Shown: positions 1 to 64,000 of the stretch, piece after piece
How the letters are laid out: each line of letters opens with the position of its first letter
How positions within the stretch are numbered: the stretch's first letter is position 1
The notes under the pieces: model-generated
The model's input: the letters and a program-made list of their open reading frames with translations, nothing else
What the model was told of the DNA's origin: nothing
Database searches by the model: none
Program-made: the position numbers and the translations under genes
Assembly: GCA_018335295.1 (NCBI GenBank)
Contig: JAGXKI010000001.1
Location: forward strand, 79,512 to 143,511
DNA from: a bacterium
Lineage (GTDB): Bacteria > Acidobacteriota > Aminicenantia > Aminicenantales > Aminicenantaceae
DNA length: 64,000 nt
Direction of reading: 5' to 3'

Positions 1-27
1 ACGAAAATGATATTATACTAAAAATCG

Positions 28-2043
28 ATGAGTATGAAAAAGATAAGTCTTCTTTTAATCCTTCTCTCGACTTGTTCATGCTCCCTGCATACCGCTTCTC
101 CCAGTGTTTACCCTACCGGCATCATTTTTCCTTTGGTGAAGACTCAAGAAGTGAATTATAAAGGAAAAATATTGAGTCCTATGAGGAGGGAAAAGAATCA
201 TCTGTATTTTTCTACAGTTCCAGGATATGTTTACTGTGTGGACTCAGAAAAGGCCCAAGTCATATGGACATACCAGGTTCCTGTAAGCTTGAAGAGTCCT
301 ACCTATCTAGGAAAAGAAAATCTGTATTTTGTAGGAAGCTCCAATACGCTTTACTGTATAGACCGTCAGGGTCAGTTTGTCTGGAAAAAGAAATTTGACC
401 AAACCATTACCAGCCCTCTCACTGTGGATTCCCGGAAGGTGTACCTGGGGACCGAAAAGGGGCAATTCTTTGCTCTGAAAGGGAAAGATGGAAGAGTTCT
501 CTGGAAATACCGGGCTGGGGGAGCCCTCCGCACTCAGTCTGTGGTCACCACGGACAAAGTGATTTTTGGTTGTGACAATGGAAGCCTTTATTTTTTATCT
601 CTCAATGGAAAGTTTTTGGGTAAAGATGAATTGAAGGAAAAAACAGCACCGACACTGAAAAAAGAGGATGAGATTCTTTATTTTGGTACCGAAGGGGAAC
701 ATATCTACAGTTACCATTTGAAAAAGCGAAGGGTGAGATGGGAAGTGGAACTGGGGAGTCCCAGTTACACTCCCCCTGTCATAAAAGGAAAAAGACTCTT
801 TTTTCTCTGCTGGAATGGGGTCCTCTACTGTCTGAATAAAAACAGTGGATCCATATTGTGGTGGAATACAGTGCCGGCCCGCAGTCATTACCGGTTGGAG
901 GTGGTGGAAGATAAAATTGTGGTCACTTCTCTTTCCAGCCGCCTGCTGTCTTTTGATATAAAAACGGGCAAGGAAACGGGTTATTTCGAGTTTCCCCAAG
1001 AAATCAAATCAAACCCTCTATGGAAGGCTCCCTGGTTAATGGTAAACCTCTATCTTGACCAGAGAGAGCAGGGAAAACTCTGGTTTTTGGAAAAATTAGT
1101 GAAAGTTTCTCTCTCTGCATCAAAGGAACCCCCCGGACATTTAGGGGAGCCGGTGGTTTTTTCTGCAAAGGGTACAGGCTTTTTCCGAGCTCAATACCGT
1201 TTTCGACTCACCCGTTATGGAAAGCTTCCGTTTGGATGGAATCATTTTATCCTGTTTAAAGATAAAGAGAAACAGATTGTGCAGGATTGGTCTGAAAAAA
1301 CTTCCTGGGAATGGGTCCCGGAGAAGGAAGGATATTACAAAATTCAGGTTGAAGTGAAAGATGAAAAAGAAAGAGCCGAAACAGAAATGAATTACTTTAT
1401 AGAGATGGAAAAACCTGGAGTATCCCTTCAAGCCTCTCAAGAGCCGCCTGTATGGATTGGAGATGAAATTGTATTTCAGGCCAAGTCTATAGCCCTCCAG
1501 GCCCCTCAGTATGAATTTTATCTGACTCCTTTGATAGAAATGAGATTGGGATGGATGGGTTATGTTTTTATGCCTCAGGAAGAGGAAAATTTGGTTCAGA
1601 AAAAGTCTGAAAAGAACTCCTGGAAATGGATTCCGCAGGAAGAAGGACTTTATTCCATCCGGGTAAAGGTAGTAGGTGAAGAAGGAAAGGCTGAGGAGAC
1701 CATAGGGTTGGCTGTAGAAAAGAAAGAACCTCAAGTAGAATTGAGTGCTTCTTCCAAGTCTCCTCAGGAGTTAGGAGTGAAAGTCAAGTTCACTGCCCAA
1801 GCCACTGGGTTTCAGAAACCTGTGTATGAGTTTTATCTTACCCCTTTAGTTCGGGTGACCTGGAGATGGGGTGGATTTTTGTTCCTTCCTTATAGAAAGG
1901 AAAAGCAAGTCTGGAAAAGTTCCCAAAAAAACTCCTGGCAATGGGTTCCTCCTGAAGAAGGGGCCTACCTGATTGAAGTGAAAGTCAAAGAAAAGGAGAT
2001 TCAGGCTGAAGCTAGGTCCTTGTTTTTGATAAAATCGGAATAA
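28..2043 (+). CDS. PQQ-like (BamB-type) beta-propeller lipoprotein with three C-terminal Ig-like/Y_Y_Y-type repeats
   Basis: N-terminal signal with Cys (LLSTCSC); repeated 'G.vY/Fcl...G...W' propeller blades; three ~105-aa tandem repeats, each ending in W.W.P.eEG.Y.I.V.V. Confidence 0.75.
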   Translation: MSMKKISLLLILLSTCSCSLHTASPSVYPTGIIFPLVKTQEVNYKGKILSPMRREKNHLYFSTVPGYVYCVDSEKAQVIWTYQVPVSLKSPTYLGKENLYFVGSSNTLYCIDRQGQFVWKKKFDQTITSPLTVDSRKVYLGTEKGQFFALKGKDGRVLWKYRAGGALRTQSVVTTDKVIFGCDNGSLYFLSLNGKFLGKDELKEKTAPTLKKEDEILYFGTEGEHIYSYHLKKRRVRWEVELGSPSYTPPVIKGKRLFFLCWNGVLYCLNKNSGSILWWNTVPARSHYRLEVVEDKIVVTSLSSRLLSFDIKTGKETGYFEFPQEIKSNPLWKAPWLMVNLYLDQREQGKLWFLEKLVKVSLSASKEPPGHLGEPVVFSAKGTGFFRAQYRFRLTRYGKLPFGWNHFILFKDKEKQIVQDWSEKTSWEWVPEKEGYYKIQVEVKDEKERAETEMNYFIEMEKPGVSLQASQEPPVWIGDEIVFQAKSIALQAPQYEFYLTPLIEMRLGWMGYVFMPQEEENLVQKKSEKNSWKWIPQEEGLYSIRVKVVGEEGKAEETIGLAVEKKEPQVELSASSKSPQELGVKVKFTAQATGFQKPVYEFYLTPLVRVTWRWGGFLFLPYRKEKQVWKSSQKNSWQWVPPEEGAYLIEVKVKEKEIQAEARSLFLIKSE

Positions 2044-2070
2044 ATAAAAAAAGAGAAAGGAGAAAAAAGC

Positions 2071-2616
2071 ATGAAAAGAGAAGAAGCGTTTCAACTGGTC
2101 CAAAAGCATCTTAAGAACAAAAATCTGATCAAACATTCTTTAGCCGTGGAGGCCTGCATGAGGGCTGTGGCGGAAAGATTGAACAAAGATGTCCAAAAGT
2201 GGGGATTGACGGGTCTTTTGCATGACCTGGATTATGAGATGACCGAAAAGAGTCCCGAACGTCATACCGATGAGACCGTGAATATTCTCAAGGATGAGGA
2301 TGTGGACCCCGAAATCCTCCGGACCATTCAGGCTCATGCAGGGAAGGTTTCCTGCGAGAGTGAGATGGAATGGGCTATTTATTCCATTGACCCATTGACA
2401 GGGTTGATTGTGGCGGCTACCTTAATGCATCCTAGCAAAAAATTGAAGGAAGTGGACCTGGATTTTATCAAAAGAAGATACAAAGAAAAAAGTTTTGCCC
2501 GGGGAGCCAAGAGAGAAGATATCGAACAGATAAAAAATATCGGGATGGACTTGGATGAGTTCATTTCTATCTGTCTGAAGGCCATGCAGGGGATCCACAA
2601 GGAATTGGGTTTGTGA
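2071..2616 (+). CDS. HD/HDIG-domain metal-dependent phosphohydrolase
   Basis: KHSLAVE...GLLHDLDYE...H motifs; KSFARG C-terminal motif. Confidence 0.85.
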   Translation: MKREEAFQLVQKHLKNKNLIKHSLAVEACMRAVAERLNKDVQKWGLTGLLHDLDYEMTEKSPERHTDETVNILKDEDVDPEILRTIQAHAGKVSCESEMEWAIYSIDPLTGLIVAATLMHPSKKLKEVDLDFIKRRYKEKSFARGAKREDIEQIKNIGMDLDEFISICLKAMQGIHKELGL

Positions 2617-2891
2617 GCAGAGAAGAAGAATTTTTTCTTCCATCCGCTGAAAATCCCGGAGTAGGTGGGTCTAAGGATGGGATTTTTAAAGAAGGAAAGC
2701 TTTTTATGGATTCTTTTATTTGAACGGGAAAGGGATGAGATCGTGTGTATAAATTTAATGCACTCCACTTTGATTTAAGTTATAATGAAACGACTTAGGA
2801 TAAAGTGGTGTCAATTTGAATGGAGATTTGATAATCTTAAAAAAGAATATTTCAAACTAAAAACTCAATATTATAAAAGGAGGTCATTACC

Positions 2892-4520
2892 ATGAACAGC
2901 ATTGTAAAGGTTCCACTTCCGAAAAATGAACCTTTGAATAGTTACGCTCCAGGAACTCCCCAGCGTGAATCTTTGAAAGAAAAGATGAAAGAGATGCTGG
3001 ATCAAGAAATTGAAATACCCTTGCTCATCGGGGGAAAGGAGGTCAAGACAGGAGACCTTGCAGACTGCCGTTGTCCTCATGACCACAAGCACCTTTTAGG
3101 CAAGTACCACAAAGCAGGACCCAAAGAGATAGAGATGGCAGTGAAAGCAGCCAAAGAGGCATGGAAAGAATGGTCAGAGATGGATTGGTTAGACCGAGCT
3201 TCTATATTCCAGCGGGCTGCTGAGTTTTTATCCAAAAGATATCGGGATACCATCAATGCGGCTACAATGCTGGGACAGTCCAAAACAGCTCATCAAGCAG
3301 AGATTGATTCAGCGTGTGAATTGATTGATTTTGTCCGTTTCAACCTCCACTACATGAGTCACATTTTTTCCCAGCAGCCTTCTTCGCCCACGGGAATCTG
3401 GAATTATGTGGATTACCGCCCTCTGGAAGGGTTTATATTTGCGGTCAGTCCTTTTAATTTCACTTCCATAGCCGGAAATTTACCCAGCGCCCCCGCCATG
3501 ATGGGAAATACTGTTTTGTGGAAGCCCGCATCTTCGGCTGTTTTTTCAGCTTACTATATCGCTCAAGTGTTCAAAGAAGCAGGACTTCCGGATGGAGTGA
3601 TTAATTTTGTTCCGGGTTCGGGTCGATATGTGGGAGATCCCATTTTGGAAAAACCGGATTTGGCTGGAGTTCATTTTACGGGAAGTACTTCGGTATTTCA
3701 GTCTATGTGGAAAACCATCGGAGACAATATCAAAAATTACTGGACTTATCCGCGAATTGTTGGAGAGACAGGAGGGAAAAATTATGTGTTTGTTCATCCC
3801 TCAGCGGATTTGGACGAGGTGGTTACCGCGGTCATCCGGGGAGCTTATGAATATCAAGGTCAGAAGTGCTCGGCAGTGAGCCGGCTTTATGTTCCCTCCA
3901 ACCGTTGGGAAACCTTCAAGCAGAAGTTATTGGATGAAATAAAAACAGTCAAAATGGGAGATCCCATGGATTTCACCAATTTTGTGAACGCTGTGATCGA
4001 TAAAGGGGCTTTTGATTCCATTACAGAGTTTATTGATTACGCCAAGGAATCCAATGAATCGGAAATCATCCACGGAGGAAATTATGATGATTCCAAAGGC
4101 TATTTTATTGAGCCTACTGTGGTGAAGGTGACCAATCCCAGACACAAATTGATGGAAGAAGAAATTTTTGGCCCTGTACTCACAATCTATGTCTATCCTG
4201 AAGATGAATTCAAAGAAACCTTAGAATTGTGCAACAAGACCTCTCCTTATGGGTTAACCGGGGCTATTTATGCCACCGACAGAAAAGCCATTGCGGAAGC
4301 GGGAAAAGCTCTCCGGCATTCAGCAGGAAATTTTTACATCAACGATAAACCTACGGGAGCTGTAGTCAATCAGCAGCCTTTTGGAGGAGCCAGGGCTTCA
4401 GGGACCAATGATAAAGCAGGATCGTTCTTGAATCTGGTTCGATGGATCAGTACTCGAGCCATTAAGGAAAACTTAAATCCTCCTAAAAACTATAGATACC
4501 CTTTCATGGAGGAAAAATAG
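2892..4520 (+). CDS. pruA: L-glutamate gamma-semialdehyde (1-pyrroline-5-carboxylate) dehydrogenase
   Basis: NEP..Y.PG, QAEIDSACELIDF, PFNFTSI, GETGGKN, EYQGQKCSA, GNFYINDKPTGAVV.QQPFGG.R.SGTNDKAG; RBS AGGAGG. Confidence 0.93.
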   Translation: MNSIVKVPLPKNEPLNSYAPGTPQRESLKEKMKEMLDQEIEIPLLIGGKEVKTGDLADCRCPHDHKHLLGKYHKAGPKEIEMAVKAAKEAWKEWSEMDWLDRASIFQRAAEFLSKRYRDTINAATMLGQSKTAHQAEIDSACELIDFVRFNLHYMSHIFSQQPSSPTGIWNYVDYRPLEGFIFAVSPFNFTSIAGNLPSAPAMMGNTVLWKPASSAVFSAYYIAQVFKEAGLPDGVINFVPGSGRYVGDPILEKPDLAGVHFTGSTSVFQSMWKTIGDNIKNYWTYPRIVGETGGKNYVFVHPSADLDEVVTAVIRGAYEYQGQKCSAVSRLYVPSNRWETFKQKLLDEIKTVKMGDPMDFTNFVNAVIDKGAFDSITEFIDYAKESNESEIIHGGNYDDSKGYFIEPTVVKVTNPRHKLMEEEIFGPVLTIYVYPEDEFKETLELCNKTSPYGLTGAIYATDRKAIAEAGKALRHSAGNFYINDKPTGAVVNQQPFGGARASGTNDKAGSFLNLVRWISTRAIKENLNPPKNYRYPFMEEK

Positions 4521-4551
4521 GTCACATGTCCATAAAAAGGGGGACAAAAGA

Positions 4552-6072
4552 ATGAAGGAACTATTGGAAAAGCTTGGTATCAAGGAAGTTAACCCAGGGG
4601 TTTGTGCAGGCCCTGATGATTGGTTGGAAGATTCCCAAGGAAAAGAGCTCATTTCTACCAACCCCACCACTGGAGAGCCTTTGGCTAAAGTGATCCAGGC
4701 CACTGAGAACACTTATGAAGAAGTGGTGAGTCAGGCCGAAAGCTCTTTTTATGAATGGCGCATGACTCCGGCTCCAAAAAGGGGACTGGCTGTGAGAGAT
4801 TTGGGACAGGCTCTTCGGGATTTGAAAGAACCATTGAGTGAACTGGTGAGCTTGGAGATGGGAAAGATAAAACCGGAAGGATTGGGTGAAGTTCAGGAGA
4901 TGATCGATATCTGTGATTTTGCAGTAGGTCTGTCCCGCCAGCTTTACGGATTGACTATACAATCCGAACGGTCCCGCCATCGAATGTATGAACAGTGGCA
5001 TCCTTTGGGTCCGATTGGAGTGGTCACGGCTTTTAATTTTCCAGTAGCTGTGTGGTCATGGAATACCGCGGTAGCGGTAGTATGTGGAGACCCGGTGGTA
5101 TGGAAACCTTCTTCAGAGGTGCCTTTAACAGCGATTGCCGTGCAGAATATCGCCAACAAAGTTATGGCCGATCATGGTCTCAAAGGAATTTTCAATCTGG
5201 CCATCGGCCGCGGCTCTGTAGTAGGAGAGCAGATGATCAATGACCGTCGGATTTCTCTGATATCATTCACAGGATCCACCAAGATGGGTCGGAGAGTCTC
5301 TGAAGCTGTGGCCAAGAGGTTTGGCCGGACCATACTGGAGCTGGGTGGGAACAATGCCATTATTGTGGACAAGGACGCAGATCTGGATTTAGCTGTTCGC
5401 GCTGTTTTATTTGCAGCTGTAGGAACCGCCGGGCAGAGGTGCACTACCACCCGCCGGCTCATCATGCATAAATCCGTAGCCTCCGAATTGACTGAAAGGA
5501 TTGTCAATGCTTACAAACAGGTCCGGATTGGGGATCCTTTAAAAGATGGAATTCTAATGGGGCCTTTGGTTAACCAAGCCGCTGTGGAAGATATGATGGG
5601 GGCTTTGGAGAAAGCTAAAGAACAGGGTGGAGAAGTCATCTATGGGGGAAACCGGCTCCCTGATTTAGGAGAAAGATTTGTTGAACCTACCATAGTCAAG
5701 ATGCCTTCCCAGACAGAAATTGTCCATCAGGAAACATTTGCTCCCATTCTTTATTTGTTGGAGTGTGAAAATCTGGATGAAGCTCTGACGCTTCACAACG
5801 AGGTTCCCCAAGGATTGTCCAGCGCTATTTTCACCACAAGTCTTCTTTCTGCAGAAAAATTCCTTTCTCACGAAGGTTCAGACTGTGGGCTGGCTAATGT
5901 CAATATAGGAACCTCTGGAGCAGAGATCGGGGGCGCCTTCGGTGGAGAAAAGGAGACCGGAGGAGGAAGAGAATCCGGTTCCGATGCTTGGAAAGCTTAT
6001 ATGCGGAGGCAAACCACCACCATCAACTGGTCCAAAGAGCTTCCTCTGGCTCAAGGAATCAAGTTTGAATGA
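4552..6072 (+). CDS. Aldehyde dehydrogenase family 7 (piperideine-6-carboxylate/aminoadipate-semialdehyde dehydrogenase-like)
   Basis: GEVQEMIDICDFAVGLSRQL, AFNFPVAVWSWN, LELGGNNA, GTAGQRCTT, NIGTSGAEIGGAFGGEKETGGGRESGSD. Confidence 0.9.
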   Translation: MKELLEKLGIKEVNPGVCAGPDDWLEDSQGKELISTNPTTGEPLAKVIQATENTYEEVVSQAESSFYEWRMTPAPKRGLAVRDLGQALRDLKEPLSELVSLEMGKIKPEGLGEVQEMIDICDFAVGLSRQLYGLTIQSERSRHRMYEQWHPLGPIGVVTAFNFPVAVWSWNTAVAVVCGDPVVWKPSSEVPLTAIAVQNIANKVMADHGLKGIFNLAIGRGSVVGEQMINDRRISLISFTGSTKMGRRVSEAVAKRFGRTILELGGNNAIIVDKDADLDLAVRAVLFAAVGTAGQRCTTTRRLIMHKSVASELTERIVNAYKQVRIGDPLKDGILMGPLVNQAAVEDMMGALEKAKEQGGEVIYGGNRLPDLGERFVEPTIVKMPSQTEIVHQETFAPILYLLECENLDEALTLHNEVPQGLSSAIFTTSLLSAEKFLSHEGSDCGLANVNIGTSGAEIGGAFGGEKETGGGRESGSDAWKAYMRRQTTTINWSKELPLAQGIKFE

Positions 6073-6290
6073 TGGGGGAATCCAGAGTTACTCTGAAAAC
6101 AGACATTGAAGAGCTTGTTAAAGAATTTCCGGAGTCGGTAAAATTTTTGACCAGTAGGGAAGTACGCTGCATAAAGTGCGGCGAACCTTTCTGGGGTTCC
6201 ATTGGGGATTTGTTGGAAGAAGAAGAAATTGATGATCCTCAGGGACTTGTGGAAGAACTGAACCAGTATATTAAGGAAAAAAACTCTTGA
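6069..6290 (+). CDS. DUF1858-like small protein
   Basis: I.ELV..FPE...FL....CxxC pattern; start overlaps the ALDH stop. Confidence 0.7.
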   Translation: MMGESRVTLKTDIEELVKEFPESVKFLTSREVRCIKCGEPFWGSIGDLLEEEEIDDPQGLVEELNQYIKEKNS

Positions 6291-6569
6291 GTTCTGTGGA
6301 GAACGGTTTGACCTTATCTTAAAAAATTCCGGAAGTCGGAGAAAAAAGTGATGAATTCTATTTTCTTGGGATGATCTTCACAGTCCACTGCGTTCAAGAA
6401 TATTCCTTGGGTCAATTACAGAGTTTCAAAACAAAGGAGGAGCTCCCTTTGTTCCTTCAGAGGGCATAATCTTTTCTCGAAGGGAAGATTGGGAGGGACT
6501 CTGAGAAGGGAGAGTCGTTATTGACTTGGATTCTGATATTCGTTATGTTTAAAAATCCCCAGGAGTTGT

Positions 6570-7247
6570 TTGAGGATGACGGATAAAGAGAAAATTAGAT
6601 TCAACCATATTTCTATTGAGGGTGTTCTCAAGTCCGGAAAAACCAAGCTGGCCAATAATCTGGCCCGAAAAATAGGCGGCAGAATTGTGTTTGATCGAAC
6701 TGAAAATCCTTATTTAAAGGATTTTTATGACGAAAGGGAAGGAGCGGCTCTTTTGGCCCAGCTTGTTTTTTTAGTAAACAGATATCATCAGCAGTCAGCT
6801 TTGGTTCAGAGGAATCTGTTTGAAGAACGAATGATCTGTGATTATCTCTTCGAGAAAGATAAGATTTATGCTTACCAGACTCTCACTGATGATGAACTCA
6901 TCGTTTATGAAAAATTATTCGGAATTCTCTCTGAAAGAGTCCCTAAACCGGACATGGCTGTATACCTGCAGATCTCCCTGCCTACTCTTTTGAAAAGGAT
7001 TGCTAGGGAAGGAACAGATTTGGAAAAGAAGATTGCCGAAAGTTATTTGAAAGATCTCATCGAAGCCTTTGATTACTATTTTTTCAACTACCAATCTTCG
7101 CCTCTTCTGGTGGTGAAAGCAGATCATTTGGATTTCGATAAGGAAGAAGACCTTGATGACCTTATCGATAAGATCAAACAGATGAAAAAAAGCCCTCTGT
7201 ATTATGTTCCTTTAGGCAGTTCTAAAGGGTTCCCGAAAAAGGATTGA
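6570..7247 (+). CDS. Deoxynucleoside kinase family protein
   Basis: ISIEG..SGKT P-loop, NPYL..FY, DY.F.KD.I.A, PDM.VYLQ; directly upstream of panB. Confidence 0.88.
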   Translation: MRMTDKEKIRFNHISIEGVLKSGKTKLANNLARKIGGRIVFDRTENPYLKDFYDEREGAALLAQLVFLVNRYHQQSALVQRNLFEERMICDYLFEKDKIYAYQTLTDDELIVYEKLFGILSERVPKPDMAVYLQISLPTLLKRIAREGTDLEKKIAESYLKDLIEAFDYYFFNYQSSPLLVVKADHLDFDKEEDLDDLIDKIKQMKKSPLYYVPLGSSKGFPKKD

Positions 7248-7253
7248 TAAAAC

Positions 7254-7331
7254 TCAGACTCGGGGATTCAAAAGTTATTTCCCGAGGATATCTGACTTTA
7301 CCTCAATCTCGATGAATAAGGCGGGATGGGG
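7254..7331 (+). ncRNA. Probable pan RNA motif (structured leader of panBCD)
   Basis: Hairpin 1 TCAGA-CTCGGG...CCCGAG-GATA-TCTGA with a purine bulge, then hairpin 2 CCTCAATCTCG...CGGGATGGGG, ending just before the panB RBS. Position and two-stem form match the described pan motif; no covariance search was run. Confidence 0.55.
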
Positions 7332-7339
7332 AGAAAGGA

Positions 7340-8197
7340 ATGAGCATGACTGAAAAGAAAAACTCACCGGTGACCATTACTGATATTCAGGCGAAAAAAG
7401 GGAAGAAAGAAAAGATAGTCTCTCTCACGGCTTATGATTTTCCTGTAGCAAAGATTGTGAGTGAATCAGGGGTGGATTTGATTTTGGTTGGAGATTCTCT
7501 GGGCATGGTGGTTCTTGGTTATGAGAACACCATCCCTGTGACCATGGATGAAATGATCCATCATACCAAAGCGGTGGTGAGGGCTTCTCCCAAACCTCTG
7601 GTGGTGGGGGATATGCCTTATTATTCGTTCCACATATCCGAAGAAGAGACTCTCCGCAACGCATTCCGTTTTCTTAAAGAAGGCGGGGCTCAGGCTGTAA
7701 AAGTGGAAGGAGCCAGCCCACGGCGGTTAAAGATGATTGAAACTATGGTGGACTCCGGCATTCCAGTCATGGGGCATGTGGGATTGACCCCTCAATCCAT
7801 TCATCAATTAGGCCATTTCAGAGTTCAGGGAAAGCAGGCCAAAGAAGCCAAAAGGATCGCTTCCCAAGCTCAAAATCTGGAGAAAGCCGGAGTGTTTTCC
7901 GTTATTCTGGAATGCATTCCCATGGAATTATCCAGGGTAATTACAGAAAAATTAAAAATTCCTACTATCGGGATTGGAGCTGGACCCTACTGTGATGGTC
8001 AGATTTTGGTTTTTCATGATTTAGTCGGTTATGCCCATGGCTATCTGCCAAAGTTTGTCAAAAGATACGCTCATCTCCACAGCATTTTGAGTGATGCTGT
8101 TCAGTCTTATATTCACGATGTTAAAGAAAAAAAATTTCCAGATGACCCTCATTCTTATCATGTGAAGTCCTCTAAGATATTGGATGAAGTGGATTGA
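7340..8197 (+). CDS. panB: 3-methyl-2-oxobutanoate hydroxymethyltransferase
   Basis: LTAYD, ILVGDSLGMV, VGDMP, VKVEG, GHVGLTPQ, GIGAG..CDGQILV. Confidence 0.97.
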   Translation: MSMTEKKNSPVTITDIQAKKGKKEKIVSLTAYDFPVAKIVSESGVDLILVGDSLGMVVLGYENTIPVTMDEMIHHTKAVVRASPKPLVVGDMPYYSFHISEEETLRNAFRFLKEGGAQAVKVEGASPRRLKMIETMVDSGIPVMGHVGLTPQSIHQLGHFRVQGKQAKEAKRIASQAQNLEKAGVFSVILECIPMELSRVITEKLKIPTIGIGAGPYCDGQILVFHDLVGYAHGYLPKFVKRYAHLHSILSDAVQSYIHDVKEKKFPDDPHSYHVKSSKILDEVD

Positions 8198-8206
8198 GGA
8201 GAAGAA

Positions 8207-9058
8207 ATGAAGATTATCTCTTCCATAGAAGATATGAAAAATGAGATGAGAGAATTTCGATGTCAGAACAAAACAAAGGGATTTGTTCCCACCATGGGAT
8301 ACCTTCATGAAGGCCATCTCAGTTTGGTTAGAGAATGTGTTAAAAAATCTGATTATTCAGTAGTAAGTATTTTTGTCAATCCGGCTCAGTTTGGTCCCGG
8401 AGAGGATTTTGAGGACTACCCCCGAGATTTTCAGCGAGACTCTGAGATTCTACGGAATGAAGGAGTGGATTGTTTATTTTATCCCAGTAATGAAGAAATG
8501 TATCCCCAGGGTTACAAGACATATGTTCAAGTTTATGATCTCAAGAATAAATTGTGCGGGCGCTCTCGTCCTCATCACTTCACGGGAGTCTGCACGGTGG
8601 TTTTAAAGTTGTTCCATATTGTCAATCCCCACCAGGCGTTTTTCGGGCAGAAAGATTTTCAGCAAGCCGTCATCCTTAAAAGAATGATCCGGGACCTTAA
8701 CTTGGATGTGAATCTCCGAGTTCTTCCCATAGTAAGAGAAGAGGGAGGGTTGGCCGTGAGTTCCCGAAATACTTATCTCACGCCAGAGCAGAGAAAGGCA
8801 GCTCTCCGCCTGTATCAGAGTTTGCAGGAAGCTCAAAGAATGGTGGATCAAGGGGAAAGGAAATCTCAGAATATCATCCAGATAATGAAAAAGAATATCG
8901 AGAGTGAACCAGAGGCCCAAATTGATTATATAAAAATTGTGGATACCGAAAACCTGGATCCTCTCTCTGAATTAAATCAAGACGCTTTAGTAGCTTTAGC
9001 CGTTTTTATCGGAAAAGTAAGGCTCATAGACAATACCATTATTAAGCCAGAAGGGTGA
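8207..9058 (+). CDS. panC: Pantoate-beta-alanine ligase
   Basis: FVPTMGYLHEGHLSL, SIFVNPAQF, FGQKDFQQ, SSRN, RLIDN. Confidence 0.97.
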   Translation: MKIISSIEDMKNEMREFRCQNKTKGFVPTMGYLHEGHLSLVRECVKKSDYSVVSIFVNPAQFGPGEDFEDYPRDFQRDSEILRNEGVDCLFYPSNEEMYPQGYKTYVQVYDLKNKLCGRSRPHHFTGVCTVVLKLFHIVNPHQAFFGQKDFQQAVILKRMIRDLNLDVNLRVLPIVREEGGLAVSSRNTYLTPEQRKAALRLYQSLQEAQRMVDQGERKSQNIIQIMKKNIESEPEAQIDYIKIVDTENLDPLSELNQDALVALAVFIGKVRLIDNTIIKPEG

Positions 9059-9063
9059 GAACT

Positions 9064-9420
9064 ATGTATCGAATCATGCTTAAAGCAAAGATTCACGGAG
9101 CCTGGGTGACTGAGACCAATATCGACTATGAAGGAAGTCTTACTCTGGATGAGTCCTTGATGAAAACCGGAGAGATGGTTCCTAATGAACAGGTATGGGT
9201 TTATAATGTCACCAACGGGGAAAGATTTACCACTTATTTGATCAAGGGTAAAAAAGATTCAGGAGTGATTGGGATCAACGGAGCGGCGGTTCATAAAGCT
9301 CAAAAGGGACATAAACTGATTGTAGCTTCCTACTGCCTTATTGATGAGCAGGAAATTCAATTTTTTCTTCCCAAAAAGTTGATATTGGATGAAAATAACC
9401 GGATAAAAGAGATAAAATAG
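9064..9420 (+). CDS. panD: Aspartate 1-decarboxylase
   Basis: K.KIH, YEGS autocleavage site, NGERF.TY, INGAA; ATG at 9064 chosen (GTG at 9055 possible). Confidence 0.95.
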   Translation: MYRIMLKAKIHGAWVTETNIDYEGSLTLDESLMKTGEMVPNEQVWVYNVTNGERFTTYLIKGKKDSGVIGINGAAVHKAQKGHKLIVASYCLIDEQEIQFFLPKKLILDENNRIKEIK

Positions 9421-9439
9421 TGAGGCATACTTTTGGCTG

Positions 9440-9610
9440 ATGATTGAGGAATCTAAGGATAAAAGAGAGAAGGAGATAAAAGAGGATGTGTCCCGGTTGA
9501 TCGAATCCATAAGGAAAGAAAATGATATGCTTCGGAAGATGATTGATTCCTTCAAAAAGCTTGAGCAGCAACAAGACAAAAAGACAGAAGAAAACAAAGG
9601 GGGATTATAG
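9440..9610 (+). CDS. Small charged coiled-coil hypothetical protein (56 aa, absent from the ORF track)
   Basis: MIEESKDKREKEIKEDVSRLIESIRKENDMLRKMIDSFKKLEQQQ...; fills the gap after panD. Confidence 0.45.
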   Translation: MIEESKDKREKEIKEDVSRLIESIRKENDMLRKMIDSFKKLEQQQDKKTEENKGGL

Positions 9611-9692
9611 ACCAAATTCTCTTTTCTGTCCCTTTCTACCTATATATAAAGGGAAAGGTTTCAGTTGTTTCCTGGAGTGTTATTAGAGAAAA

Positions 9693-11156
9693 TTACTCGA
9701 GACGATAATTGGGGGCTTCTTTGGTGATGATGACATCGTGGACATGACTCTCTTTATACCCGGAGGGAGTCACTCTAATGAAATGGGCTTTTTCTCGAAG
9801 GTCGTATATGGATTTGCTTCCGGCGTATCCCATACCGCCTTTCAGTCCTCCCACCATCATTTGGATGATGTTGGATACAGAGCCTTTATGGGGCACTCTT
9901 CCTTCTATTCCTTCGGGAACCAATTTAGCTTTGCTGGGAAGCACGTCCTGAAAATATCTATCCCGGCTTCCTTCATGCATGGCTTTGAGGGAACCCATAC
10001 CTCTGTAAGTTTTGTAGGAACGGCCCTGAAATATCACCACTTCACCAGGAGATTCGTCTGTTCCCGCCAACAGGTTTCCAATCATGACAGAACTGGCTCC
10101 AGCAGCGATGGCCTTGGTGATATCACCTGAATATTTAATTCCTCCATCCGCGATGAGAGGAATATCGGTGTCTTTGGTTATCTCGTAGACATCGGAGATA
10201 CCCGTGATCTGAGGAATTCCAGCTCCGGTTACCACGCGAGTGGTGCATATGGAACCAGGTCCTACCCCGACTTTCACTGCATCTACCCCTAGATGGATAA
10301 GGTCTTTGGCCCCAGAGGATGTGGCGATATTTCCGGCAATAAGCTCCTGGTTCGGGAATTTCTTTTTAACCATCTTAATGGTGTCCAGTACCTTTTGGGA
10401 ATGACCATGGGCTGTATCCACAATCAATACATCCACTTTAGCCTGGATCAATGCTTGGACCCGATCCAAAGTTTCTTCGGAAACCCCCACAGCGGCTCCC
10501 ACTCTAAGACGGCCGAAATCATCCTTAACCGCGTGAGGGTATTGAATTCTTTTGAGAATGTCTTTATAAGTGATCAATCCTTTAAGATGGAAATTTTCAT
10601 CCACCATAAGAATCTTTTCGATCTTATGCTTGTGAAAAAGCCTTTCTGCTTCTTCCAGGGGAGTGCCTACAGGGACAGTGATGGTTTTTTTGGTCATAAC
10701 TCTTTCGATAGGAAGGTTCACTCTGTTTTCAAACCGAATATCTCTGTTGGTAAGAATCCCTACCAATTTGTTTTGTTCATCTGTAATAGGAAGTCCTGAT
10801 ATTTTATGCTTTTTCATCACTTCTTTGGCTTCAAAAATTTTATCCTGAGGTTTCATGGTGATGGGATTCACAATCATCCCGCTTTCATGTCTTTTGACTT
10901 TATCCACTTCCTCAGATTGTTTTTCGATGGACATATTTCGATGAATGATGCCCATTCCTCCCTGCTGAGCCAAAGCGATGGCCATTTTGGACTCTGTGAT
11001 TGTATCCATGGCTGCGCTGATGATAGGGAGGGAAAGAGAGATACGGCGGCTTAATTTTGTTGAAACATCCACTTGGTGGGGGATTACATCGGATTTGGCT
11101 GGAAGGATGAGGACGTCATCAAAGGTTAAACCTTCCTTTATATTCTTAGCCAACAT
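9693..11156 (-). CDS. guaB: IMP dehydrogenase
   Basis: LTFDDVL, SAAMDT, CBS pair, [23 protein letters not shown]. Confidence 0.97.
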
Positions 11157-11166
11157 CTTGCTTCCT

Positions 11167-13833
11167 TTATTTTTTCTTTTTTTTCTTTTTTCTTTTTTTA
11201 GGGATGACTGACCTTGCTTCTTTCATTCGGTGAGGGGATTGATGAGGAGTGGGAGGTGGTTGAGTTGGGGATGATTGAGTGGGAGATTGGACCGGAGACT
11301 GAGGATTTTGGTGTTGGAAGTTCATGGGCTGCTCTTTTTTTTGGGGGAATTCTTCTTCCACAGTGGGTTGAAGAAGATACAGGTAACGGATGGTTTCTTC
11401 CTCGATGCGGTCCATCATTTGCTGGAACATTTCATAACCTTCTTTTTTGTATTCCACCAGAGGATCTCTTTGGCCATATCCCCGGAGACCGATGCCTTCT
11501 TTCAAGTAATCCATCCCTAGGAGATGGTCTTTCCATTGGGAATCAATAATTTGGAGCATGAGGATTCTTTCAAATTCTCTCATTTGTTCAGAACCCAAAA
11601 TGCTCTCTTTTTCTTGGTATATATCCTTTAAAGAAGAGAGGACTTTTTCTCTCAATCCATCATAGGTGATAGAGTCCCAATCTATGTTGAGTTCATAGAT
11701 ATTCAAGCCGAATTGGGCCTCCACGGTGTTTTTAAATCCCTTTACATCCCAGTCTTCGGGAGGTTTTTCTTTAGAAGTGTGATTTTCCATCAGCCAGTCC
11801 ACCAGAGTGACCACTAAATCCTGGATGTACTGCTCCATATTCTTGCCGCTGAGGATGTCTTTCCGCAGCTTGTAGATGGTTTGACGCTGTTTATTCATTA
11901 CATCGTCATATTCCAGGAGATGTTTCCGTATAGAAAAGTTCTGAGATTCAACCTGATTTTGAGCCCGTTCGATGGCCCGGGTGACCATATTGTGTTGAAT
12001 AGGCACGCCTTCTTCCACTCCGATTCTCTGCATCAATCCAGATATTCTTTCGCTACCAAATATCCGCATCAAGTCATCTTCAAGAGAAAGATAAAACCGT
12101 GAGGAACCCGGATCTCCCTGTCTGCCCGCTCTCCCCCTAAGCTGATTGTCGATACGGCGCGCTTCATGCCTCTCTGTACCAATAACATGCAAGCCACCCA
12201 GTTCCACCACTTTTTTATGTTCCATCTCGGTGATTTTTTTGGATTCTTTGTATGTGCTCTCCCATTCTTCCGGGGAAGCTTTTTCAGGATCGATCCCTTT
12301 TTTCTGGAGTGATTCCCAGGCCAAATACTCGGGATTTCCACCCAGGAGAATATCCACTCCGCGACCAGCCATATTGGTGGCAAGAGTCACAGATCCCACT
12401 CTTCCCGCCTGGGCGATGATCTGGGCTTCCATTTCATGATATTTTGCGTTCAAGATCACATGCTTAATTCCCTTTTTTTTCAAAAGAGAGCTGAGGTGTT
12501 CGGAGTTTTCTATAGAAGTGGTTCCTACTAGGAGTGGGCGGCCTTTCTGATGGAGCTCAGAGATTTCCTCTACCACAGCATTCCACTTTTCCCTGGCAGT
12601 CCGGTAAATGGAGTCCGGATAATGGTACCGGATGAGAGGTTTATTGGTGGGAATAACCACCACATCCAGATTATAGAGAGATTGGAATTCAGTGGCTTCC
12701 GTCTCAGCGGTTCCGGTCATTCCTGCGAGTTTATCATACATCCGGAAAAAATTCTGGAAGGTCACGGAAGCCAAGGTCTGATAATCTTCTTCGATGCGAA
12801 CATTTTCCTTGGCTTCAAGGGCCTGGTGAAGCCCGTCACTGTACCTTCTGCCTGGCATCAGTCGGCCTGTAAATTCATCCACAATGATGACCTTTCCATT
12901 CTTGACCATGTAATCCTTATCTTTTTTAAATAAGTTGTGAGCTTTAAGAGCCTGGTTGATAGTATGGATGAGGTCCACGTGGGAAAGGTCAAAAAGATTT
13001 TGAATCCGAAGATATTTTTCGGCCTCTGAAACTCCTTCTTCAGTCAGAAAAACCGTCTTGGTTTTCTCATCAATTTGAAAATGTTTATTATTGCTGAGCC
13101 TTTTGACTAGGTTGTTGACCTTGTAGTAAATGGATGTGGATTCTTGAGTAGGCCCAGATATGATAAGAGGGGTCCGGGCTTCATCTATCAATATGCTGTC
13201 CACTTCATCCAGGATGGCAAAGTGATGCTGAGGTTGGACAAGGTCGGCCAGGCTGAATTTCATATTATCCCGAAGATAATCAAAGCCAAATTCATTATTG
13301 GTTCCGTAAGTGACCGCTTTCCTATAGGCTTCTTTTCTCTGGGCATCGTTCATTTCATGCTGAATGGTCCCCGCTTCCATTCCCAGGAGATTGAACACAG
13401 GGCCCATCCACTGGGTATCTCTTTTGGCTAAATAGTCGTTGACGGTGACGATATGTACACCCTTTCCTGTCAGAGCATTGAGATAAGAAGGAAGGGTAGC
13501 TACCAGAGTTTTTCCCTCCCCTGTTTTCATCTCGGCGATTTTTCCCTGATGGAGGGCCACTCCTCCCAGCAGCTGAACATCAAAAGGACGCATGTGAACA
13601 GTTCGACGGGCTGATTCGCGGACCACGGCAAACGCTTCAATCAGAATATCCTCTAGAGAAGCCCCTTGATTGAGCCTTTCTTTAAACTCGGAAGTTTTTT
13701 GTTTGAGCTGTGAATTATCGAGCTTCTGGATTTGAGGCTCCAGCTCGTTGATGGCAGGGATGTAGGGTTGGAGTTTTTTCAGGTCTCTCTCATTTTTTGT
13801 TCCGAATATTTTTTGAATCAGCCATCTATACAT
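11167..13833 (-). CDS. secA: Preprotein translocase ATPase
   Basis: [60 protein letters not shown]. Confidence 0.98.
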
Positions 13834-14014
13834 TTATATCTTTTGTAGCAGAAACCCCCGATATTGTCAATTGAGAGGAAGAAGGGGACGGTTCCTTTTA
13901 AGAGCATTTGGAATATGAAAGCCTGGTTGATTTTTTTCTCTGGTTTTTTTATCATCTTGTGTAATTTAAAAGACATTCTTTTCTCTATTCTATCAAGTTG
14001 GGATTGGATGAAAA

Positions 14015-14260
14015 ATGGTAAGTTTAATCAAAGCTCCTCACGATAAAACCTTAAAAATAGTGGAAGTGAAGGGAGGTCATGGAGTTCGACGGAGGCTTCT
14101 CTCCCTGGGTTTTCATAAAAATGACACGGTGGAACTGGACTCTCGAGGTATATTAAGAGGCCCCCTAGTAGTGAAGAACCTGACTTCAGGAACTTCTGTA
14201 GCTTTGGGGCGGGGTGTGGCTCAGAAAGTCATGGTAGAGATAGTTGGTGATAAAAAGTAA
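14015..14260 (+). CDS. feoA: Ferrous iron transport protein A
   Basis: RRLLSLG, GPLVV, ALGRG.A.KV; overlaps feoB. Confidence 0.9.
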   Translation: MVSLIKAPHDKTLKIVEVKGGHGVRRRLLSLGFHKNDTVELDSRGILRGPLVVKNLTSGTSVALGRGVAQKVMVEIVGDKK

Positions 14261-16184
14261 ATTTCCAGATATTGTATTTATAGGACAGCCCAACAGCGGA
14301 AAAAGCACTCTGTTCAACGCCGTCGCCGGTCTGAAAGCAGAAACTTCCAATTTTCCGGGTACCACCGTTAAGCACTCCCACAGCAAAGTTAGGATAAAAG
14401 GACAAGTTTTAAATATCATTGATCTCCCTGGATCATATTCTCTAAATCCTTCCGATGCGGCCGAAAAGGTTTCTCTTCGGCACATTTTTCTTGAAAAACC
14501 CGAGGTGATCATAAATGTCGTGGATGCCTCTATTCTGGGACGAAGTCTGGAGCTCACTCTAGAGTTGATTGAAATGGGATACCCGATGGTGGTTGCTTTA
14601 AACATGATGGATTTGGCTGAGAAAAAAGGGGTCCGCATTGATATTCCCAAATTGGAGAAACTTCTGGGGGTGGAGGTTATCCCTACCATCGCTTCTCATG
14701 GACGAGGAGTGAAAGAAGTTCTGGATAAGGCTGTAGAGGTTCTGGAAAAGCCCCAGACGGCGCCTTCTATCAGGTGGTCCAAAGACGTTGAAGATAGGAT
14801 TCAAGAATTTGAGGAACAAATTCCTCTTGATTTTCCCATGGTGGCGAATAAAAGATTTTCAGCTGTCAAAATGATTGAAGCTGGAAAATTATATTTTGAC
14901 CAGATGCTGAAAAGCTTGAATCCCGCTTTGAAAAAATCACTGGATGGGACCCGGAAAAAACTGGAGAAGAGTCACAGTGCACCGGCTTATGAGGTGATTG
15001 CGGCCGAAAGACATCACGCAGCGATGAAAATATTCGAAGAGAGCAGTGAAGTGAAGAGAGGAGGGGGTGCCTCTTTTTTAGAAAAAGTCGACGACCTTAT
15101 CATGCACCCCGTAATGGGATATTTTGTCCTTTTAGCCGTGTTTTTAGGTTTTTTCTTTATTATTTTCCAGGTGGGAAGTCCTGTGGAAGAGCTTCTGTTG
15201 AATCCTCTCAACAATCTGAGAGATTTCCTTTCCTTAAATATAGGGGGAGGGTTGTTTTATTACATCCTGGATGGATTCATACAGGGAGTCGGGGGAGGAA
15301 TTGCTATTGTTCTTCCATATTTTATCCCTCTACTTTTTTTGATGTCCCTGCTTGAAGATGCCGGATACCTGGCACGAGCCGGATTTTTGATGGATACCTT
15401 TATGCATAAAATAGGTCTCCACGGAAAATCAGTTTCTCCATTTATTTTGGGGTTTGGTTGTAATGTCCCCGCGATCGTTTCCACCCGGATATTGGAATCC
15501 AAGAGGGATAAAATAATTACCTCTCTTCTCATTCCTTTTATTCCCTGTTCGGCCCGGACCACGGTTATCCTGGCTTTGGTTGCCTTTTATCTGGGGCCTC
15601 TATGGGCTCTTGGGTTCTATGTGGTGAATATATTTCTGGTGGGAGTGATAGGGAGATTGTTGACTTTATTCTTCAAAATGCCCTCTCCGGGTTTGATCCT
15701 GGAGATTCCTTCTTTGAAGTTTCCTTCTTTGAAAAATATCGCCCAAAAAACTTATATACATCTTCGTTCCTTTGTCAAATTTGCCTGGCCTCTTTTGATT
15801 GTGGGGAGTGTGATACTGGGGTTGATGCAGTATTTCCGGCTGGACCAGGGAGTCAATTTGATTCTGGCTCCGTTGGTGGAGAATGGTCTCGGTTTACCCA
15901 GAGAACTTGGGGTCACTCTTGTTTTTGGTTTTTTAAGAAAGGAGCTTTCTTTGATCATGATGCTCCAAGCCCTGGGAGTGGAATACCAGAATCTTTTGAC
16001 TATGGTTACCCAACAACAGTTGGTTGTTTTCACTGTATTCATCAATTTCTTCATTCCCTGTTTGAGCACGGTAGCCATTATCTGGAAAGAGATCGGAAAG
16101 AAAATTGCTTTTCTATCAATTGTTTTGAATACTGGAGTGGCCGTTTTGCTGAGTTTAGTGGTGAGGCTCCTTTTTGGAATATAA
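14244..16184 (+). CDS. feoB: Ferrous iron transport protein B
   Basis: GQPNSGKST, NFPGTTV, DLPGSYSL, NMMD, GFGCNVPA, multiple TM segments. Confidence 0.95.
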   Translation: MVIKSKFPDIVFIGQPNSGKSTLFNAVAGLKAETSNFPGTTVKHSHSKVRIKGQVLNIIDLPGSYSLNPSDAAEKVSLRHIFLEKPEVIINVVDASILGRSLELTLELIEMGYPMVVALNMMDLAEKKGVRIDIPKLEKLLGVEVIPTIASHGRGVKEVLDKAVEVLEKPQTAPSIRWSKDVEDRIQEFEEQIPLDFPMVANKRFSAVKMIEAGKLYFDQMLKSLNPALKKSLDGTRKKLEKSHSAPAYEVIAAERHHAAMKIFEESSEVKRGGGASFLEKVDDLIMHPVMGYFVLLAVFLGFFFIIFQVGSPVEELLLNPLNNLRDFLSLNIGGGLFYYILDGFIQGVGGGIAIVLPYFIPLLFLMSLLEDAGYLARAGFLMDTFMHKIGLHGKSVSPFILGFGCNVPAIVSTRILESKRDKIITSLLIPFIPCSARTTVILALVAFYLGPLWALGFYVVNIFLVGVIGRLLTLFFKMPSPGLILEIPSLKFPSLKNIAQKTYIHLRSFVKFAWPLLIVGSVILGLMQYFRLDQGVNLILAPLVENGLGLPRELGVTLVFGFLRKELSLIMMLQALGVEYQNLLTMVTQQQLVVFTVFINFFIPCLSTVAIIWKEIGKKIAFLSIVLNTGVAVLLSLVVRLLFGI

Positions 16185-16190
16185 AAAATA

Positions 16191-16538
16191 TTATTTTTCC
16201 AGGACGATGGTGGCCACGGCGTATTCATCCAGATGGGATAGAGAAATAAATATTTTCTGGAATGAAAAGTCGGTGGGGTCTTTGATATGGAGCTGAGGTT
16301 TTCCAGAGGGCAGGTTGGAGACTTCCACATCAGTCCATTTTATTTTTTTCCCGATGGCTTTAAAGAAAGCCTCTTTAGCTGCGAACCGGGCAGCCAAGTG
16401 CTGGAATTTATTTTTTTTATTCTGGCAGCAATCAATTTCCAGAGGGGTGAAAATTCTTCGAAGAAACCGGGGATTTTTCTGGACAAGTTTTTTGATTCGA
16501 TCCACTTCGATGATATCCACACCAATGCCGGTGATCAC
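16191..16538 (-). CDS. acpS: Holo-[acyl-carrier-protein] synthase
   Basis: GIGVDII, ARFAAKEAFFKA, GKP, ISLSH. Confidence 0.95.
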   Translation of the reverse strand: MITGIGVDIIEVDRIKKLVQKNPRFLRRIFTPLEIDCCQNKKNKFQHLAARFAAKEAFFKAIGKKIKWTDVEVSNLPSGKPQLHIKDPTDFSFQKIFISLSHLDEYAVATIVLEK

Positions 16539-16667
16539 TTTCCTGCTCCTTTATCCATGAGATGTGTTCCTCATTATTGAAAAATTGACCGTGTAAATCA
16601 AGAAGTCATTAAACGGGGAAGAGGGAAAAACCTCAATAGTTTTAATGATCCCATCCCATCTATGCCA

Positions 16668-18470
16668 TTATGGAGTGGGGGCCTCTTTCTTTTTCAACCT
16701 TTTTTTCAATTCATGGGCTGTTCGGGGGCCGATGATTTGAGCCAGTTCTTTTGGAGGGGCCTTTTGGATATTTTTTAAGGTTTTGTACCGGGAAAGCAGA
16801 GCCGCCTTTTTCTTTTTGCCGATTCCTGGAACCTGTTCCAGTGGGGAAGAAAAGCTTTGCTTTTCTCTTCGTTTTCTGTGAAAAGAGATGGCAAACCGGT
16901 GGGCTTCATCTCTTACCATTTGGACCAGCTTCAGGGCAGGAGAGTGCCGGTCCAGAGATATCCCGTTTTTTACAAAAGGAGTATAGATCAGTTCTTCTTT
17001 TTTGGCTATAGAAATGACAGGGAGATTTGTCCATTGAAGGTCCTCCAGAGCTTTTGAAGCAGCGCTGAGTTGGGGTTTTCCTCCATCTACAAGGATTAAT
17101 TGAGGAAAGGTTTGATTTTCTCGGAGAAGCCTCTGGTATCTCCGGTGAATCACTTCGTATATGCTGGCAGCATCGTCAGCCCCTTGAACGGTTTTGATTT
17201 TATACTTTCTGTATTGGTCTTTATCCGGGGCTCCCTCTTCAAATACGACTAAAGAAGCCACTGATTCCTGGCCCCCAATGTTAGAGATATCGAAACCTTC
17301 GATACGCTGGGGAAGGGATTCCAAACCCAAAATATTTTTCAATTCAGAAAGAGGATTTAAATCCCCGGACTTTTGGGTTAGAACAGCTTTGGCGTTGCTC
17401 TGGGCCAGGTTCACCAGCCTTTTGTTTTTGCCTCTTTGAGGACTACGGATATCTACTTTTTTCCCCCTTTTTTTTGAAAAATTTTGAATCAATTGAAAGT
17501 TTTTCTCTGGGGTGAAAGGAAGAAGAATTTTTTCCGGGATTTGATGACTTTGGTAGTACTGCTCCAGCTGAGATGAAAGAATTTTTTGGGTTGACATTCC
17601 TTTGGTTTCGGGGACTAGGATGCTCCGGGATTCTCTAACTTTTCCTTTTCTCATAATAAACACATAAAGAGCCGCTCTTCCGTTCTCCTTAAAAAAACCA
17701 AAGATATCTTTATTTTCCTGCTGTGTGGAAGTGAGTTTGGGCTTTTCCTTAATCTCTTCAATGGTGTGAATCAAGTCTCTCCAGTGGGCTGCCTGTTCAT
17801 AATCTTGATGGTCTGCAGCTTCTTTCATTTTATTCCGGAGAACCTTCAACAATTTTTGGGATTTTCCTTCCAGAAACAATAAGGCGTTCTCCACTCTTTC
17901 TTTGTATTCAGATTTGGAAATATAATTCACACAGGGAGCTGAACAGAGATTCAATTCATATTCCAGACAAGGCCTTTTTCTTTTTCCCGGGATTTCTTCT
18001 TTGCAGTTTCTGATTCCAAAATAGCGGTTGAGGAGATGGATGGTTTTTTTTGCTTGATTGGGGGGATTGAAAGGACCAAAGTATCTGGAATGATCAGGTT
18101 TAACTCTCCGGGTGAGGGAGACGGAGGGATATTCTTCTTGTAAATTTATTTTCAAATAAGGAAAACTCTTATCATCTTTTAACCTTAAATTGAATTTGGG
18201 TTGATACTGTTGGACAAAATTATTTTCCAGAAAGGCGGCCTCTTTTTCCGAGTCGGTGAGGATAAAATCGATATCTGAGGTTTCGGAAAGTATGTTATGG
18301 ACTTTTGAATCAGCGGAGGAGAGGAAATAAGAGGTGACCCGGTCCTTAAGAGACCTGGCTTTGCCGATATAAACAACTTTTCCCTTCTTGTTTTTAAAAA
18401 AATAGATGCCTGGTTTTTTGGGAAATTGTTCTACTTTAGATTTCAGAGAGTTCCTGGATTCAGTCGACAA
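16668..18470 (-). CDS. uvrC: Excinuclease ABC subunit C
   Basis: GIY-YIG (PGIY...YIGKA), IEGFDISN, DGGKPQ, RDEAHRFA, HhH. Confidence 0.96.
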   Translation of the reverse strand: MSTESRNSLKSKVEQFPKKPGIYFFKNKKGKVVYIGKARSLKDRVTSYFLSSADSKVHNILSETSDIDFILTDSEKEAAFLENNFVQQYQPKFNLRLKDDKSFPYLKINLQEEYPSVSLTRRVKPDHSRYFGPFNPPNQAKKTIHLLNRYFGIRNCKEEIPGKRKRPCLEYELNLCSAPCVNYISKSEYKERVENALLFLEGKSQKLLKVLRNKMKEAADHQDYEQAAHWRDLIHTIEEIKEKPKLTSTQQENKDIFGFFKENGRAALYVFIMRKGKVRESRSILVPETKGMSTQKILSSQLEQYYQSHQIPEKILLPFTPEKNFQLIQNFSKKRGKKVDIRSPQRGKNKRLVNLAQSNAKAVLTQKSGDLNPLSELKNILGLESLPQRIEGFDISNIGGQESVASLVVFEEGAPDKDQYRKYKIKTVQGADDAASIYEVIHRRYQRLLRENQTFPQLILVDGGKPQLSAASKALEDLQWTNLPVISIAKKEELIYTPFVKNGISLDRHSPALKLVQMVRDEAHRFAISFHRKRREKQSFSSPLEQVPGIGKKKKAALLSRYKTLKNIQKAPPKELAQIIGPRTAHELKKRLKKKEAPTP

Positions 18471-20460
18471 TTTCTAATTCCTTTTTCTTCAAGTTCTTAA
18501 GTTCATCTCTCAATTGGGCAGCCTTTTCAAATTCCAGGTTTTGTGCGGCTTTTTTCATCATTTTTTCCAGTTTTTTCATCTTTTCCTTTCTTTTTTGAGG
18601 AGTAAGGTAGACTTCTTTATCTTCGTAGACTCTGGAGAAATCGACGTGGTCTCTTTCGGGAACACTGGATAGCACTTCGTCAATACGTTTTTGAATGGAT
18701 TGAGGAGTGATGTTGTTTTTTTGGTTATATTGTTTTTGGATTTTTCTTCGTCGGTTGGTTTCATCGATGGCCTTTCTCATGGATTCGGTAAGGGTGTCCC
18801 CATAGAGAATGGCCTGAGCGTAAACATTTCTGGCGGCCCGCCCAAAGGTCTGGATGAGAGAAGTGGAAGAGCGAAGAAATCCTTCTTTATCTGCATCCAG
18901 AATAGCGACCAGGGATACTTCGGGAAGGTCCAGTCCTTCTCTTAATAAATTGATCCCCACCAGAGCATCATATTTTCCTTTTCTCAAGTTTCTCAGTATT
19001 TTTACTCGGTCTAACGTGTCGATTTCTGAATGGAGGTATTGAACATTTATTCCCGATTCATGGTAATAACGAGTGAGGTCTTCAGCCAAGCGTTTGGTGA
19101 GAGTGGTCACTAGAGTTCTTTCATTTTTCTGAGACCGTTTTTCGATTTCATTTTTCAAATCATCTACCTGGCCTTTAGTTGAGCGAACCTCGAGTTGGGG
19201 ATCGATCAGTCCAGTAGGCCGGATGATTTGTTCCACAGCATGATGATTTGTTTTATCCAGCTCGTAGGGTCCCGGAGTAGCAGAGACATACAGAGTCTGG
19301 CTCAATTTTTTTTCAAACTCTTTGAAGTTTAAAGGACGGTTATCCAGAGCCGAAGGAAGCCGGAATCCGTGTTCCACCAGGGTCTCCTTTCGGGCCCGGT
19401 CTCCGTAATACATGCCCCCGATCTGAGGAATAGTCATATGGGATTCGTCAATAATGATGAGAAAATTGGAGGGAAAATAATCCAGAAGAGTGTAAGGAGG
19501 TTCTCCAGGGTTTCTCAGGCTGAGATAGCGGGAATAGTTCTCGATTCCAGGGCACCATCCCAGTTCCCGGAGCATCTCCAGGTCATAAAGAGTCCTTTCT
19601 TCGATTCGATTGGCTTCGATAATTTTTCCCTGGTCCTTGAAATAAGCGATCTGGTTTTCCAGTTCTTTTTCGATGCTTCGGATAGCATAATCCATCACGT
19701 CACTGGGGGTGGAGAAGAAGGTTCGGGGATAAAGCACCACTTTATCGAAGGATTCCCTGACCTTTCCCAAAAGGGGATCCAGGGAGAATATATTCTTGAT
19801 GCGGTTTTCTTCCAGTTCAATCCGGTAAGCATAGTCTTCGTAGGAAGGAAAGATATCCACCAGGTTTCCGCGGAGTCGGAACGAACCTCTTTTGAAATCT
19901 TCTTCTTTTCGTTCGTACTGGATGTACACAAGTTTCTTCACGATTTCTTTTCTGGAAATCTCCTGATTTTTTTTCAAAGGAAAACTCATGGAGTAATAAG
20001 TTTCAGGGGAGCCTATCCCGTATATACAGGAGACCGAGGCCACAATGATAGCATCTCTCCTCTGGAAAAGGGAATTGGTGGCCTTGAGCCTCAAACGGTC
20101 GATTTCATCATTGATGGTGGCTTCTTTAGCAATATAAGTGTTGGAAGCAGGAATATAGGCTTCAGGCTGGTAGTAATCGTAATAGCTGACAAAGTATTCC
20201 ACCGCGTTTTCAGGAAAAAAAGCCCGGAATTCCTGGTAAAGTTGGGCAGCCAGAGTTTTGTTGTGGGAAATTACCAGCACGGGACGGTTCAGCTTTTCAA
20301 TGAGATTGGCCATAGTGAAGGTTTTGCCCGAGCCGGTGACTCCCATCAACACTTGATGTTGATTGTATTGATTGTTCAAGCTGTGAAAAAGCTCATCGAT
20401 AGCTTGAGGCTGATCTCCGGTGGGTTGATACTGGGAATGGAGTTTGAATATTTTCATCAA
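18460..20460 (-). CDS. uvrB: Excinuclease ABC subunit B
   Basis: PTGDQPQAI, GVTGSGKT, YYDYYQPEAY, DESH, GINLLREGLDLPEV, UVR domain. Confidence 0.98.
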   Translation of the reverse strand: MMKIFKLHSQYQPTGDQPQAIDELFHSLNNQYNQHQVLMGVTGSGKTFTMANLIEKLNRPVLVISHNKTLAAQLYQEFRAFFPENAVEYFVSYYDYYQPEAYIPASNTYIAKEATINDEIDRLRLKATNSLFQRRDAIIVASVSCIYGIGSPETYYSMSFPLKKNQEISRKEIVKKLVYIQYERKEEDFKRGSFRLRGNLVDIFPSYEDYAYRIELEENRIKNIFSLDPLLGKVRESFDKVVLYPRTFFSTPSDVMDYAIRSIEKELENQIAYFKDQGKIIEANRIEERTLYDLEMLRELGWCPGIENYSRYLSLRNPGEPPYTLLDYFPSNFLIIIDESHMTIPQIGGMYYGDRARKETLVEHGFRLPSALDNRPLNFKEFEKKLSQTLYVSATPGPYELDKTNHHAVEQIIRPTGLIDPQLEVRSTKGQVDDLKNEIEKRSQKNERTLVTTLTKRLAEDLTRYYHESGINVQYLHSEIDTLDRVKILRNLRKGKYDALVGINLLREGLDLPEVSLVAILDADKEGFLRSSTSLIQTFGRAARNVYAQAILYGDTLTESMRKAIDETNRRRKIQKQYNQKNNITPQSIQKRIDEVLSSVPERDHVDFSRVYEDKEVYLTPQKRKEKMKKLEKMMKKAAQNLEFEKAAQLRDELKNLKKKELEIVD

Positions 20461-20493
20461 AGTTTATTATAGCAAAAAATAAAAAAATATTAG

Positions 20494-20712
20494 TTGACTT
20501 TGACGTCCCAAATTGTAGCTGCCACCAGTGTGGAAGGAAAATCTGCGAGTTTGGGCCTGGAAGGGTCTTCTTATGTCGGGGGAAAACTGCCCGTTTCTTT
20601 GGGAGGTTTTTCCAAAACTCCGGTGGAGAAAGCTCTCCGAGTGTGCATCCAAAAATCTGTGGAGTATATTATGAGCAAGACTCCCGATGAGTATTACCGA
20701 CATAAGAAATAA
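20494..20712 (+). pseudogene. 3' fragment of a CsgG/HfaB-family protein gene
   Basis: TSQIVAATSVEG...LGGFSKTPVEKALRVCI..SVEYI resembles CsgG-family C-termini; there is no room for the N-terminal part. Confidence 0.55.
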
Positions 20713-20718
20713 TCGGAT

Positions 20719-21126
20719 TTACTGAGAAGAAGTCATTTTCACGCTTCCCTTAAATTGAGCCCCTTCCATTATGGAAATTCGGGAAGCGGAGATATCTCCC
20801 ACTAATTGACCCTCTTTTTCGATGGTGACCTTTCCTGAAGCATAAAGGTTGCCCTCGACTTTGCCTCGAATGATGATGTTGTGCACATAAATCTCTGCCT
20901 CTACTACGGCGTTGGGTTCTATAATCAGGTTATTTTGTTTTAAATTGATCTTTCCATGGACTCGACCTTCGATGGTAAGATCATCTTCTCCAGTGATTTC
21001 TCCGTCCAGAGAAATAGGGAGACGCAGATAAGAGGAATCTGTATCCTTCAAATTGGATTCTCTGATTTCTCTTTTTCTATTCTTTTCTTGCAGAATGAGC
21101 CTCCTGTTTCTTCTCAGGAAGTGCAT
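20719..21126 (-). CDS. Bactofilin (polymer-forming cytoskeletal protein); true start uncertain
   Basis: GEITGEDDLTIEGRVHGKI, I.GKVEGN, GDISASRISIMEGAQFKG. Confidence 0.88.
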   Translation of the reverse strand: MHFLRRNRRLILQEKNRKREIRESNLKDTDSSYLRLPISLDGEITGEDDLTIEGRVHGKINLKQNNLIIEPNAVVEAEIYVHNIIIRGKVEGNLYASGKVTIEKEGQLVGDISASRISIMEGAQFKGSVKMTSSQ

Positions 21127-21128
21127 CG

Positions 21129-21201
21129 ATTATAATTTTGTCGTCTGGACATGTCAATAATTGCAGGAGATTTGACATTGAATTTGAGGCTGTGGTATAG
21201 G
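21129..21201. promoter_or_regulatory. Back-to-back sigma70 promoters for bactofilin and rdhA
   Basis: Minus strand: TTGACA(21157-21152)-17-TATAAT(21134-21129). Plus strand: TTGACA(21172-21177) with a weaker TG-G-TATAGG -10. Confidence 0.55.
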
Positions 21202-21239
21202 CTATGAGTCTTGATTTTCAGATGAATAAGGAGATATGG

Positions 21240-22586
21240 ATGGATCGAAGAGATTTTTTCAAATTCGGTTTAGGAGGAGCCGGTCTGACTATCGGAGAAA
21301 GCCTAACCGGGTCATCGGATTCTGACTCTTCTCTTTCAGGAAATCATGAGTTTGATCATCCCTGGTGGGTGAATCGTTTGGAGGAGCCCAAACTGCCTGT
21401 CGATGACCGGGTCTATTCCCGTTTCAATTCACGGAAAAATGTTTTTGGTTCCATGGTCAAATACTATGGGATGAAAAATTTGAAAGAATTGAGGGAAAGG
21501 TCTCAAAAAAAGACCCAAAGATATTACAGAGAAAATCGCCCCGGTTACAGACTGCAGGATCGAGCGTTGGCCGACGCCGGTTGGGTGATTTCTCGGTTGG
21601 GAGGACTCAACCGGGGAACTCGGTCCTGGACCCGGAATTTTGTCCGGACCCCCCAACAGAGAGGAGTGGAAGAGTATAAAGGTTCCCTTGGAGAAGCGGC
21701 TCATATGATCAAGGCAGCCGCCCGTTATTTTGGGGCCGCTACGGTGGGAATCACTCGATTGGACCGCCGACACATCAATGCTAAAGAGAGAGGAAAAAGG
21801 ATTGTTTTTGAAGGTGTGGAAGAACCCTACGGAAATAAAGAAAAATTGGTGATCCCTGATAAGTGTAAATACGCCGTTTCTATGTCTGTGCAGATGTCTC
21901 TGGATAACATCGCTTGTTCTCCCACCGCCCTCAGCAGTGCAGGCTCTTCTATGGGATACAGCCGATGTGAGTTTTTGGTCGCCGGTTTGACAGAGTTCAT
22001 CCGAGGACTGGGTTATGTAGCGATTCCCAGTGTGAACGATTTAGGTTCGAGTGTGGCCCCGGCTGTGGATGCGGGGTTAGGGGAGCTTGGGAGAACCAAC
22101 CGGTTGATCACTCCTGAATTTGGACCTATGGTCCGATTGTGCAAGGTCCTCACGGACCTCCCTCTGGCTGTAGATAAACCCATTGATTTTGGTTTGCTCG
22201 AATTCTGCAAGGTCTGTAAGCGCTGTGCGGAAGCCTGTCCCTGCAACTGCCTTTCCTTTGAAGATGAGCCCAGTTTTGAAGTGAAAGGTCCCTGGAACAA
22301 CCCTGGTCACAAGGCCTGGTTTGAGGATTCTCCCCAATGTTTGGCTTACTGGCAGGAATCCACCTCCGGATGCAGTAACTGTCTTCGGGTTTGCCCGTGG
22401 ACCAAAAAAGACAAAACAGTCATTCATCAAATCATCAAAGGGGCCAGCGCCAAAATACCGGCTTTGGATGCCTTCTTCACTTCCATGGATGAGAGTTTCG
22501 GTTACGGAAGACAGAGAAGTGCCCGCAAATGGTGGGATTTGAATCTGCCAGAATACGGAGTTGATACCACTCAAGGAAAGGGGTAA
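21240..22586 (+). CDS. rdhA: Reductive dehalogenase catalytic subunit (Tat signal, two 4Fe-4S motifs, cobalamin enzyme family)
   Basis: RBS AAGGAG then MDRRDFFK; PWWV, PGY.L.D.AL, AARYFGA..VGI, EFIRGLGY.A, AGLGELGR, ITPEFGP.VR, TDLPL, FCKVCKRCAEACP, C-x10-CSNCLRVCPW. Confidence 0.9.
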   Translation: MDRRDFFKFGLGGAGLTIGESLTGSSDSDSSLSGNHEFDHPWWVNRLEEPKLPVDDRVYSRFNSRKNVFGSMVKYYGMKNLKELRERSQKKTQRYYRENRPGYRLQDRALADAGWVISRLGGLNRGTRSWTRNFVRTPQQRGVEEYKGSLGEAAHMIKAAARYFGAATVGITRLDRRHINAKERGKRIVFEGVEEPYGNKEKLVIPDKCKYAVSMSVQMSLDNIACSPTALSSAGSSMGYSRCEFLVAGLTEFIRGLGYVAIPSVNDLGSSVAPAVDAGLGELGRTNRLITPEFGPMVRLCKVLTDLPLAVDKPIDFGLLEFCKVCKRCAEACPCNCLSFEDEPSFEVKGPWNNPGHKAWFEDSPQCLAYWQESTSGCSNCLRVCPWTKKDKTVIHQIIKGASAKIPALDAFFTSMDESFGYGRQRSARKWWDLNLPEYGVDTTQGKG

Positions 22587-22589
22587 ATC

Positions 22590-22829
22590 ATGAAAAGAAA
22601 TGAGGGATACTGTTATCTTAAGATAAGGAAATGTCCCTTTTATATATGGATTATTCGGGGGCTGGGGATTGTGTGGCTTGTTTTTTGGGCTGAGGTAGCT
22701 GTTGGATCCCGTATGGAATTAGAACCTCGGGCTTTTGGGATTTCAATCGGCGTTTTTACAGTCAGTTTGATTCTGGGCCTTTTTCTATGGATAAGAGGGA
22801 ATTTGAAGAGGAAAAAGAAATCTCTATGA
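22590..22829 (+). CDS. Small two-TM membrane protein, candidate RdhB-like anchor
   Basis: Starts 3 nt after rdhA; two hydrophobic helices and a basic tail. Confidence 0.55.
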   Translation: MKRNEGYCYLKIRKCPFYIWIIRGLGIVWLVFWAEVAVGSRMELEPRAFGISIGVFTVSLILGLFLWIRGNLKRKKKSL

Positions 22830-22851
22830 GAAAAAACAGGGGAATTGAATA

Positions 22852-23388
22852 ATGGATGATTTCAGTCAAATGTATTCAGAAATTCATCCGGAGACTTTTA
22901 TCGCTCCGGGAGCCTGGGTGATTGGAAGGGTCATTCTCAGAAAAGGGGCCAGCGTCTGGTACAACAGTGTATTGAGGGGAGATATAGAGGAAATTATTAT
23001 TGGTGCGGATTCCAATATTCAGGATAACTGTGTGGTTCATGTGGAAAGTGACCAAAAGACTCGAGTGGGAGACAGGGTCACCGTAGGACATCATGTGGTT
23101 CTCCACGCTTGTACGGTGGAGTATAACTGTTTGATCGGGATGGGCTCTGTTCTTCTTGATGGATGCCATATTAGTGAAAATTCTGTGGTGGCCGCAGGTT
23201 CTGTCATCCCTCCTGGGAAAAAATATCCTCCTCGTTCTTTGATCTTGGGTTCGCCAGCCCGAGTGAAAAGGGAACTGAAATCTCAAGAACTGGAAGAGGT
23301 GACCGAGAGCGCTCAAAGATACAAGAAATACTGGGAGGCCTACTTGAAAAAGGGGATACCTATCTATAGAGGGAAAAAGCAATCCTAA
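22852..23388 (+). CDS. Gamma carbonic anhydrase family (hexapeptide repeat) protein
   Basis: VLRGD, SNIQDN.VVH, VTVGH.VVLH, LIGMG, GSPAR. Confidence 0.92.
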   Translation: MDDFSQMYSEIHPETFIAPGAWVIGRVILRKGASVWYNSVLRGDIEEIIIGADSNIQDNCVVHVESDQKTRVGDRVTVGHHVVLHACTVEYNCLIGMGSVLLDGCHISENSVVAAGSVIPPGKKYPPRSLILGSPARVKRELKSQELEEVTESAQRYKKYWEAYLKKGIPIYRGKKQS

Positions 23389-23405
23389 AAAGGAAACCGG
23401 ATTTT

Positions 23406-24134
23406 ATGAATAAGAAAAGGAAAGAATTCAAAAGACAAAATCTTTCCCAGTCCCTTAATTCCAGTCCCTGGGCTGTGCTGGGAGAACTGGTAGGAGTTCT
23501 TTTTCTGATTGGCCTGATTTTTGCAGCCGCTTATCTAACCGGGAGTGCTTTTCTGGCTCTTTTAACTGTGGTGGGAGCTTGGCTGGCTGTGTGGTTGACT
23601 CTGTGGTTGAGAGGAAGGGGGTGGGAAGAATTTGGCTTCCAAATCCCAAAGAGTTGGGGACAAATTCTACTGGTGGCGGTGGGAGGAACTCTTCTCATCC
23701 ATATGCTGATGAGTTTTATTTTGAAGCCATTTATCACTCAACTCACAGGTGAATCTGTGGATATCAGCCGGTTTGATCCTGTAAGAGGGAATTTGGTTTA
23801 TCTTTTAATGGGTCTATCTGTTGTATGGACATTGGCGGCTTTTGGGGAAGAGATGGTTTTTCGAGGTTATTTACTGAACAGAATCGCTGATTTATTCAAG
23901 AATAGATATACCGGCTGGGCAGTGGGATTGATTGTAAGTTCTATAGTTTTTGGTTTGGGTCATCTGTATCAGGGAATTTCAGGAGCCATCTTGGCCGGGT
24001 TTTTCGGTATGGTTTTTGCTCTGGTCTATTTAGTCAGCGGCCGGAACTTATGGGTTCCTATTTTACTGCACGGTTTTTATGATACCTCGGCCTTCCTTAT
24101 CCTGTATTTCAGTTTGGATAAAACTGTGTTATAA
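23406..24134 (+). CDS. CPBP (CAAX/Abi) intramembrane metalloprotease
   Basis: EEMVFRGY, FGLGHLYQG, H...D motifs; polytopic. Confidence 0.9.
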   Translation: MNKKRKEFKRQNLSQSLNSSPWAVLGELVGVLFLIGLIFAAAYLTGSAFLALLTVVGAWLAVWLTLWLRGRGWEEFGFQIPKSWGQILLVAVGGTLLIHMLMSFILKPFITQLTGESVDISRFDPVRGNLVYLLMGLSVVWTLAAFGEEMVFRGYLLNRIADLFKNRYTGWAVGLIVSSIVFGLGHLYQGISGAILAGFFGMVFALVYLVSGRNLWVPILLHGFYDTSAFLILYFSLDKTVL

Positions 24135-24154
24135 AATCTTTACTGTAAAAAATG

Positions 24155-24379
24155 TCACTCATTTTTCAGCGGAGTATCTGGCATATCCGTTTTTACGTCA
24201 AATTCGCTTAACCGCTGGATGAGTTTTTTATCCCGGAGATATCTTTTGATTTCAATAGATTTCTTTTTGCTGAATACACCCAGCCTCTTTCTGTATCCTT
24301 GATCATCGTAAAAGTATAAGGCTTTTTTCCATTTAGCTCTTTTGAGAGCTTCTTGTATTTGAGTTTGAGCTGCGGGCAT
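24155..24379 (-). CDS. Small basic hypothetical protein
   Basis: 74 aa with an AGGA RBS; sigma54 promoter directly upstream. Confidence 0.6.
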   Translation of the reverse strand: MPAAQTQIQEALKRAKWKKALYFYDDQGYRKRLGVFSKKKSIEIKRYLRDKKLIQRLSEFDVKTDMPDTPLKNE

Positions 24380-24400
24380 TTTTTCCTATATTCATTTTTA

Positions 24401-24416
24401 TGCAAAAAATATGCCA
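24401..24416 (-). promoter_or_regulatory. Sigma54 (-24/-12) promoter
   Basis: Minus strand TGGCATATTTTTTGCA = GG-N10-GC, 22 nt above the ATG at 24379. Confidence 0.65.
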
Positions 24417-24540
24417 TATTATTGACCAAAAAGGGCAATCCACCACTACTCCAGACCCTGAAAAAAATAGAAGATTTCGTGATATCGGAATATCTCTTAT
24501 TTATAAAGAAAATAGAGGGATGAAGGAAACCACTGTTGAC

Positions 24541-25122
24541 TCAATCATATTTGAGTCGGGTTTCTTTGTCGCAGAGAGTGGGTTGTAAGAATTCTTTCCA
24601 TTCAGGTTTATCCCAAGTGTGTAGTTTTTGATGAGTGAGATAGTATTTTTGTGGAATAGGGTGGGTTCCCACAACCACTTCCAGACCGTATTTTTCCGGT
24701 ATGAATCGGCTGAAATATTCAATAGAGGGACAGGGAGGGTATCCCACCACAAAGCCTGTGGCCAGATGGATGATATCGGCTCCATTTTTTTTCATTTCGT
24801 CGGGAGCGTACTCGATATTCCCTCCGGGGCAGCCTCCACAGGTGGTGAATCCGACCAATTCCACATTTTGGTTTTTGTACCGGGAAAAAGCTCCTTCTCT
24901 CCTTCTTAAGGAGCGCAGACATTTTCCTCCGGCACAGGTATGCCACCGGTCACAGATGATAATCCCCAGTTTTATGAGTTTTTTGTTGGAAAGATGAGGA
25001 TTTGAAGCTTCACTGTTGGGTTTGGCTTCTCCCTCTTTCTTTCCAAGAAGGGAGAAGGTGCCGGCAAAAGTGGAGGCGACCAGGATGTTTTGGCAGAATT
25101 TTCTCCGGGATAAATGGTTCAT
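24541..25122 (-). CDS. CGGC-domain protein with a twin-arginine signal
   Basis: LSRRKFC signal; IIIC, CAGGKC, TTCGGCPG, IHLAT, CP, VVGTH. Confidence 0.85.
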   Translation of the reverse strand: MNHLSRRKFCQNILVASTFAGTFSLLGKKEGEAKPNSEASNPHLSNKKLIKLGIIICDRWHTCAGGKCLRSLRRREGAFSRYKNQNVELVGFTTCGGCPGGNIEYAPDEMKKNGADIIHLATGFVVGYPPCPSIEYFSRFIPEKYGLEVVVGTHPIPQKYYLTHQKLHTWDKPEWKEFLQPTLCDKETRLKYD

Positions 25123-25215
25123 CTGATACCTCCTATAATGGGATCAAATTTATTGAAGAAAAGAACGTAGCAGATAATCCCCCCTTTGTTAAGAAAAAAA
25201 AGAAAAAATGAGAAA

Positions 25216-25321
25216 AAATGGGGTAGGACCGAATATAAGTTACAGATAATAAACAAGTTAAATTAATAAATCCTCTTTATTGATTTATTATCAACAATTT
25301 AACTTCGGTCCGACCCCATTT
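25216..25321. repeat. MITE/REP-like element with an 18-bp terminal inverted repeat (copy A)
   Basis: AAATGGGGTAGGACCGAA ... TTCGGTCCGACCCCATTT (one mismatch); related to 49427-49533. Confidence 0.7.
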
Positions 25322-25335
25322 GAACATTTGAGCTC

Positions 25336-26355
25336 TTAAGATTTGATTTGAGAAGAAATTTCCTCCCAGGCTTTATACACGGCGAACACATTTTCAGGTC
25401 GAGCTCCGGGACCAAATTCACATTGGGCGATAACCCCTCCTTCGGAGTAGAGATGATTCCATATCTGGAATACGGCGTTCTTGATTTCTTGGGGACTCCC
25501 TTTGGGAAGAAGATGGAGCCGGTCCATTTGACCCCAAAAAGTTATCCTGCCTTTCAACTTTTGTCCCAGCTTCTCCACTCCCATGCTAAAAACCTGTGAG
25601 TTCAAGGCACCGATCCCGATTTCCACAAAGTCCGGCAGAATATCAAAAATATAACCATCCGAATGCATAAATACATACTTTCCAGACTTACGAGAGATAT
25701 CGATATAATCTTTGTACATAGGTTTGAATATTTCTCTGAAGGTTTGGGGATGGACCAGCATCTGTTCTTGGCTTCCCCAATCATCCATCAGGAAAAGGGC
25801 ATCCACTTCGGTCTGGGCCCAAACTTCTGCTTTCCGGCAGTAAATTTCATGAATCCGCTTCAGCAGCTCAAAAAACCCGGAAGGACGGTTAGCTATATCC
25901 AGGAACGTATTCTCCGGCATGCGGAGAAACTGGTACCTTTCAAAAGGCCGACAGGGAGACCCGGCAATGACAAACTTATCCGTATTCCGGCAAAATTCAT
26001 TTATTTTGGAAATATCCAAACTGAGAAGAGCTTCGGGCATTTTCAATTTTTCCAAATCATCCCAATCTTTGATCACGGGATCCTTCACCTTTCCCATCAC
26101 TCCTTTTTCCACATTATAAAACGTACATCCCCACTCATCGGTATAGGTTCCGGGTTTATAGGGATTTCCTCGAGTGCCCAACGATTTTTTGTAAACAGCG
26201 GGAGCGCTCACGATATCATCTGGAAAAAGGGTCTTCAGTCTGCGGACTTTTTGAGGAAAATTCTCTTCAGCCCACGGCAAAATCCATTTTTGCCGGGGAA
26301 TTCGGGAGGGAGAATCGAATTGAAGTGTTTTCTGAACCAATTCCTTTGAAGTCAT
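25336..26355 (-). CDS. Uroporphyrinogen decarboxylase / corrinoid-methyltransferase superfamily protein
   Basis: DEWGC, DDWGSQ, F.E.FKP.Y, MHSDG, FWG..D, GG.I, PEN. Confidence 0.82.
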   Translation of the reverse strand: MTSKELVQKTLQFDSPSRIPRQKWILPWAEENFPQKVRRLKTLFPDDIVSAPAVYKKSLGTRGNPYKPGTYTDEWGCTFYNVEKGVMGKVKDPVIKDWDDLEKLKMPEALLSLDISKINEFCRNTDKFVIAGSPCRPFERYQFLRMPENTFLDIANRPSGFFELLKRIHEIYCRKAEVWAQTEVDALFLMDDWGSQEQMLVHPQTFREIFKPMYKDYIDISRKSGKYVFMHSDGYIFDILPDFVEIGIGALNSQVFSMGVEKLGQKLKGRITFWGQMDRLHLLPKGSPQEIKNAVFQIWNHLYSEGGVIAQCEFGPGARPENVFAVYKAWEEISSQIKS

Positions 26356-26617
26356 TTATCCGACTCCTTGATTCTTTTTTTAAACTTTCAATATTTAAAA
26401 AGAGTGGACTTTGATTGGTATTTTTATTAATCCAAATTCATCTTCCTATAAATATCATAAATTGGATTCATAAAAAATGGGGAGAGTTTTCTTTTACCTT
26501 TTTACTTAATTCACCTAGAAAATAGCTATTGGTGAAATATATCCTTTTTAAGGATAGGTCCTGTCCCGGGACGTATTTGATTGAGCGAGAAAGGCGAGAC
26601 CTTTATTCAAATTTTTC

Positions 26618-26678
26618 TTGACATTGATTCTTCATTTCTTTAAATTATATAGGAAAGCGATATATCGGAAAACGATAT
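26618..26678 (+). promoter_or_regulatory. Sigma70 promoter with tandem palindromic operators (probable MarR sites)
   Basis: TTGACA(26618)-17-TAAATT; ATATAG-N5-CGATAT (26647-26663) and perfect ATATCG-N5-CGATAT (26662-26678). Confidence 0.65.
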
Positions 26679-26693
26679 TAATGGAGGATTAAC

Positions 26694-27170
26694 GTGTTCA
26701 ATCCAGACAAAAAGAAAAATCAAGATCAGGAGAAAGTATCCCGATTGAATCAAGCCTTTCTGGTACTGGTCCATTTTTTCCACAATCGAGCCAATCAATT
26801 CTGTAAGACTTTGAATCTCTCTCTTCCTCAGTACCGGATGCTCATGATTATCAAAAAGGAAGGATCCATATCAGTGAACAGCCTTCGCTCCAAAATGGAT
26901 ACGGCTCAAAGTACCACCAGCGAGATGATTGACCGATTGGTGAAATTGAAGTTGGTAGTCCGGAAAAAGCATCCTCGAGATCAACGCATTACCTTTTGCC
27001 AGCTCAGCCAAAAAGCCCAAAGATTATTCCAAGAAATGATGGATCGAATGAATCATTATTTCCAAAAGATGCTGGAAAATCTCGATGAAAAAGAGCAAAA
27101 CTCTTTGATTCAATCCATGGAAAATATTGTGGATTTGCTTTCTGTGATCCAGAAAAAGGAAGAGAAATAA
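26694..27170 (+). CDS. MarR family transcriptional regulator
   Basis: LSLPQY, ST.SE.IDRL...LV.R, D.R...L winged-helix pattern. Confidence 0.9.
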   Translation: MFNPDKKKNQDQEKVSRLNQAFLVLVHFFHNRANQFCKTLNLSLPQYRMLMIIKKEGSISVNSLRSKMDTAQSTTSEMIDRLVKLKLVVRKKHPRDQRITFCQLSQKAQRLFQEMMDRMNHYFQKMLENLDEKEQNSLIQSMENIVDLLSVIQKKEEK

Positions 27171-27228
27171 AGTTAATCAAGATGTCGAGTTCATTTGATA
27201 CAAAATGTCTGAAAATGAGGAGTTGCAA

Positions 27229-28566
27229 ATGAAGCATAAAATTCCAAGATTTTTTATTGGACTGTGGGCCTTTCTTTTTCCTCTGATTTCTTTGAGTTCA
27301 TTGAATGCCCAGGAAAAGATTGATTTGAACCGGTCTGTTTTTAGAGCTCTTGAGAAAAACAATTTAATAAGAATCTCTGATCTTTCCGTTTCCATTGCCC
27401 AGAAAAAAGTCCAGGAGAGCAAATCGCAGTACTGGCCTTCTCTCCAACTCAGCAGCACTTATACTCGGGTAGGCAGGATCCCCTCTTTTACCATTCCTAT
27501 GGGAAAGAAAGAACAAACATTCCAATTGGGCACCCACAACAGGATAAATGCAGGTGTGGAGCTTAAACTTCCCTTGTTTACCTGGGGAAGGATCAAAGGT
27601 TCCGTTGAACTCTCTGAATCAGGTAAAAAGCTGTCCCAAATAGAAAAAAAACAAAAAATTATTGAGATAAAAAAGAATGTGTTGAGGTCTTTTTATTCCG
27701 CTGTTTTGAGTAAAGAAATGATGGAATTAGAAAAAGAGAGTGTTTCCCGGGCCCGGAGATTATTCACCATATCCAAAAAAAGATTTGAAGCCGGAAATAT
27801 CCCCCGATTGGAACTTCTTCGCACCAAGGTTCAGTTAAAAAATGCTCAAAGTCAGCATGAGGAGGCCCAAAAAAATCTCCATCAAAGCAAAATTCTTTTA
27901 GGAAAAACCATCGAAATGGAACCGAAAGATTTCATTATTGAAGGAACACTTCATTTTGAGCCCCTTTCTGTAGATTCCTCCCAGCTTATTGAAAAAGCCT
28001 ATAAAAACAGGAAAGACATACAGATTCTGGAAGTCCAAAAGAGGATGAAGGAAAACCAGATTCATATAGCTAAGAGCGGAAACAAGCCCAATGTTTTCTT
28101 ATTCTCATCATATAGTGTAGCCACTGGTTTTGATCCTATAAATCCAGACAAGCTGGTGGGAAACTGGAATGCAGGAATTCAGGTAGCGGCCCCGTTTTTT
28201 GATGGTTTTGCTTCCAAATACAGAGCAACCCAGAACCAGCTTCAATTGAAAAAATCCCAACTTCAGAAAAAGGAAATGAAGGAAGTCATCCGCATGGAGG
28301 TCCGTCAGGCTGTGGTGGAGTTAAAGAAAGCCGAAGACAAAATTCATTCGCTCCAGGAAAATATAAAACTCGCCAGGGAAACCCTGCGGGTGGCAATGGA
28401 TCAGTATGAGAAGGGAGTTGCTTCCTCTCTGGATGTATTGAATGCTCAGAAGACCCTTAACCAGACAGAACGACTGGTAAAGAAGGCGTTGTTCTCTCAT
28501 ATCAGGGCCAAGTTGGATTTGTGTCAAGCTATCGAAGATTACAGCTGGTTTGATTTGGAATATTAA
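27229..28566 (+). CDS. TolC family outer-membrane efflux protein
   Basis: Signal peptide, PLFTWG, PFFDGF, Y.KG..S.LDVL.AQ; start placed after GAGGAG. Confidence 0.9.
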   Translation: MKHKIPRFFIGLWAFLFPLISLSSLNAQEKIDLNRSVFRALEKNNLIRISDLSVSIAQKKVQESKSQYWPSLQLSSTYTRVGRIPSFTIPMGKKEQTFQLGTHNRINAGVELKLPLFTWGRIKGSVELSESGKKLSQIEKKQKIIEIKKNVLRSFYSAVLSKEMMELEKESVSRARRLFTISKKRFEAGNIPRLELLRTKVQLKNAQSQHEEAQKNLHQSKILLGKTIEMEPKDFIIEGTLHFEPLSVDSSQLIEKAYKNRKDIQILEVQKRMKENQIHIAKSGNKPNVFLFSSYSVATGFDPINPDKLVGNWNAGIQVAAPFFDGFASKYRATQNQLQLKKSQLQKKEMKEVIRMEVRQAVVELKKAEDKIHSLQENIKLARETLRVAMDQYEKGVASSLDVLNAQKTLNQTERLVKKALFSHIRAKLDLCQAIEDYSWFDLEY

Positions 28567-28587
28567 AGGGGAAAGGGAGAATAAACG

Positions 28588-29481
28588 ATGCGAAAAATAT
28601 ATGTCATCGCGGCATTAACGGGATTGATGTTAACAGCATGCCAATTCCAAAACAAGTCTGATCTATCTCAAGAAAATTTGGATGAATCAGATAAATCTGT
28701 ATCTGTGGTAGCTGAAAAGGTGAAGGTAGAGACCATCCGTGAAACCACCGAAGTCAGCGGAGAAATCCGTCCTCTCTATGAAGTGAAAGTCTATCCTAAA
28801 GTAAGAGGCATTATTGTGAGTGAGAAAGTCTCTGTAGGAAAAAGGATGAAAGAAGGACAGCTGATGGCCGAGATTGAGCAGGATGTTCCCGGACTGGAAT
28901 TCTCCAGGGTTCAAATCAAGGCACCCAGGGAAGGGACCATAACCCGGGATCTTGTGGAAACTGGCTCCACCGTCTCGGTTCAGACTCCCCTCTACACCAT
29001 CAGCAAGATCAGAGAAGTCTACTTGAGGATAAAGGTGATTCAATCCTTACTCGGAAAAATACATATAAGGGATCCGGTTACAGTTCGTGTGGATACCTAT
29101 CCCTCAAAGAAATTTTCAGGCAGAGTCAGCGAAATATCGCCCACTGTGGATCCCCGAACTCGGACTGGCCGCATGAAAGTCCGATTGTCCAACCCACGAG
29201 GAGAACTGAAACCGGGTATGTTCGCCAGAGCTGAACTCAAAGTGGGAGAACATAAGGGCCTGGTGATTCCTCTGGATGCACTCATCCAAACGGGAACCCA
29301 ACCCTATGTTTTCAAAGTGGAAGAAAATCAAGCCAGGCGCATTGAGGTCTCCACAGGAGTTTTTATGGAAAATCAGGTGGAAGTGGAAGGCCAACTCCAG
29401 GGAGGCGATCCAGTGGTGGTCTTTGGACAGAATCGCCTTCAGGAAGGAACTCCGGTTTCTATTGAGGGGAAAGCAGAATGA
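28588..29481 (+). CDS. RND efflux periplasmic adaptor (lipoprotein)
   Basis: LTAC lipobox, IKAP..G, VDPRTRT, LKPGMFA. Confidence 0.9.
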   Translation: MRKIYVIAALTGLMLTACQFQNKSDLSQENLDESDKSVSVVAEKVKVETIRETTEVSGEIRPLYEVKVYPKVRGIIVSEKVSVGKRMKEGQLMAEIEQDVPGLEFSRVQIKAPREGTITRDLVETGSTVSVQTPLYTISKIREVYLRIKVIQSLLGKIHIRDPVTVRVDTYPSKKFSGRVSEISPTVDPRTRTGRMKVRLSNPRGELKPGMFARAELKVGEHKGLVIPLDALIQTGTQPYVFKVEENQARRIEVSTGVFMENQVEVEGQLQGGDPVVVFGQNRLQEGTPVSIEGKAE

Positions 29482-32400
29482 AGATCGCGGAAATAAGCAT
29501 AAAAAAAAGAGTGGGAACGATTCTATTAACCATGGCCGTGATTGTTTTAGGGATCATCTCCATCCGCGAAATCCCGGTTTCTTTCTGGCCGGAGTTTGTG
29601 GCTCCGGCTCTTATTATCGTCACTCCTTTTCCTGGAGCGAGTCCGGCAGAAGTGGAAGAAATGATCGCCGAGCCTTTGGAAGAGCAGCTGAGCACCATCG
29701 ATAGAGTGGATGAGATCGAAACCTCTTGTTTGGAAGGGATTTGCCGGACCACAGTGAGATTCAATTATGGAATTGATTTCGATGAGGCCAAACTGGATGT
29801 TCAGGAAAGGACCAACCGGGCGCGGAGCATGTTTCCGCGAAGAGCTTCCAACCCCACTGTTCTTCAAGTCCAGGATTTTCTTCCTCCGGGAATCGAAGTG
29901 GGGTTTTCTTCAAAAACTCGAGAATTGAATGAATTGAGAAGGTTTGTAGAGACCAAACTGAAAAACCGGTTTTTGCGCCTGGAGAAGGTAGCCAACGTTC
30001 AGGTTTTAGGAGGCTACGAACAAGAAGTTTTAATCCGGGTGAATCCGGATAAGCTTCATGCTTTAGGCCTCTCTCTTTCTCAGATAAATACAGCCTTGGT
30101 TTCTGAAAATGCAGATGTTCCCGCCGGGAAATTCACAACTGAAAGGAAAAATTATTTTGTCCGGGTCAGCGGCGAGTTTGAAAGCATCAGGGGAATAAAA
30201 AATATCATTGTTTCTTCTTCCGGAGGCAACCCTGTTTACCTGAAAGATGTGGCTTCTGTGGAATTTGAGAATAAAGAGAGAGATTCTATAACCAGAGTGA
30301 ATGGAAAAGAATTGATTATCATGGCTTTCCGTGAAAAAAGCGGTGGCAACACAGTGGCCATGGTGGATCAAGTGAGAAGCCAGCTGGATAATGTCAAAAA
30401 ACTGATCCCTTCGGATATTCAGTTATCCATCGTGAGTGACCAGTCCATTTTTATAGAGAATGCCATCAACAATGTGGTCCGGAATGCTGCTCTGGGAGCT
30501 TTGCTGGCGGGGATCATCATATTTTTATTTTTGGGGCGAATACGGAATTTTCTCATCATTGCTTTTTCCATACCCATCTCTATCATCGGTTCGTTTTTCT
30601 TGATTGATACTTTCGGGTTGAGCATAAACACCATCTCTTTGGGCGGTTTGGCTCTAGGGATAGGGATGATTGTGGATTCTTCTGTGGTGGTCATGGAAAA
30701 CATTTTCCGCCACATGCAGGAAGCTCGGTCTCAGGGACGCTTGAAAACAGTGGTGGATGCCACCAGAGAAGTAGGGGCAGCGATCACGTCTTCCAATTTG
30801 ACTTCGATCGTGGTTTTCCTTCCGTTGGCATTCTTGGTGGGGTTGTTTGCGGTCCTGTTTGGGGAGCTGGCTCTCACCGTGGTTTTCGCCTTAAGCCTTT
30901 CTATCATTGTCGCTTTAACCGTGGTTCCCATGCTCAGCTATAAGCTCATCCAGGTTGAAGGAGAGAGAAAAAAAATCAATGTCTTGGCTCGGGGCTGGCA
31001 GAGTCTGCTGGACAGGGTATTGGGTATTTACCGCCCTACTCTGCGCTGGGTGTTGAGGCATCGATTGATAACTCTCTTTTCCGCTGTAGCTATTCTGGGG
31101 TTGTTTGTAGGATTTCTAGCTCCCCGTTTGGACACGGAACTTCTCCCTCCCATCAATGAAGGAGAAATCACCGTAGAATTCATTCTTCCGGAAGGAACTC
31201 GCTTAGACTATACCGATGAAGTGATTCAGAAAGTGGAAACTCAAGTGGGGAAACGCAAAGAGGTGGAACAAGTCAAATCAGTAGGGGGGTTCAATCCTAC
31301 CAGTGGAGAGAGAAAACAAAACATAGGAGTATTGACGGTAAGTCTCAAACCCGAGTATTTTGAGACCATAAACAGCCTGATGACCCAGATACGCAAATCC
31401 ACGAGGGGGATTCCCGGTGTCAAAATCACAGTGAAGCAGGTGGATGTCAGCACCGGAATGGCTGAGGAACCTGTAAATATCCGGATCGCTGGTGACGATC
31501 TCTCCACGTTGGACCGCCTGGGAGGAGAAGCTGTTCAACTCATAGAGACCGTTCCAGGGGTGGTGAACCTCTCCAGTACTCTTCAGCAGGGGGTTTCCGA
31601 ATATGTTCTCCGGATTGACCGGACCCAGGCTTCCGACCTGGGAATCTCTTCTGCTCAGGTTAGGAGGGCGGTCAGAGCGGGGTTATCCGGAGTTTCAGGC
31701 ACCCGTTTAAGTTTGGCCGGCGAGGAATATGATATCACTGTCAAAGGAAATCCTTCCGATCTCCGATCCCTCCAACAGCTGCTTGATTTTCCTGTCACCA
31801 CGCGAAAAAAAGAAGTCATCCCTCTTCGGTCTGTGGTCTCGGTGGATTTGAAAAAAAGCCCCAGTGAAATCAAACGGTTTGACCAGCAGAGAGGTGTGGA
31901 GATCAAAGCGGACGTGGAAGGACGAAGTCAGCGGGAAGTGGTTTCTGAAGTCAAGGAAAAAATGGGAGGGTTGAAATTACCGGAAGATTATTTTATGACC
32001 TATGGAGGGCAGTCCGAATCGATCACCCAATCTTTCCAGACTCTTCTGACTGCCTTGATCATCGCGATTTTCTTGGTGTATGTGGTAATGGGATTTCAGT
32101 TCAACTCCTTTATTCATCCTTTCACCATAGCTCTGAGCATTCCGTTAGCTCTGGTGGGGGTTATTCTGGGGCTTCTGATATTCGATGCCAAGGTGAGCAT
32201 AAACGCCTTGACCGGGATGATTATGGTGGTGGGGATTGTGGTCAATAACGGAATCCTTCTCGTGGACTACATCAATCAACTGCGGGAAAGAGGGTTCAAG
32301 AAAACAGAAGCCATTGTGGAAGGAGGAGCGATCCGACTCCGGCCGATTCTGATCACTTCTATGACCACGATTTTCGCCATGCTCCCCATTGCTTTAAGCT

Positions 32401-32531
32401 TAGGGCAGGGGGGAGAAGCCCTGAAGCCTTTGGGGGCTGTGGTATGTGGGGGACTGTTAACCTCTACCTTTTTAACTCTCATCATCATCCCCTGTGTGTA
32501 TTCCCTTCTGGACCGACTAAGCCGCTCTTAA
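29478..32531 (+). CDS. RND efflux permease (AcrB/AcrD/AcrF family)
   Basis: PGASP.EVE, GMIVDSSVVV.ENI, GIVVNNGIL, RLRPILITS. Confidence 0.95.
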   Translation: MKIAEISIKKRVGTILLTMAVIVLGIISIREIPVSFWPEFVAPALIIVTPFPGASPAEVEEMIAEPLEEQLSTIDRVDEIETSCLEGICRTTVRFNYGIDFDEAKLDVQERTNRARSMFPRRASNPTVLQVQDFLPPGIEVGFSSKTRELNELRRFVETKLKNRFLRLEKVANVQVLGGYEQEVLIRVNPDKLHALGLSLSQINTALVSENADVPAGKFTTERKNYFVRVSGEFESIRGIKNIIVSSSGGNPVYLKDVASVEFENKERDSITRVNGKELIIMAFREKSGGNTVAMVDQVRSQLDNVKKLIPSDIQLSIVSDQSIFIENAINNVVRNAALGALLAGIIIFLFLGRIRNFLIIAFSIPISIIGSFFLIDTFGLSINTISLGGLALGIGMIVDSSVVVMENIFRHMQEARSQGRLKTVVDATREVGAAITSSNLTSIVVFLPLAFLVGLFAVLFGELALTVVFALSLSIIVALTVVPMLSYKLIQVEGERKKINVLARGWQSLLDRVLGIYRPTLRWVLRHRLITLFSAVAILGLFVGFLAPRLDTELLPPINEGEITVEFILPEGTRLDYTDEVIQKVETQVGKRKEVEQVKSVGGFNPTSGERKQNIGVLTVSLKPEYFETINSLMTQIRKSTRGIPGVKITVKQVDVSTGMAEEPVNIRIAGDDLSTLDRLGGEAVQLIETVPGVVNLSSTLQQGVSEYVLRIDRTQASDLGISSAQVRRAVRAGLSGVSGTRLSLAGEEYDITVKGNPSDLRSLQQLLDFPVTTRKKEVIPLRSVVSVDLKKSPSEIKRFDQQRGVEIKADVEGRSQREVVSEVKEKMGGLKLPEDYFMTYGGQSESITQSFQTLLTALIIAIFLVYVVMGFQFNSFIHPFTIALSIPLALVGVILGLLIFDAKVSINALTGMIMVVGIVVNNGILLVDYINQLRERGFKKTEAIVEGGAIRLRPILITSMTTIFAMLPIALSLGQGGEALKPLGAVVCGGLLTSTFLTLIIIPCVYSLLDRLSRS

Positions 32532-32615
32532 TATTCTTCTCTGAATGTCTGAATTGGGTAATGATTGTTTATTTTTTTCTTGAAAAAAAGTTTCTTTCTG
32601 GATTATTTTTAAGAT

Positions 32616-34046
32616 ATGAAAAAACCATGTCTTTTTCTCTCTAGTTTCCTTCTGGTTCTCCTGCTGAGCAATTGTGCGGTCAATCCGGTCTCAGGAAAGC
32701 GGGAACTGATGTTGTTCTCCGAGGAAGCTGAAATTTCTATGGGAGAAAAGAGTGACCAGCAGATCCGGAATCATTATGGAGTTTACAAAGAGGAAGCCAT
32801 CAATAAATATGTAGGTAAAATCGGTAGATCTCTGGTACCCCATACGCACCGACCTCAACTTGATTATCATTTCGCCGTATTGGATACTCCTGTGGTCAAC
32901 GCCTTTGCTGTTCCAGGAGGATACATCTATGTGACCCGGGGACTTTTGGCTGCCATGAATTCAGAAGCGCAACTGGCTTTGGTTTTGGGGCATGAGCTGG
33001 GACATGTCAGCGCCCGCCACAGCGTTAGTAAAATGAGTCAAATGCTCTTGGTTCAGGTAGGAATGGTTGTGGGAAGTGTCTTGAGCGAGAAGTTCGCCGA
33101 AATTTCAGGCGCTGCCGGTATAGGGATCCAGCTCCTTTTTCTTAAATTCAGCCGGGACGATGAGAGAGAGGCAGACCGACTGGGAGTATTGTACGGCCGC
33201 AAAGGGAAATACAACCCTGCTAAAATGATTGCATTTTTCAAGACCCTTCAGGATTTAGGAGATTTGAGTGAAGGTCGCAGTCTTCCCGGATTTCTCTCCA
33301 CTCATCCTCTAACCCGCGAGCGAATCCAGAATACCCGTGAGATGATTGCAGAAAAAGACAGCCAGCTTAAAATCAGAACTCGACCTTATCTTCAGCGTAT
33401 CCAGAATCTGGTCTTTGGCTCGGATCCCAGACAGGGTTATACTATCCGTCACACATTTTACCATCCCAATATGAGTTTTGCTTTTTCCTATCCCCGAAGA
33501 TGGAAACTCCAGAATACTCCGAGCCGGGTCACAATGATTTCCGAAGATGAAAAGGCCGCTATGCTTCTTCAAACCGAAGAAACTTCATCTCAACTTCAAG
33601 AATATGCCGAAAAGAAAGTATCCGAGATTCAAGACAAACGTCTATTGGGTGAGAAGAGTTTGTCTATAAACGGACTTTCTTCTTATCAGAGGATATATGA
33701 GATCGCACAGGAAGATAAAGAGGATCTTCGGGCCCAGATGTGTTTCATCCGCTATGGACCGCGAATTTTCACATTTACCGGGTTGACCACTTCTACTGAA
33801 TTCAACCATTATGACTATTTTTTCGAAAAAACCGCGGGATCTTTTCAACGATTAAAGAAGAAGAAATATCTAAACCGCCAGCCTCGTCGGATTCACCTGG
33901 TCAAAGGAGATGGAAAGACTTCCTTAAAACAAATGTTCCAGCAGGCTGGAATGGACCAAGAGCTATGGGAGAAGTTAGCTGTGATGAACGATCTGGAATT
34001 GAACCAGACTCCCAAACCAAACCAGCTCATCAAAGTGGTTAAGTAG
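32616..34046 (+). CDS. M48 family metalloprotease lipoprotein
   Basis: CAVNPVSG, NAFAVPGG, HELGH, FSR..E.EAD, LSTHP. Confidence 0.9.
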   Translation: MKKPCLFLSSFLLVLLLSNCAVNPVSGKRELMLFSEEAEISMGEKSDQQIRNHYGVYKEEAINKYVGKIGRSLVPHTHRPQLDYHFAVLDTPVVNAFAVPGGYIYVTRGLLAAMNSEAQLALVLGHELGHVSARHSVSKMSQMLLVQVGMVVGSVLSEKFAEISGAAGIGIQLLFLKFSRDDEREADRLGVLYGRKGKYNPAKMIAFFKTLQDLGDLSEGRSLPGFLSTHPLTRERIQNTREMIAEKDSQLKIRTRPYLQRIQNLVFGSDPRQGYTIRHTFYHPNMSFAFSYPRRWKLQNTPSRVTMISEDEKAAMLLQTEETSSQLQEYAEKKVSEIQDKRLLGEKSLSINGLSSYQRIYEIAQEDKEDLRAQMCFIRYGPRIFTFTGLTTSTEFNHYDYFFEKTAGSFQRLKKKKYLNRQPRRIHLVKGDGKTSLKQMFQQAGMDQELWEKLAVMNDLELNQTPKPNQLIKVVK

Positions 34047-34078
34047 ATTGGGGAATTCTAAAAAACGGTCCTCAATTA

Positions 34079-34492
34079 TTAAGATAGGTCAGGCCAATCC
34101 AGAAATCTAGCGAGTTGATTGAGAAATGTCTTAAAATTTCCTAACCGGTTTTGTAATATATTGTAGATTTGATTTTCATCTATTTCCCAGTAGATGTGAA
34201 CAAGCCGATTCCGGAATCTAGCCATCTCTTTTAATCTTTCTACAAAAGAATTCTCAAAAGCTCCGTTTTCTCCCAGGACTCTGAAAGCATCAGAGTAATC
34301 TTCAGGAGCCCTATACCCGTTTCGAGAGATAAGGTGATTACACATATCAATCGCAGCTTCAATAGCAATCATAAAATGATATTTCGCACTCCCGCTCTTA
34401 TCGGGATCCTTAAGGAAATAGTCTTTTTTATATTTTTGGAGCCTTTGAAGTTGTCTCACAGCTTCTCGCATATGAGAGACCAGCTTCGTCAT
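34079..34492 (-). CDS. DUF86/HepT-like HEPN ribonuclease, orphan and possibly 5'-truncated
   Basis: RNRLVHIY (R-x4-H-x-Y), IEAAID.C.H, P.DY.D.F; no MNT gene upstream. Confidence 0.8.
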   Translation of the reverse strand: MTKLVSHMREAVRQLQRLQKYKKDYFLKDPDKSGSAKYHFMIAIEAAIDMCNHLISRNGYRAPEDYSDAFRVLGENGAFENSFVERLKEMARFRNRLVHIYWEIDENQIYNILQNRLGNFKTFLNQLARFLDWPDLS

Positions 34493-34714
34493 TCTGTCTG
34501 AAATGATGAAATGGAAGTCCCAGAAGATTAAAAGGAAGGTTTCATCTGAAATTCAAAATATTTTGGATCTTCGTTCCCATGAAAAAATATCTGAAAACAA
34601 GTTGAACACTCATTTTTATTTTCATCCCAAAAATAGATAGTGGGAATTTCTCTTTTATCTATTTCTTTCGGAGAACATTGTTGTAAAATAAAGAGGATTC
34701 ACAAGGAGGAGAAA

Positions 34715-35947
34715 ATGAACCGATATATTTTCCGAATGACCCGAATCCTGGTTCTGGCGGCTTTCCTTTGTTTTTCTCTAATGCCCCTCAATGCAGAAAA
34801 ACCTCAAGCCTCAGAAAACGAAAAATACTTGGAAGACGCCCTTGTCTGCGGGATTTCCATGGGAATCCCCGGTATTTCTGCTGCTGTGGGAGTGGGGGAC
34901 AAACTGGTGTGGAAAGGAACAGCGGGATACAGCGACCTCTCACGGAGGATTCCGGTTAAACCCAATGACCGTTTCGGTATTGGAAGCATCACCAAAACCT
35001 TTGTGGCCCGGGTGATCCTTCAATTAGCTGAAGAAGGCAAATTGGATTTGAGCAAATCCCCCACCGATTACATCGACCTGGAGATTGTGCGCCGAGTCCC
35101 CAATACAGATAAGGCCACCCTGCGTGAGCTTTTAAACCATCAAAGCGGCATTCCCACCTGGGAATTCCAGCCTGATTGGATTCGCAAAGGCCGCGGTGAG
35201 GATATGGAGCTGGATTATGTCTGGGGAAAGACAGAAACTCTGGAGTATTTGACCCACAAAGACATAACCGCATCGTTTGAACCCGGAGAACAATATTCCT
35301 ACTCCAACACCAACTACACCATCCTGGGTCTTGTGATCGAAGCTGTGACCGGAAACGATGTCATCACAGAGATTCGGGAACGGATTTTCAAACCCCTTCA
35401 CCTGGAAGACACCTTTCTGGAAGCCTTTGAAGAAATCCCGGGCGGTTACGTCAACCATTACCACTATGCCACCCCCCACTTTGATGAGATTGCGGGAGTC
35501 CACCGGGGATTTACAAAAATCCGGCCCTATCTTGTGGAGTCTACAGCCGCCAATCTGTCTCCGGAATGGGTGGCGGGAGGTATGGTCTCCTCAGCAAGCG
35601 ATTTGGTGAGATGGGGTCGAGCTATCCGTGACGGTGAACTCCTCGGGCCCGAGATGCAGAAAGAAGTCTACACCTACTATCCTCCGGAAAAATCCAAAAG
35701 TTCGCGAATGAAGTATATGCAGGGAGTTATGAAAATCGAGGATTACTACGAAGGTCACACGGTTTATGGTCACTCCGGAGGCACTCTGGGGTTTACAGCC
35801 ATGATGTACTGGATGGAAGACCCTGAAATGACGGTGGTCCTTTTAACCAATGTGGGGCGGATGCACACTGGATTGAGCCGGTCTCCGGTCAGCCTTTTTT
35901 ACCGGGAGGTTTTGCTTCCCGCAGTGATGCGGTATCTTAACCACTAG
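34715..35947 (+). CDS. Serine hydrolase (beta-lactamase/D-Ala-D-Ala carboxypeptidase family), exported
   Basis: RBS AGGAGG, signal peptide, SITK (SxxK), LLNHQSG, YSN, GHSGG. Confidence 0.9.
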   Translation: MNRYIFRMTRILVLAAFLCFSLMPLNAEKPQASENEKYLEDALVCGISMGIPGISAAVGVGDKLVWKGTAGYSDLSRRIPVKPNDRFGIGSITKTFVARVILQLAEEGKLDLSKSPTDYIDLEIVRRVPNTDKATLRELLNHQSGIPTWEFQPDWIRKGRGEDMELDYVWGKTETLEYLTHKDITASFEPGEQYSYSNTNYTILGLVIEAVTGNDVITEIRERIFKPLHLEDTFLEAFEEIPGGYVNHYHYATPHFDEIAGVHRGFTKIRPYLVESTAANLSPEWVAGGMVSSASDLVRWGRAIRDGELLGPEMQKEVYTYYPPEKSKSSRMKYMQGVMKIEDYYEGHTVYGHSGGTLGFTAMMYWMEDPEMTVVLLTNVGRMHTGLSRSPVSLFYREVLLPAVMRYLNH

Positions 35948-35949
35948 CC

Positions 35950-36140
35950 GCCGAGTAATGATTTACTGATAACCTATCTTTCTTTCAATTTTCAACGAAA
36001 AGTTAAATGAGCTTAAGGTGTCAAAATTGAATCAATTGTAATATAATTCGGAGGTCAGTATGAAATTAATTGTTAAGGTGGAGATCAAAAAGCTGAAAGA
36101 TAACAAAAATGAAAAAAATAGATAGAGTATTTAAAGAATT
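35950..36140 (+). repeat. 191-bp direct repeat, copy 1
   Basis: GCCGAGTAATG...TTAAAGAATT; matches 38693-38883 except three substitutions seen by eye. Confidence 0.92.
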
Positions 36141-36379
36141 GAGTTCATTATACGAATTGAATAGGATTATCCAACCCTACAGGATACAAAAAACAAAACC
36201 TCTTATTAAACCAGGAAATCACCAAAGAAGTTCCTGTTGTTTTCAATCTGAGATATTCCAGTTGGTTTGATAGCATTTGACAAACTGAGATCCATTTTCG
36301 TTTTCTTCTTTCCCTTCCTTCTGGAAATTCATAAGATTTTATCTTAATGTGATGAGCATCTGTTCTCTAAGTCAATATT

Positions 36380-36766
36380 TTAACAACACTTTGCCCATAC
36401 ACAAGCAGCTTGGCGGATGATAGAGGAGGGGATACCTTCGTATGAATTTCCCTTGTATTCTAAGGTACGGCAGGAAGTAGATGATTTGCCCGTGAATTCA
36501 CAGCAGGAAGGACAAGCACTTTCTGATGCGGATGCGTCTGGCAGGATGTCTTCAATAGGGGTGCCGTTAAAAAGAATCATGTTTGATTCTGGTAGTTCCT
36601 TTTCGGCTAATTTTGTTTCCTTGAATTTTATTTCCCAGCCACACGGTCTGCATTCTTGGGCCAGCCTGGCAACCACTTCTTTAAGTGTCTCCCCAGTTTC
36701 TGAACAGCGGAGACAGGTGTTTCCGTCCTTTTCCAGGTGCTTCCATTCAATCTCTAAGGTTTTCAT
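36380..36766 (-). CDS. DUF2703-like Cys-rich protein
   Basis: L.IEW.HL...TC.RC..TG, ESN.I..NG, C.SC, CR..EY.G..YE.IP. Confidence 0.8.
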   Translation of the reverse strand: MKTLEIEWKHLEKDGNTCLRCSETGETLKEVVARLAQECRPCGWEIKFKETKLAEKELPESNMILFNGTPIEDILPDASASESACPSCCEFTGKSSTSCRTLEYKGNSYEGIPSSIIRQAACVWAKCC

Positions 36767-36944
36767 TTTTATCCCTCCTGGAGAAAAGTTTCTATCTATC
36801 TCAGATTTTGAGCATTGAAAGATAGGAATTTTTTTCTGTGGTTAATAGTTTTTTCTCTCCTTCATATAATTTCCTCATTCTAAGCAATTTTGTAACCAAT
36901 CATACACATGAAAAACAGGTCCAGTCAATAATAAATGCGAGGAA

Positions 36945-37286
36945 AGGAGTGGATCACAGAAGCAAGTTGGTTGCAGGTCATGCTCTGGGTCCCAGTTCCC
37001 ACACAGATCTGGCTCTCAAAGCCTGGGAAAGGGCTAAAAAGAGATTAAAAGACTTAGGGTAGCCCTTAGAGAGGATATGATTTTCCATCACGACAAAGAC
37101 GGGGTCTACCTCAGTCACCGCTGGGTGAATGAGGTTGTCATAAAATCCAGAGCCCGGATTTCTTATTCGGAAAGAGGAGTCAAAGAGAATGTCCATATGG
37201 AATCTTTCAACGGACATTTTAAGCAAGAGGACCGGGACCTTTTTTGGGAACAGGAGGATATAGAATCCCTATTAATGATTATTTGA
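36945..37286 (+). mobile_element. Degenerate IS3-family transposase (integrase core) fragment
   Basis: VDHRSKLVAG...LAL.A, in-frame TAG and frameshift, then IFHHDKD.VY.S...SYS..G..EN..MESFNG.FK.E. Confidence 0.75.
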
Positions 37287-37433
37287 TTCGGTCAGGATTT
37301 CTCCACTTTTTTCCCTTTTAAAAATTTTGATCCTTTGTTCAGAAGGCAAATGCTGAAGTCTTGGATGTAATGAATAAGAGGGGGGATTTATGTAAGAATC
37401 GGTTTAATTCAGGTTGGTTTTATTCCCATTAGT

Positions 37434-37880
37434 TCATTTTTTTTCTTGATAGGCTTTGATGAATGAGGCTATTTCTTTTACAAAACGTTCAATATCTTTG
37501 AGATTATCTCTAGCTATGTGATGAAGTTCTCGAGGAGTCACCTCTCTATAAAGATGGACCATTCTATTCCTGTAACCGGCCATAGTATAAAGTATGTCAG
37601 AAAGCTCTTTGGTCAGGACTCCTCTTCGGCCCATTTCTTTGGCGATGAACTTATATTCGATTCCTTTAAACCCTGATGTTTTGGCGAGAATGTGGCGTCC
37701 GATATCAAAAATTGCTTCCAGGCTTCTCCTTAGGTAACTCTCAACAAAAGGAGGATTTCTCTTGTCCGCCAGAAATTCCTTTTCGTTCATTGTAGAAAAG
37801 GGCTTCAGTTCTTGTAGGCAGGATTCAATGAATCTTAAAAGTTCAAGAATCCGCTCTGTATTCAAATTCGATATAACCAT
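37434..37880 (-). CDS. DUF86/HepT-like HEPN toxin
   Basis: RNRMVHLY motif; overlaps the upstream MNT gene. Confidence 0.88.
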   Translation of the reverse strand: MVISNLNTERILELLRFIESCLQELKPFSTMNEKEFLADKRNPPFVESYLRRSLEAIFDIGRHILAKTSGFKGIEYKFIAKEMGRRGVLTKELSDILYTMAGYRNRMVHLYREVTPRELHHIARDNLKDIERFVKEIASFIKAYQEKK

Positions 37881-38334
37881 CCTCTATAGCCTCCAGGATT
37901 TCCCTGTTCATGATCTTCTTTTTAAAAGTCAAATCTTCGGCCTTTTTCATGACCATTTCTTCAAATTCATCAGCAAGAAATGGGTCTTTCTCAAAGATTT
38001 TTATGCCTTTAATGATCTCAGATTGAAAGAGGACATCAACCTCGTGCATGAAGATAAGATCAATATGAAAAGGTTCAAAAATCTCTGATAGTTCCTTATA
38101 AAGGTCTCCATAAATCTTCATCGGGGCAGAAGGAATGTTTTTAAAGGATACCGCCAAGTCGAGATCGGAAAAATCCTCGATATTTATGCTGTTTCCCTGA
38201 AGATATCTCTTACCATTCTTTGATTGCGATCCGAAGATATAGATAAGAGCAATTCCGAATTTTTCAGCTACATTCCTGATATGATAAGTTTTTTCTTTTC
38301 GATGCTGCTCTGAATTTTTCACAGTTTCATCCAT
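37843..38334 (-). CDS. Minimal nucleotidyltransferase (MntA-like antitoxin)
   Basis: YIFGS...SDLDLAV, IDL; GS-to-DxD spacer is 20 aa instead of 10. Confidence 0.85.
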   Translation of the reverse strand: MDETVKNSEQHRKEKTYHIRNVAEKFGIALIYIFGSQSKNGKRYLQGNSINIEDFSDLDLAVSFKNIPSAPMKIYGDLYKELSEIFEPFHIDLIFMHEVDVLFQSEIIKGIKIFEKDPFLADEFEEMVMKKAEDLTFKKKIMNREILEAIEDGYIEFEYRADS

Positions 38335-38544
38335 TTATATACTGAAGCAAGATTTAAGAAAAGAGTTTCCCTTTGGACCTAGCACCCGATCCTCACAATT
38401 TCCCATAATCCCAGCTCATTGATATTTAAAGTAAGATTATCACATCCAAAACGAGAAGGTCAACAAATCAAAAGTGTATCCCCATTTCGAATTTTCGCAT
38501 TTTTTCTATTTTTAAAAAGATATAAATAAAGGTTGATTCGTTCT

Positions 38545-38690
38545 CAGCTTGGGCCGTAGAGCTTATCCAGAGGTGGCAAACAGGATGGCCGGTTATTTCA
38601 ACATCCTGGGAGAGAGGAACCGCTGTATAGATCAGTCCCTTTCAGTCGTTTCCGTTCATATTTGGATAGACACAGCATTGTCCCAGCGGG
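38545..38690 (-). pseudogene. Internal fragment of a CocE/NonD-family hydrolase gene
   Basis: Manual translation TRWDNAV / YPNMNGND*KGLIYTAVPLSQDVEITGHPVCHLWISSTA, with a frameshift and a stop. Confidence 0.6.
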
Positions 38691-38692
38691 TA

Positions 38693-38883
38693 GCCGAGTA
38701 ATGATTTACTGATAACCTATCTTTCTTTCAATTTTCAACGAAAAGTTAAATGAGCTTAAGGTGTCAAAATTGAATCAATTGTAATATAATTCGGAGGTCA
38801 GTATGAAATTGATTGTTAAGGTAGAGATCAAAAAGCTGAAAGATAATAAAAATGAAAAAAATAGATAGAGTATTTAAAGAATT
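38693..38883 (+). repeat. 191-bp direct repeat, copy 2
   Basis: Near-identical to 35950-36140. Confidence 0.92.
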
Positions 38884-38911
38884 AATAAGCGTATGGGAAT
38901 ATACTTAAACA

Positions 38912-40213
38912 CTATTCATATTCTTCAATTATGCCCCCGGTAAGCCTCAATAAAGTATGATAACTCTGTATTACGTTAAAGACCGCTTGTTGATAATGAT
39001 AAGCAGCATTTTGATGTATCTGTTGCACATCTCTGAAATTAAAAGAATTGATGGTCCCGTTCTGGTACTTCTCTCTGGATATTTTTAGATTCAGTTCTGC
39101 TGCTTCCAGGTTTTCCTTAGCCACGTTGAGTAACTGTTTTCGAACGTTATACAATTCGTATTCCTGTGCCAGTTGATTTTTTAATTCTTGAATTATCTGC
39201 TCTTTTTCAATATCTGATATTTGTGTTTCGATTTTTGCGGCTTCCAGTGCCCGTTTACGTTCATTACCATTGTAGATGGTATATGAAAGCGATATACCCA
39301 CTGATGCATTATAACCATCAGGGTTTCGGTCGAACGCTTGACCTAATGTTCCATAATTTGTTTCGGATTCGGTATAGCCTCCGGATGCAGTTAAAGATAA
39401 ACTTGGATAGTATGCACTTTTCGCCGATTTTACATCCAATTTTGCCAGTTCCAGGTTAATATATTGATTTCGCAATGTTTTGTTATTTTCCAACATTTTA
39501 TCTTTGAGAACCGGGAGTTTAAAGTTTGCTGTATCCGGTTTGAAATCCGAAGTGAACCGGTAATTTTGTTCCATTGATTCGGCCATCAGATAATTTAATT
39601 CGCGAACGGCATTATTATAAGACGATTGGGCGGAGAGATATTCCGAGCTATCTTCCAAAAAGGCATTTTTGGCCTGCAGCACATCATAGGTTTTAGCGCT
39701 TCCCATTTCTTTGCGTTTTTGTGCCCGTTGATAGCGGTCTTTGGACAGTTCCATGCTTGAACGGGCGACTTCAACCCGTTCCTGAAGCAATAAAATATTG
39801 TAGTAACTGAGGATAACATTAAAAATAGTATTTTCAATAACCAGAGAAACATTGCCTTCGGAAAGTCTTTCCAGCTCTTCCAGCCGGTTTTTTTGAATGC
39901 GGACACTAAATCCCCTGAAAAGTGTCTGCTGCAGTTCAACTGTTGCATTGAGGTTTTCAGATGTATACCCATTTTCGCTATCGAATCCTTCGGAGTAACT
40001 TCCGGACCCGACAAAACGGATATGTGGTAAAGCTCCAGCGTTTCCCCAGGTGTTGTTAATTTCAGCTAACTCCTGATCTTTTTTGATTGTAATAATACCG
40101 TAGTTATTTTCCAAGGCTGTGTTCACGGCATCTTCCAGCGAAAGTTTCTGTGGTTCCTGTGCCAGCGCACCAATAGTGGTAACGGTCAACATTATTATAA
40201 GCATTTTCTTCAT
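38912..40213 (-). CDS. TolC family outer-membrane efflux protein
   Basis: LSLEDAV..ALENN, YYPSL, IYNG, Y..G.I. Confidence 0.9.
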   Translation of the reverse strand: MKKMLIIMLTVTTIGALAQEPQKLSLEDAVNTALENNYGIITIKKDQELAEINNTWGNAGALPHIRFVGSGSYSEGFDSENGYTSENLNATVELQQTLFRGFSVRIQKNRLEELERLSEGNVSLVIENTIFNVILSYYNILLLQERVEVARSSMELSKDRYQRAQKRKEMGSAKTYDVLQAKNAFLEDSSEYLSAQSSYNNAVRELNYLMAESMEQNYRFTSDFKPDTANFKLPVLKDKMLENNKTLRNQYINLELAKLDVKSAKSAYYPSLSLTASGGYTESETNYGTLGQAFDRNPDGYNASVGISLSYTIYNGNERKRALEAAKIETQISDIEKEQIIQELKNQLAQEYELYNVRKQLLNVAKENLEAAELNLKISREKYQNGTINSFNFRDVQQIHQNAAYHYQQAVFNVIQSYHTLLRLTGGIIEEYE

Positions 40214-40272
40214 TTTTCTTAGTCCTTTTATTTTATGATTCAGCTATGAAAAACATTCAGCCTGATTTTTAG

Positions 40273-43200
40273 TTATTTACCTGATTCTTCTCTTCTGATA
40301 TCTTCCTTCACTTGCTGGTCAATTTGATGGTTGATAACGGCCACTTCCACCGATTCCGGTGTGATATCCTTTTTCCCGAATAATCTTTTGGTTTTTACCA
40401 GCAATTGATTCGAAACCAATATTTGAATCGGCAAGGTAAGCAGGATGAAAAAGCCCCCAAACAGGATGCCGTAAGCTACAGAGATAGCCATTGGACTAAG
40501 AAAGCGGGCTTCCGGACTGCTTTCAAGGATTAGCGGCATGAGCCCGGCCGTAGTGGTTAATGTAGTCAGAAAAATGGGACGAAATCTAGATTTCGCAGCT
40601 TCCAGAGCAGACTGGAGTACCTTGTGTCCTTGCACCAATAATTGGTTGTATTTCGAAACAAAAATCACTGAATCGTTTATAATGACTCCGGTGAGCGCCA
40701 CCGCCCCCCAGACGCTAAACATACAAAGGGGCTCACCGTGGATGGAATGCCCCCAAATGACTCCCAGGATGCCAAGCGGAATGGACAATAAGATCATCAT
40801 GCCCTGCCGGAAGGATTTAAAGTAGATGATTACAATCAGGGCAATAATGAGTAATGCTATCCCGAAATATTTCACCATGCTTTGTATCTGCTCCTGGGTA
40901 TCCTTTTTTTGTCCCATGTGGGTATAGGTAATCCCGGAATATTTGTCCATAATACCGGGCAGTATGTTATTCTCCACCTCATTGATTATGGGTGTTACCG
41001 AAGCCCGCCGGTCTTTCATGTAGGCATCCACACGGATCACCCGCCTCCCGTTGTAGCCGTTTATCTTACTGAGGGACCTGCCCATGGACAAATTCGCCAC
41101 GGTTGAAAGGGGATAGTTCCCTTTCGGAGTATGTACCAGCATATTCTCTATCTGGCCGATGGTTTTCCTGTTTTTTTCCGGATACCGTACATAAAACCAA
41201 ATTTCATCCTTTCCGTCTTGTATTCGCTGCGCCAGGGCGCCGTAATAGGCGTCTCTGACCTGGCGCATTAATGAAGACTGAGTTAAGCCCAGGGTATGTG
41301 CTTTCGGCTTTAAGCTGATCCTGATCTCCTGGCTTCCTAGCTGACTGTTATCCGTTATATTATAAAGGGCATCCATCCCGGACAGAGCTTTTCTCAATTC
41401 TTTTTTCGCTTCTTCCAGGGTATTGAGATCATACCCCAGCAGTCCTATGGATACCGGAGCCCCAAACCGTTTGGAACGCCCACTGGAAGTACCCATTGCA
41501 AACTTATAGGCTTCAGGGATCTGCCCGATTTTTTTAGTCAGTGCGTTTTGGATGGTCTTATCCGTAACATTTGATCCCTCCGTAGAGTTTAAGAAAACCC
41601 GCATCACGCCGGCATGGGTCCCGGTTTCTACGTTATTAAAAGCATTACCCAAATTAATTTGCGTGGTTTTTACATAAGGTTTAACCCGGTCGTGCTTCTT
41701 CATCAGTTGCCGGTTGACTTCATAGAGTTTTTCCTCAACCCACAACAATTTTTCTTTGGTAAGTTCTTTGTTCGTGCCGGGTTTCAGCGCCAGGTCAATA
41801 TTGAACATTTCCATCGGCCTTGGCGGGAAAAAAGTAAACGGGATGTGGCCACCAATCCACAGTCCTCCGGTGATTATCATCAAACTTGTGATCACAGCCA
41901 GTACAAGTCCTTTTGCTTTTAGCATCCTTGATACACCAGGTAAATAAAGTGTATCTCTGAGAATATAAACAATCCGGTTTGAGATGCGTGTTAATCTATT
42001 GGCTTTTTTACTTTTTTTTAATACTGTAGGATTTCCAATATGAGCAGGTAGTACAAATATGCCTTCAACAAGGGAGAATATCAGACAGACAATAGCAACA
42101 AAGCCCATAGCATATAGCATTTCCAAAAATCCTTCGACGAAAAACAAAGGAAGAAAGGCTATTACAGTAGTCAGTATCGAGGTAAAAACAGGGGGAAGCA
42201 CCTCCATAGTTCCGTCAATCGCTGCTAAGCGGGGTGATTTTCCTTTGGTAAAGTGCGTGAAGATATTTTCCCCTATGACAATGCCGTCATCCACAAGGAT
42301 ACCGACTATGAGGATCATGCCTACCAGTGAAAGCCTATCTATCGTAATTCCATAAAATGAGCCTACAATGAACATTCCGAGAAAGGATGCAGGGATACCC
42401 CAGGCCACCCACAGGGAAAGCCTGAAATTCAACAGGAGCGTTAACAGTATAACTACCAGCACAATTCCCATTAACCCATTTTTTATGAATATCGAAAGCT
42501 GGGAATTGATATTTTCGGTATAGTCTTCCAAAACGGCAATTTGGAAATTTTCCCGCTCTTTATTGAACTTCCGGGTATAATGATTGACAAATTCTGAAAT
42601 TTCTTCAATGTCTTCTGTTTCGAGTTTCGTGATGTTTATGATAACAACGGGTTTTCCGTCCACAAAGCTTTCTTCGGGGTTTTCTTCATACTGCCTCTGA
42701 ACACTGGCTACATCCCCGATTCTTACCAAGCTTCCTTCGGCGTTGCTTTTTACCACAATTTTTGCAATATCACCGGGGTTCACAGAACGCTGACGACTGA
42801 CTACGTTAATCTGTTCCCGGGGATTACGAATGGTACCGCCGTGAATATCCAGGTTATTCGCTTTTATGGCTTGCTGAATCTCGGCGAAGCTTAAATTGTA
42901 ACGGCGAAGCTGGGTTTCATCGATGGTAACGGCAAGCTCCATCCGGTTTGAAGGCAGTCCTTCTAAAGCCACCTGGGAAATTTCACCCGATCCCAGCAGA
43001 TCATCTTCAATGCGGTTGGCCATCTCATTGAGCTTTAGCCTGTCACCATCTTCTGATGTCAATGCCAGGTACATAGCCCTATTACGCGAACGCACCTTGG
43101 AGACTATCGGTTTCTCTGCTTCTTCCGGGAAATTGGATATGCCGTCCACCTGGTTTTTGACATCAATAAGCAACTCATCAATATCATAACCGAAAGTTGA

Positions 43201-43485
43201 AATGATGGTAATTTGGGAAAGATTTTCCATGGATTGGGAAGTAAACTCTTTTATTCCCGGAACACCCCGGATGGCATTTTCAATCAGCGATGTTACTCCC
43301 TCATCCATCTGCTGGGGCGTTGCGCCCGGGTACTTTACGGTGATCCTCAATGTATTGGTTTCAACCATAGGGAAAGAGGATCTCTTCATGTTCATAAACG
43401 ATATGGTACCAAATACCAGTAGGATAATGACTACTATTTTTCCGTAAAAGGAGTATTCAACGAATAATTTCAGAATTCTTTTCAT
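40273..43485 (-). CDS. RND efflux permease
   Basis: YPGATP, GILVDDGIVIGENI, GVIINDS, RFRPIFLTTLTT.AGL.PL. Confidence 0.95.
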   Translation of the reverse strand: MKRILKLFVEYSFYGKIVVIILLVFGTISFMNMKRSSFPMVETNTLRITVKYPGATPQQMDEGVTSLIENAIRGVPGIKEFTSQSMENLSQITIISTFGYDIDELLIDVKNQVDGISNFPEEAEKPIVSKVRSRNRAMYLALTSEDGDRLKLNEMANRIEDDLLGSGEISQVALEGLPSNRMELAVTIDETQLRRYNLSFAEIQQAIKANNLDIHGGTIRNPREQINVVSRQRSVNPGDIAKIVVKSNAEGSLVRIGDVASVQRQYEENPEESFVDGKPVVIINITKLETEDIEEISEFVNHYTRKFNKERENFQIAVLEDYTENINSQLSIFIKNGLMGIVLVVILLTLLLNFRLSLWVAWGIPASFLGMFIVGSFYGITIDRLSLVGMILIVGILVDDGIVIGENIFTHFTKGKSPRLAAIDGTMEVLPPVFTSILTTVIAFLPLFFVEGFLEMLYAMGFVAIVCLIFSLVEGIFVLPAHIGNPTVLKKSKKANRLTRISNRIVYILRDTLYLPGVSRMLKAKGLVLAVITSLMIITGGLWIGGHIPFTFFPPRPMEMFNIDLALKPGTNKELTKEKLLWVEEKLYEVNRQLMKKHDRVKPYVKTTQINLGNAFNNVETGTHAGVMRVFLNSTEGSNVTDKTIQNALTKKIGQIPEAYKFAMGTSSGRSKRFGAPVSIGLLGYDLNTLEEAKKELRKALSGMDALYNITDNSQLGSQEIRISLKPKAHTLGLTQSSLMRQVRDAYYGALAQRIQDGKDEIWFYVRYPEKNRKTIGQIENMLVHTPKGNYPLSTVANLSMGRSLSKINGYNGRRVIRVDAYMKDRRASVTPIINEVENNILPGIMDKYSGITYTHMGQKKDTQEQIQSMVKYFGIALLIIALIVIIYFKSFRQGMMILLSIPLGILGVIWGHSIHGEPLCMFSVWGAVALTGVIINDSVIFVSKYNQLLVQGHKVLQSALEAAKSRFRPIFLTTLTTTAGLMPLILESSPEARFLSPMAISVAYGILFGGFFILLTLPIQILVSNQLLVKTKRLFGKKDITPESVEVAVINHQIDQQVKEDIRREESGK

Positions 43486-43509
43486 CTGTTTAGGATTTTA
43501 TATTTTTAC

Positions 43510-44634
43510 CTACTGTCTTATCCTGACCTCATCTCCTTCCTGCACATCAACCAAAGACTCCGTAACCACCAGCGTACCGTTATCCAGCCCGGATATCACC
43601 ACAGCATCATTTAATTCCCGTTCCACACTTATTTTTTTTAATTGTAAATGATGGTTTTTTACTATATATACCTTTTTTTCACTAACCAAAGCTTCCCTGG
43701 GTATAGTCATTCCCACGGCCTGTTTTTGAATATAAAAAGTTGCATCTACAAATTCACCGATCCTGAAAGACTGTTTACCCTGGGGTAGATATTTTACATA
43801 AATTTTTACCGATTGGGTATTTTCATCCAGAAAATCGGCAATCCGTGTAACTGTCCCGGTTGTCTTATGATCGTCCGAACCGGTTAAAGTCACTTTATTC
43901 CCCGGTTCAATCCATTTTGCATCTTTCGGGGGTACCGGAACCACCACTTCAAGCCGGTCGGTTCTTACGATGGATGCCAAATCGGCCCCCATGCCGGCTA
44001 CAGCACCTACCTGCCGTTTTACTTGCTGAAAAGAACCGTCAAAAGGCGCGTATATGTTGTATTTATTCAAATTGATCTCTTGCTTTTCCAATGAATAGTA
44101 CTCCGAGAGTATGCCTGCGGAAGCCATGAATACTTGTTCTTTTTCTGAATGGATTTCGGGTAGTTGGGGTAGTTCCTTGTGAACATCAATGGAAGTGAAA
44201 AATTGCTTCCATTTGTCGTATTCCTCAGGGAAATCCACTTGCAGATCGGGTAAAACCGAACTAAGCTTTTGCAGGAAACTGCTTTTGCCCGCCGTAAGAG
44301 CCGCTTTTATGTCTTCATTGTAAATACGTATCAGCAAATCACCTTTGTTAAAATGTTCTCCTTCTTTAAAAGGCACGTGTCCTTCCATAATCCGGCCATT
44401 CACTTCTGCAGCCAGGGATACGGTTTCATAGGAAAAAATCCTTCCCTGGTGTGTTACCGAGGAGACCACCTGTTCATTCATCACCTTTTTTGCTTTGACG
44501 TAAAGGGCATCCTCTTGCTTCATGCTTTTTTTAGGGGCAGGCTTGTTTTTTACGGCATAAGCAGCTAATAAGACTGCGCCAGCCAGCACAACAACTCCCG
44601 TGATTCCATACAGCGCTTTTTTCCTCATGTCCAT
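43510..44634 (-). CDS. RND efflux periplasmic adaptor
   Basis: N-terminal TM, AEVNGRI, IYAPFDG, IPR.AL. Confidence 0.88.
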   Translation of the reverse strand: MDMRKKALYGITGVVVLAGAVLLAAYAVKNKPAPKKSMKQEDALYVKAKKVMNEQVVSSVTHQGRIFSYETVSLAAEVNGRIMEGHVPFKEGEHFNKGDLLIRIYNEDIKAALTAGKSSFLQKLSSVLPDLQVDFPEEYDKWKQFFTSIDVHKELPQLPEIHSEKEQVFMASAGILSEYYSLEKQEINLNKYNIYAPFDGSFQQVKRQVGAVAGMGADLASIVRTDRLEVVVPVPPKDAKWIEPGNKVTLTGSDDHKTTGTVTRIADFLDENTQSVKIYVKYLPQGKQSFRIGEFVDATFYIQKQAVGMTIPREALVSEKKVYIVKNHHLQLKKISVERELNDAVVISGLDNGTLVVTESLVDVQEGDEVRIRQ

Positions 44635-44689
44635 TGATTTAGTTTAAAGGAGGTGCCCCTTTTTATAACATCCGGGAGGTCTCATACCC

Positions 44690-44878
44690 CTATTTCTCTT
44701 CATCCATCTCACGGATGGCTTCTTCCACATCTTCCAGTTGTTCCTTAAGGCATTTACGCTGGTGTTCCAGGATTTCCCTTCTCTTTTTCCTGCTCCACAA
44801 CAAAGGATGATGACCCGGCACTCCTGCACCATGGCAATGGTGAATGCCTTGTTTGGGATGACTTGAATGACAACACAT
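44690..44878 (-). CDS. Small Cys/His-rich protein with a C-terminal coiled coil
   Basis: RBS AAGGAG; MCCHSSH..HHCH..GHH then LE..L.EQL.DVEE.I; first gene of the RND operon. Confidence 0.65.
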   Translation of the reverse strand: MCCHSSHPKQGIHHCHGAGVPGHHPLLWSRKKRREILEHQRKCLKEQLEDVEEAIREMDEEK

Positions 44879-45332
44879 AATTGAACTCCTTATTTGATGA
44901 AACAATTTTTTTATAGTTAGAGCGCCAATTTATAAAAATTATTAAGTACATGCAAATATACTTAATTAATACCATGGAAGTAGTCTGGAGGTCAAGACCC
45001 GGTTGACCAAAGCCCCATCCTTTTACAACGGCGCGGCCGGTTTTTTCAATGCAGAGATGGAGGAGGAAGCCCTCTCTTTTCCCCGAAGCATTTTCAGATT
45101 GCTCGAATACTTCGGATACGGACTCTACGTTGGTAGAAAATATCAATAACAGGAATTTGCTTTTTTCCAGAACCGCCTCCCTCTTTTATCGCATAAATTA
45201 ATAAGGTCAATGAGATGTTATCTTAAGAAATGGTTAAATAGGTATTGAGTCTCTGGTTTTAATATGAGAATAAATGAATAAATACAGCGTTATTTAGAGT
45301 AAAGGAAAAGATAATATATTTAGAATGGGGTA

Positions 45333-45369
45333 TTGACATTAATATTAGAAATAGCAATACTACAAGTAT
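45333..45369 (+). promoter_or_regulatory. Probable leaderless promoter and operator of the TA operon
   Basis: TTGACA(45333)-17-AATACT, ATG 6 nt later with no RBS; palindrome ATACT-ACA-AGTAT. Confidence 0.5.
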
Positions 45370-45616
45370 GAAAACAGCTATTTCTATCCCAGATGACCTC
45401 TTTAAAGAGGTTGATAAACTCGCTAAAGAGAAAAAAACATCCAGAAGTCAGATTTTTAGTGAAGCTGTTAAGTTCTATTTAGAAAAAATCAAATCACAGA
45501 AACTCCTTCAAGAGTTAAATACAGCTTATGCACATAAAGAAACCTCTGAAGAAAAGCTTGTTCAAAAGAAGAGCACTGAATACTATAAAAGTCAAATTCT
45601 GAAAAAAGAAGAATGA
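45368..45616 (+). CDS. Ribbon-helix-helix antitoxin
   Basis: MKTAISIPDDLF...A.....SRS..F..A; ATGA overlap with the toxin. Confidence 0.88.
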   Translation: MKTAISIPDDLFKEVDKLAKEKKTSRSQIFSEAVKFYLEKIKSQKLLQELNTAYAHKETSEEKLVQKKSTEYYKSQILKKEE

Positions 45617-45975
45617 CCGTAAAACAAGGTGAAATCTATTGGGTCAATTTATCCATTCCCAGGGGGTCTGAACCTGGGTTTCGGCATCCTCATGTGGTGA
45701 TACAAAATGATGTCTTTAACGCCAGCCGCATCAGTACTGTGGTGGTCTGTTCTTTAACTACAAATCTGAAAAGAGCCCAAGCTCCTGGAAATGTAACACT
45801 CAACAAGGGTGAGGCCAATCTCAAAATGAAAAGTGTGGTCAATATCTCTCAAGTTTTGACTGTAAACAAGTCTGATTTATCAGAAAAAATCGGCACTTTA
45901 TCCTCTGGAAGAACAGAAGAAATCATCAATGGAATCAAATTATTGATCGAGCCTCTCCCTGATCCAAGGTCTTGA
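45613..45975 (+). CDS. mazF: PemK/MazF family endoribonuclease toxin
   Basis: GEIYWV.L..P.GSEPG..HP.VVIQND.FN, TTN, SVVN.SQ..TV.K. Confidence 0.88.
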   Translation: MTVKQGEIYWVNLSIPRGSEPGFRHPHVVIQNDVFNASRISTVVVCSLTTNLKRAQAPGNVTLNKGEANLKMKSVVNISQVLTVNKSDLSEKIGTLSSGRTEEIINGIKLLIEPLPDPRS

Positions 45976-46185
45976 TCATGAATGAACTTAAAAATCTGGA
46001 TAATTAGAACTGGTTAATAAGAAAACCTTACCCCATTTTGATGGCTCGTCTTATCTTATAAGAACTAATTATTTATTGATATAATAAAATAAATTTCATC
46101 TTCATCATTTTTGGAAGATTATGGTTTCATTTTCGTGTCAATTCACAGAAGGCTCTTTTTCCAATCTTTCAAAATGGAGGCTTTG

Positions 46186-46854
46186 ATGAATATACTGGGA
46201 GATATTTCATATAAAATTCTAATCTTATTCATTGTGGGGATGGCTCTGTTTTTTGTTTTAGGGTTTTCATTAAATCAAGAATTAGATGAAAAAGTTAGGT
46301 CTTTTCTGGAAAGTCACCGATCTCAATGGAGGGACATGAATGTGCCTCGAACCGACGGCCAGATTCTCTACGATATTGTTGTTGAGAACGGGTACACCAG
46401 AGCTTTAGAGATCGGAACCTCCACAGGACACTCAGGAACTTGGATCGCCTGGGCTCTCAGCAAGACCGGAGGCAAGCTCATCACCATTGAAATCGATGAG
46501 AGGCGCTACCAAAAAGCCCTGGATAATTTTAAGGAAGCCGGACTCTCAGATTATATTGATGCCAGGCTGGCTGACGCCCATGAGCTGGTCCCCGAAATGG
46601 AAGGTCCTTTTGATTTTGTGTTTATTGATGCGGATAAAGGATGGTACACTAATTACGCTAAGGCGGTTATCCCTAAGATGGAGCCTGGAGGATGCATTGC
46701 AGCCCATAACGTGTATCAATCCAGCCGAAGCCGATGGGGAAGACAGAGCGGCACCAGTGAGTATTATGAATTCATGCTGGAACAGGAAGACTTTGAGACA
46801 TCCATCCTTCCCGAAAGTCAATCGGGAGTTTCTGTAAGCTACAAAAAAGAATAA
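46186..46854 (+). CDS. O-methyltransferase (Methyltransf_3-like) with an N-terminal hydrophobic segment
   Basis: LEIGTSTGHS, TIEID, FDFVFIDADK, GG.I.AHN; GGAGG RBS. Confidence 0.85.
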   Translation: MNILGDISYKILILFIVGMALFFVLGFSLNQELDEKVRSFLESHRSQWRDMNVPRTDGQILYDIVVENGYTRALEIGTSTGHSGTWIAWALSKTGGKLITIEIDERRYQKALDNFKEAGLSDYIDARLADAHELVPEMEGPFDFVFIDADKGWYTNYAKAVIPKMEPGGCIAAHNVYQSSRSRWGRQSGTSEYYEFMLEQEDFETSILPESQSGVSVSYKKE

Positions 46855-46911
46855 AAAATGAGATCTACCTGTAAAACCATTTCTTTTGTGGTAGCATAAA
46901 TCCTTTTATCT

Positions 46912-47646
46912 ATGAAAAAAACTCCATTTCTACCCAATCAAAAAATAGATAGAAAGATGAGCCCTATCGGTTCACGAAAAAGATCTTTCCAGATAACCAA
47001 AGTAAAAAGATCCAAGGATGAGGCCAGGAAAACCTACAACCGGCTGGCAGGAATCTACGATGTGCTCTCAGGTCCAGGCGAACGGCGGTTAATAGTCAAA
47101 GGGCTCCGGATGCTTAATCCTGAGGCGGGTGAAGGCATATTGGAGATAGGATTTGGCACAGGCTACGCACTTGCAAGACTGGCGGAATCGGTCGGGACTG
47201 AAGGGAAAGTTCAGGGGATAGATATATCCGAACGGATGCTGGAGAGAAGCAGGAAGAGGCTTAAAAGTAAGGGGATGCTTGATAGAGCAAGCCTGGTCAG
47301 GGGCGATGCCTCGTCTCTTCCCTATGGAGCGGATTCATTGGACGCAGTATTTGCAAGTTTCACCCTTGAGCTTTTCGATACCTCTGAGATATTTACGGTT
47401 CTTCAAGAGTGCCGCAGAGTGCTCAAGCCGGAAGGCAGAATTGTGGTGGTCGGATTATCAAAGGAAGGCGGTCTAGGTTTGGTCAAGAGGCTGTATGAGA
47501 GGCTGCATCAAAGGTTCCCTGCCTGGCTTGACTGCAGGCCGATACGGGTGGCTAAGTTCCTGGAGCAGGCCGGATTTAGGATAGCGGTTCAGGACGTGGA
47601 TTCGCTGTGGGGGCTTGGCTTGGAGACCGTGCGGGCGTTCGTTTGA
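46912..47646 (+). CDS. Class I SAM-dependent methyltransferase (UbiE-like)
   Basis: LEIGFGTG, GIDIS..ML, GDA..LP, RVLKPEG. Confidence 0.88.
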   Translation: MKKTPFLPNQKIDRKMSPIGSRKRSFQITKVKRSKDEARKTYNRLAGIYDVLSGPGERRLIVKGLRMLNPEAGEGILEIGFGTGYALARLAESVGTEGKVQGIDISERMLERSRKRLKSKGMLDRASLVRGDASSLPYGADSLDAVFASFTLELFDTSEIFTVLQECRRVLKPEGRIVVVGLSKEGGLGLVKRLYERLHQRFPAWLDCRPIRVAKFLEQAGFRIAVQDVDSLWGLGLETVRAFV

Positions 47647-47663
47647 GGTGAATCTAATTGACC

Positions 47664-47713
47664 TGTTACGTCAATATCAAAAGTAGACGTTTTGCGAAAA
47701 ACAAAAGTAGACG
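47664..47713 (+). mobile_element. Isolated transposon end (IS21-like: TGT terminus plus repeated binding sites)
   Basis: TGTTACGTC... with CAAAAGTAGACG at 47678 and 47702 (24-bp period); no transposase follows. Confidence 0.45.
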
Positions 47714-47890
47714 AATTTTGGCACTTTTGGTTCCAACCACTCATGAATAATTCAGGTTAATAGGCCTTTTGCTATTTTAGAGATATGAATTTGTTTTTCT
47801 CTGGTAATATAAAAGACCTGTTAGAATGAGGAGGAAATTTGATAAAATTAATAAACAAACTAACCCACACAATAAAGGAGAGAAAATGTT

Positions 47891-48466
47891 ATGAAGAATC
47901 TACAAGGAACCCAAACTGAAAAAAATTTACTTGCTGCGTTTGCAGGAGAATCGCAGGCTAGGAACCGGTATGCATACTTTTCATCAGTTGCAAAAAAAGA
48001 AGGGTATGAGCAAATAGCTGGAATTTTTATGGAGACAGCGGAAAATGAAAAAGAACACGCTAAAGTATTTTTTAAGTATTTACAGGGGGGAACCGTAGAA
48101 ATTCAAGCGGAATATCCGGCCGGAGTTATCAGAGACACAGAAGAAAATCTACTTGCTGCAGCAGAGGGCGAGAAACTGGAATGGGGCTCTTTGTACCCCA
48201 ACTTTGCAGAAGTGGCGGAGAAAGAGGGATTCCCAGAAATAGCCCGAAGCTTCCAGAATATCGCGAAAGTTGAGTCTCACCACGAGAAGAGATACCGCAA
48301 GCTTCAAGAGAATATTAAGAAAAAAAAGGTATTCAAAAAAGATAAAGTAGTGAAATGGAAGTGCCGGAACTGTGGTTATATCCATGAGGGGAAAGAAGCT
48401 CCTAAAGAATGTCCTGCTTGTCATCACCCCCAGAGTTACTATGAGGTATTGACCGAGCCTTATTAA
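47891..48466 (+). CDS. rbr: Rubrerythrin
   Basis: NL.AAFAGESQARNRY, E.EHA, E..HE.RY, WKCRNCGY, CPAC.HP. Confidence 0.95.
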   Translation: MKNLQGTQTEKNLLAAFAGESQARNRYAYFSSVAKKEGYEQIAGIFMETAENEKEHAKVFFKYLQGGTVEIQAEYPAGVIRDTEENLLAAAEGEKLEWGSLYPNFAEVAEKEGFPEIARSFQNIAKVESHHEKRYRKLQENIKKKKVFKKDKVVKWKCRNCGYIHEGKEAPKECPACHHPQSYYEVLTEPY

Positions 48467-48598
48467 AGAGGCGAAATAGAAAGATAAGACAGAATATCAA
48501 AATAGAAATCTCAGGATTAATTTCATTTTACCTGTATGAGTGTAGGGAATTTTCCCTCAGAGATCAAAAACGTCTTGATGGAGGTGTATCACATCTAA

Positions 48599-49270
48599 TT
48601 AAAAAATGAGTCTTACACCACCAATTAAAGAAAAGATATTAATACTCCCAGGTTCAGCATCAGTGGGTCCTTCCTCTTTTCCAAAGCGATAATGATATTT
48701 ACCCTCAGCAAAAACATTAAACATGCCGCCTGCATTGATTTCTATTCCTGCCCCCCCATTAATTCCAAACTTATCATCCATTTCTTCCCCTTCTTGTGTT
48801 TCTGAATATGTTTGACCCAGATATTCCATTGTCATAGTGACATCATCTGAACTAAGTTGATACAAAGAAGCTCCGCCAATAACATAAAATCCAACTAAGG
48901 ATTCAGGTGAAGTCAGATAAGCGAGGATATTAGCAGAGAAAATATTAGCTTTAATATTTCCTCCCTCTATAGTTAGAGAAGCATCTGCAGGAATCGGAAG
49001 TTCAGCAAGAATTTCATCTTGGTCGAGTGGAAAAGGAAGGTGTTGAAATCTTGCTCCTACGCTAATTCTACTGGAAAGGTTATAGATAAATTCACCACCA
49101 AAACCAACACCTGAGTTCCAGTAATCTTTAAAAAATTCAGGGGCCATGGGCGTCCCTGTTCCTGCAAAACCTCCTAAAGACCATGAACCAGCCCTTCTTT
49201 GTGCAAAAGCCGTGGTTAAAGGAATCAGGGTAATAATTAAAAATGCAACAACTAATTTTTTTACTTTCAC
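48599..49270 (-). CDS. Outer-membrane beta-barrel (OmpA/OmpW-like) protein
   Basis: Signal peptide, alternating beta strands, FGINGGAG, terminal Phe. Confidence 0.8.
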   Translation of the reverse strand: MKVKKLVVAFLIITLIPLTTAFAQRRAGSWSLGGFAGTGTPMAPEFFKDYWNSGVGFGGEFIYNLSSRISVGARFQHLPFPLDQDEILAELPIPADASLTIEGGNIKANIFSANILAYLTSPESLVGFYVIGGASLYQLSSDDVTMTMEYLGQTYSETQEGEEMDDKFGINGGAGIEINAGGMFNVFAEGKYHYRFGKEEGPTDAEPGSINIFSLIGGVRLIF

Positions 49271-49426
49271 GTTTTTTTCTCCTTTGTTAAGTTATTTTTG
49301 ATTGTTTTATTTTGGCCCTATATATCCTCTATTTCAAAAATAGCAAATCATACTAACAGGAAATGTATTATAAATCAAACCATCACGAAAATACGAAAAT
49401 AGGCGAAAATCGAAAATAGAAAATCG

Positions 49427-49533
49427 AAAATAGGGTCAGACCGAATATAAACTACAGAAAATACTATGGTTACAGCAGATTATTGGTTAAGTATAATGAA
49501 AGCAATAAGTTCAATTCGGTCTGACCCTATTTT
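49427..49533. repeat. MITE/REP-like element with a perfect 20-bp terminal inverted repeat (copy B)
   Basis: AAAATAGGGTCAGACCGAAT ... ATTCGGTCTGACCCTATTTT, with partial end copies on both flanks. Confidence 0.75.
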
Positions 49534-49679
49534 TGAATGTCTGACCCCATTTTTGAGTCTGATTTTTGAATTCTTGATTCCCGTTTCCACGGGCCTGAGA
49601 TTTAGTAGAAAGGAAATCTATTCTTTAATGACAGATAGGAAAAGTTGAACAAATTTCTGTTTTCCAGTATGCTGGGAAC

Positions 49680-50519
49680 ATGAATAAACAGGGGAAAATG
49701 GAGAGACTGAAAGACTATTTTGAAAAAAAGGATTCGGTCCTTTTGGCTTATGTTTTTGGGTCCCAATCCAAAGGAATATCCCGCGACTTTTCGGATTGGG
49801 ATATCGGGGTCTATTTTCAACCTTACCAATACGGGGAGTTGGAAACAAAACGATCCTATCCTGAAGAACATTCCATTTGGGCCGACCTGGAAAAACTCCT
49901 GGGGTCCAATGAGGTGGACTTTGTGGTTTTAAACCGGGCCAAACCGGATTTGGTCTTTTCTGTCCTGAATTCCGGGACTCCGTTAGTGGTGAAGGATCGA
50001 AAACTGTACATGAAACTTTTGATAAAAACCCATTATGAAGCTGTGGATTGGTGGCAGTTCACCGAAGAATTTTATGAGATATCCAAAAAAGTGGAATCCA
50101 TTTCCCAAGAGAATAAGTCCATTTTGAGAGTTCATATCAGGTTTTTGGAAAATGAATTGGAAGATATGGAGAAATTTAATAACTTAAGCCGAAGAGAATA
50201 TTTAAACAACAGGGATCAGAGAAGAAATGTGGAAAGATGGGTTGAAAACTTAGTGATGTCTTCCATAGATATATCCAAGATAATTCTGGCTTCAGAGAAA
50301 AAGGAAATTCCCCAAACCTATAGAGAAACATTATTCCGCTATACATTGAAATTTATGGATGAAGAATCAGCGAAAAAATTTTCCCGGTTTGCCGAGTTGC
50401 GGAATATATTAACCCACGAATACCTGGATATCAAATGGGAAAAAATATCCACATTTATCCAAGAAACTTCTACCCTTTTTCCACTTTTTATTAAAAAGAC
50501 AAAAGAATACTTACACTAA
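49680..50519 (+). CDS. Fused MNT-HEPN (nucleotidyltransferase + DUF86) protein
   Basis: FGS-x10-DWD and VDFV.LN in the N-half; RNILTHEY in the C-half; one reading frame. Confidence 0.85.
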   Translation: MNKQGKMERLKDYFEKKDSVLLAYVFGSQSKGISRDFSDWDIGVYFQPYQYGELETKRSYPEEHSIWADLEKLLGSNEVDFVVLNRAKPDLVFSVLNSGTPLVVKDRKLYMKLLIKTHYEAVDWWQFTEEFYEISKKVESISQENKSILRVHIRFLENELEDMEKFNNLSRREYLNNRDQRRNVERWVENLVMSSIDISKIILASEKKEIPQTYRETLFRYTLKFMDEESAKKFSRFAELRNILTHEYLDIKWEKISTFIQETSTLFPLFIKKTKEYLH

Positions 50520-50704
50520 ATTCAGGTTTTTCCGGTGATGACTTTATAACTTGATTTGTGAAGTTAAATTCAATCTTTTTTTGATTTGATAAAAAATGGG
50601 GGAGAGGGTAGTTTCTTTAAGGGGGAAAATTGGATAAAAGAGATAGCAGGAAAGAATTCATCAAAATAAGAAAGGGGGCGAAAAATAAGAAAGGTGTCTA
50701 AGAA

Positions 50705-50736
50705 AGGGATCGTATCTTACATTATGACATTTTCCC
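50705..50736 (+). repeat. Dispersed repeat shared with 57229-57259
   Basis: Identical 22-mer TCTTACATTATGACATTTTCCC at 50715 and 57238. Confidence 0.7.
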
Positions 50737-51214
50737 CTAGAGTTTGAAAAAAACCGTTCCTTTCATCTAGTTTGTTTATATCTCTTCCAGCCTTGGCCCG
50801 GAATCCAGTATTTTAAATCCTAGATTCTGGTACCTGCTTTCGCGGGCACAAGCTTTAGCAAAAATGACATTCAGGCCTACCAATTCGTTGAGGTTCGAGG
50901 ACGCCTAAGCCATCAATTCTAAAACAGACATTGATATCATCTTAGATCCTGGCTTCTTGTTTTCGAGGGGATGGGATTTTTAAAAATATAACAGCTTCTG
51001 CAGGAATTACAACTTCCAAGGGAGGAAGTTTTTAAAAAAGCTTTCATTTTGTCAATTCCCCCAAAAACCAATTTAAAATTTTAATTTTTTGTGCCTTATA
51101 AATTAAAAAAAGTTATTTAATATCTAATAATAATTAAATATATTAATAAAAAACCTTGATAAAATTAAAAAAATTAATTATTATTTTGGAAGTATGTTCA
51201 AAAAGGAGGTTAAA

Positions 51215-51583
51215 ATGGCTCAAGATTGGTCAGAACTCATTAAATTCACTCACAATGAAGATTTCGTGATAGAGAAAATCCGGCTCAAACAAAGCGATGT
51301 CACAGTGGAAGGGGAGTTTGAACTGCCGCCTCTTTCCAAATTGAGTAATGAAGACCAGATATTTATCATCGCCTTTTTGAAAACCCACGGAAACATCCGG
51401 GATATGGAGGAACTTTTTGGAATCAGCTACCCCTCGGTAAAAAACCGTCTCAATAAGATTTCTAAAAAAATGGAGTTTGTGGAAGTGAATCCGCCCGCAG
51501 AAAGAAATGAAATCCTGGATCAACTCTACAAAGGCGAAATCTCTGTAGAAGAAGCCTTGGAAAAGCTGGGAGGAGAAAGATGA
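51215..51583 (+). CDS. DUF2089 family protein
   Basis: EG.F..P.L..L...DQ.F...F....G.I..ME..FGISYP.VKNRL; GEISVEEAL; RBS AGGAGG. Confidence 0.85.
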   Translation: MAQDWSELIKFTHNEDFVIEKIRLKQSDVTVEGEFELPPLSKLSNEDQIFIIAFLKTHGNIRDMEELFGISYPSVKNRLNKISKKMEFVEVNPPAERNEILDQLYKGEISVEEALEKLGGER

Positions 51584-51669
51584 TACCCCTGATCTTCTCT
51601 CTTTCCGGGTTGTTGATTGATGTGGATTCAGAAAGGGAAGGAAAAAGGACCTATATCAAAATCGTTTAA
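51580..51669 (+). pseudogene. 29-aa ORF, probably the internally deleted middle gene of the DUF2089 operon
   Basis: MIPLIFSLSGLLIDVDSEREGKRTYIKIV; ATGA overlap and AGGAG RBS; ends at the next gene's RBS. Confidence 0.45.
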
Positions 51670-51680
51670 GGAGAAAAAAT

Positions 51681-52097
51681 ATGAGTGAAGAGAGAAAAAA
51701 GATTTTAGAAATGCTTTCTGAGGGAAAAATTTCCGTTGAAGAGGCTGAAAAACTCCTTCAGGCCCTTCTAAAAGATGAAAAAGAACCCAAAGAAGTCAAA
51801 GACCAATCGGGCAAAGAAACTCTCAAGTATCTCAGGGTTTTGGTCGAACCCAAAGAAAAAGGAGGAGACCGGGTCAATATTCGGGTTCCTCTCAGCCTCA
51901 TCCGGGCCGGGTTGAAATGGGCTTCTTTCATACCCAAGGAAGCTCAAGAAAAGGTGGATGAAGTTTTGAGTGAAAAGGGGCTGGATTTGGATTTCAAAAA
52001 CATGTCCAAGGAAGATGTGGAGGAACTCCTGAGAAATCTGAATGACTTGGAAGTCAATGTGGAAGGAAAAGAAACAGTCAAAATCTACTGTGAATAA
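51681..52097 (+). CDS. SHOCT-like (YvlB/LiaX N-terminal) domain protein
   Basis: EERKKILEML.EGKISVEEAEKLL, LRV.V, VNIRVPL. Confidence 0.8.
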   Translation: MSEERKKILEMLSEGKISVEEAEKLLQALLKDEKEPKEVKDQSGKETLKYLRVLVEPKEKGGDRVNIRVPLSLIRAGLKWASFIPKEAQEKVDEVLSEKGLDLDFKNMSKEDVEELLRNLNDLEVNVEGKETVKIYCE

Positions 52098-52335
52098 AAA
52101 ACTGCAGTCCGCAGAAACAGAGTTTCTCAAAGTGAAAACAGGGAAAGAGAAAACGAAGTAAATCATGAGAAAATGGTTTCATGTCAATTTTGTCATGGAT
52201 ATTATATAATACAGCTAATTATTAATTTTAAAGATGATAAGTCGATAAAAGACCATCGGGTTTAAAGGAGGAACAGCCGATTATAAGCCTTAAACTTTGA
52301 CATCACCCTCACCAAAAATTTAGGGAAGAGGTCCC

Positions 52336-53952
52336 ATGAAAGAAAGGAAAAAAACGATATCCCGCATTTTAGAGATTCCTTATGTGGAACCAGAAAAGAT
52401 GCGGAGAGGGAAACTGCTCAATGTGATGCTTTTGGCCGCAGCAGTAAGTGCAGTGGTCATGATCATCGTTCTCATTATCACGGCTCCGATGGGCCTTGTC
52501 GGTGGAGAAGGACAGGTTTTTTTACTTGCTCTCAGCACTGGAGTGACCCTTGTCGGTCTGGGGATCATCTACACGATCAACCGCTTTGTCTCGGGAGAAT
52601 TGGCCAGTGTCCTCTTTCTGGTGCTGCTGCTTGCCGTTGCTGCTTTTTCCGACAAGCCGGAGCAGGTGGTTAATGGACGGGGGCTTCTTGTGTTTGTCAT
52701 ACCCATTCTAGCAGCCAGCTTCCTCCTGAGACCATGGGCCAGTTTTGCTGCGGCAGCCGTTTCTTCATTGATGATTGTCGTCATGGGATTGGTCTTTTTT
52801 CAGCAATCCTTTCCGAATGTTCCTGCAATGCTTATTTTTTTTATGTTGGCTCTTGTTTCCTGGATCTCCGCCCGCAGCCTGGAGAATGCCTTGCATAACC
52901 TTCGTACCAGCAATGCGAGGGTTCAAGAGAGTGAAGAGAAGCTGAGAAGCATTTTTGAATCATCGCCAGATGCTATCACTGTCTCCGACCTCAAAGGCAA
53001 CATAATCAACTGCAATCAGGCCGCCCTTGATTTGCTGGGTTATGAAGATCGGAGAGAAGTCATCGGGGAAAACGCCAATTCACTTATTGAGGGAGAAGGA
53101 AAACAAAAAGTATTTGATAAAATTGAAGAAACTATAAGAGTTGGGGTGACCAAAAATGAGGAATACAATCTTTTTAAAAAAGACGGTAGTCGGGTTCCGG
53201 TGGAGGTTTCCGCAGGGGTCATTCGGGATGCGGAGGGAGATGTCACCGCATTTGTAGCTATAGCCAAAGATATCACCGAGCGTAAAAAGGCCGAGAAACA
53301 AATCAAAAGGGAACTTCAGGAAAAAACAGTGCTCTTGAGTGAAATCCATCATCGGGTGAAAAACAGCCTTCAAATCGTTGCCAGCTTATTGAATCTGCAG
53401 TCCCGGGAGATTGAGGATAAACGCATTCTTGATTTGTTTAACCAGAGCAGAAATCGAATTAAAATGATGGCTTCGGTCTACGAAAAGCTGTGCCGCTCCA
53501 AAACTTTTACCAGTATAGATTTTAAGGAATATTTGGAAGATGTCCTGAAGAATATATTTCTCTCATCAGGATTGAGTCACCGGGTCAATTTGAAATTGGA
53601 TGTTGAAAATGTGGAGCTGGGTTTGGATGACGCCATTCCTGTTGCTCTTATTTTGAATGAGTTGTTCACCAACTCCGTAAAACATGCGTTTCCGGGTAAC
53701 ACAAAAGGGTTGATAGAGGTTTATTTCAAACCCTTGGATGAAGAAACTCACCAGCTCATCTATAGAGATAACGGTGTGGGTTTGCCGGAAGATATTGACT
53801 TGGATAGGGCTGAGACGTTGGGCCTTCATTTGATTAAGAATCTGGCGGACCAGATTGAGGGGGAAGCCACTTTCCGACAAAATGGATGGACCACTTTCAA
53901 AATCCAGTTTAAAGGGTACGGATATGCCCAAAAAAAATATTCTCATCGTTGA
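52336..53952 (+). CDS. Membrane PAS sensor histidine kinase (HisKA_2 type)
   Basis: Multiple TMs, PAS (FESSPDAI...DITERK), EIHHRVKNSLQ, NEL.TNS.KHAF, DNGVG, LGL.L. Confidence 0.92.
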   Translation: MKERKKTISRILEIPYVEPEKMRRGKLLNVMLLAAAVSAVVMIIVLIITAPMGLVGGEGQVFLLALSTGVTLVGLGIIYTINRFVSGELASVLFLVLLLAVAAFSDKPEQVVNGRGLLVFVIPILAASFLLRPWASFAAAAVSSLMIVVMGLVFFQQSFPNVPAMLIFFMLALVSWISARSLENALHNLRTSNARVQESEEKLRSIFESSPDAITVSDLKGNIINCNQAALDLLGYEDRREVIGENANSLIEGEGKQKVFDKIEETIRVGVTKNEEYNLFKKDGSRVPVEVSAGVIRDAEGDVTAFVAIAKDITERKKAEKQIKRELQEKTVLLSEIHHRVKNSLQIVASLLNLQSREIEDKRILDLFNQSRNRIKMMASVYEKLCRSKTFTSIDFKEYLEDVLKNIFLSSGLSHRVNLKLDVENVELGLDDAIPVALILNELFTNSVKHAFPGNTKGLIEVYFKPLDEETHQLIYRDNGVGLPEDIDLDRAETLGLHLIKNLADQIEGEATFRQNGWTTFKIQFKGYGYAQKKYSHR

Positions 53953-54289
53953 GGACGAATACATCACCGCCCTGGATTTGAAGACCCAAATTCTATCCAA
54001 AGGAGATTATGATTTTGAAATCGTGGCCACAGGAGAAGAAGCTGTCCAGAAGGCATTGCATGATAAATTTGATATGGTTTTTATCGATATAAAACTCAAA
54101 GGAAATATGGACGGGATTGAAGCAGCGGAAAGAATAAAAGATAAGAAAGATACTCCTGTTGTGTATGTGACCGGCAATTTGGATTTGGTGGACACAGACC
54201 GTCTCAAAAAGACAAAACCCGAAGGAATCCTGAGAAAGCCGATTTCTGATTATGAATTAATGGAAATTGTGAATAAACTATTTACTTGA
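53924..54289 (+). CDS. Single-domain response regulator
   Basis: ILIVEDE, DIKL.G.MDGIE, YVTG, KP. Confidence 0.9.
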   Translation: MPKKNILIVEDEYITALDLKTQILSKGDYDFEIVATGEEAVQKALHDKFDMVFIDIKLKGNMDGIEAAERIKDKKDTPVVYVTGNLDLVDTDRLKKTKPEGILRKPISDYELMEIVNKLFT

Positions 54290-54365
54290 AGATTTCCATC
54301 CTTCTTAATTTTACAGGTAGCCCTCTTTATTGTTTTGAAATGAAAAATCTATTTCTCAGCAGGTG

Positions 54366-54476
54366 TTATTTTTTCCCCGTGGATTCCATATCTTCCAGGA
54401 AATTTTCAAGGTCTTCTTCATGTTCCAGTTCGTCATTTAAAATATCCAGAAAGATTTCATAAGTGGTATGATGATA
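54366..54476 (-). pseudogene. 3' remnant of a ferritin-like (Dps-like/bacterioferritin) gene
   Basis: TYEIFLDILNDELEHEEDLENFLED contains the E-x2-H di-iron helix; upstream part missing. Confidence 0.55.
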
Positions 54477-54597
54477 TCCACAAAAGTTTACGTGAACATC
54501 GGTGAATATTTTATTGAAAAAAAGAGAAAATAGGTTGAGAATGAAAGGAACGAGAGATGAAAGGTAAATCATTTCTGGATATAAAAGGAGGGCTACG

Positions 54598-57216
54598 GTG
54601 AAAAGAATCTCTAAGTTATTTTTCGGGGCTGTCTTTTTTATCCTGGGACTATCTGTTCTCTTTTCCCAGGAATACAATCCCCATCCCCATCCGGATGCCG
54701 TGGTGGTTGAAGGTGACGTGCGGTTCACGATCCTTACGCCCAGAGTGGTGAGGATGGAATGGAGTGCGGATGGAGATTTCGAGGACCATGCCTCTTTGGT
54801 CTTTGTTAACCGCCGGCTTCCTGTCCCTGAATTCCAGAGAGAAGTCCAGGACGAATGGCTGGTCGTGGAAACCAAACGACTGAGGCTCAAGTACAAACTA
54901 GGAAGTGGAAGATTCACTCAGAGAAATCTTCAGGTAGAATTTCAAATGGAGGGACGGAAAAAACTGTGGCGTCCGGGAATGGAGAATCGAGGAAACCTGA
55001 AAGGCACCATACGGACTCTGGATGGTTTTGATGGAAGGTACAATCACTGGAAAGAAGAAAAAGTGGACCTGGGAAAGGGGCTCATCTCAAAAGAAGGATG
55101 GGTGCTTATCGACGATTCCCGGCGTCCTCTTTTCGACCGTTCCCAATGGCCCTGGGTGATCCCCCGGCCGAAAAAAGACCAGCAGGACTGGTACTTTTTC
55201 GGCTATGGGTATGATTACAAAACCGCTTTGAATGATTTCACAAAGATTGCCGGTAAAATCCCCCTTCCTCCCAAATACGCATTCGGTTCCTGGTGGTCCC
55301 GTTACTGGGAGTACACGGATTGGGAGCTCCGGGAGCTTGTCCACGAGTTTGAAATCCATGATATTCCCCTGGATGTTCTGGTCGTGGATATGGACTGGCA
55401 TATCACCACCAAGCCGGAGTGGTATGAAGAAGGAGAAAAAATCAAAGACCAGGCCGGACAGTCCGCAGGTTGGACTGGATTTACCTGGAACCGGAATTAT
55501 TTTCCCCATCCTGAAGATTTTCTGGAGTGGACAGAAGACCAGGGGCTTAAAGTCTGCCTGAATCTTCATCCGGCTTCGGGAATCCAGCCCCATGAGAGAA
55601 ATTACCCTCAGATGGCCCGGGCCATGGGAATAGACCCGGAGTCTCAAAAGTATGTACCTTTCGATATCGTGGATAAAAATTATGCCCGGAATTTTCTGGA
55701 TATCATCCTTCATCCCATGGAGAAAAAGGGAGTGGACTTCTGGTGGCTGGACTGGCAGCAGTGGAGCACCACCGAGATTCCCGGAGTCAACCCCACTTTT
55801 TATTTGAACTATGTTTTCTTCAGCGATATGAAACTCCACAGCCAGAAACGCCCTCTGATTATGCACCGCTACGGTGGACTGGGAAACCACCGGTATCAGA
55901 TCGGATTTTCCGGGGATACCTACATCAACTGGCGCTCCCTGGATTTCCAACCCTATTTCACCTCCACGGCTTCCAACGTGTGTTTTGGTTTCTGGAGTCA
56001 TGATATCGGCGGTCATATGAGAGGAGAAAGCACCCCTCAGCTTTACACCCGGTGGGTCCAGTGGGGGGCTTTCAGTCCTATCTTGAGGACCCACTGCACC
56101 AAAGACCCCAGTATCGAAAGGCGGATATGGGCCTATCCCCTGAAGAATTTTCATGCCATGAGAAACGCTTTTTTGCTGAGGTATGCCCTGATGCCTTATA
56201 TTTACACGGCAGCCCGGAAAGCGCATGATACCGGGATTTCTATGTGCCGTCCCCTTTATTATTCGTATCCTCAAAAAGAAGAGGCTTACCGGTTCAAGAA
56301 CCAGTACATGTATGGAGATGACCTAATGGTGGCCCCGGTGACCCAGCCCATGGAAGAAGGCCATCTTTACGTTTCCAAAGAGATTTGGCTTCCTTCGGGA
56401 CGATGGGTGGAATGGTTTTCAGGAACCTCTCTGGAAGGAGGAAAGGTGGTCCAGAGAGCCTTCGCTATCGATGAGATCCCCGTTTATGTCAGGGAAGGGG
56501 CCATCATCCCCATGCAGCCCCAGATGAGTGGGGTGGGGGAGAAGCCGGTGAATCCGTTGATTTTGAATGTTTTCCCCGGAAACTCAGGCTCAACCCGGGT
56601 CTACGATGATGAAGGCAACAGTCAGGGTTATTTGTCGGGAGAATTCACCTTCACTCCGGTTCATTTTCAAAAAGAAAACCAGGAGATGGAACTCATTATC
56701 GAACCTATCCAGGGAAGTTATCCTGGGATGATCGAATCCAGGGCCTATAAGTTGAAGTTTCCTTTGACCCTGCCTCCAGAGAAAGTCCGGGTGAACGGGG
56801 AACCTCTTTCTTACAGGGAAGAGGAGGGCAAGCCCGGGTGGAATTATAATGGCGGCGATTTGACAGCCTGCGTTCTGACCCCTGAGGTTCCTGTCAAGGA
56901 GAAAGTGGTGGTTCATATTCAATTTCCCCAAACAGACAGAACTCTTTTATCTGGGAAAAAAGGAGCTTTCAGGGATTTGATCAAGTTTGCCAAAGTGCTG
57001 GCCAACAACAACTGGGATAAGTCCAAGTATTCCAACGACAAGGTGGTCCATGCGGCCCAGACCGGGTTGAGGATGACCTTGAGGCCCCAAACAGCCCGTT
57101 CGGAACTTCAGGAATTTGACTCGGAGTGGGAAGACCTTTTGTCCATGATCCAGAAGGCGGTCCAGGAAAATAAAGCCTTGAAGCCCGCTTTCCAACTTCT
57201 CCAAACCGCCTTTTAA
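54598..57216 (+). CDS. Glycoside hydrolase family 31, exported
   Basis: Signal peptide, WWSRYW, VVDMDWH, FWWLDWQQ, GFSGD, WSHDIGGH, FSPILRTH. Confidence 0.92.
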   Translation: MKRISKLFFGAVFFILGLSVLFSQEYNPHPHPDAVVVEGDVRFTILTPRVVRMEWSADGDFEDHASLVFVNRRLPVPEFQREVQDEWLVVETKRLRLKYKLGSGRFTQRNLQVEFQMEGRKKLWRPGMENRGNLKGTIRTLDGFDGRYNHWKEEKVDLGKGLISKEGWVLIDDSRRPLFDRSQWPWVIPRPKKDQQDWYFFGYGYDYKTALNDFTKIAGKIPLPPKYAFGSWWSRYWEYTDWELRELVHEFEIHDIPLDVLVVDMDWHITTKPEWYEEGEKIKDQAGQSAGWTGFTWNRNYFPHPEDFLEWTEDQGLKVCLNLHPASGIQPHERNYPQMARAMGIDPESQKYVPFDIVDKNYARNFLDIILHPMEKKGVDFWWLDWQQWSTTEIPGVNPTFYLNYVFFSDMKLHSQKRPLIMHRYGGLGNHRYQIGFSGDTYINWRSLDFQPYFTSTASNVCFGFWSHDIGGHMRGESTPQLYTRWVQWGAFSPILRTHCTKDPSIERRIWAYPLKNFHAMRNAFLLRYALMPYIYTAARKAHDTGISMCRPLYYSYPQKEEAYRFKNQYMYGDDLMVAPVTQPMEEGHLYVSKEIWLPSGRWVEWFSGTSLEGGKVVQRAFAIDEIPVYVREGAIIPMQPQMSGVGEKPVNPLILNVFPGNSGSTRVYDDEGNSQGYLSGEFTFTPVHFQKENQEMELIIEPIQGSYPGMIESRAYKLKFPLTLPPEKVRVNGEPLSYREEEGKPGWNYNGGDLTACVLTPEVPVKEKVVVHIQFPQTDRTLLSGKKGAFRDLIKFAKVLANNNWDKSKYSNDKVVHAAQTGLRMTLRPQTARSELQEFDSEWEDLLSMIQKAVQENKALKPAFQLLQTAF

Positions 57217-57383
57217 AAAATAAAGAATAGGGTCGTGTCTTACATTATGACATTTTCCCTTGAAATTTAGATCTATAATAGACATTTCGTTTGTAAAGTT
57301 TGTTTGGTTTGTTTAGTTCATCTCGTTTCTTTAGTTTCTTTAATTTTTCTATCTTCTAGAGATTGTCGTATTCGTCAATATAT

Positions 57384-57449
57384 GTCATTCCGGGCTCGCC
57401 CCGGAATCTAGAAGAAGAAATCCTGGATTCCCGCCTCTCTAGGAACGGC
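57384..57449 (+). repeat. GTCATTCC-type REP-like palindromic element
   Basis: GTCATTCCGGGCTCGCCCCGGAATC ... GGATTCCCGCCT; degenerate relative at ~50783-50868. Confidence 0.5.
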
Positions 57450-57588
57450 AAAAAGATCAAAATAACATGAAAGAATCAATGAAAAAATAAGATATTGACA
57501 AGAAATCGTTTTGTGATTAAATATGAATGTAAAATGTTCTGGAGGCTGATTCCCTGGTCCATTCTGGGATTGGATCCAGGAAAAGAGA

Positions 57589-57661
57589 GCGGGTATAGCT
57601 CAGTTGGTAGAGTACGAGCTTCCCAAGCTCGGGGTCGCGGGTTCAAATCCCGTTGCCCGCT
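57589..57661 (+). tRNA. tRNA-Gly (anticodon CCC); CCA not encoded
   Basis: Cloverleaf: GCGGGTA/TGCCCGC acceptor, AGTTGGTA D-loop, CGAGC-TT-CCC-AA-GCTCG, GGTTCAAATCC; TTGACA promoter at 57495. Confidence 0.97.
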
Positions 57662-57785
57662 CTTTTTTTATTTTTCCAATTATCTTTATAAATTAAGAAA
57701 TAATGATGAAATTCAAGAGATATTTTTTAGGAGTTTATTCCACAAATGGGATAAATCCTGGAATGAAACCATTTCTTTCGCCGGT

Positions 57786-58214
57786 TTATTTTTCCAGTTT
57801 GTCTAAGAAATCATCCACTTGGCGGATATATTCTTTATAATCAGAGAAGGCTATCGATAAAGTCCCATAGACTTTTCTGTCGTCTATATCCATGTATTCA
57901 TGGACGATGATATTTCTCATCCCTCCCGAACCTTTCAATTTGTTGGCCAGCTCCTGATCAATGAGTCCTACTTCGGCAGCTTTTAAAAAGGATGAGGTGT
58001 AATCTTCCGGAGGCCGTTCTCCAGATTCCAGTACCACATGAGTGTTGATATCGGAGGCCCACTCCACGATCAACTGGATCAACCTTTCTGCAGAAGTTTT
58101 TTTATAGAAATCAGAGACATATTCGTTGAATGTGGAATCAGCGATGGGCTTGAGTTTATCCAGGTACATATTGAGTCGAGAAAGCTTTCTCCTTACCAAT
58201 TCTGAATTTATCAT
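57786..58214 (-). CDS. DUF86/HepT-like HEPN toxin
   Basis: ERL.Q..VE...DI, P.DY..SF, RNIIVHEY. Confidence 0.9.
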   Translation of the reverse strand: MINSELVRRKLSRLNMYLDKLKPIADSTFNEYVSDFYKKTSAERLIQLIVEWASDINTHVVLESGERPPEDYTSSFLKAAEVGLIDQELANKLKGSGGMRNIIVHEYMDIDDRKVYGTLSIAFSDYKEYIRQVDDFLDKLEK

Positions 58215-58618
58215 GGTTGTATCTTTCCCAGGGCCTTTTTTATGTACAATTTTTCCATCTGTCTAAATTTCTTTGAATCCATGTACCGGGCCACAGCTTG
58301 AATTCGGAATCGTTGAAAGTTTCCCTTTTTTTCTTCATACAAAGCCTTCCCGTTTACAGCTACCTGGTAGGTGATGAGAGGTTCTGCTCCATTGAGGAAG
58401 ACCGGATCAAATTGGCTGCCGAATACTTCGCTGAATTCATTTATCATATTGAGTTGGGTCTTCAAATCAAACTTTTTCCGGCCTAGGATTCCAATATCTA
58501 TGTCACTCTGGTCCCTTGGATGACCCTGTGCAAAGGACCCATGCAAAATGAGCAATTGAATATGGTATTTCTGGCAGAGTCTATTTAATCTTTGTTTGTT
58601 GATTTTTAAGTTTCTCAT
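58211..58618 (-). CDS. Minimal nucleotidyltransferase (MntA-like antitoxin)
   Basis: HGS-x10-DID, D.V.LN; 4-nt overlap with the HEPN gene. Confidence 0.88.
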   Translation of the reverse strand: MRNLKINKQRLNRLCQKYHIQLLILHGSFAQGHPRDQSDIDIGILGRKKFDLKTQLNMINEFSEVFGSQFDPVFLNGAEPLITYQVAVNGKALYEEKKGNFQRFRIQAVARYMDSKKFRQMEKLYIKKALGKIQP

Positions 58619-58833
58619 TTGATTTGCTTTTTAAGATTATATCACAAATGCTTTTTTAAATAAGGTAGAATTTGGCTCTTTCCCACCAAATCCCTGCTCA
58701 AAGGCTGCTAAGTAGAGGAGTTTGGGTTAATTTTTTTCAACGTAAGTTACAGAAACGGAATCTCTATTTTGATTGAAAATTGGGGTAAGGAAAAGTTGAA
58801 AAAATGTGGACTAGAAAAATAGTAAAAAATTTA

Positions 58834-58862
58834 TTGACAGGAAAGGGGTTGAAACCTATATT
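58834..58862 (+). promoter_or_regulatory. Near-consensus sigma70 promoter
   Basis: TTGACA(58834)-17-TATATT(58857), with an A-rich upstream tract. Confidence 0.7.
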
Positions 58863-58869
58863 CCTTAAT

Positions 58870-59001
58870 GGTGGGTGGCAGAACCACAGATCAAATATCG
58901 GTTCCAGGTCCTTGTTCCGAAGCGTCAGATCTTACTTAAAAAGTATGAATGCGGATTATCCGCAGCGCTCTGACCTGCATGGAACGCCGCCCACCCTTTT
59001 T
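58870..59001 (+). ncRNA. Candidate structured non-coding RNA (~130 nt), family not recognised
   Basis: 10-bp closing helix GGTGGGTGGC/GCCGCCCACC starting at the predicted +1, internal helices, U-tract. Confidence 0.6.
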
Positions 59002-59348
59002 CATTACCAAAATTTTTATTACCAAAAGCGTGCCAAAAAGTATATCAAAAAGGGGTCAGGTCCGGCCATTTCTTTTCAATAATTTAACCTGAGTTTTCCA
59101 CAGATTTGGGGCCAAAAATCGAGGTTTTTGGGGCCAAAAAACGCGTATATTCCTCCTTTTTTCTGTGTAAAAGTACTACTAATATCTTATAATAAAATAA
59201 TTGGCCGGGCTCATTCCCATTAATTAGAACCGTCCCCATTAATTGTTAATCCTGAATTTTGAGTGGAGAGGGATTTCCTGTAAAATAAGAAAATCAATTT
59301 AGACGTAACTTTCAGAAATGATCGATTCCATCGGAGGATGAAACAGAT

Positions 59349-60149
59349 ATGCAAAAGAGCAACTCAAAGTGGTATCTTCTTTTGGACAGGGAGCCGTTGG
59401 AAGGCTCCTGGAATATGGCTGTCGATGACTACCTGTTCCGGACCCTGGAAGAAAAACCCTTAACCTATGTCCGGTTCTACAGATGGGAAAGGCCCACGAT
59501 TTCCCTAGGGTATTCCCAGAAAGTTTCCCGGGTAGTCAACCTCCCTTACTGCCAGCAGAATGGAGTGGACATTGTCCGGAGACTCACCGGCGGGAAATTG
59601 GTATTGCACAACAAAGAGGTGACGTATTCAGTTTGTTCTTCAGATGGGGATACCTTCACTTCCACCCTCAAAGGTTCTTATAAAAGAATCTCCAAGGCTT
59701 TGATGGAGGGATTGAAAAGGATGTCCCTGGATCCCTATCTGGCCGATGCCCCGCCTGTTTCTTATGTGCGGGGGACCATGCCCTGCTTCTCTTACCCTGC
59801 CCGCGACGAGATTGAAATCCAGGGAAAAAAGATGATCGGAAGTGCCCAAAAACGTTTGGGTCCAAAGTTTGTCCAGCACGGGTCCATCCCTCTCCAGGAA
59901 GAGGAGGAGCTTCTCAGGTCCGTCACGTTTCTGGAAGAGAGAAAAGACGTAGTGCGGGTCATTTCCATTTCCCGGGCCTTAGGAAAGACAGTCCGCTTTG
60001 ACTGGGCTGTGGACCATTTCATAAAGGGTTTTGAAGATTATTTTGGTATCCAACTGGAACCCAAAGAATTCAATGAGGAAGAAAAAGAGAGGATCCGACA
60101 AATTCAACGAGACCGTTATGAAAACGATGATTGGACTTACGGGAAATAA
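59349..60149 (+). CDS. Lipoate-protein ligase family (LipM/LplA-like)
   Basis: NMAVD, RFYRW..PTISLG, VRR.TGG..V.H, K..GSAQ, QHGS. Confidence 0.9.
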   Translation: MQKSNSKWYLLLDREPLEGSWNMAVDDYLFRTLEEKPLTYVRFYRWERPTISLGYSQKVSRVVNLPYCQQNGVDIVRRLTGGKLVLHNKEVTYSVCSSDGDTFTSTLKGSYKRISKALMEGLKRMSLDPYLADAPPVSYVRGTMPCFSYPARDEIEIQGKKMIGSAQKRLGPKFVQHGSIPLQEEEELLRSVTFLEERKDVVRVISISRALGKTVRFDWAVDHFIKGFEDYFGIQLEPKEFNEEEKERIRQIQRDRYENDDWTYGK

Positions 60150-60303
60150 GGAGTTTCCAGAGCTTCGGATTCACACCTATCTCCAATAAAACCAGGAAAA
60201 AAAACTTCCTTGGGAGAAAAAAAATGAGGAACCTCCAAAATTCCGTTGATTTGATTTTTTGGGGTTTCCATGGTATTATTTTTCTCAAAGAGAGCAGAAG
60301 AGG

Positions 60304-61200
60304 ATGAATGAAATCGAAAGTATTTCCCAAATCGAAGCCGACAAGCTTCCCTCAATCAACCATATTCTTTTGGATGAACTTCACCAGAACGTTTTAAAGA
60401 ATCTTCATTTTGAGCTGGGTACAGGGGCAGTCCTTTATCTTCTCTCTCCCTCCTATTCTGTGATTAATCCTACCCCCAATGATTCGATCAACGATTTTAT
60501 TCAGAAGAAGGAAGATGTTCTTACCCAATTGAAAGAGCAAATTATTAAAAATCTGGCCGTGTATTCGGTCCTTCTCGACGTGAACAGTTATTTCATAGAA
60601 CAGAATAATTTCCTGGTTATAGCCAGGCTCAGGGAAAAGGATTCCAAAGATAGTAAATATGAAGTCAAATTTTATACCCATTCCTCTCGAGAGCTGATGA
60701 CCCACTACAAAGACAAGATCTATATTGGCCGGGATTTTATGGATATTTATAATTTTCGAAGAAAGTATTTTGGAGTGAAGGAGTTGATTAATTCCCTAAA
60801 AGAGCAGTATGAAAGCTTACTGGAGAGAGCCGAAGATAAATTAAAAAATCCTCGTTCATTTAAATCTTTTTTCCAAGAAATTAAAGAATATTTGAATGAA
60901 CTTCAAAATGAAAGTTTACTCATCCTCCAGTCTCTTCCTATGCACATAGACATGAATAAAGTAAAAGCCAAGGACTTGATCGAGATAAACAGCCAGTACC
61001 GAACCATCAACCATTATTTGATCGAACTCAATGGGGAAATAGCTGAGTTTGAGAATTATCTTTGGAATAATAAAGAAAACAATTTTGTCCGTTATATCAC
61101 TAAATACAAAAAAGATTTGGCCAACGCCATTTCCTACTTTAATATCAAAATCAACGGATGGCTCTCCGAGAAGATTACCCACCTGAAATCTTCTGAGTGA
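60304..61200 (+). CDS. Hypothetical protein
   Basis: Long ORF with host-like codon usage; ATG at 60304 chosen over TTG at 60259; no motif recognised. Confidence 0.7.
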   Translation: MNEIESISQIEADKLPSINHILLDELHQNVLKNLHFELGTGAVLYLLSPSYSVINPTPNDSINDFIQKKEDVLTQLKEQIIKNLAVYSVLLDVNSYFIEQNNFLVIARLREKDSKDSKYEVKFYTHSSRELMTHYKDKIYIGRDFMDIYNFRRKYFGVKELINSLKEQYESLLERAEDKLKNPRSFKSFFQEIKEYLNELQNESLLILQSLPMHIDMNKVKAKDLIEINSQYRTINHYLIELNGEIAEFENYLWNNKENNFVRYITKYKKDLANAISYFNIKINGWLSEKITHLKSSE

Positions 61201-61263
61201 GCGTTTAAATTCAAACCTCCTTATTCAGAAAAAGAGCGGTTTCAATGTAACCTCTGGCTTAGG

Positions 61264-62562
61264 TCAGCGTATGACTTTGATGGTGCCGTACCGGGTGGTG
61301 AGGGAAATAGAGGGTTTCCCTTTTTCTTCAGAAAAGGCCTTTACAAGAGTTACTCCGTTCTTTTTTTTATAAGAAAGCTTGGCTGATAGGTTCCAGTCTA
61401 AATTTCCTTTTTCTGCCTGAGCTTCAAAGGGGTATTTTTCCTTTCCGGGCCAGTTGAAAGTTATATCCGCATAATTCCCTTTGGCGGATATGGGATGGGT
61501 AAGGGGATACGGAGTTAAGATTATGTCTCCGTGAGAAAGACGGATATAGGTGTTTCCAGAAAAACCTTCCAGCTCTACATCCTTGTAAGAAGAGGCAATG
61601 GAAATTTTTTCTCCTCTTATGTTTTTTCCGTAGACCTCTAAGCTTTTTCCTTCAACCCTAAGGTTTCCGTGGATTTCTTCCAGGTGAATGCGGCCGTACT
61701 TATCTTGAATATCCAGAGATTTATGGACCTTCCGCACTTCTATGGGAGAATGATGACCCCGAATGACCGCAGACCCTGTATCCAAAAGAGAAACCTTTTT
61801 CCGGGAGGTCTCTATCATCACCGGGCCTCCCAGGTGATTTCCAATGATCTCAGAGTTGTTACCGTCTATATCCACTTTTCCCGAGATTTTTTCTAGGTGA
61901 ATTTCTCCGTAGCGGTGGCGGATTCGAAGATCCCCGCTTATGTCTTGGGCTCTTAGAGAGGAGTACTTGGTTTCAATTTGACATTCTGAATGAACTCCGG
62001 TGACCTGCACATCTTTGTAGCTGTTCTGGAGTGTGAGATTTCCTTCTATATCTGAAACCTCCACTTCACCATGAGGGTTAGTGATGTCCAGGGGTCCTAC
62101 ATGAGAGGATTCTACCTTTCCGTAGGCATTTCGCACCTTTACCGACATCTCGGAAGGGACGGTGACGGTAAAATGGGTTCTGAAGTTTTTTTTGGGAAAC
62201 TCATCTCGGTTGGTGGTGAGGATAATTTGGGAGGATTCGCGGATAATATTTAGGGTGAGATCCTGGGAAACCTTTTCTGCATTTTCTTTTCGGTTTCGCC
62301 AGATTTTTTTCTTTAATTTGATGGTGATTATTTCTTCTTCAGTGCCCTCGATATGTACGTTTCCATGAGCATTCACCACTTGCATCTGAGAGGGGAAGGG
62401 AGGTTCGATTTTTTCGGTTTCTTCGAACACAAAATCTTCTTCAAAGGGACTGAATCCTTCCTCCCAATCCCAGTGGAAATGGATTTTTCCTGTTTGGACA
62501 TGATAAAGAAACACTCCCCCAATGATGATGAAAATCAAAAGAATAATCTCTTTAGCTTTCAT
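61264..62562 (-). CDS. DUF4097 (adhesin-like beta-repeat) protein
   Basis: N-terminal TM; repeated N.xG.V/I strands; TTRYGTI end. Confidence 0.82.
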   Translation of the reverse strand: MKAKEIILLIFIIIGGVFLYHVQTGKIHFHWDWEEGFSPFEEDFVFEETEKIEPPFPSQMQVVNAHGNVHIEGTEEEIITIKLKKKIWRNRKENAEKVSQDLTLNIIRESSQIILTTNRDEFPKKNFRTHFTVTVPSEMSVKVRNAYGKVESSHVGPLDITNPHGEVEVSDIEGNLTLQNSYKDVQVTGVHSECQIETKYSSLRAQDISGDLRIRHRYGEIHLEKISGKVDIDGNNSEIIGNHLGGPVMIETSRKKVSLLDTGSAVIRGHHSPIEVRKVHKSLDIQDKYGRIHLEEIHGNLRVEGKSLEVYGKNIRGEKISIASSYKDVELEGFSGNTYIRLSHGDIILTPYPLTHPISAKGNYADITFNWPGKEKYPFEAQAEKGNLDWNLSAKLSYKKKNGVTLVKAFSEEKGKPSISLTTRYGTIKVIR

Positions 62563-62563
62563 T

Positions 62564-62770
62564 TTATTCCTGACTTTTAGCGGGTGTTTCTTTTTTTTCT
62601 TTCAATCCATAGTAGAGTTTCCATCCTCCCCAAACTATCAACACAAGGGGCCAGAGACGGGCAATGTAACTCCAGATTTCCACATCAATGTTGTGAAGCA
62701 GGAAAATGATTCCGATGAGGATGAGGATAAGCCCCCAGGCAAGGGGATCTTTTTGTTTTGTCTTGGCCAT
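62564..62770 (-). CDS. LiaF/DUF5668-like small membrane protein
   Basis: WGLILILIGIIFLL.N...LWPLVLI; GGAGG RBS. Confidence 0.78.
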   Translation of the reverse strand: MAKTKQKDPLAWGLILILIGIIFLLHNIDVEIWSYIARLWPLVLIVWGGWKLYYGLKEKKETPAKSQE

Positions 62771-62783
62771 TTTTTCCTCCTGT

Positions 62784-63290
62784 TTACTTTTTAGAGACAT
62801 GATCCACAACCAATTTGATGCCGATAACGATGATCACAATCGGCCATAATTCAATCAGCTTTTCATAGCTTATGACATCATAATTGGCCAGAAGCAGGAC
62901 ACTTCCCAGGACCAAAAGGATGAGTCCCCAGAACACGGATCCGGACCGGACCGATTCGGGAAACTCTTCAAGTTTCTCTTCTTCCTCTTCTTCTCCCCTG
63001 TAGAAGCGGTGGTTGATGGCTTTGGAAGTCTGGATGGCATCCACCAGTTGAAAGATGTAGAAACCAGCGAGAACCAGAGCAATGAAAGGTTGAGCCCCAC
63101 CTGTAGGCTGCATGGAAACCAGACCCGCAAAGATGAAGATGAAAATCAATCCTTTGACGATCTGACGATTATACAGATGTCCCACCCCTGGAAAAAAGAA
63201 GGCCAGAATCCCGGCCAATGCCGGAGATTTGGGAGGCTTCTGAACCACAATTTTTTCTTCAGTTTTATTTTCATTCATTTTAACCTCCAT
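62784..63290 (-). CDS. Membrane protein (TM2-like KSP.LA..L...PG.GH.Y plus DUF5668)
   Basis: Named motifs plus WGLILL.LG..LL.N...WP. Confidence 0.75.
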   Translation of the reverse strand: MEVKMNENKTEEKIVVQKPPKSPALAGILAFFFPGVGHLYNRQIVKGLIFIFIFAGLVSMQPTGGAQPFIALVLAGFYIFQLVDAIQTSKAINHRFYRGEEEEEEKLEEFPESVRSGSVFWGLILLVLGSVLLLANYDVISYEKLIELWPIVIIVIGIKLVVDHVSKK

Positions 63291-63292
63291 GG

Positions 63293-63814
63293 TTAGGTTA
63301 TTTTTTTAATTCCCAATTCTTTTAAGGGTTTCATTTCTTGAATCGAAGCCATGACTTTTTCTTTTTGAGCCGTGATGGATTGAGCCAGAGAGCTGGTCAT
63401 GGATTCGGCGTTCACATAAAGGGTTTGAATTTTGCTGTATCCCAGATGAATCTGGCGGTCGAGCTTCTGGTTGAGGACATTTTGGTCTGGGTTGAAAAAG
63501 TAAAAGGAAATGATGACCAAAAGGACAGTGGCGGCTGCCAGCACAGGCTGAAGAGAGGGACGAAGGAGAAAATCGAAATTCAGCCTGAACTTTTTCTTGG
63601 GTTGGGGGATTTCATAAAGTCTTTGGACCAGTTCTTCGCTCATTTCCGCTTCAGGGAAATCGTCCAGAGATTCAGTGGCCTGTTTTATTTCCTGGTAGAG
63701 AGAAGCACAACGGGGGCAGGTCCGAAGATGTTCTTCCACTGTGCTTTTCTCTTCCAGAGAGAGTTCTCCTTCCAGATAAGCCGAAAGGAGGTCTTCAATT
63801 TTTTGACAGTTCAT
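63293..63814 (-). CDS. Zinc-finger (zf-HC2) anti-sigma factor
   Basis: C......LSAYL.GEL...HLRTCPRC, one TM. Confidence 0.88.
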   Translation of the reverse strand: MNCQKIEDLLSAYLEGELSLEEKSTVEEHLRTCPRCASLYQEIKQATESLDDFPEAEMSEELVQRLYEIPQPKKKFRLNFDFLLRPSLQPVLAAATVLLVIISFYFFNPDQNVLNQKLDRQIHLGYSKIQTLYVNAESMTSSLAQSITAQKEKVMASIQEMKPLKELGIKKIT

Positions 63815-63818
63815 GGCT

Positions 63819-64000
63819 TCATCTCCTTTTATTTTTGAGAATTTTGGCCAACTGGACTCTTCCTCGGTTCACCCGGGATTTGACCGTTCCCAGGGGAAGC
63901 TTCATGATTTCAGCGATTTCCTCGTATTTTTTTCCCTGAATATCTCTGAGGATCACGGCCATGCGAACTTCAGAGGAGAGGTGATTCAATCCGCTCCAAA
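63819..64000 (-). CDS. ECF sigma factor, C-terminal region 4 (runs off the window)
   Basis: Manual translation ...RMAVILRDIQGKKYEEIAEIMKLPLGTVKSRVNRGR...*. Confidence 0.88.
   Translation of the reverse strand, partial: WSGLNHLSSEVRMAVILRDIQGKKYEEIAEIMKLPLGTVKSRVNRGRVQLAKILKNKRR

Follow-up and report, generated by a model that had tools for sequence, protein, structure and literature searches.

The analysis confirmed a predicted small RNA gene at positions 58870 to 58995 (plus strand) of the window, i.e., the stretch of 64,000 nucleotides of Aminicenantaceae DNA that was analyzed, which combines a near-consensus promoter, a helix of 10 bp joining both ends, and a T-tract. The double-pseudoknot core predicted for this RNA is kept almost letter for letter across anaerobic bacteria that represent a minimum of four or five phyla. 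The family is new insofar as it is absent from Rfam 15 and from the literature searched. On balance, we lean towards the reading that it represents a novel type of free-standing structured RNA, which would act in trans and whose knotted core would bind a conserved partner. The features of the gene and of the proposed fold are the following.

58834-58839, plus strand: -35 hexamer TTGACA, followed by a 17-nt spacer to the -10 hexamer
58857-58862, plus strand: -10 hexamer TATATT; putative transcription start at about 58868-58870
58870-58995, plus strand: RNA body, ~126 nt; the probable transcript is predicted to span ~58868-59001
58870-58879 (GGTGGGTGGC) and 58986-58995 (GCCGCCCACC), plus strand: helix P1, 10 bp, with one U.G pair (58876/58989)
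58884-58886 (CCA) and 58980-58982 (TGG), plus strand: helix P2, weak in the window copy (3 bp only)
58888-58892 (AGAUC) and 58928-58932 (GAUCU), plus strand: pseudoknot helix Pa
58898-58901 (UCGG) and 58917-58920 (CCGA), plus strand: helix Pb, enclosing the 5' strand of P3
58905-58910 (CAGGUC) and 58972-58977 (GACCUG), plus strand: helix P3
58921-58924 (AGCG) and 58966-58969 (CGCU), plus strand: helix P4
58933-58945, plus strand: hairpin P5 (UACUU/AAGUA), variable and dispensable
58950-58964, plus strand: hairpin P6 (UGCGGA/UCCGCA)
58997-59001, plus strand: T-tract TTTTT, terminator-like, after P1

An earlier note, made from the sequence of the window, had described the promoter, the closing helix with its U-G pair, the T-tract, and a series of internal helices, all of which were located where it had placed them. 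The promoter agrees with the consensus at 11 of 12 positions, and the -10 hexamer and the initial G of P1 are separated by 7 nt, which is also the most frequent spacing among the homologues. The region contains 5 promoter-like sites, compared to 3.1 ± 1.8 expected from shuffled sequences; since this is not an excess, only the quality and the placement of this site are notable. Among the 71 distinct homologues with at least 45 nt of upstream sequence, 52 have a sigma-70-like promoter placed before P1 (score of at least 9/12, with the -10 hexamer ending 6 to 9 nt before P1). A T-tract, defined as four or more consecutive T's or as six or more T's within the 10 nt after P1, is present in 46 of the 70 distinct homologues with downstream sequence; it is lacking in about one-third of subtype 1 and in all six subtype 2 loci inspected (subtypes are defined below). 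The RNA block is indeed GC rich within AT-rich surroundings, as had been noted (52% G+C versus 32% and 35% in the flanking spacers), and the next plus-strand gene, encoding an LplA-like ligase, starts at 59349, which agrees with the distance of ~350 nt given earlier. In all five relatives examined, tRNA-Gly and lplA are adjacent, whereas in the window they are separated by ~1.4 kb of additional DNA, which includes the RNA. The plus strand folds with -49.9 kcal/mol (z = -4.28, equalled by none of 200 shuffles), and the minus strand has a z of -3.04, equalled by 2 of 200 shuffles; this minimum-energy fold of -49.9 kcal/mol, computed on the single sequence, relies on nonconserved helices.

BLAST retrieved homologues in three related genomes (G027, G042, and G043), every one with its own promoter, and the covariance model R1 matches positions 58868 to 58998 at 129.5 bits. 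Of 151 genomes in the window's order, 9 matched R1; in a second order, to which G160 belongs, R1 matched 15 of 151. The model R2 matched 8 of 151 genomes of the phylum of G160. An exact core pattern of 23 bases was present at 72 loci in a collection of 185,579 species genomes (species representatives) and in at least 120 metagenome contigs. According to their record titles, the genomes with these 72 loci belong to the Desulfobacterota, Planctomycetota, Verrucomicrobiota/Kiritimatiellia/Lentisphaerae, Aminicenantes, and others. Carrier genomes have one to three copies, and the genome of the window has a single one, which speaks against the dispersed repeat that the earlier note had considered. 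Covariance-model searches additionally identified a divergent subtype 2, which keeps Pa, Pb, P3, P4, and P6 with other letters: (i) Pa is GUCC/GGAC, (ii) Pb is longer and reads ACCGGGA/UCCUGGG or UCGGG/CCCGA, (iii) P3 is CGGGU/GCCCG or AUGU/ACAU, and (iv) P6 is UCCUG/CAGGA in place of UGCGGA/UCCGCA. Phylum labels cluster on the RNA tree (24 changes versus a shuffled mean of 41.6), although its resolution is poor (of 70 inner branches, 5 are starred). A single Aminicenantes clade was not rejected by the AU test (p = 0.60 and 0.67); the tree does not support a claim of horizontal transfer, and we make none.

The covariation in this family supports a predicted fold of six nested helices (P1 to P6) and two crossing ones (Pa and Pb); the conservation of both crossing helix sets points to a double pseudoknot. 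The set analyzed comprised 73 distinct sequences and 41 pairs. The earlier note had proposed looking for covarying homologues, and in the related loci found, both-sided changes occur at 19 pairs (212 cells), with none of 500 shuffles matching the observed data on any of five measures. In the whole alignment, which was fitted to a model whose structure was derived from four of the same sequences, 98.1% of the cells are paired, compared to 35 to 50% when the partners are slid by 1 to 3 columns. In 72 of 74 aligned rows, 23 bases were dictated by the search pattern, and part of the invariance is thus built in; for Pb, P4, and a portion of P3, the main support therefore comes from subtype 2 and locus L024. 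The data for the individual helices are as follows. (i) P1 has both-sided changes at 6 of 9 scored pairs, with 98.6% of its cells paired, and P2 covaries at 4 of 4 pairs across the family. (ii) At two pairs of Pa, U-A switches to C-G (56:17 and 39:33 sequences). Pb is invariant within subtype 1, in part because the search pattern fixed its 3' strand. (iii) At 3 of 6 pairs of P3, both sides change, with 11 sequences, for example, having exchanged C-G for G-C; in P4, L024 and every subtype 2 sequence examined have G-C in place of A-U. (iv) Both scored pairs of P5 covary; among the 73 distinct rows of subtype 1, four (L046, L052, L054, and L061) lack this hairpin, as do some subtype 2 sequences. 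(v) Within subtype 1, P6 has G-C to G-U changes only. G.U pairs are frequent, as illustrated by two P6 pairs with 27 and 29 sequences, which together with the direction of the promoter identifies the plus strand as the RNA strand. The joining segments AAGUA, UCA, and UAAU and the A before P4 are near-constant in both subtypes.

These data modify the structure drawn from the window sequence. Of the internal helices proposed there, CAGGTC/GACCTG, AGCG/CGCT, TACTT/AAGTA, and TGCGGA/TCCGCA are conserved, and GAACC/GGTTC is not. The idea of two competing helix sets held in that two crossing sets exist, both of them conserved; the pairings GTTCCA/TGGAAC and GTCAGA/TCTGAC suggested for the competing set are, like GAACC/GGTTC, peculiar to the window sequence. 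The variable base of GTCAGA covaries with the upstream AAGAUY strand and not with TCTGAC. In the window sequence, the two nested helix sets differ little in energy (-38.3 and -37.9 kcal/mol), and a switch between them is therefore conceivable.

In agreement with the earlier note, which had been unable to assign the RNA to a known family, searches against Rfam 15 gave no match for the window element, the subtype 1 loci, or the subtype 2 loci. At E values up to 10, no family, ribozymes included, matched the segment from 58700 to 59350, and hammerhead, twister, HDV-like, pistol, hatchet, and glmS ribozymes had no match in the homologues at E values up to 0.1. The only tRNA or tmRNA found by Rfam is the tRNA at 57589-57661, and ARAGORN placed no gene at the element in 60 homologous loci. 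Full-text literature searches returned no description of this RNA, within a coverage that motifs published in supplements only or in other journals could escape. A small protein-coding ORF was rejected, as none of the three plus-strand frames is free of stops in 31 of the 72 distinct sequences, lengths range from 117 to 138 nt and vary by non-multiples of three, and substitutions in helices are compensatory. We also set aside four by-eye likenesses to known motifs that no tool supported, namely, 5S rRNA words (CCGAA and GUAGCGC), a k-turn at the P1/P2 junction, a hammerhead CUGA/GAA core, and the guanidine-III word GUCAGGAC.

We found no conserved neighbor gene, either in 74 or in 154 loci, and the largest cluster of neighbor proteins covered 11 of the 154. 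Pfam analysis of the 126 nearest neighbors of 72 loci revealed heterogeneous families. Downstream genes encode, among others, ferritin, UvrC, HU, MscS-type channels, Fic, RhuM, an SGNH-like hydrolase, homocysteine methyltransferase, and nitroreductase, and tRNA genes occur in the available flanks of just 4 of 60 loci. The sole recurring set, observed in one Aminicenantes family, consists of mntP, the RNA, a GFO/IDH/MocA oxidoreductase, a 3-keto-disaccharide hydrolase, and ThuA; related genes are also near two Planctomycetota copies. Genes for HepT or MNT-type proteins adjoin the RNA in the window and at 3 of 72 other loci (L054, L086, and L097), a frequency that, for so abundant a module, we judge by a rough estimate to be near chance. 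The link to the MNT-HEPN module, which had been offered as speculation, is thus not general. In subtype 2, the context is stable and of housekeeping type, with genes for an RdgC-like protein and an aminotransferase on either side, and the downstream gene is convergent at four of the six loci inspected. The lack of a conserved neighbor speaks against a riboswitch and against an obligate HepT-MNT link. Of the subtype 1 loci whose downstream sequence is long enough (~62), about 26 have, by our count, a same-strand ORF that starts within 150 nt, so that regulation of downstream sequence by read-through is conceivable.

Taken together, these data support the earlier proposal of a stand-alone, promoter-defined structured RNA, which we read as noncoding and stable and for which we suggest the following mode of action. 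Transcription would start from the RNA's own sigma-70-type promoter at the foot of P1, and P1 with the U-tract probably terminates the transcript in about two-thirds of the family members. A long P1-P2 rod would clamp the 5' and 3' ends and bear a compact core of ~90 nt, in which P3 and P4 are predicted to interlace with Pa and Pb as a double pseudoknot, with two attached hairpins, the dispensable P5 and P6. A conserved partner in the cell, whether protein or small molecule, may bind specifically to a surface or pocket of the folded core. Members of the family have no long accessible conserved single strand; this, along with the lack of a conserved neighbor, makes action in trans most likely, rather than mRNA pairing or control of a downstream gene.

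Several other readings were weighed against this trans-acting RNA. We give a distinctly lower, still appreciable, probability to an undescribed functional RNA class with a biochemistry of its own, be it a free-standing RNA that senses a ligand as an aptamer or a ribozyme with a new fold. A riboswitch or leader acting in cis appears improbable; in this case, a core with bound ligand would stabilize P1, P1 and the U-tract would terminate transcription, and the absence of ligand would allow read-through into the downstream gene. This reading would account for the constant joining segments, the covarying helices, and the pseudoknotted core, for the T-tract directly after P1 in the 46 homologues mentioned above, for the many loci with a same-strand gene and a plausible ribosome-binding site 15 to 130 nt downstream, and for the GFO/IDH/MocA oxidoreductase downstream in one Aminicenantes family and at one Planctomycetota locus. 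However, the downstream genes share no functional theme, nearest-neighbor calls give a convergent or absent downstream gene at many subtype 1 loci as well as at the four subtype 2 loci, the next gene in the window is 350 nt distant, and a separate expression platform is not visible. Still less probable is a ribozyme, self-processing or acting on another substrate, with the interlaced double pseudoknot as the active site, by analogy with HDV-like, glmS, or twister ribozymes. The compact topology and joining nucleotides that are near-invariant across phyla would fit such an activity, as would the heterogeneous genomic contexts, which are usual for small self-cleaving ribozymes. Against it stand the lack of any Rfam ribozyme match even at E values up to 10, the copy number of one to three per genome, and a helix order that we take to differ from those of HDV, glmS, and twister. 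Furthermore, the promoter and the T-tract put the ends at the foot of P1 and just after it, and with ends set this tightly nothing obvious is left to cleave off.

Two further explanations are very unlikely. One is a divergent housekeeping or ribonucleoprotein RNA (SRP 4.5S, 6S, or Y RNA) missed by the Rfam models, to which the closed-end rod, as in SRP, 6S, and Y RNAs, would correspond. SRP RNA (RF00169 and RF01854) has no match at the element, whether at the gathering score or at E values up to 10, or anywhere in the window's genome, and 6S RNA (RF00013) has none at the element, in that genome, or in five genomes of its order; the absence of both from the genome would fit such a divergent RNA. 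Yet canonical small SRP RNA (RF00169) is found on other contigs of the carriers G027 (66.7 bits) and G042 (62.8 bits), and canonical 6S RNA is found elsewhere in four of five carriers from other phyla (G159 to G162, 58.9 to 81.3 bits). Since carriers hold the canonical RNAs at other loci, the element is neither SRP nor 6S RNA, and the 6S-like identity entertained by the earlier note was discarded, the more so as there is no central bubble of the 6S type. A GNRA-capped domain IV is equally lacking, and the element, found in 9 of 151 genomes in one order and in 15 of 151 in another, is distributed too patchily to be SRP or 6S RNA. As for Y RNAs, neither Y RNA nor YrlA gave an Rfam match, and the window's genome (93% complete) has 0 matches to the TROVE/Ro60 protein (PF05731). 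The housekeeping reading is thus largely refuted. A mobile or repeat element with pairing ends (a MITE, an integron attC, or an integration target) that encodes no functional RNA is just as improbable. P1 would then equal the terminal inverted repeats, the ~1.4 kb of extra DNA at a site where tRNA-Gly and lplA are adjacent in five of five relatives would be the insertion, and the neighbors often include toxin-antitoxin, restriction-modification, and other island-type genes. Nevertheless, there is a single copy in the window's genome and there are one to three elsewhere, the core pattern was absent from 2.9 million viral contigs, and 72,556 plasmid records searched by similarity yielded no match. 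We saw neither target-site duplications nor end motifs of the attC type, and subtype 2 resides in the stable RdgC-like/aminotransferase context. Moreover, the internal and the crossing helices have changed in a compensatory manner, and the promoter has kept its position while its sequence drifts, both of which are signatures of selection on a transcript.

A comparison with known RNAs places the family near the orphan structured noncoding RNAs of bacteria, such as the raiA-motif and OLE RNAs, which are stand-alone genes with complex folds. The family shares with them the strong, wide-span conservation of sequence and structure and a gene context that gives no functional hint, whereas it is much smaller (~127 nt), has a double pseudoknot on a P1-P2 rod, and differs in its taxa, namely, anaerobic Desulfobacterota, the Planctomycetota/Verrucomicrobiota group, and Aminicenantes. 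Like pseudoknotted riboswitch aptamers, it has covarying helices around near-invariant joins, a P1 that closes the domain, and a U-tract in approximately two-thirds of the members; unlike them, it has its promoter anchored at the base of P1, and its downstream genes, often missing altogether, form no coherent class. Like 6S RNA (RF00013), it is a small, seemingly abundant RNA that is defined by a promoter and whose ends pair, but 6S RNA measures ~185 nt versus ~127 nt and has an open central bubble instead of a pseudoknotted core, and the distribution of the new family is patchy. The bacterial small SRP RNA (4.5S, RF00169) is similar in size and in its closed ends, whereas the new RNA is devoid of the domain IV hairpin and occurs in less than 10% of related genomes. 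The Y RNAs that associate with Ro60/Rsr also possess a closed terminal stem in which a sequence (GGUG/CACC) is conserved and a patchy occurrence across phyla, but the new RNA has no tRNA-like module.

Widely conserved new classes of structured RNA are now rare finds, and earlier ones have yielded new riboswitch ligands, ribozymes, or RNA-protein machines. The covariation support is unusually clean in the present case, with every core helix rewritten in subtype 2, and ~127 nt including a dispensable hairpin is small enough for direct biochemistry and structure determination. The covariance models R1 and R2 and the alignments A3 and A4 make the RNA annotatable by others. Its carriers are almost all uncultured anaerobes from sediments and seeps, organisms whose RNA biology is unexplored. 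As a tentative lead from the literature search, the range of hosts looks similar to that of the anaerobes that methylate mercury (hgcAB).

The element is a predicted small RNA gene at window positions 58870 to 58995 of the plus strand. Downstream, the lplA-like gene starts at position 59349; HepT and MNT are encoded as a pair upstream, on the opposite strand. The sequence features described in the earlier note, namely, the promoter, the 10-bp helix, the T-tract, the GC-rich block, and the neighbors, were all confirmed in the sequence. The G+C content of the RNA block is 52%, and that of the flanking spacers is 32% and 35%.

Features of the RNA gene and of the extra DNA next to it
57786-58214, minus strand: HepT, in the extra DNA
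58211-58618, minus strand: MNT, in the extra DNA
58834-58839, plus strand: -35 hexamer TTGACA, with a 17-nt spacer to TATATT
58857-58862, plus strand: -10 hexamer TATATT; together with the -35 hexamer, 11 of 12 consensus positions matched
58870-58879 with 58986-58995, plus strand: closing 10-bp helix GGTGGGTGGC/GCCGCCCACC, with one U.G pair inside
58997-59001, plus strand: T-tract TTTTT

The region contains five promoter-like sites, no excess over the 3.1 ± 1.8 expected from shuffles, and the case for the promoter thus rests on the quality of the site and its conservation in homologues. A promoter matching at least 9 of 12 positions, with a -10 hexamer ending 6 to 9 nt before P1 (the helix that pairs the two ends of the RNA), was found in 52 of the 71 distinct homologues with enough upstream sequence; its position is constant, while hexamers and spacers drift. 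The plus strand folds with a z score of -4.28 (0 of 200 shuffles equally good) and the minus strand with one of -3.04; the strand is fixed by the frequent G.U pairs and the direction of the promoter. The element is non-coding: stops occur in all three forward frames in 31 of 72 distinct sequences, and homologues vary in length between 117 and 138 nt by increments not divisible by three.

BLAST against 61 related genomes identified clear homologues in three carriers of the same order (G027, G042, and G043), each with its own TTGACA/-10 pair just 5' of GGTG; a fourth match, of 19 nt in G011, is probably due to chance. On contig C18 of G043 (L005/L023), a run of N at ~11400 to 11520 lies within the 3' part of the RNA, with ~50 identical bases flanking it on both sides. 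This duplication is a scaffolding artifact and not a second copy, which explains why the G043 RNA was matched in two pieces. The covariance model R1, built from four sequences and searched against 151 genomes from each of two orders, detected the RNA in 9 from the window's order and in 15 from the order of the carrier G160 (nine at 120 to 131 bits and six at 35 to 52 bits). An exact search pattern consisting of two core blocks with 23 fixed bases retrieved 72 loci from a set with one genome for each of 185,579 species, as well as at least 120 metagenome contigs. We refer to the divergent members found only by the covariance models (R1 and a second one, R2) as subtype 2 and to the other members as subtype 1. 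According to record titles, some of which are unreliable so that phylum counts are to be read with care, the 72 loci belong to Desulfobacterota, Planctomycetota, Verrucomicrobiota/Kiritimatiellia/Lentisphaerae, and Aminicenantes/Acidobacteriota, with several candidate phyla represented once each. Eight pattern contigs apparently belong to the window's Aminicenantes order, yet six of these carry the title Eubacteriales or Clostridiales (L038, L046, L054, L061, L078, and L095), and L053 (titled Desulfobacterales) and L067 (titled Latescibacterota) have near-identical flanks. Long contigs and complete chromosomes establish securely that at least Desulfobacterota, Planctomycetota, Kiritimatiellia/Verrucomicrobiota, and Aminicenantes are true hosts. 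All 72 pattern loci come from metagenome-assembled genomes, and no cultured carrier was seen among them. In the RNA tree, phylum labels cluster (24 changes, with 41.6 on average after shuffling), and monophyly of the Aminicenantes copies was not rejected (P = 0.60). The tree is too short to resolve the history of the RNA, and we therefore limit ourselves to noting a patchy distribution and an unstable location, without claiming horizontal transfer.

The structure, with six nested helices (P1 to P6) and the crossing helices Pa and Pb, was scored on the alignment A3, which comprises 74 model-aligned subtype 1 sequences (73 distinct). Standard pairs were present in 98.1% of 2,918 cells, compared to 35 to 50% when partners were slid by 1 to 3 columns. 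Changes on both sides were seen in 19 of 41 pairs (212 cells), including pairs in P1 (6/9), P2 (4/4), P3 (3/6), P5 (2/2), and Pa (3/6), and none of 500 shuffles reached the observed value on any of five measures. Two Pa pairs alternate between U-A and C-G (56:17 and 39:33 sequences). P4, P6, and Pb hardly vary within A3, an invariance that is partly by construction: the pattern fixed 23 bases in 72 of the 74 rows, and four members had supplied the structure to which A3 was fitted. In subtype 2 (L107 to L112 and L140 to L145), every core helix is written in different letters with pairing kept, and these sequences provide independent support for the fold.

Core helices in the two subtypes
Pa: subtype 1, AAGAUY/RAUCUU; subtype 2, GUCC/GGAC
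Pb: subtype 1, UCGG/CCGA; subtype 2, ACCGGGA/UCCUGGG or UCGGG/CCCGA
P3: subtype 1, CAGGUC/GACCUG; subtype 2, CGGGU/GCCCG or AUGU/ACAU
P4: subtype 1, AGCG/CGCU; subtype 2, GGCG/CGCC
P6: subtype 1, UGCGG/CCGCA; subtype 2, UCCUG/CAGGA

The joining segments AAGUA, UCA, and UAAU and the A before P4 are near-constant in both subtypes; P5 is variable and is missing from some members of both. The helix order from 5' to 3' is P1, P2, Pa, Pb, P3, Pb', P4, Pa', P5 hairpin, P6 hairpin, P4', P3', P2', P1', so that Pa and Pb cross P3 and P4, forming a double pseudoknot on a P1-P2 rod. In the window copy, two nested helix subsets have energies of -38.3 and -37.9 kcal/mol, and the single-sequence optimum (-49.9 kcal/mol) uses helices absent from all homologues. 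These are GAACC/GGUUC, GUUCCA/UGGAAC, and GUCAGA/UCUGAC, pairings also listed in the earlier note; the variable base of GUCAGA covaries with the upstream AAGAUY rather than with the invariant UCUGAC. In our reading, the two conserved helix sets would coexist as a pseudoknot; they may alternatively alternate as a switch.

The RNA is independently promoted and structurally constrained, with clamped ends and a compact, conserved, interlaced core, and it very probably represents a genuine new family of structured RNA genes. The earlier note had matched it to no known family, and a search of Rfam 15 agreed, with no match at the gathering score or at E values up to 10; the sole overlapping match in that range is on the minus strand (13.9 bits compared to a threshold of 114). 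Searches with homologues of either subtype were also negative. Neither SRP RNA nor 6S RNA was detected in the window's genome, G000 (93% complete), which made them the first suspects. SRP RNA is ruled out by the canonical copies that G027 and G042, both carriers, have on other contigs, and 6S RNA by the canonical copies located elsewhere in the genomes of four of five carriers from other phyla. SRP RNA is missing from G000 and G043, probably owing to assembly gaps, and present in four relatives. 6S RNA (RF00013) was found neither in G000 nor in G027, G037, G039, G042, and G043, two of which are single-contig; in the window's order, this RNA may have diverged beyond the reach of the Rfam model. 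The genome of the window contains no Ro60/TROVE gene, and presence in fewer than 10% of the genomes of each of two orders does not fit a housekeeping RNA. That the element is a divergent form of a known RNP RNA is hence very improbable. Full-text searches of one literature library, motif-discovery papers included, retrieved no description of it. We consider a mobile or repeat element just as improbable: the RNA is single-copy in the window's genome, with two or three copies in a few others, the 23-base pattern had no match among 2.9 million viral contigs, and a BLAST search of 72,556 plasmid records with the window copy as query gave none.

The RNA does not depend on any neighboring gene. ORF clustering around 74 and then 154 loci (140 distinct) revealed no widespread neighbor, the largest cluster covering 11 of 154 loci. 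Pfam analysis of the 126 nearest neighbors of 72 loci revealed mixed families: helicases (RecD2, DinG-like, and UvrD), UvrC, HU, ferritin, a cation-efflux protein, MscS-type channels, restriction and modification enzymes, Fic, RhuM, zeta toxin, HepT/MNT, one reverse transcriptase, and one IS110 transposase. The reverse transcriptase, a 730-amino-acid RVT_1 protein on a Planctomycetota scaffold (L051, 1424 to 3613), lies 335 nt 5' of the RNA on the same strand and is the sole such case among the 72 scanned loci. One set recurs, in which mntP is followed by the RNA and then by genes for a GFO/IDH/MocA oxidoreductase, a 3-keto-disaccharide hydrolase, and ThuA. This arrangement occurs only in a single Aminicenantes family, although two Planctomycetota copies have related genes nearby, and we read it as lineage synteny plus chance, since its families looked common in the loci examined. 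In several subtype 2 loci, the RNA is flanked by an RdgC-like gene and a convergent gene for a class-V aminotransferase, and tRNA genes are near the RNA in 4 of 60 loci.

A T-tract directly follows P1 in 46 of the 70 distinct homologues having downstream sequence, and the six subtype 2 loci inspected had promoters and no adjacent T-tract after P1. A riboswitch with P1 as terminator is unlikely with such neighbors. A ribozyme, for which the compact core might be invoked, appears still less probable. We lean toward the complete proposal of a new structured RNA family that acts in trans through partner binding. A discrete, stable RNA would be made, with P1 and the U-tract serving as the terminator in most members, and would act in trans. 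The RNA has no long, conserved, accessible single strand, and its constant nucleotides are in core junctions; binding of a conserved protein or small molecule would therefore be likelier than mRNA pairing.

In all five same-family relatives examined, tRNA-Gly(CCC) precedes the lplA-like gene by ~5 to 390 nt. In the window (57589 to 59349), 1.7 kb separates them, with HepT, MNT, and the RNA in between; the interval looks like a small insertion hot spot beside a tRNA gene. An imperfect 30-nt direct repeat (57719 to 57748 and 58621 to 58650; 70% identity, with CACAAATG at the end of both copies) encloses HepT and MNT and leaves the RNA outside; it may delimit a toxin-antitoxin cassette. The spacer 3' of the RNA contains short tandem repeats at 58998 to 59027 and 59105 to 59143, with the units TTTT(C/T)ATTACCAAAA and TTTGGGGCCAAAAA(T/A)CG, each present twice. 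Positions 59052 to 59207, including the second repeat, share 73 to 78% identity with the tRNA-lplA spacer of the relative G001 and are thus probably ancestral spacer outside the insert. Elsewhere, genome G204 carries a degraded subtype 1 copy (L113/L119, contig C280, ~6037 to 6165 of L119; 35 bits, with many broken pairs) in the usual context of a DinG-like helicase and a LysM protein. It also carries an intact subtype 2 copy (L107), and one subtype may have replaced the other in this genome.
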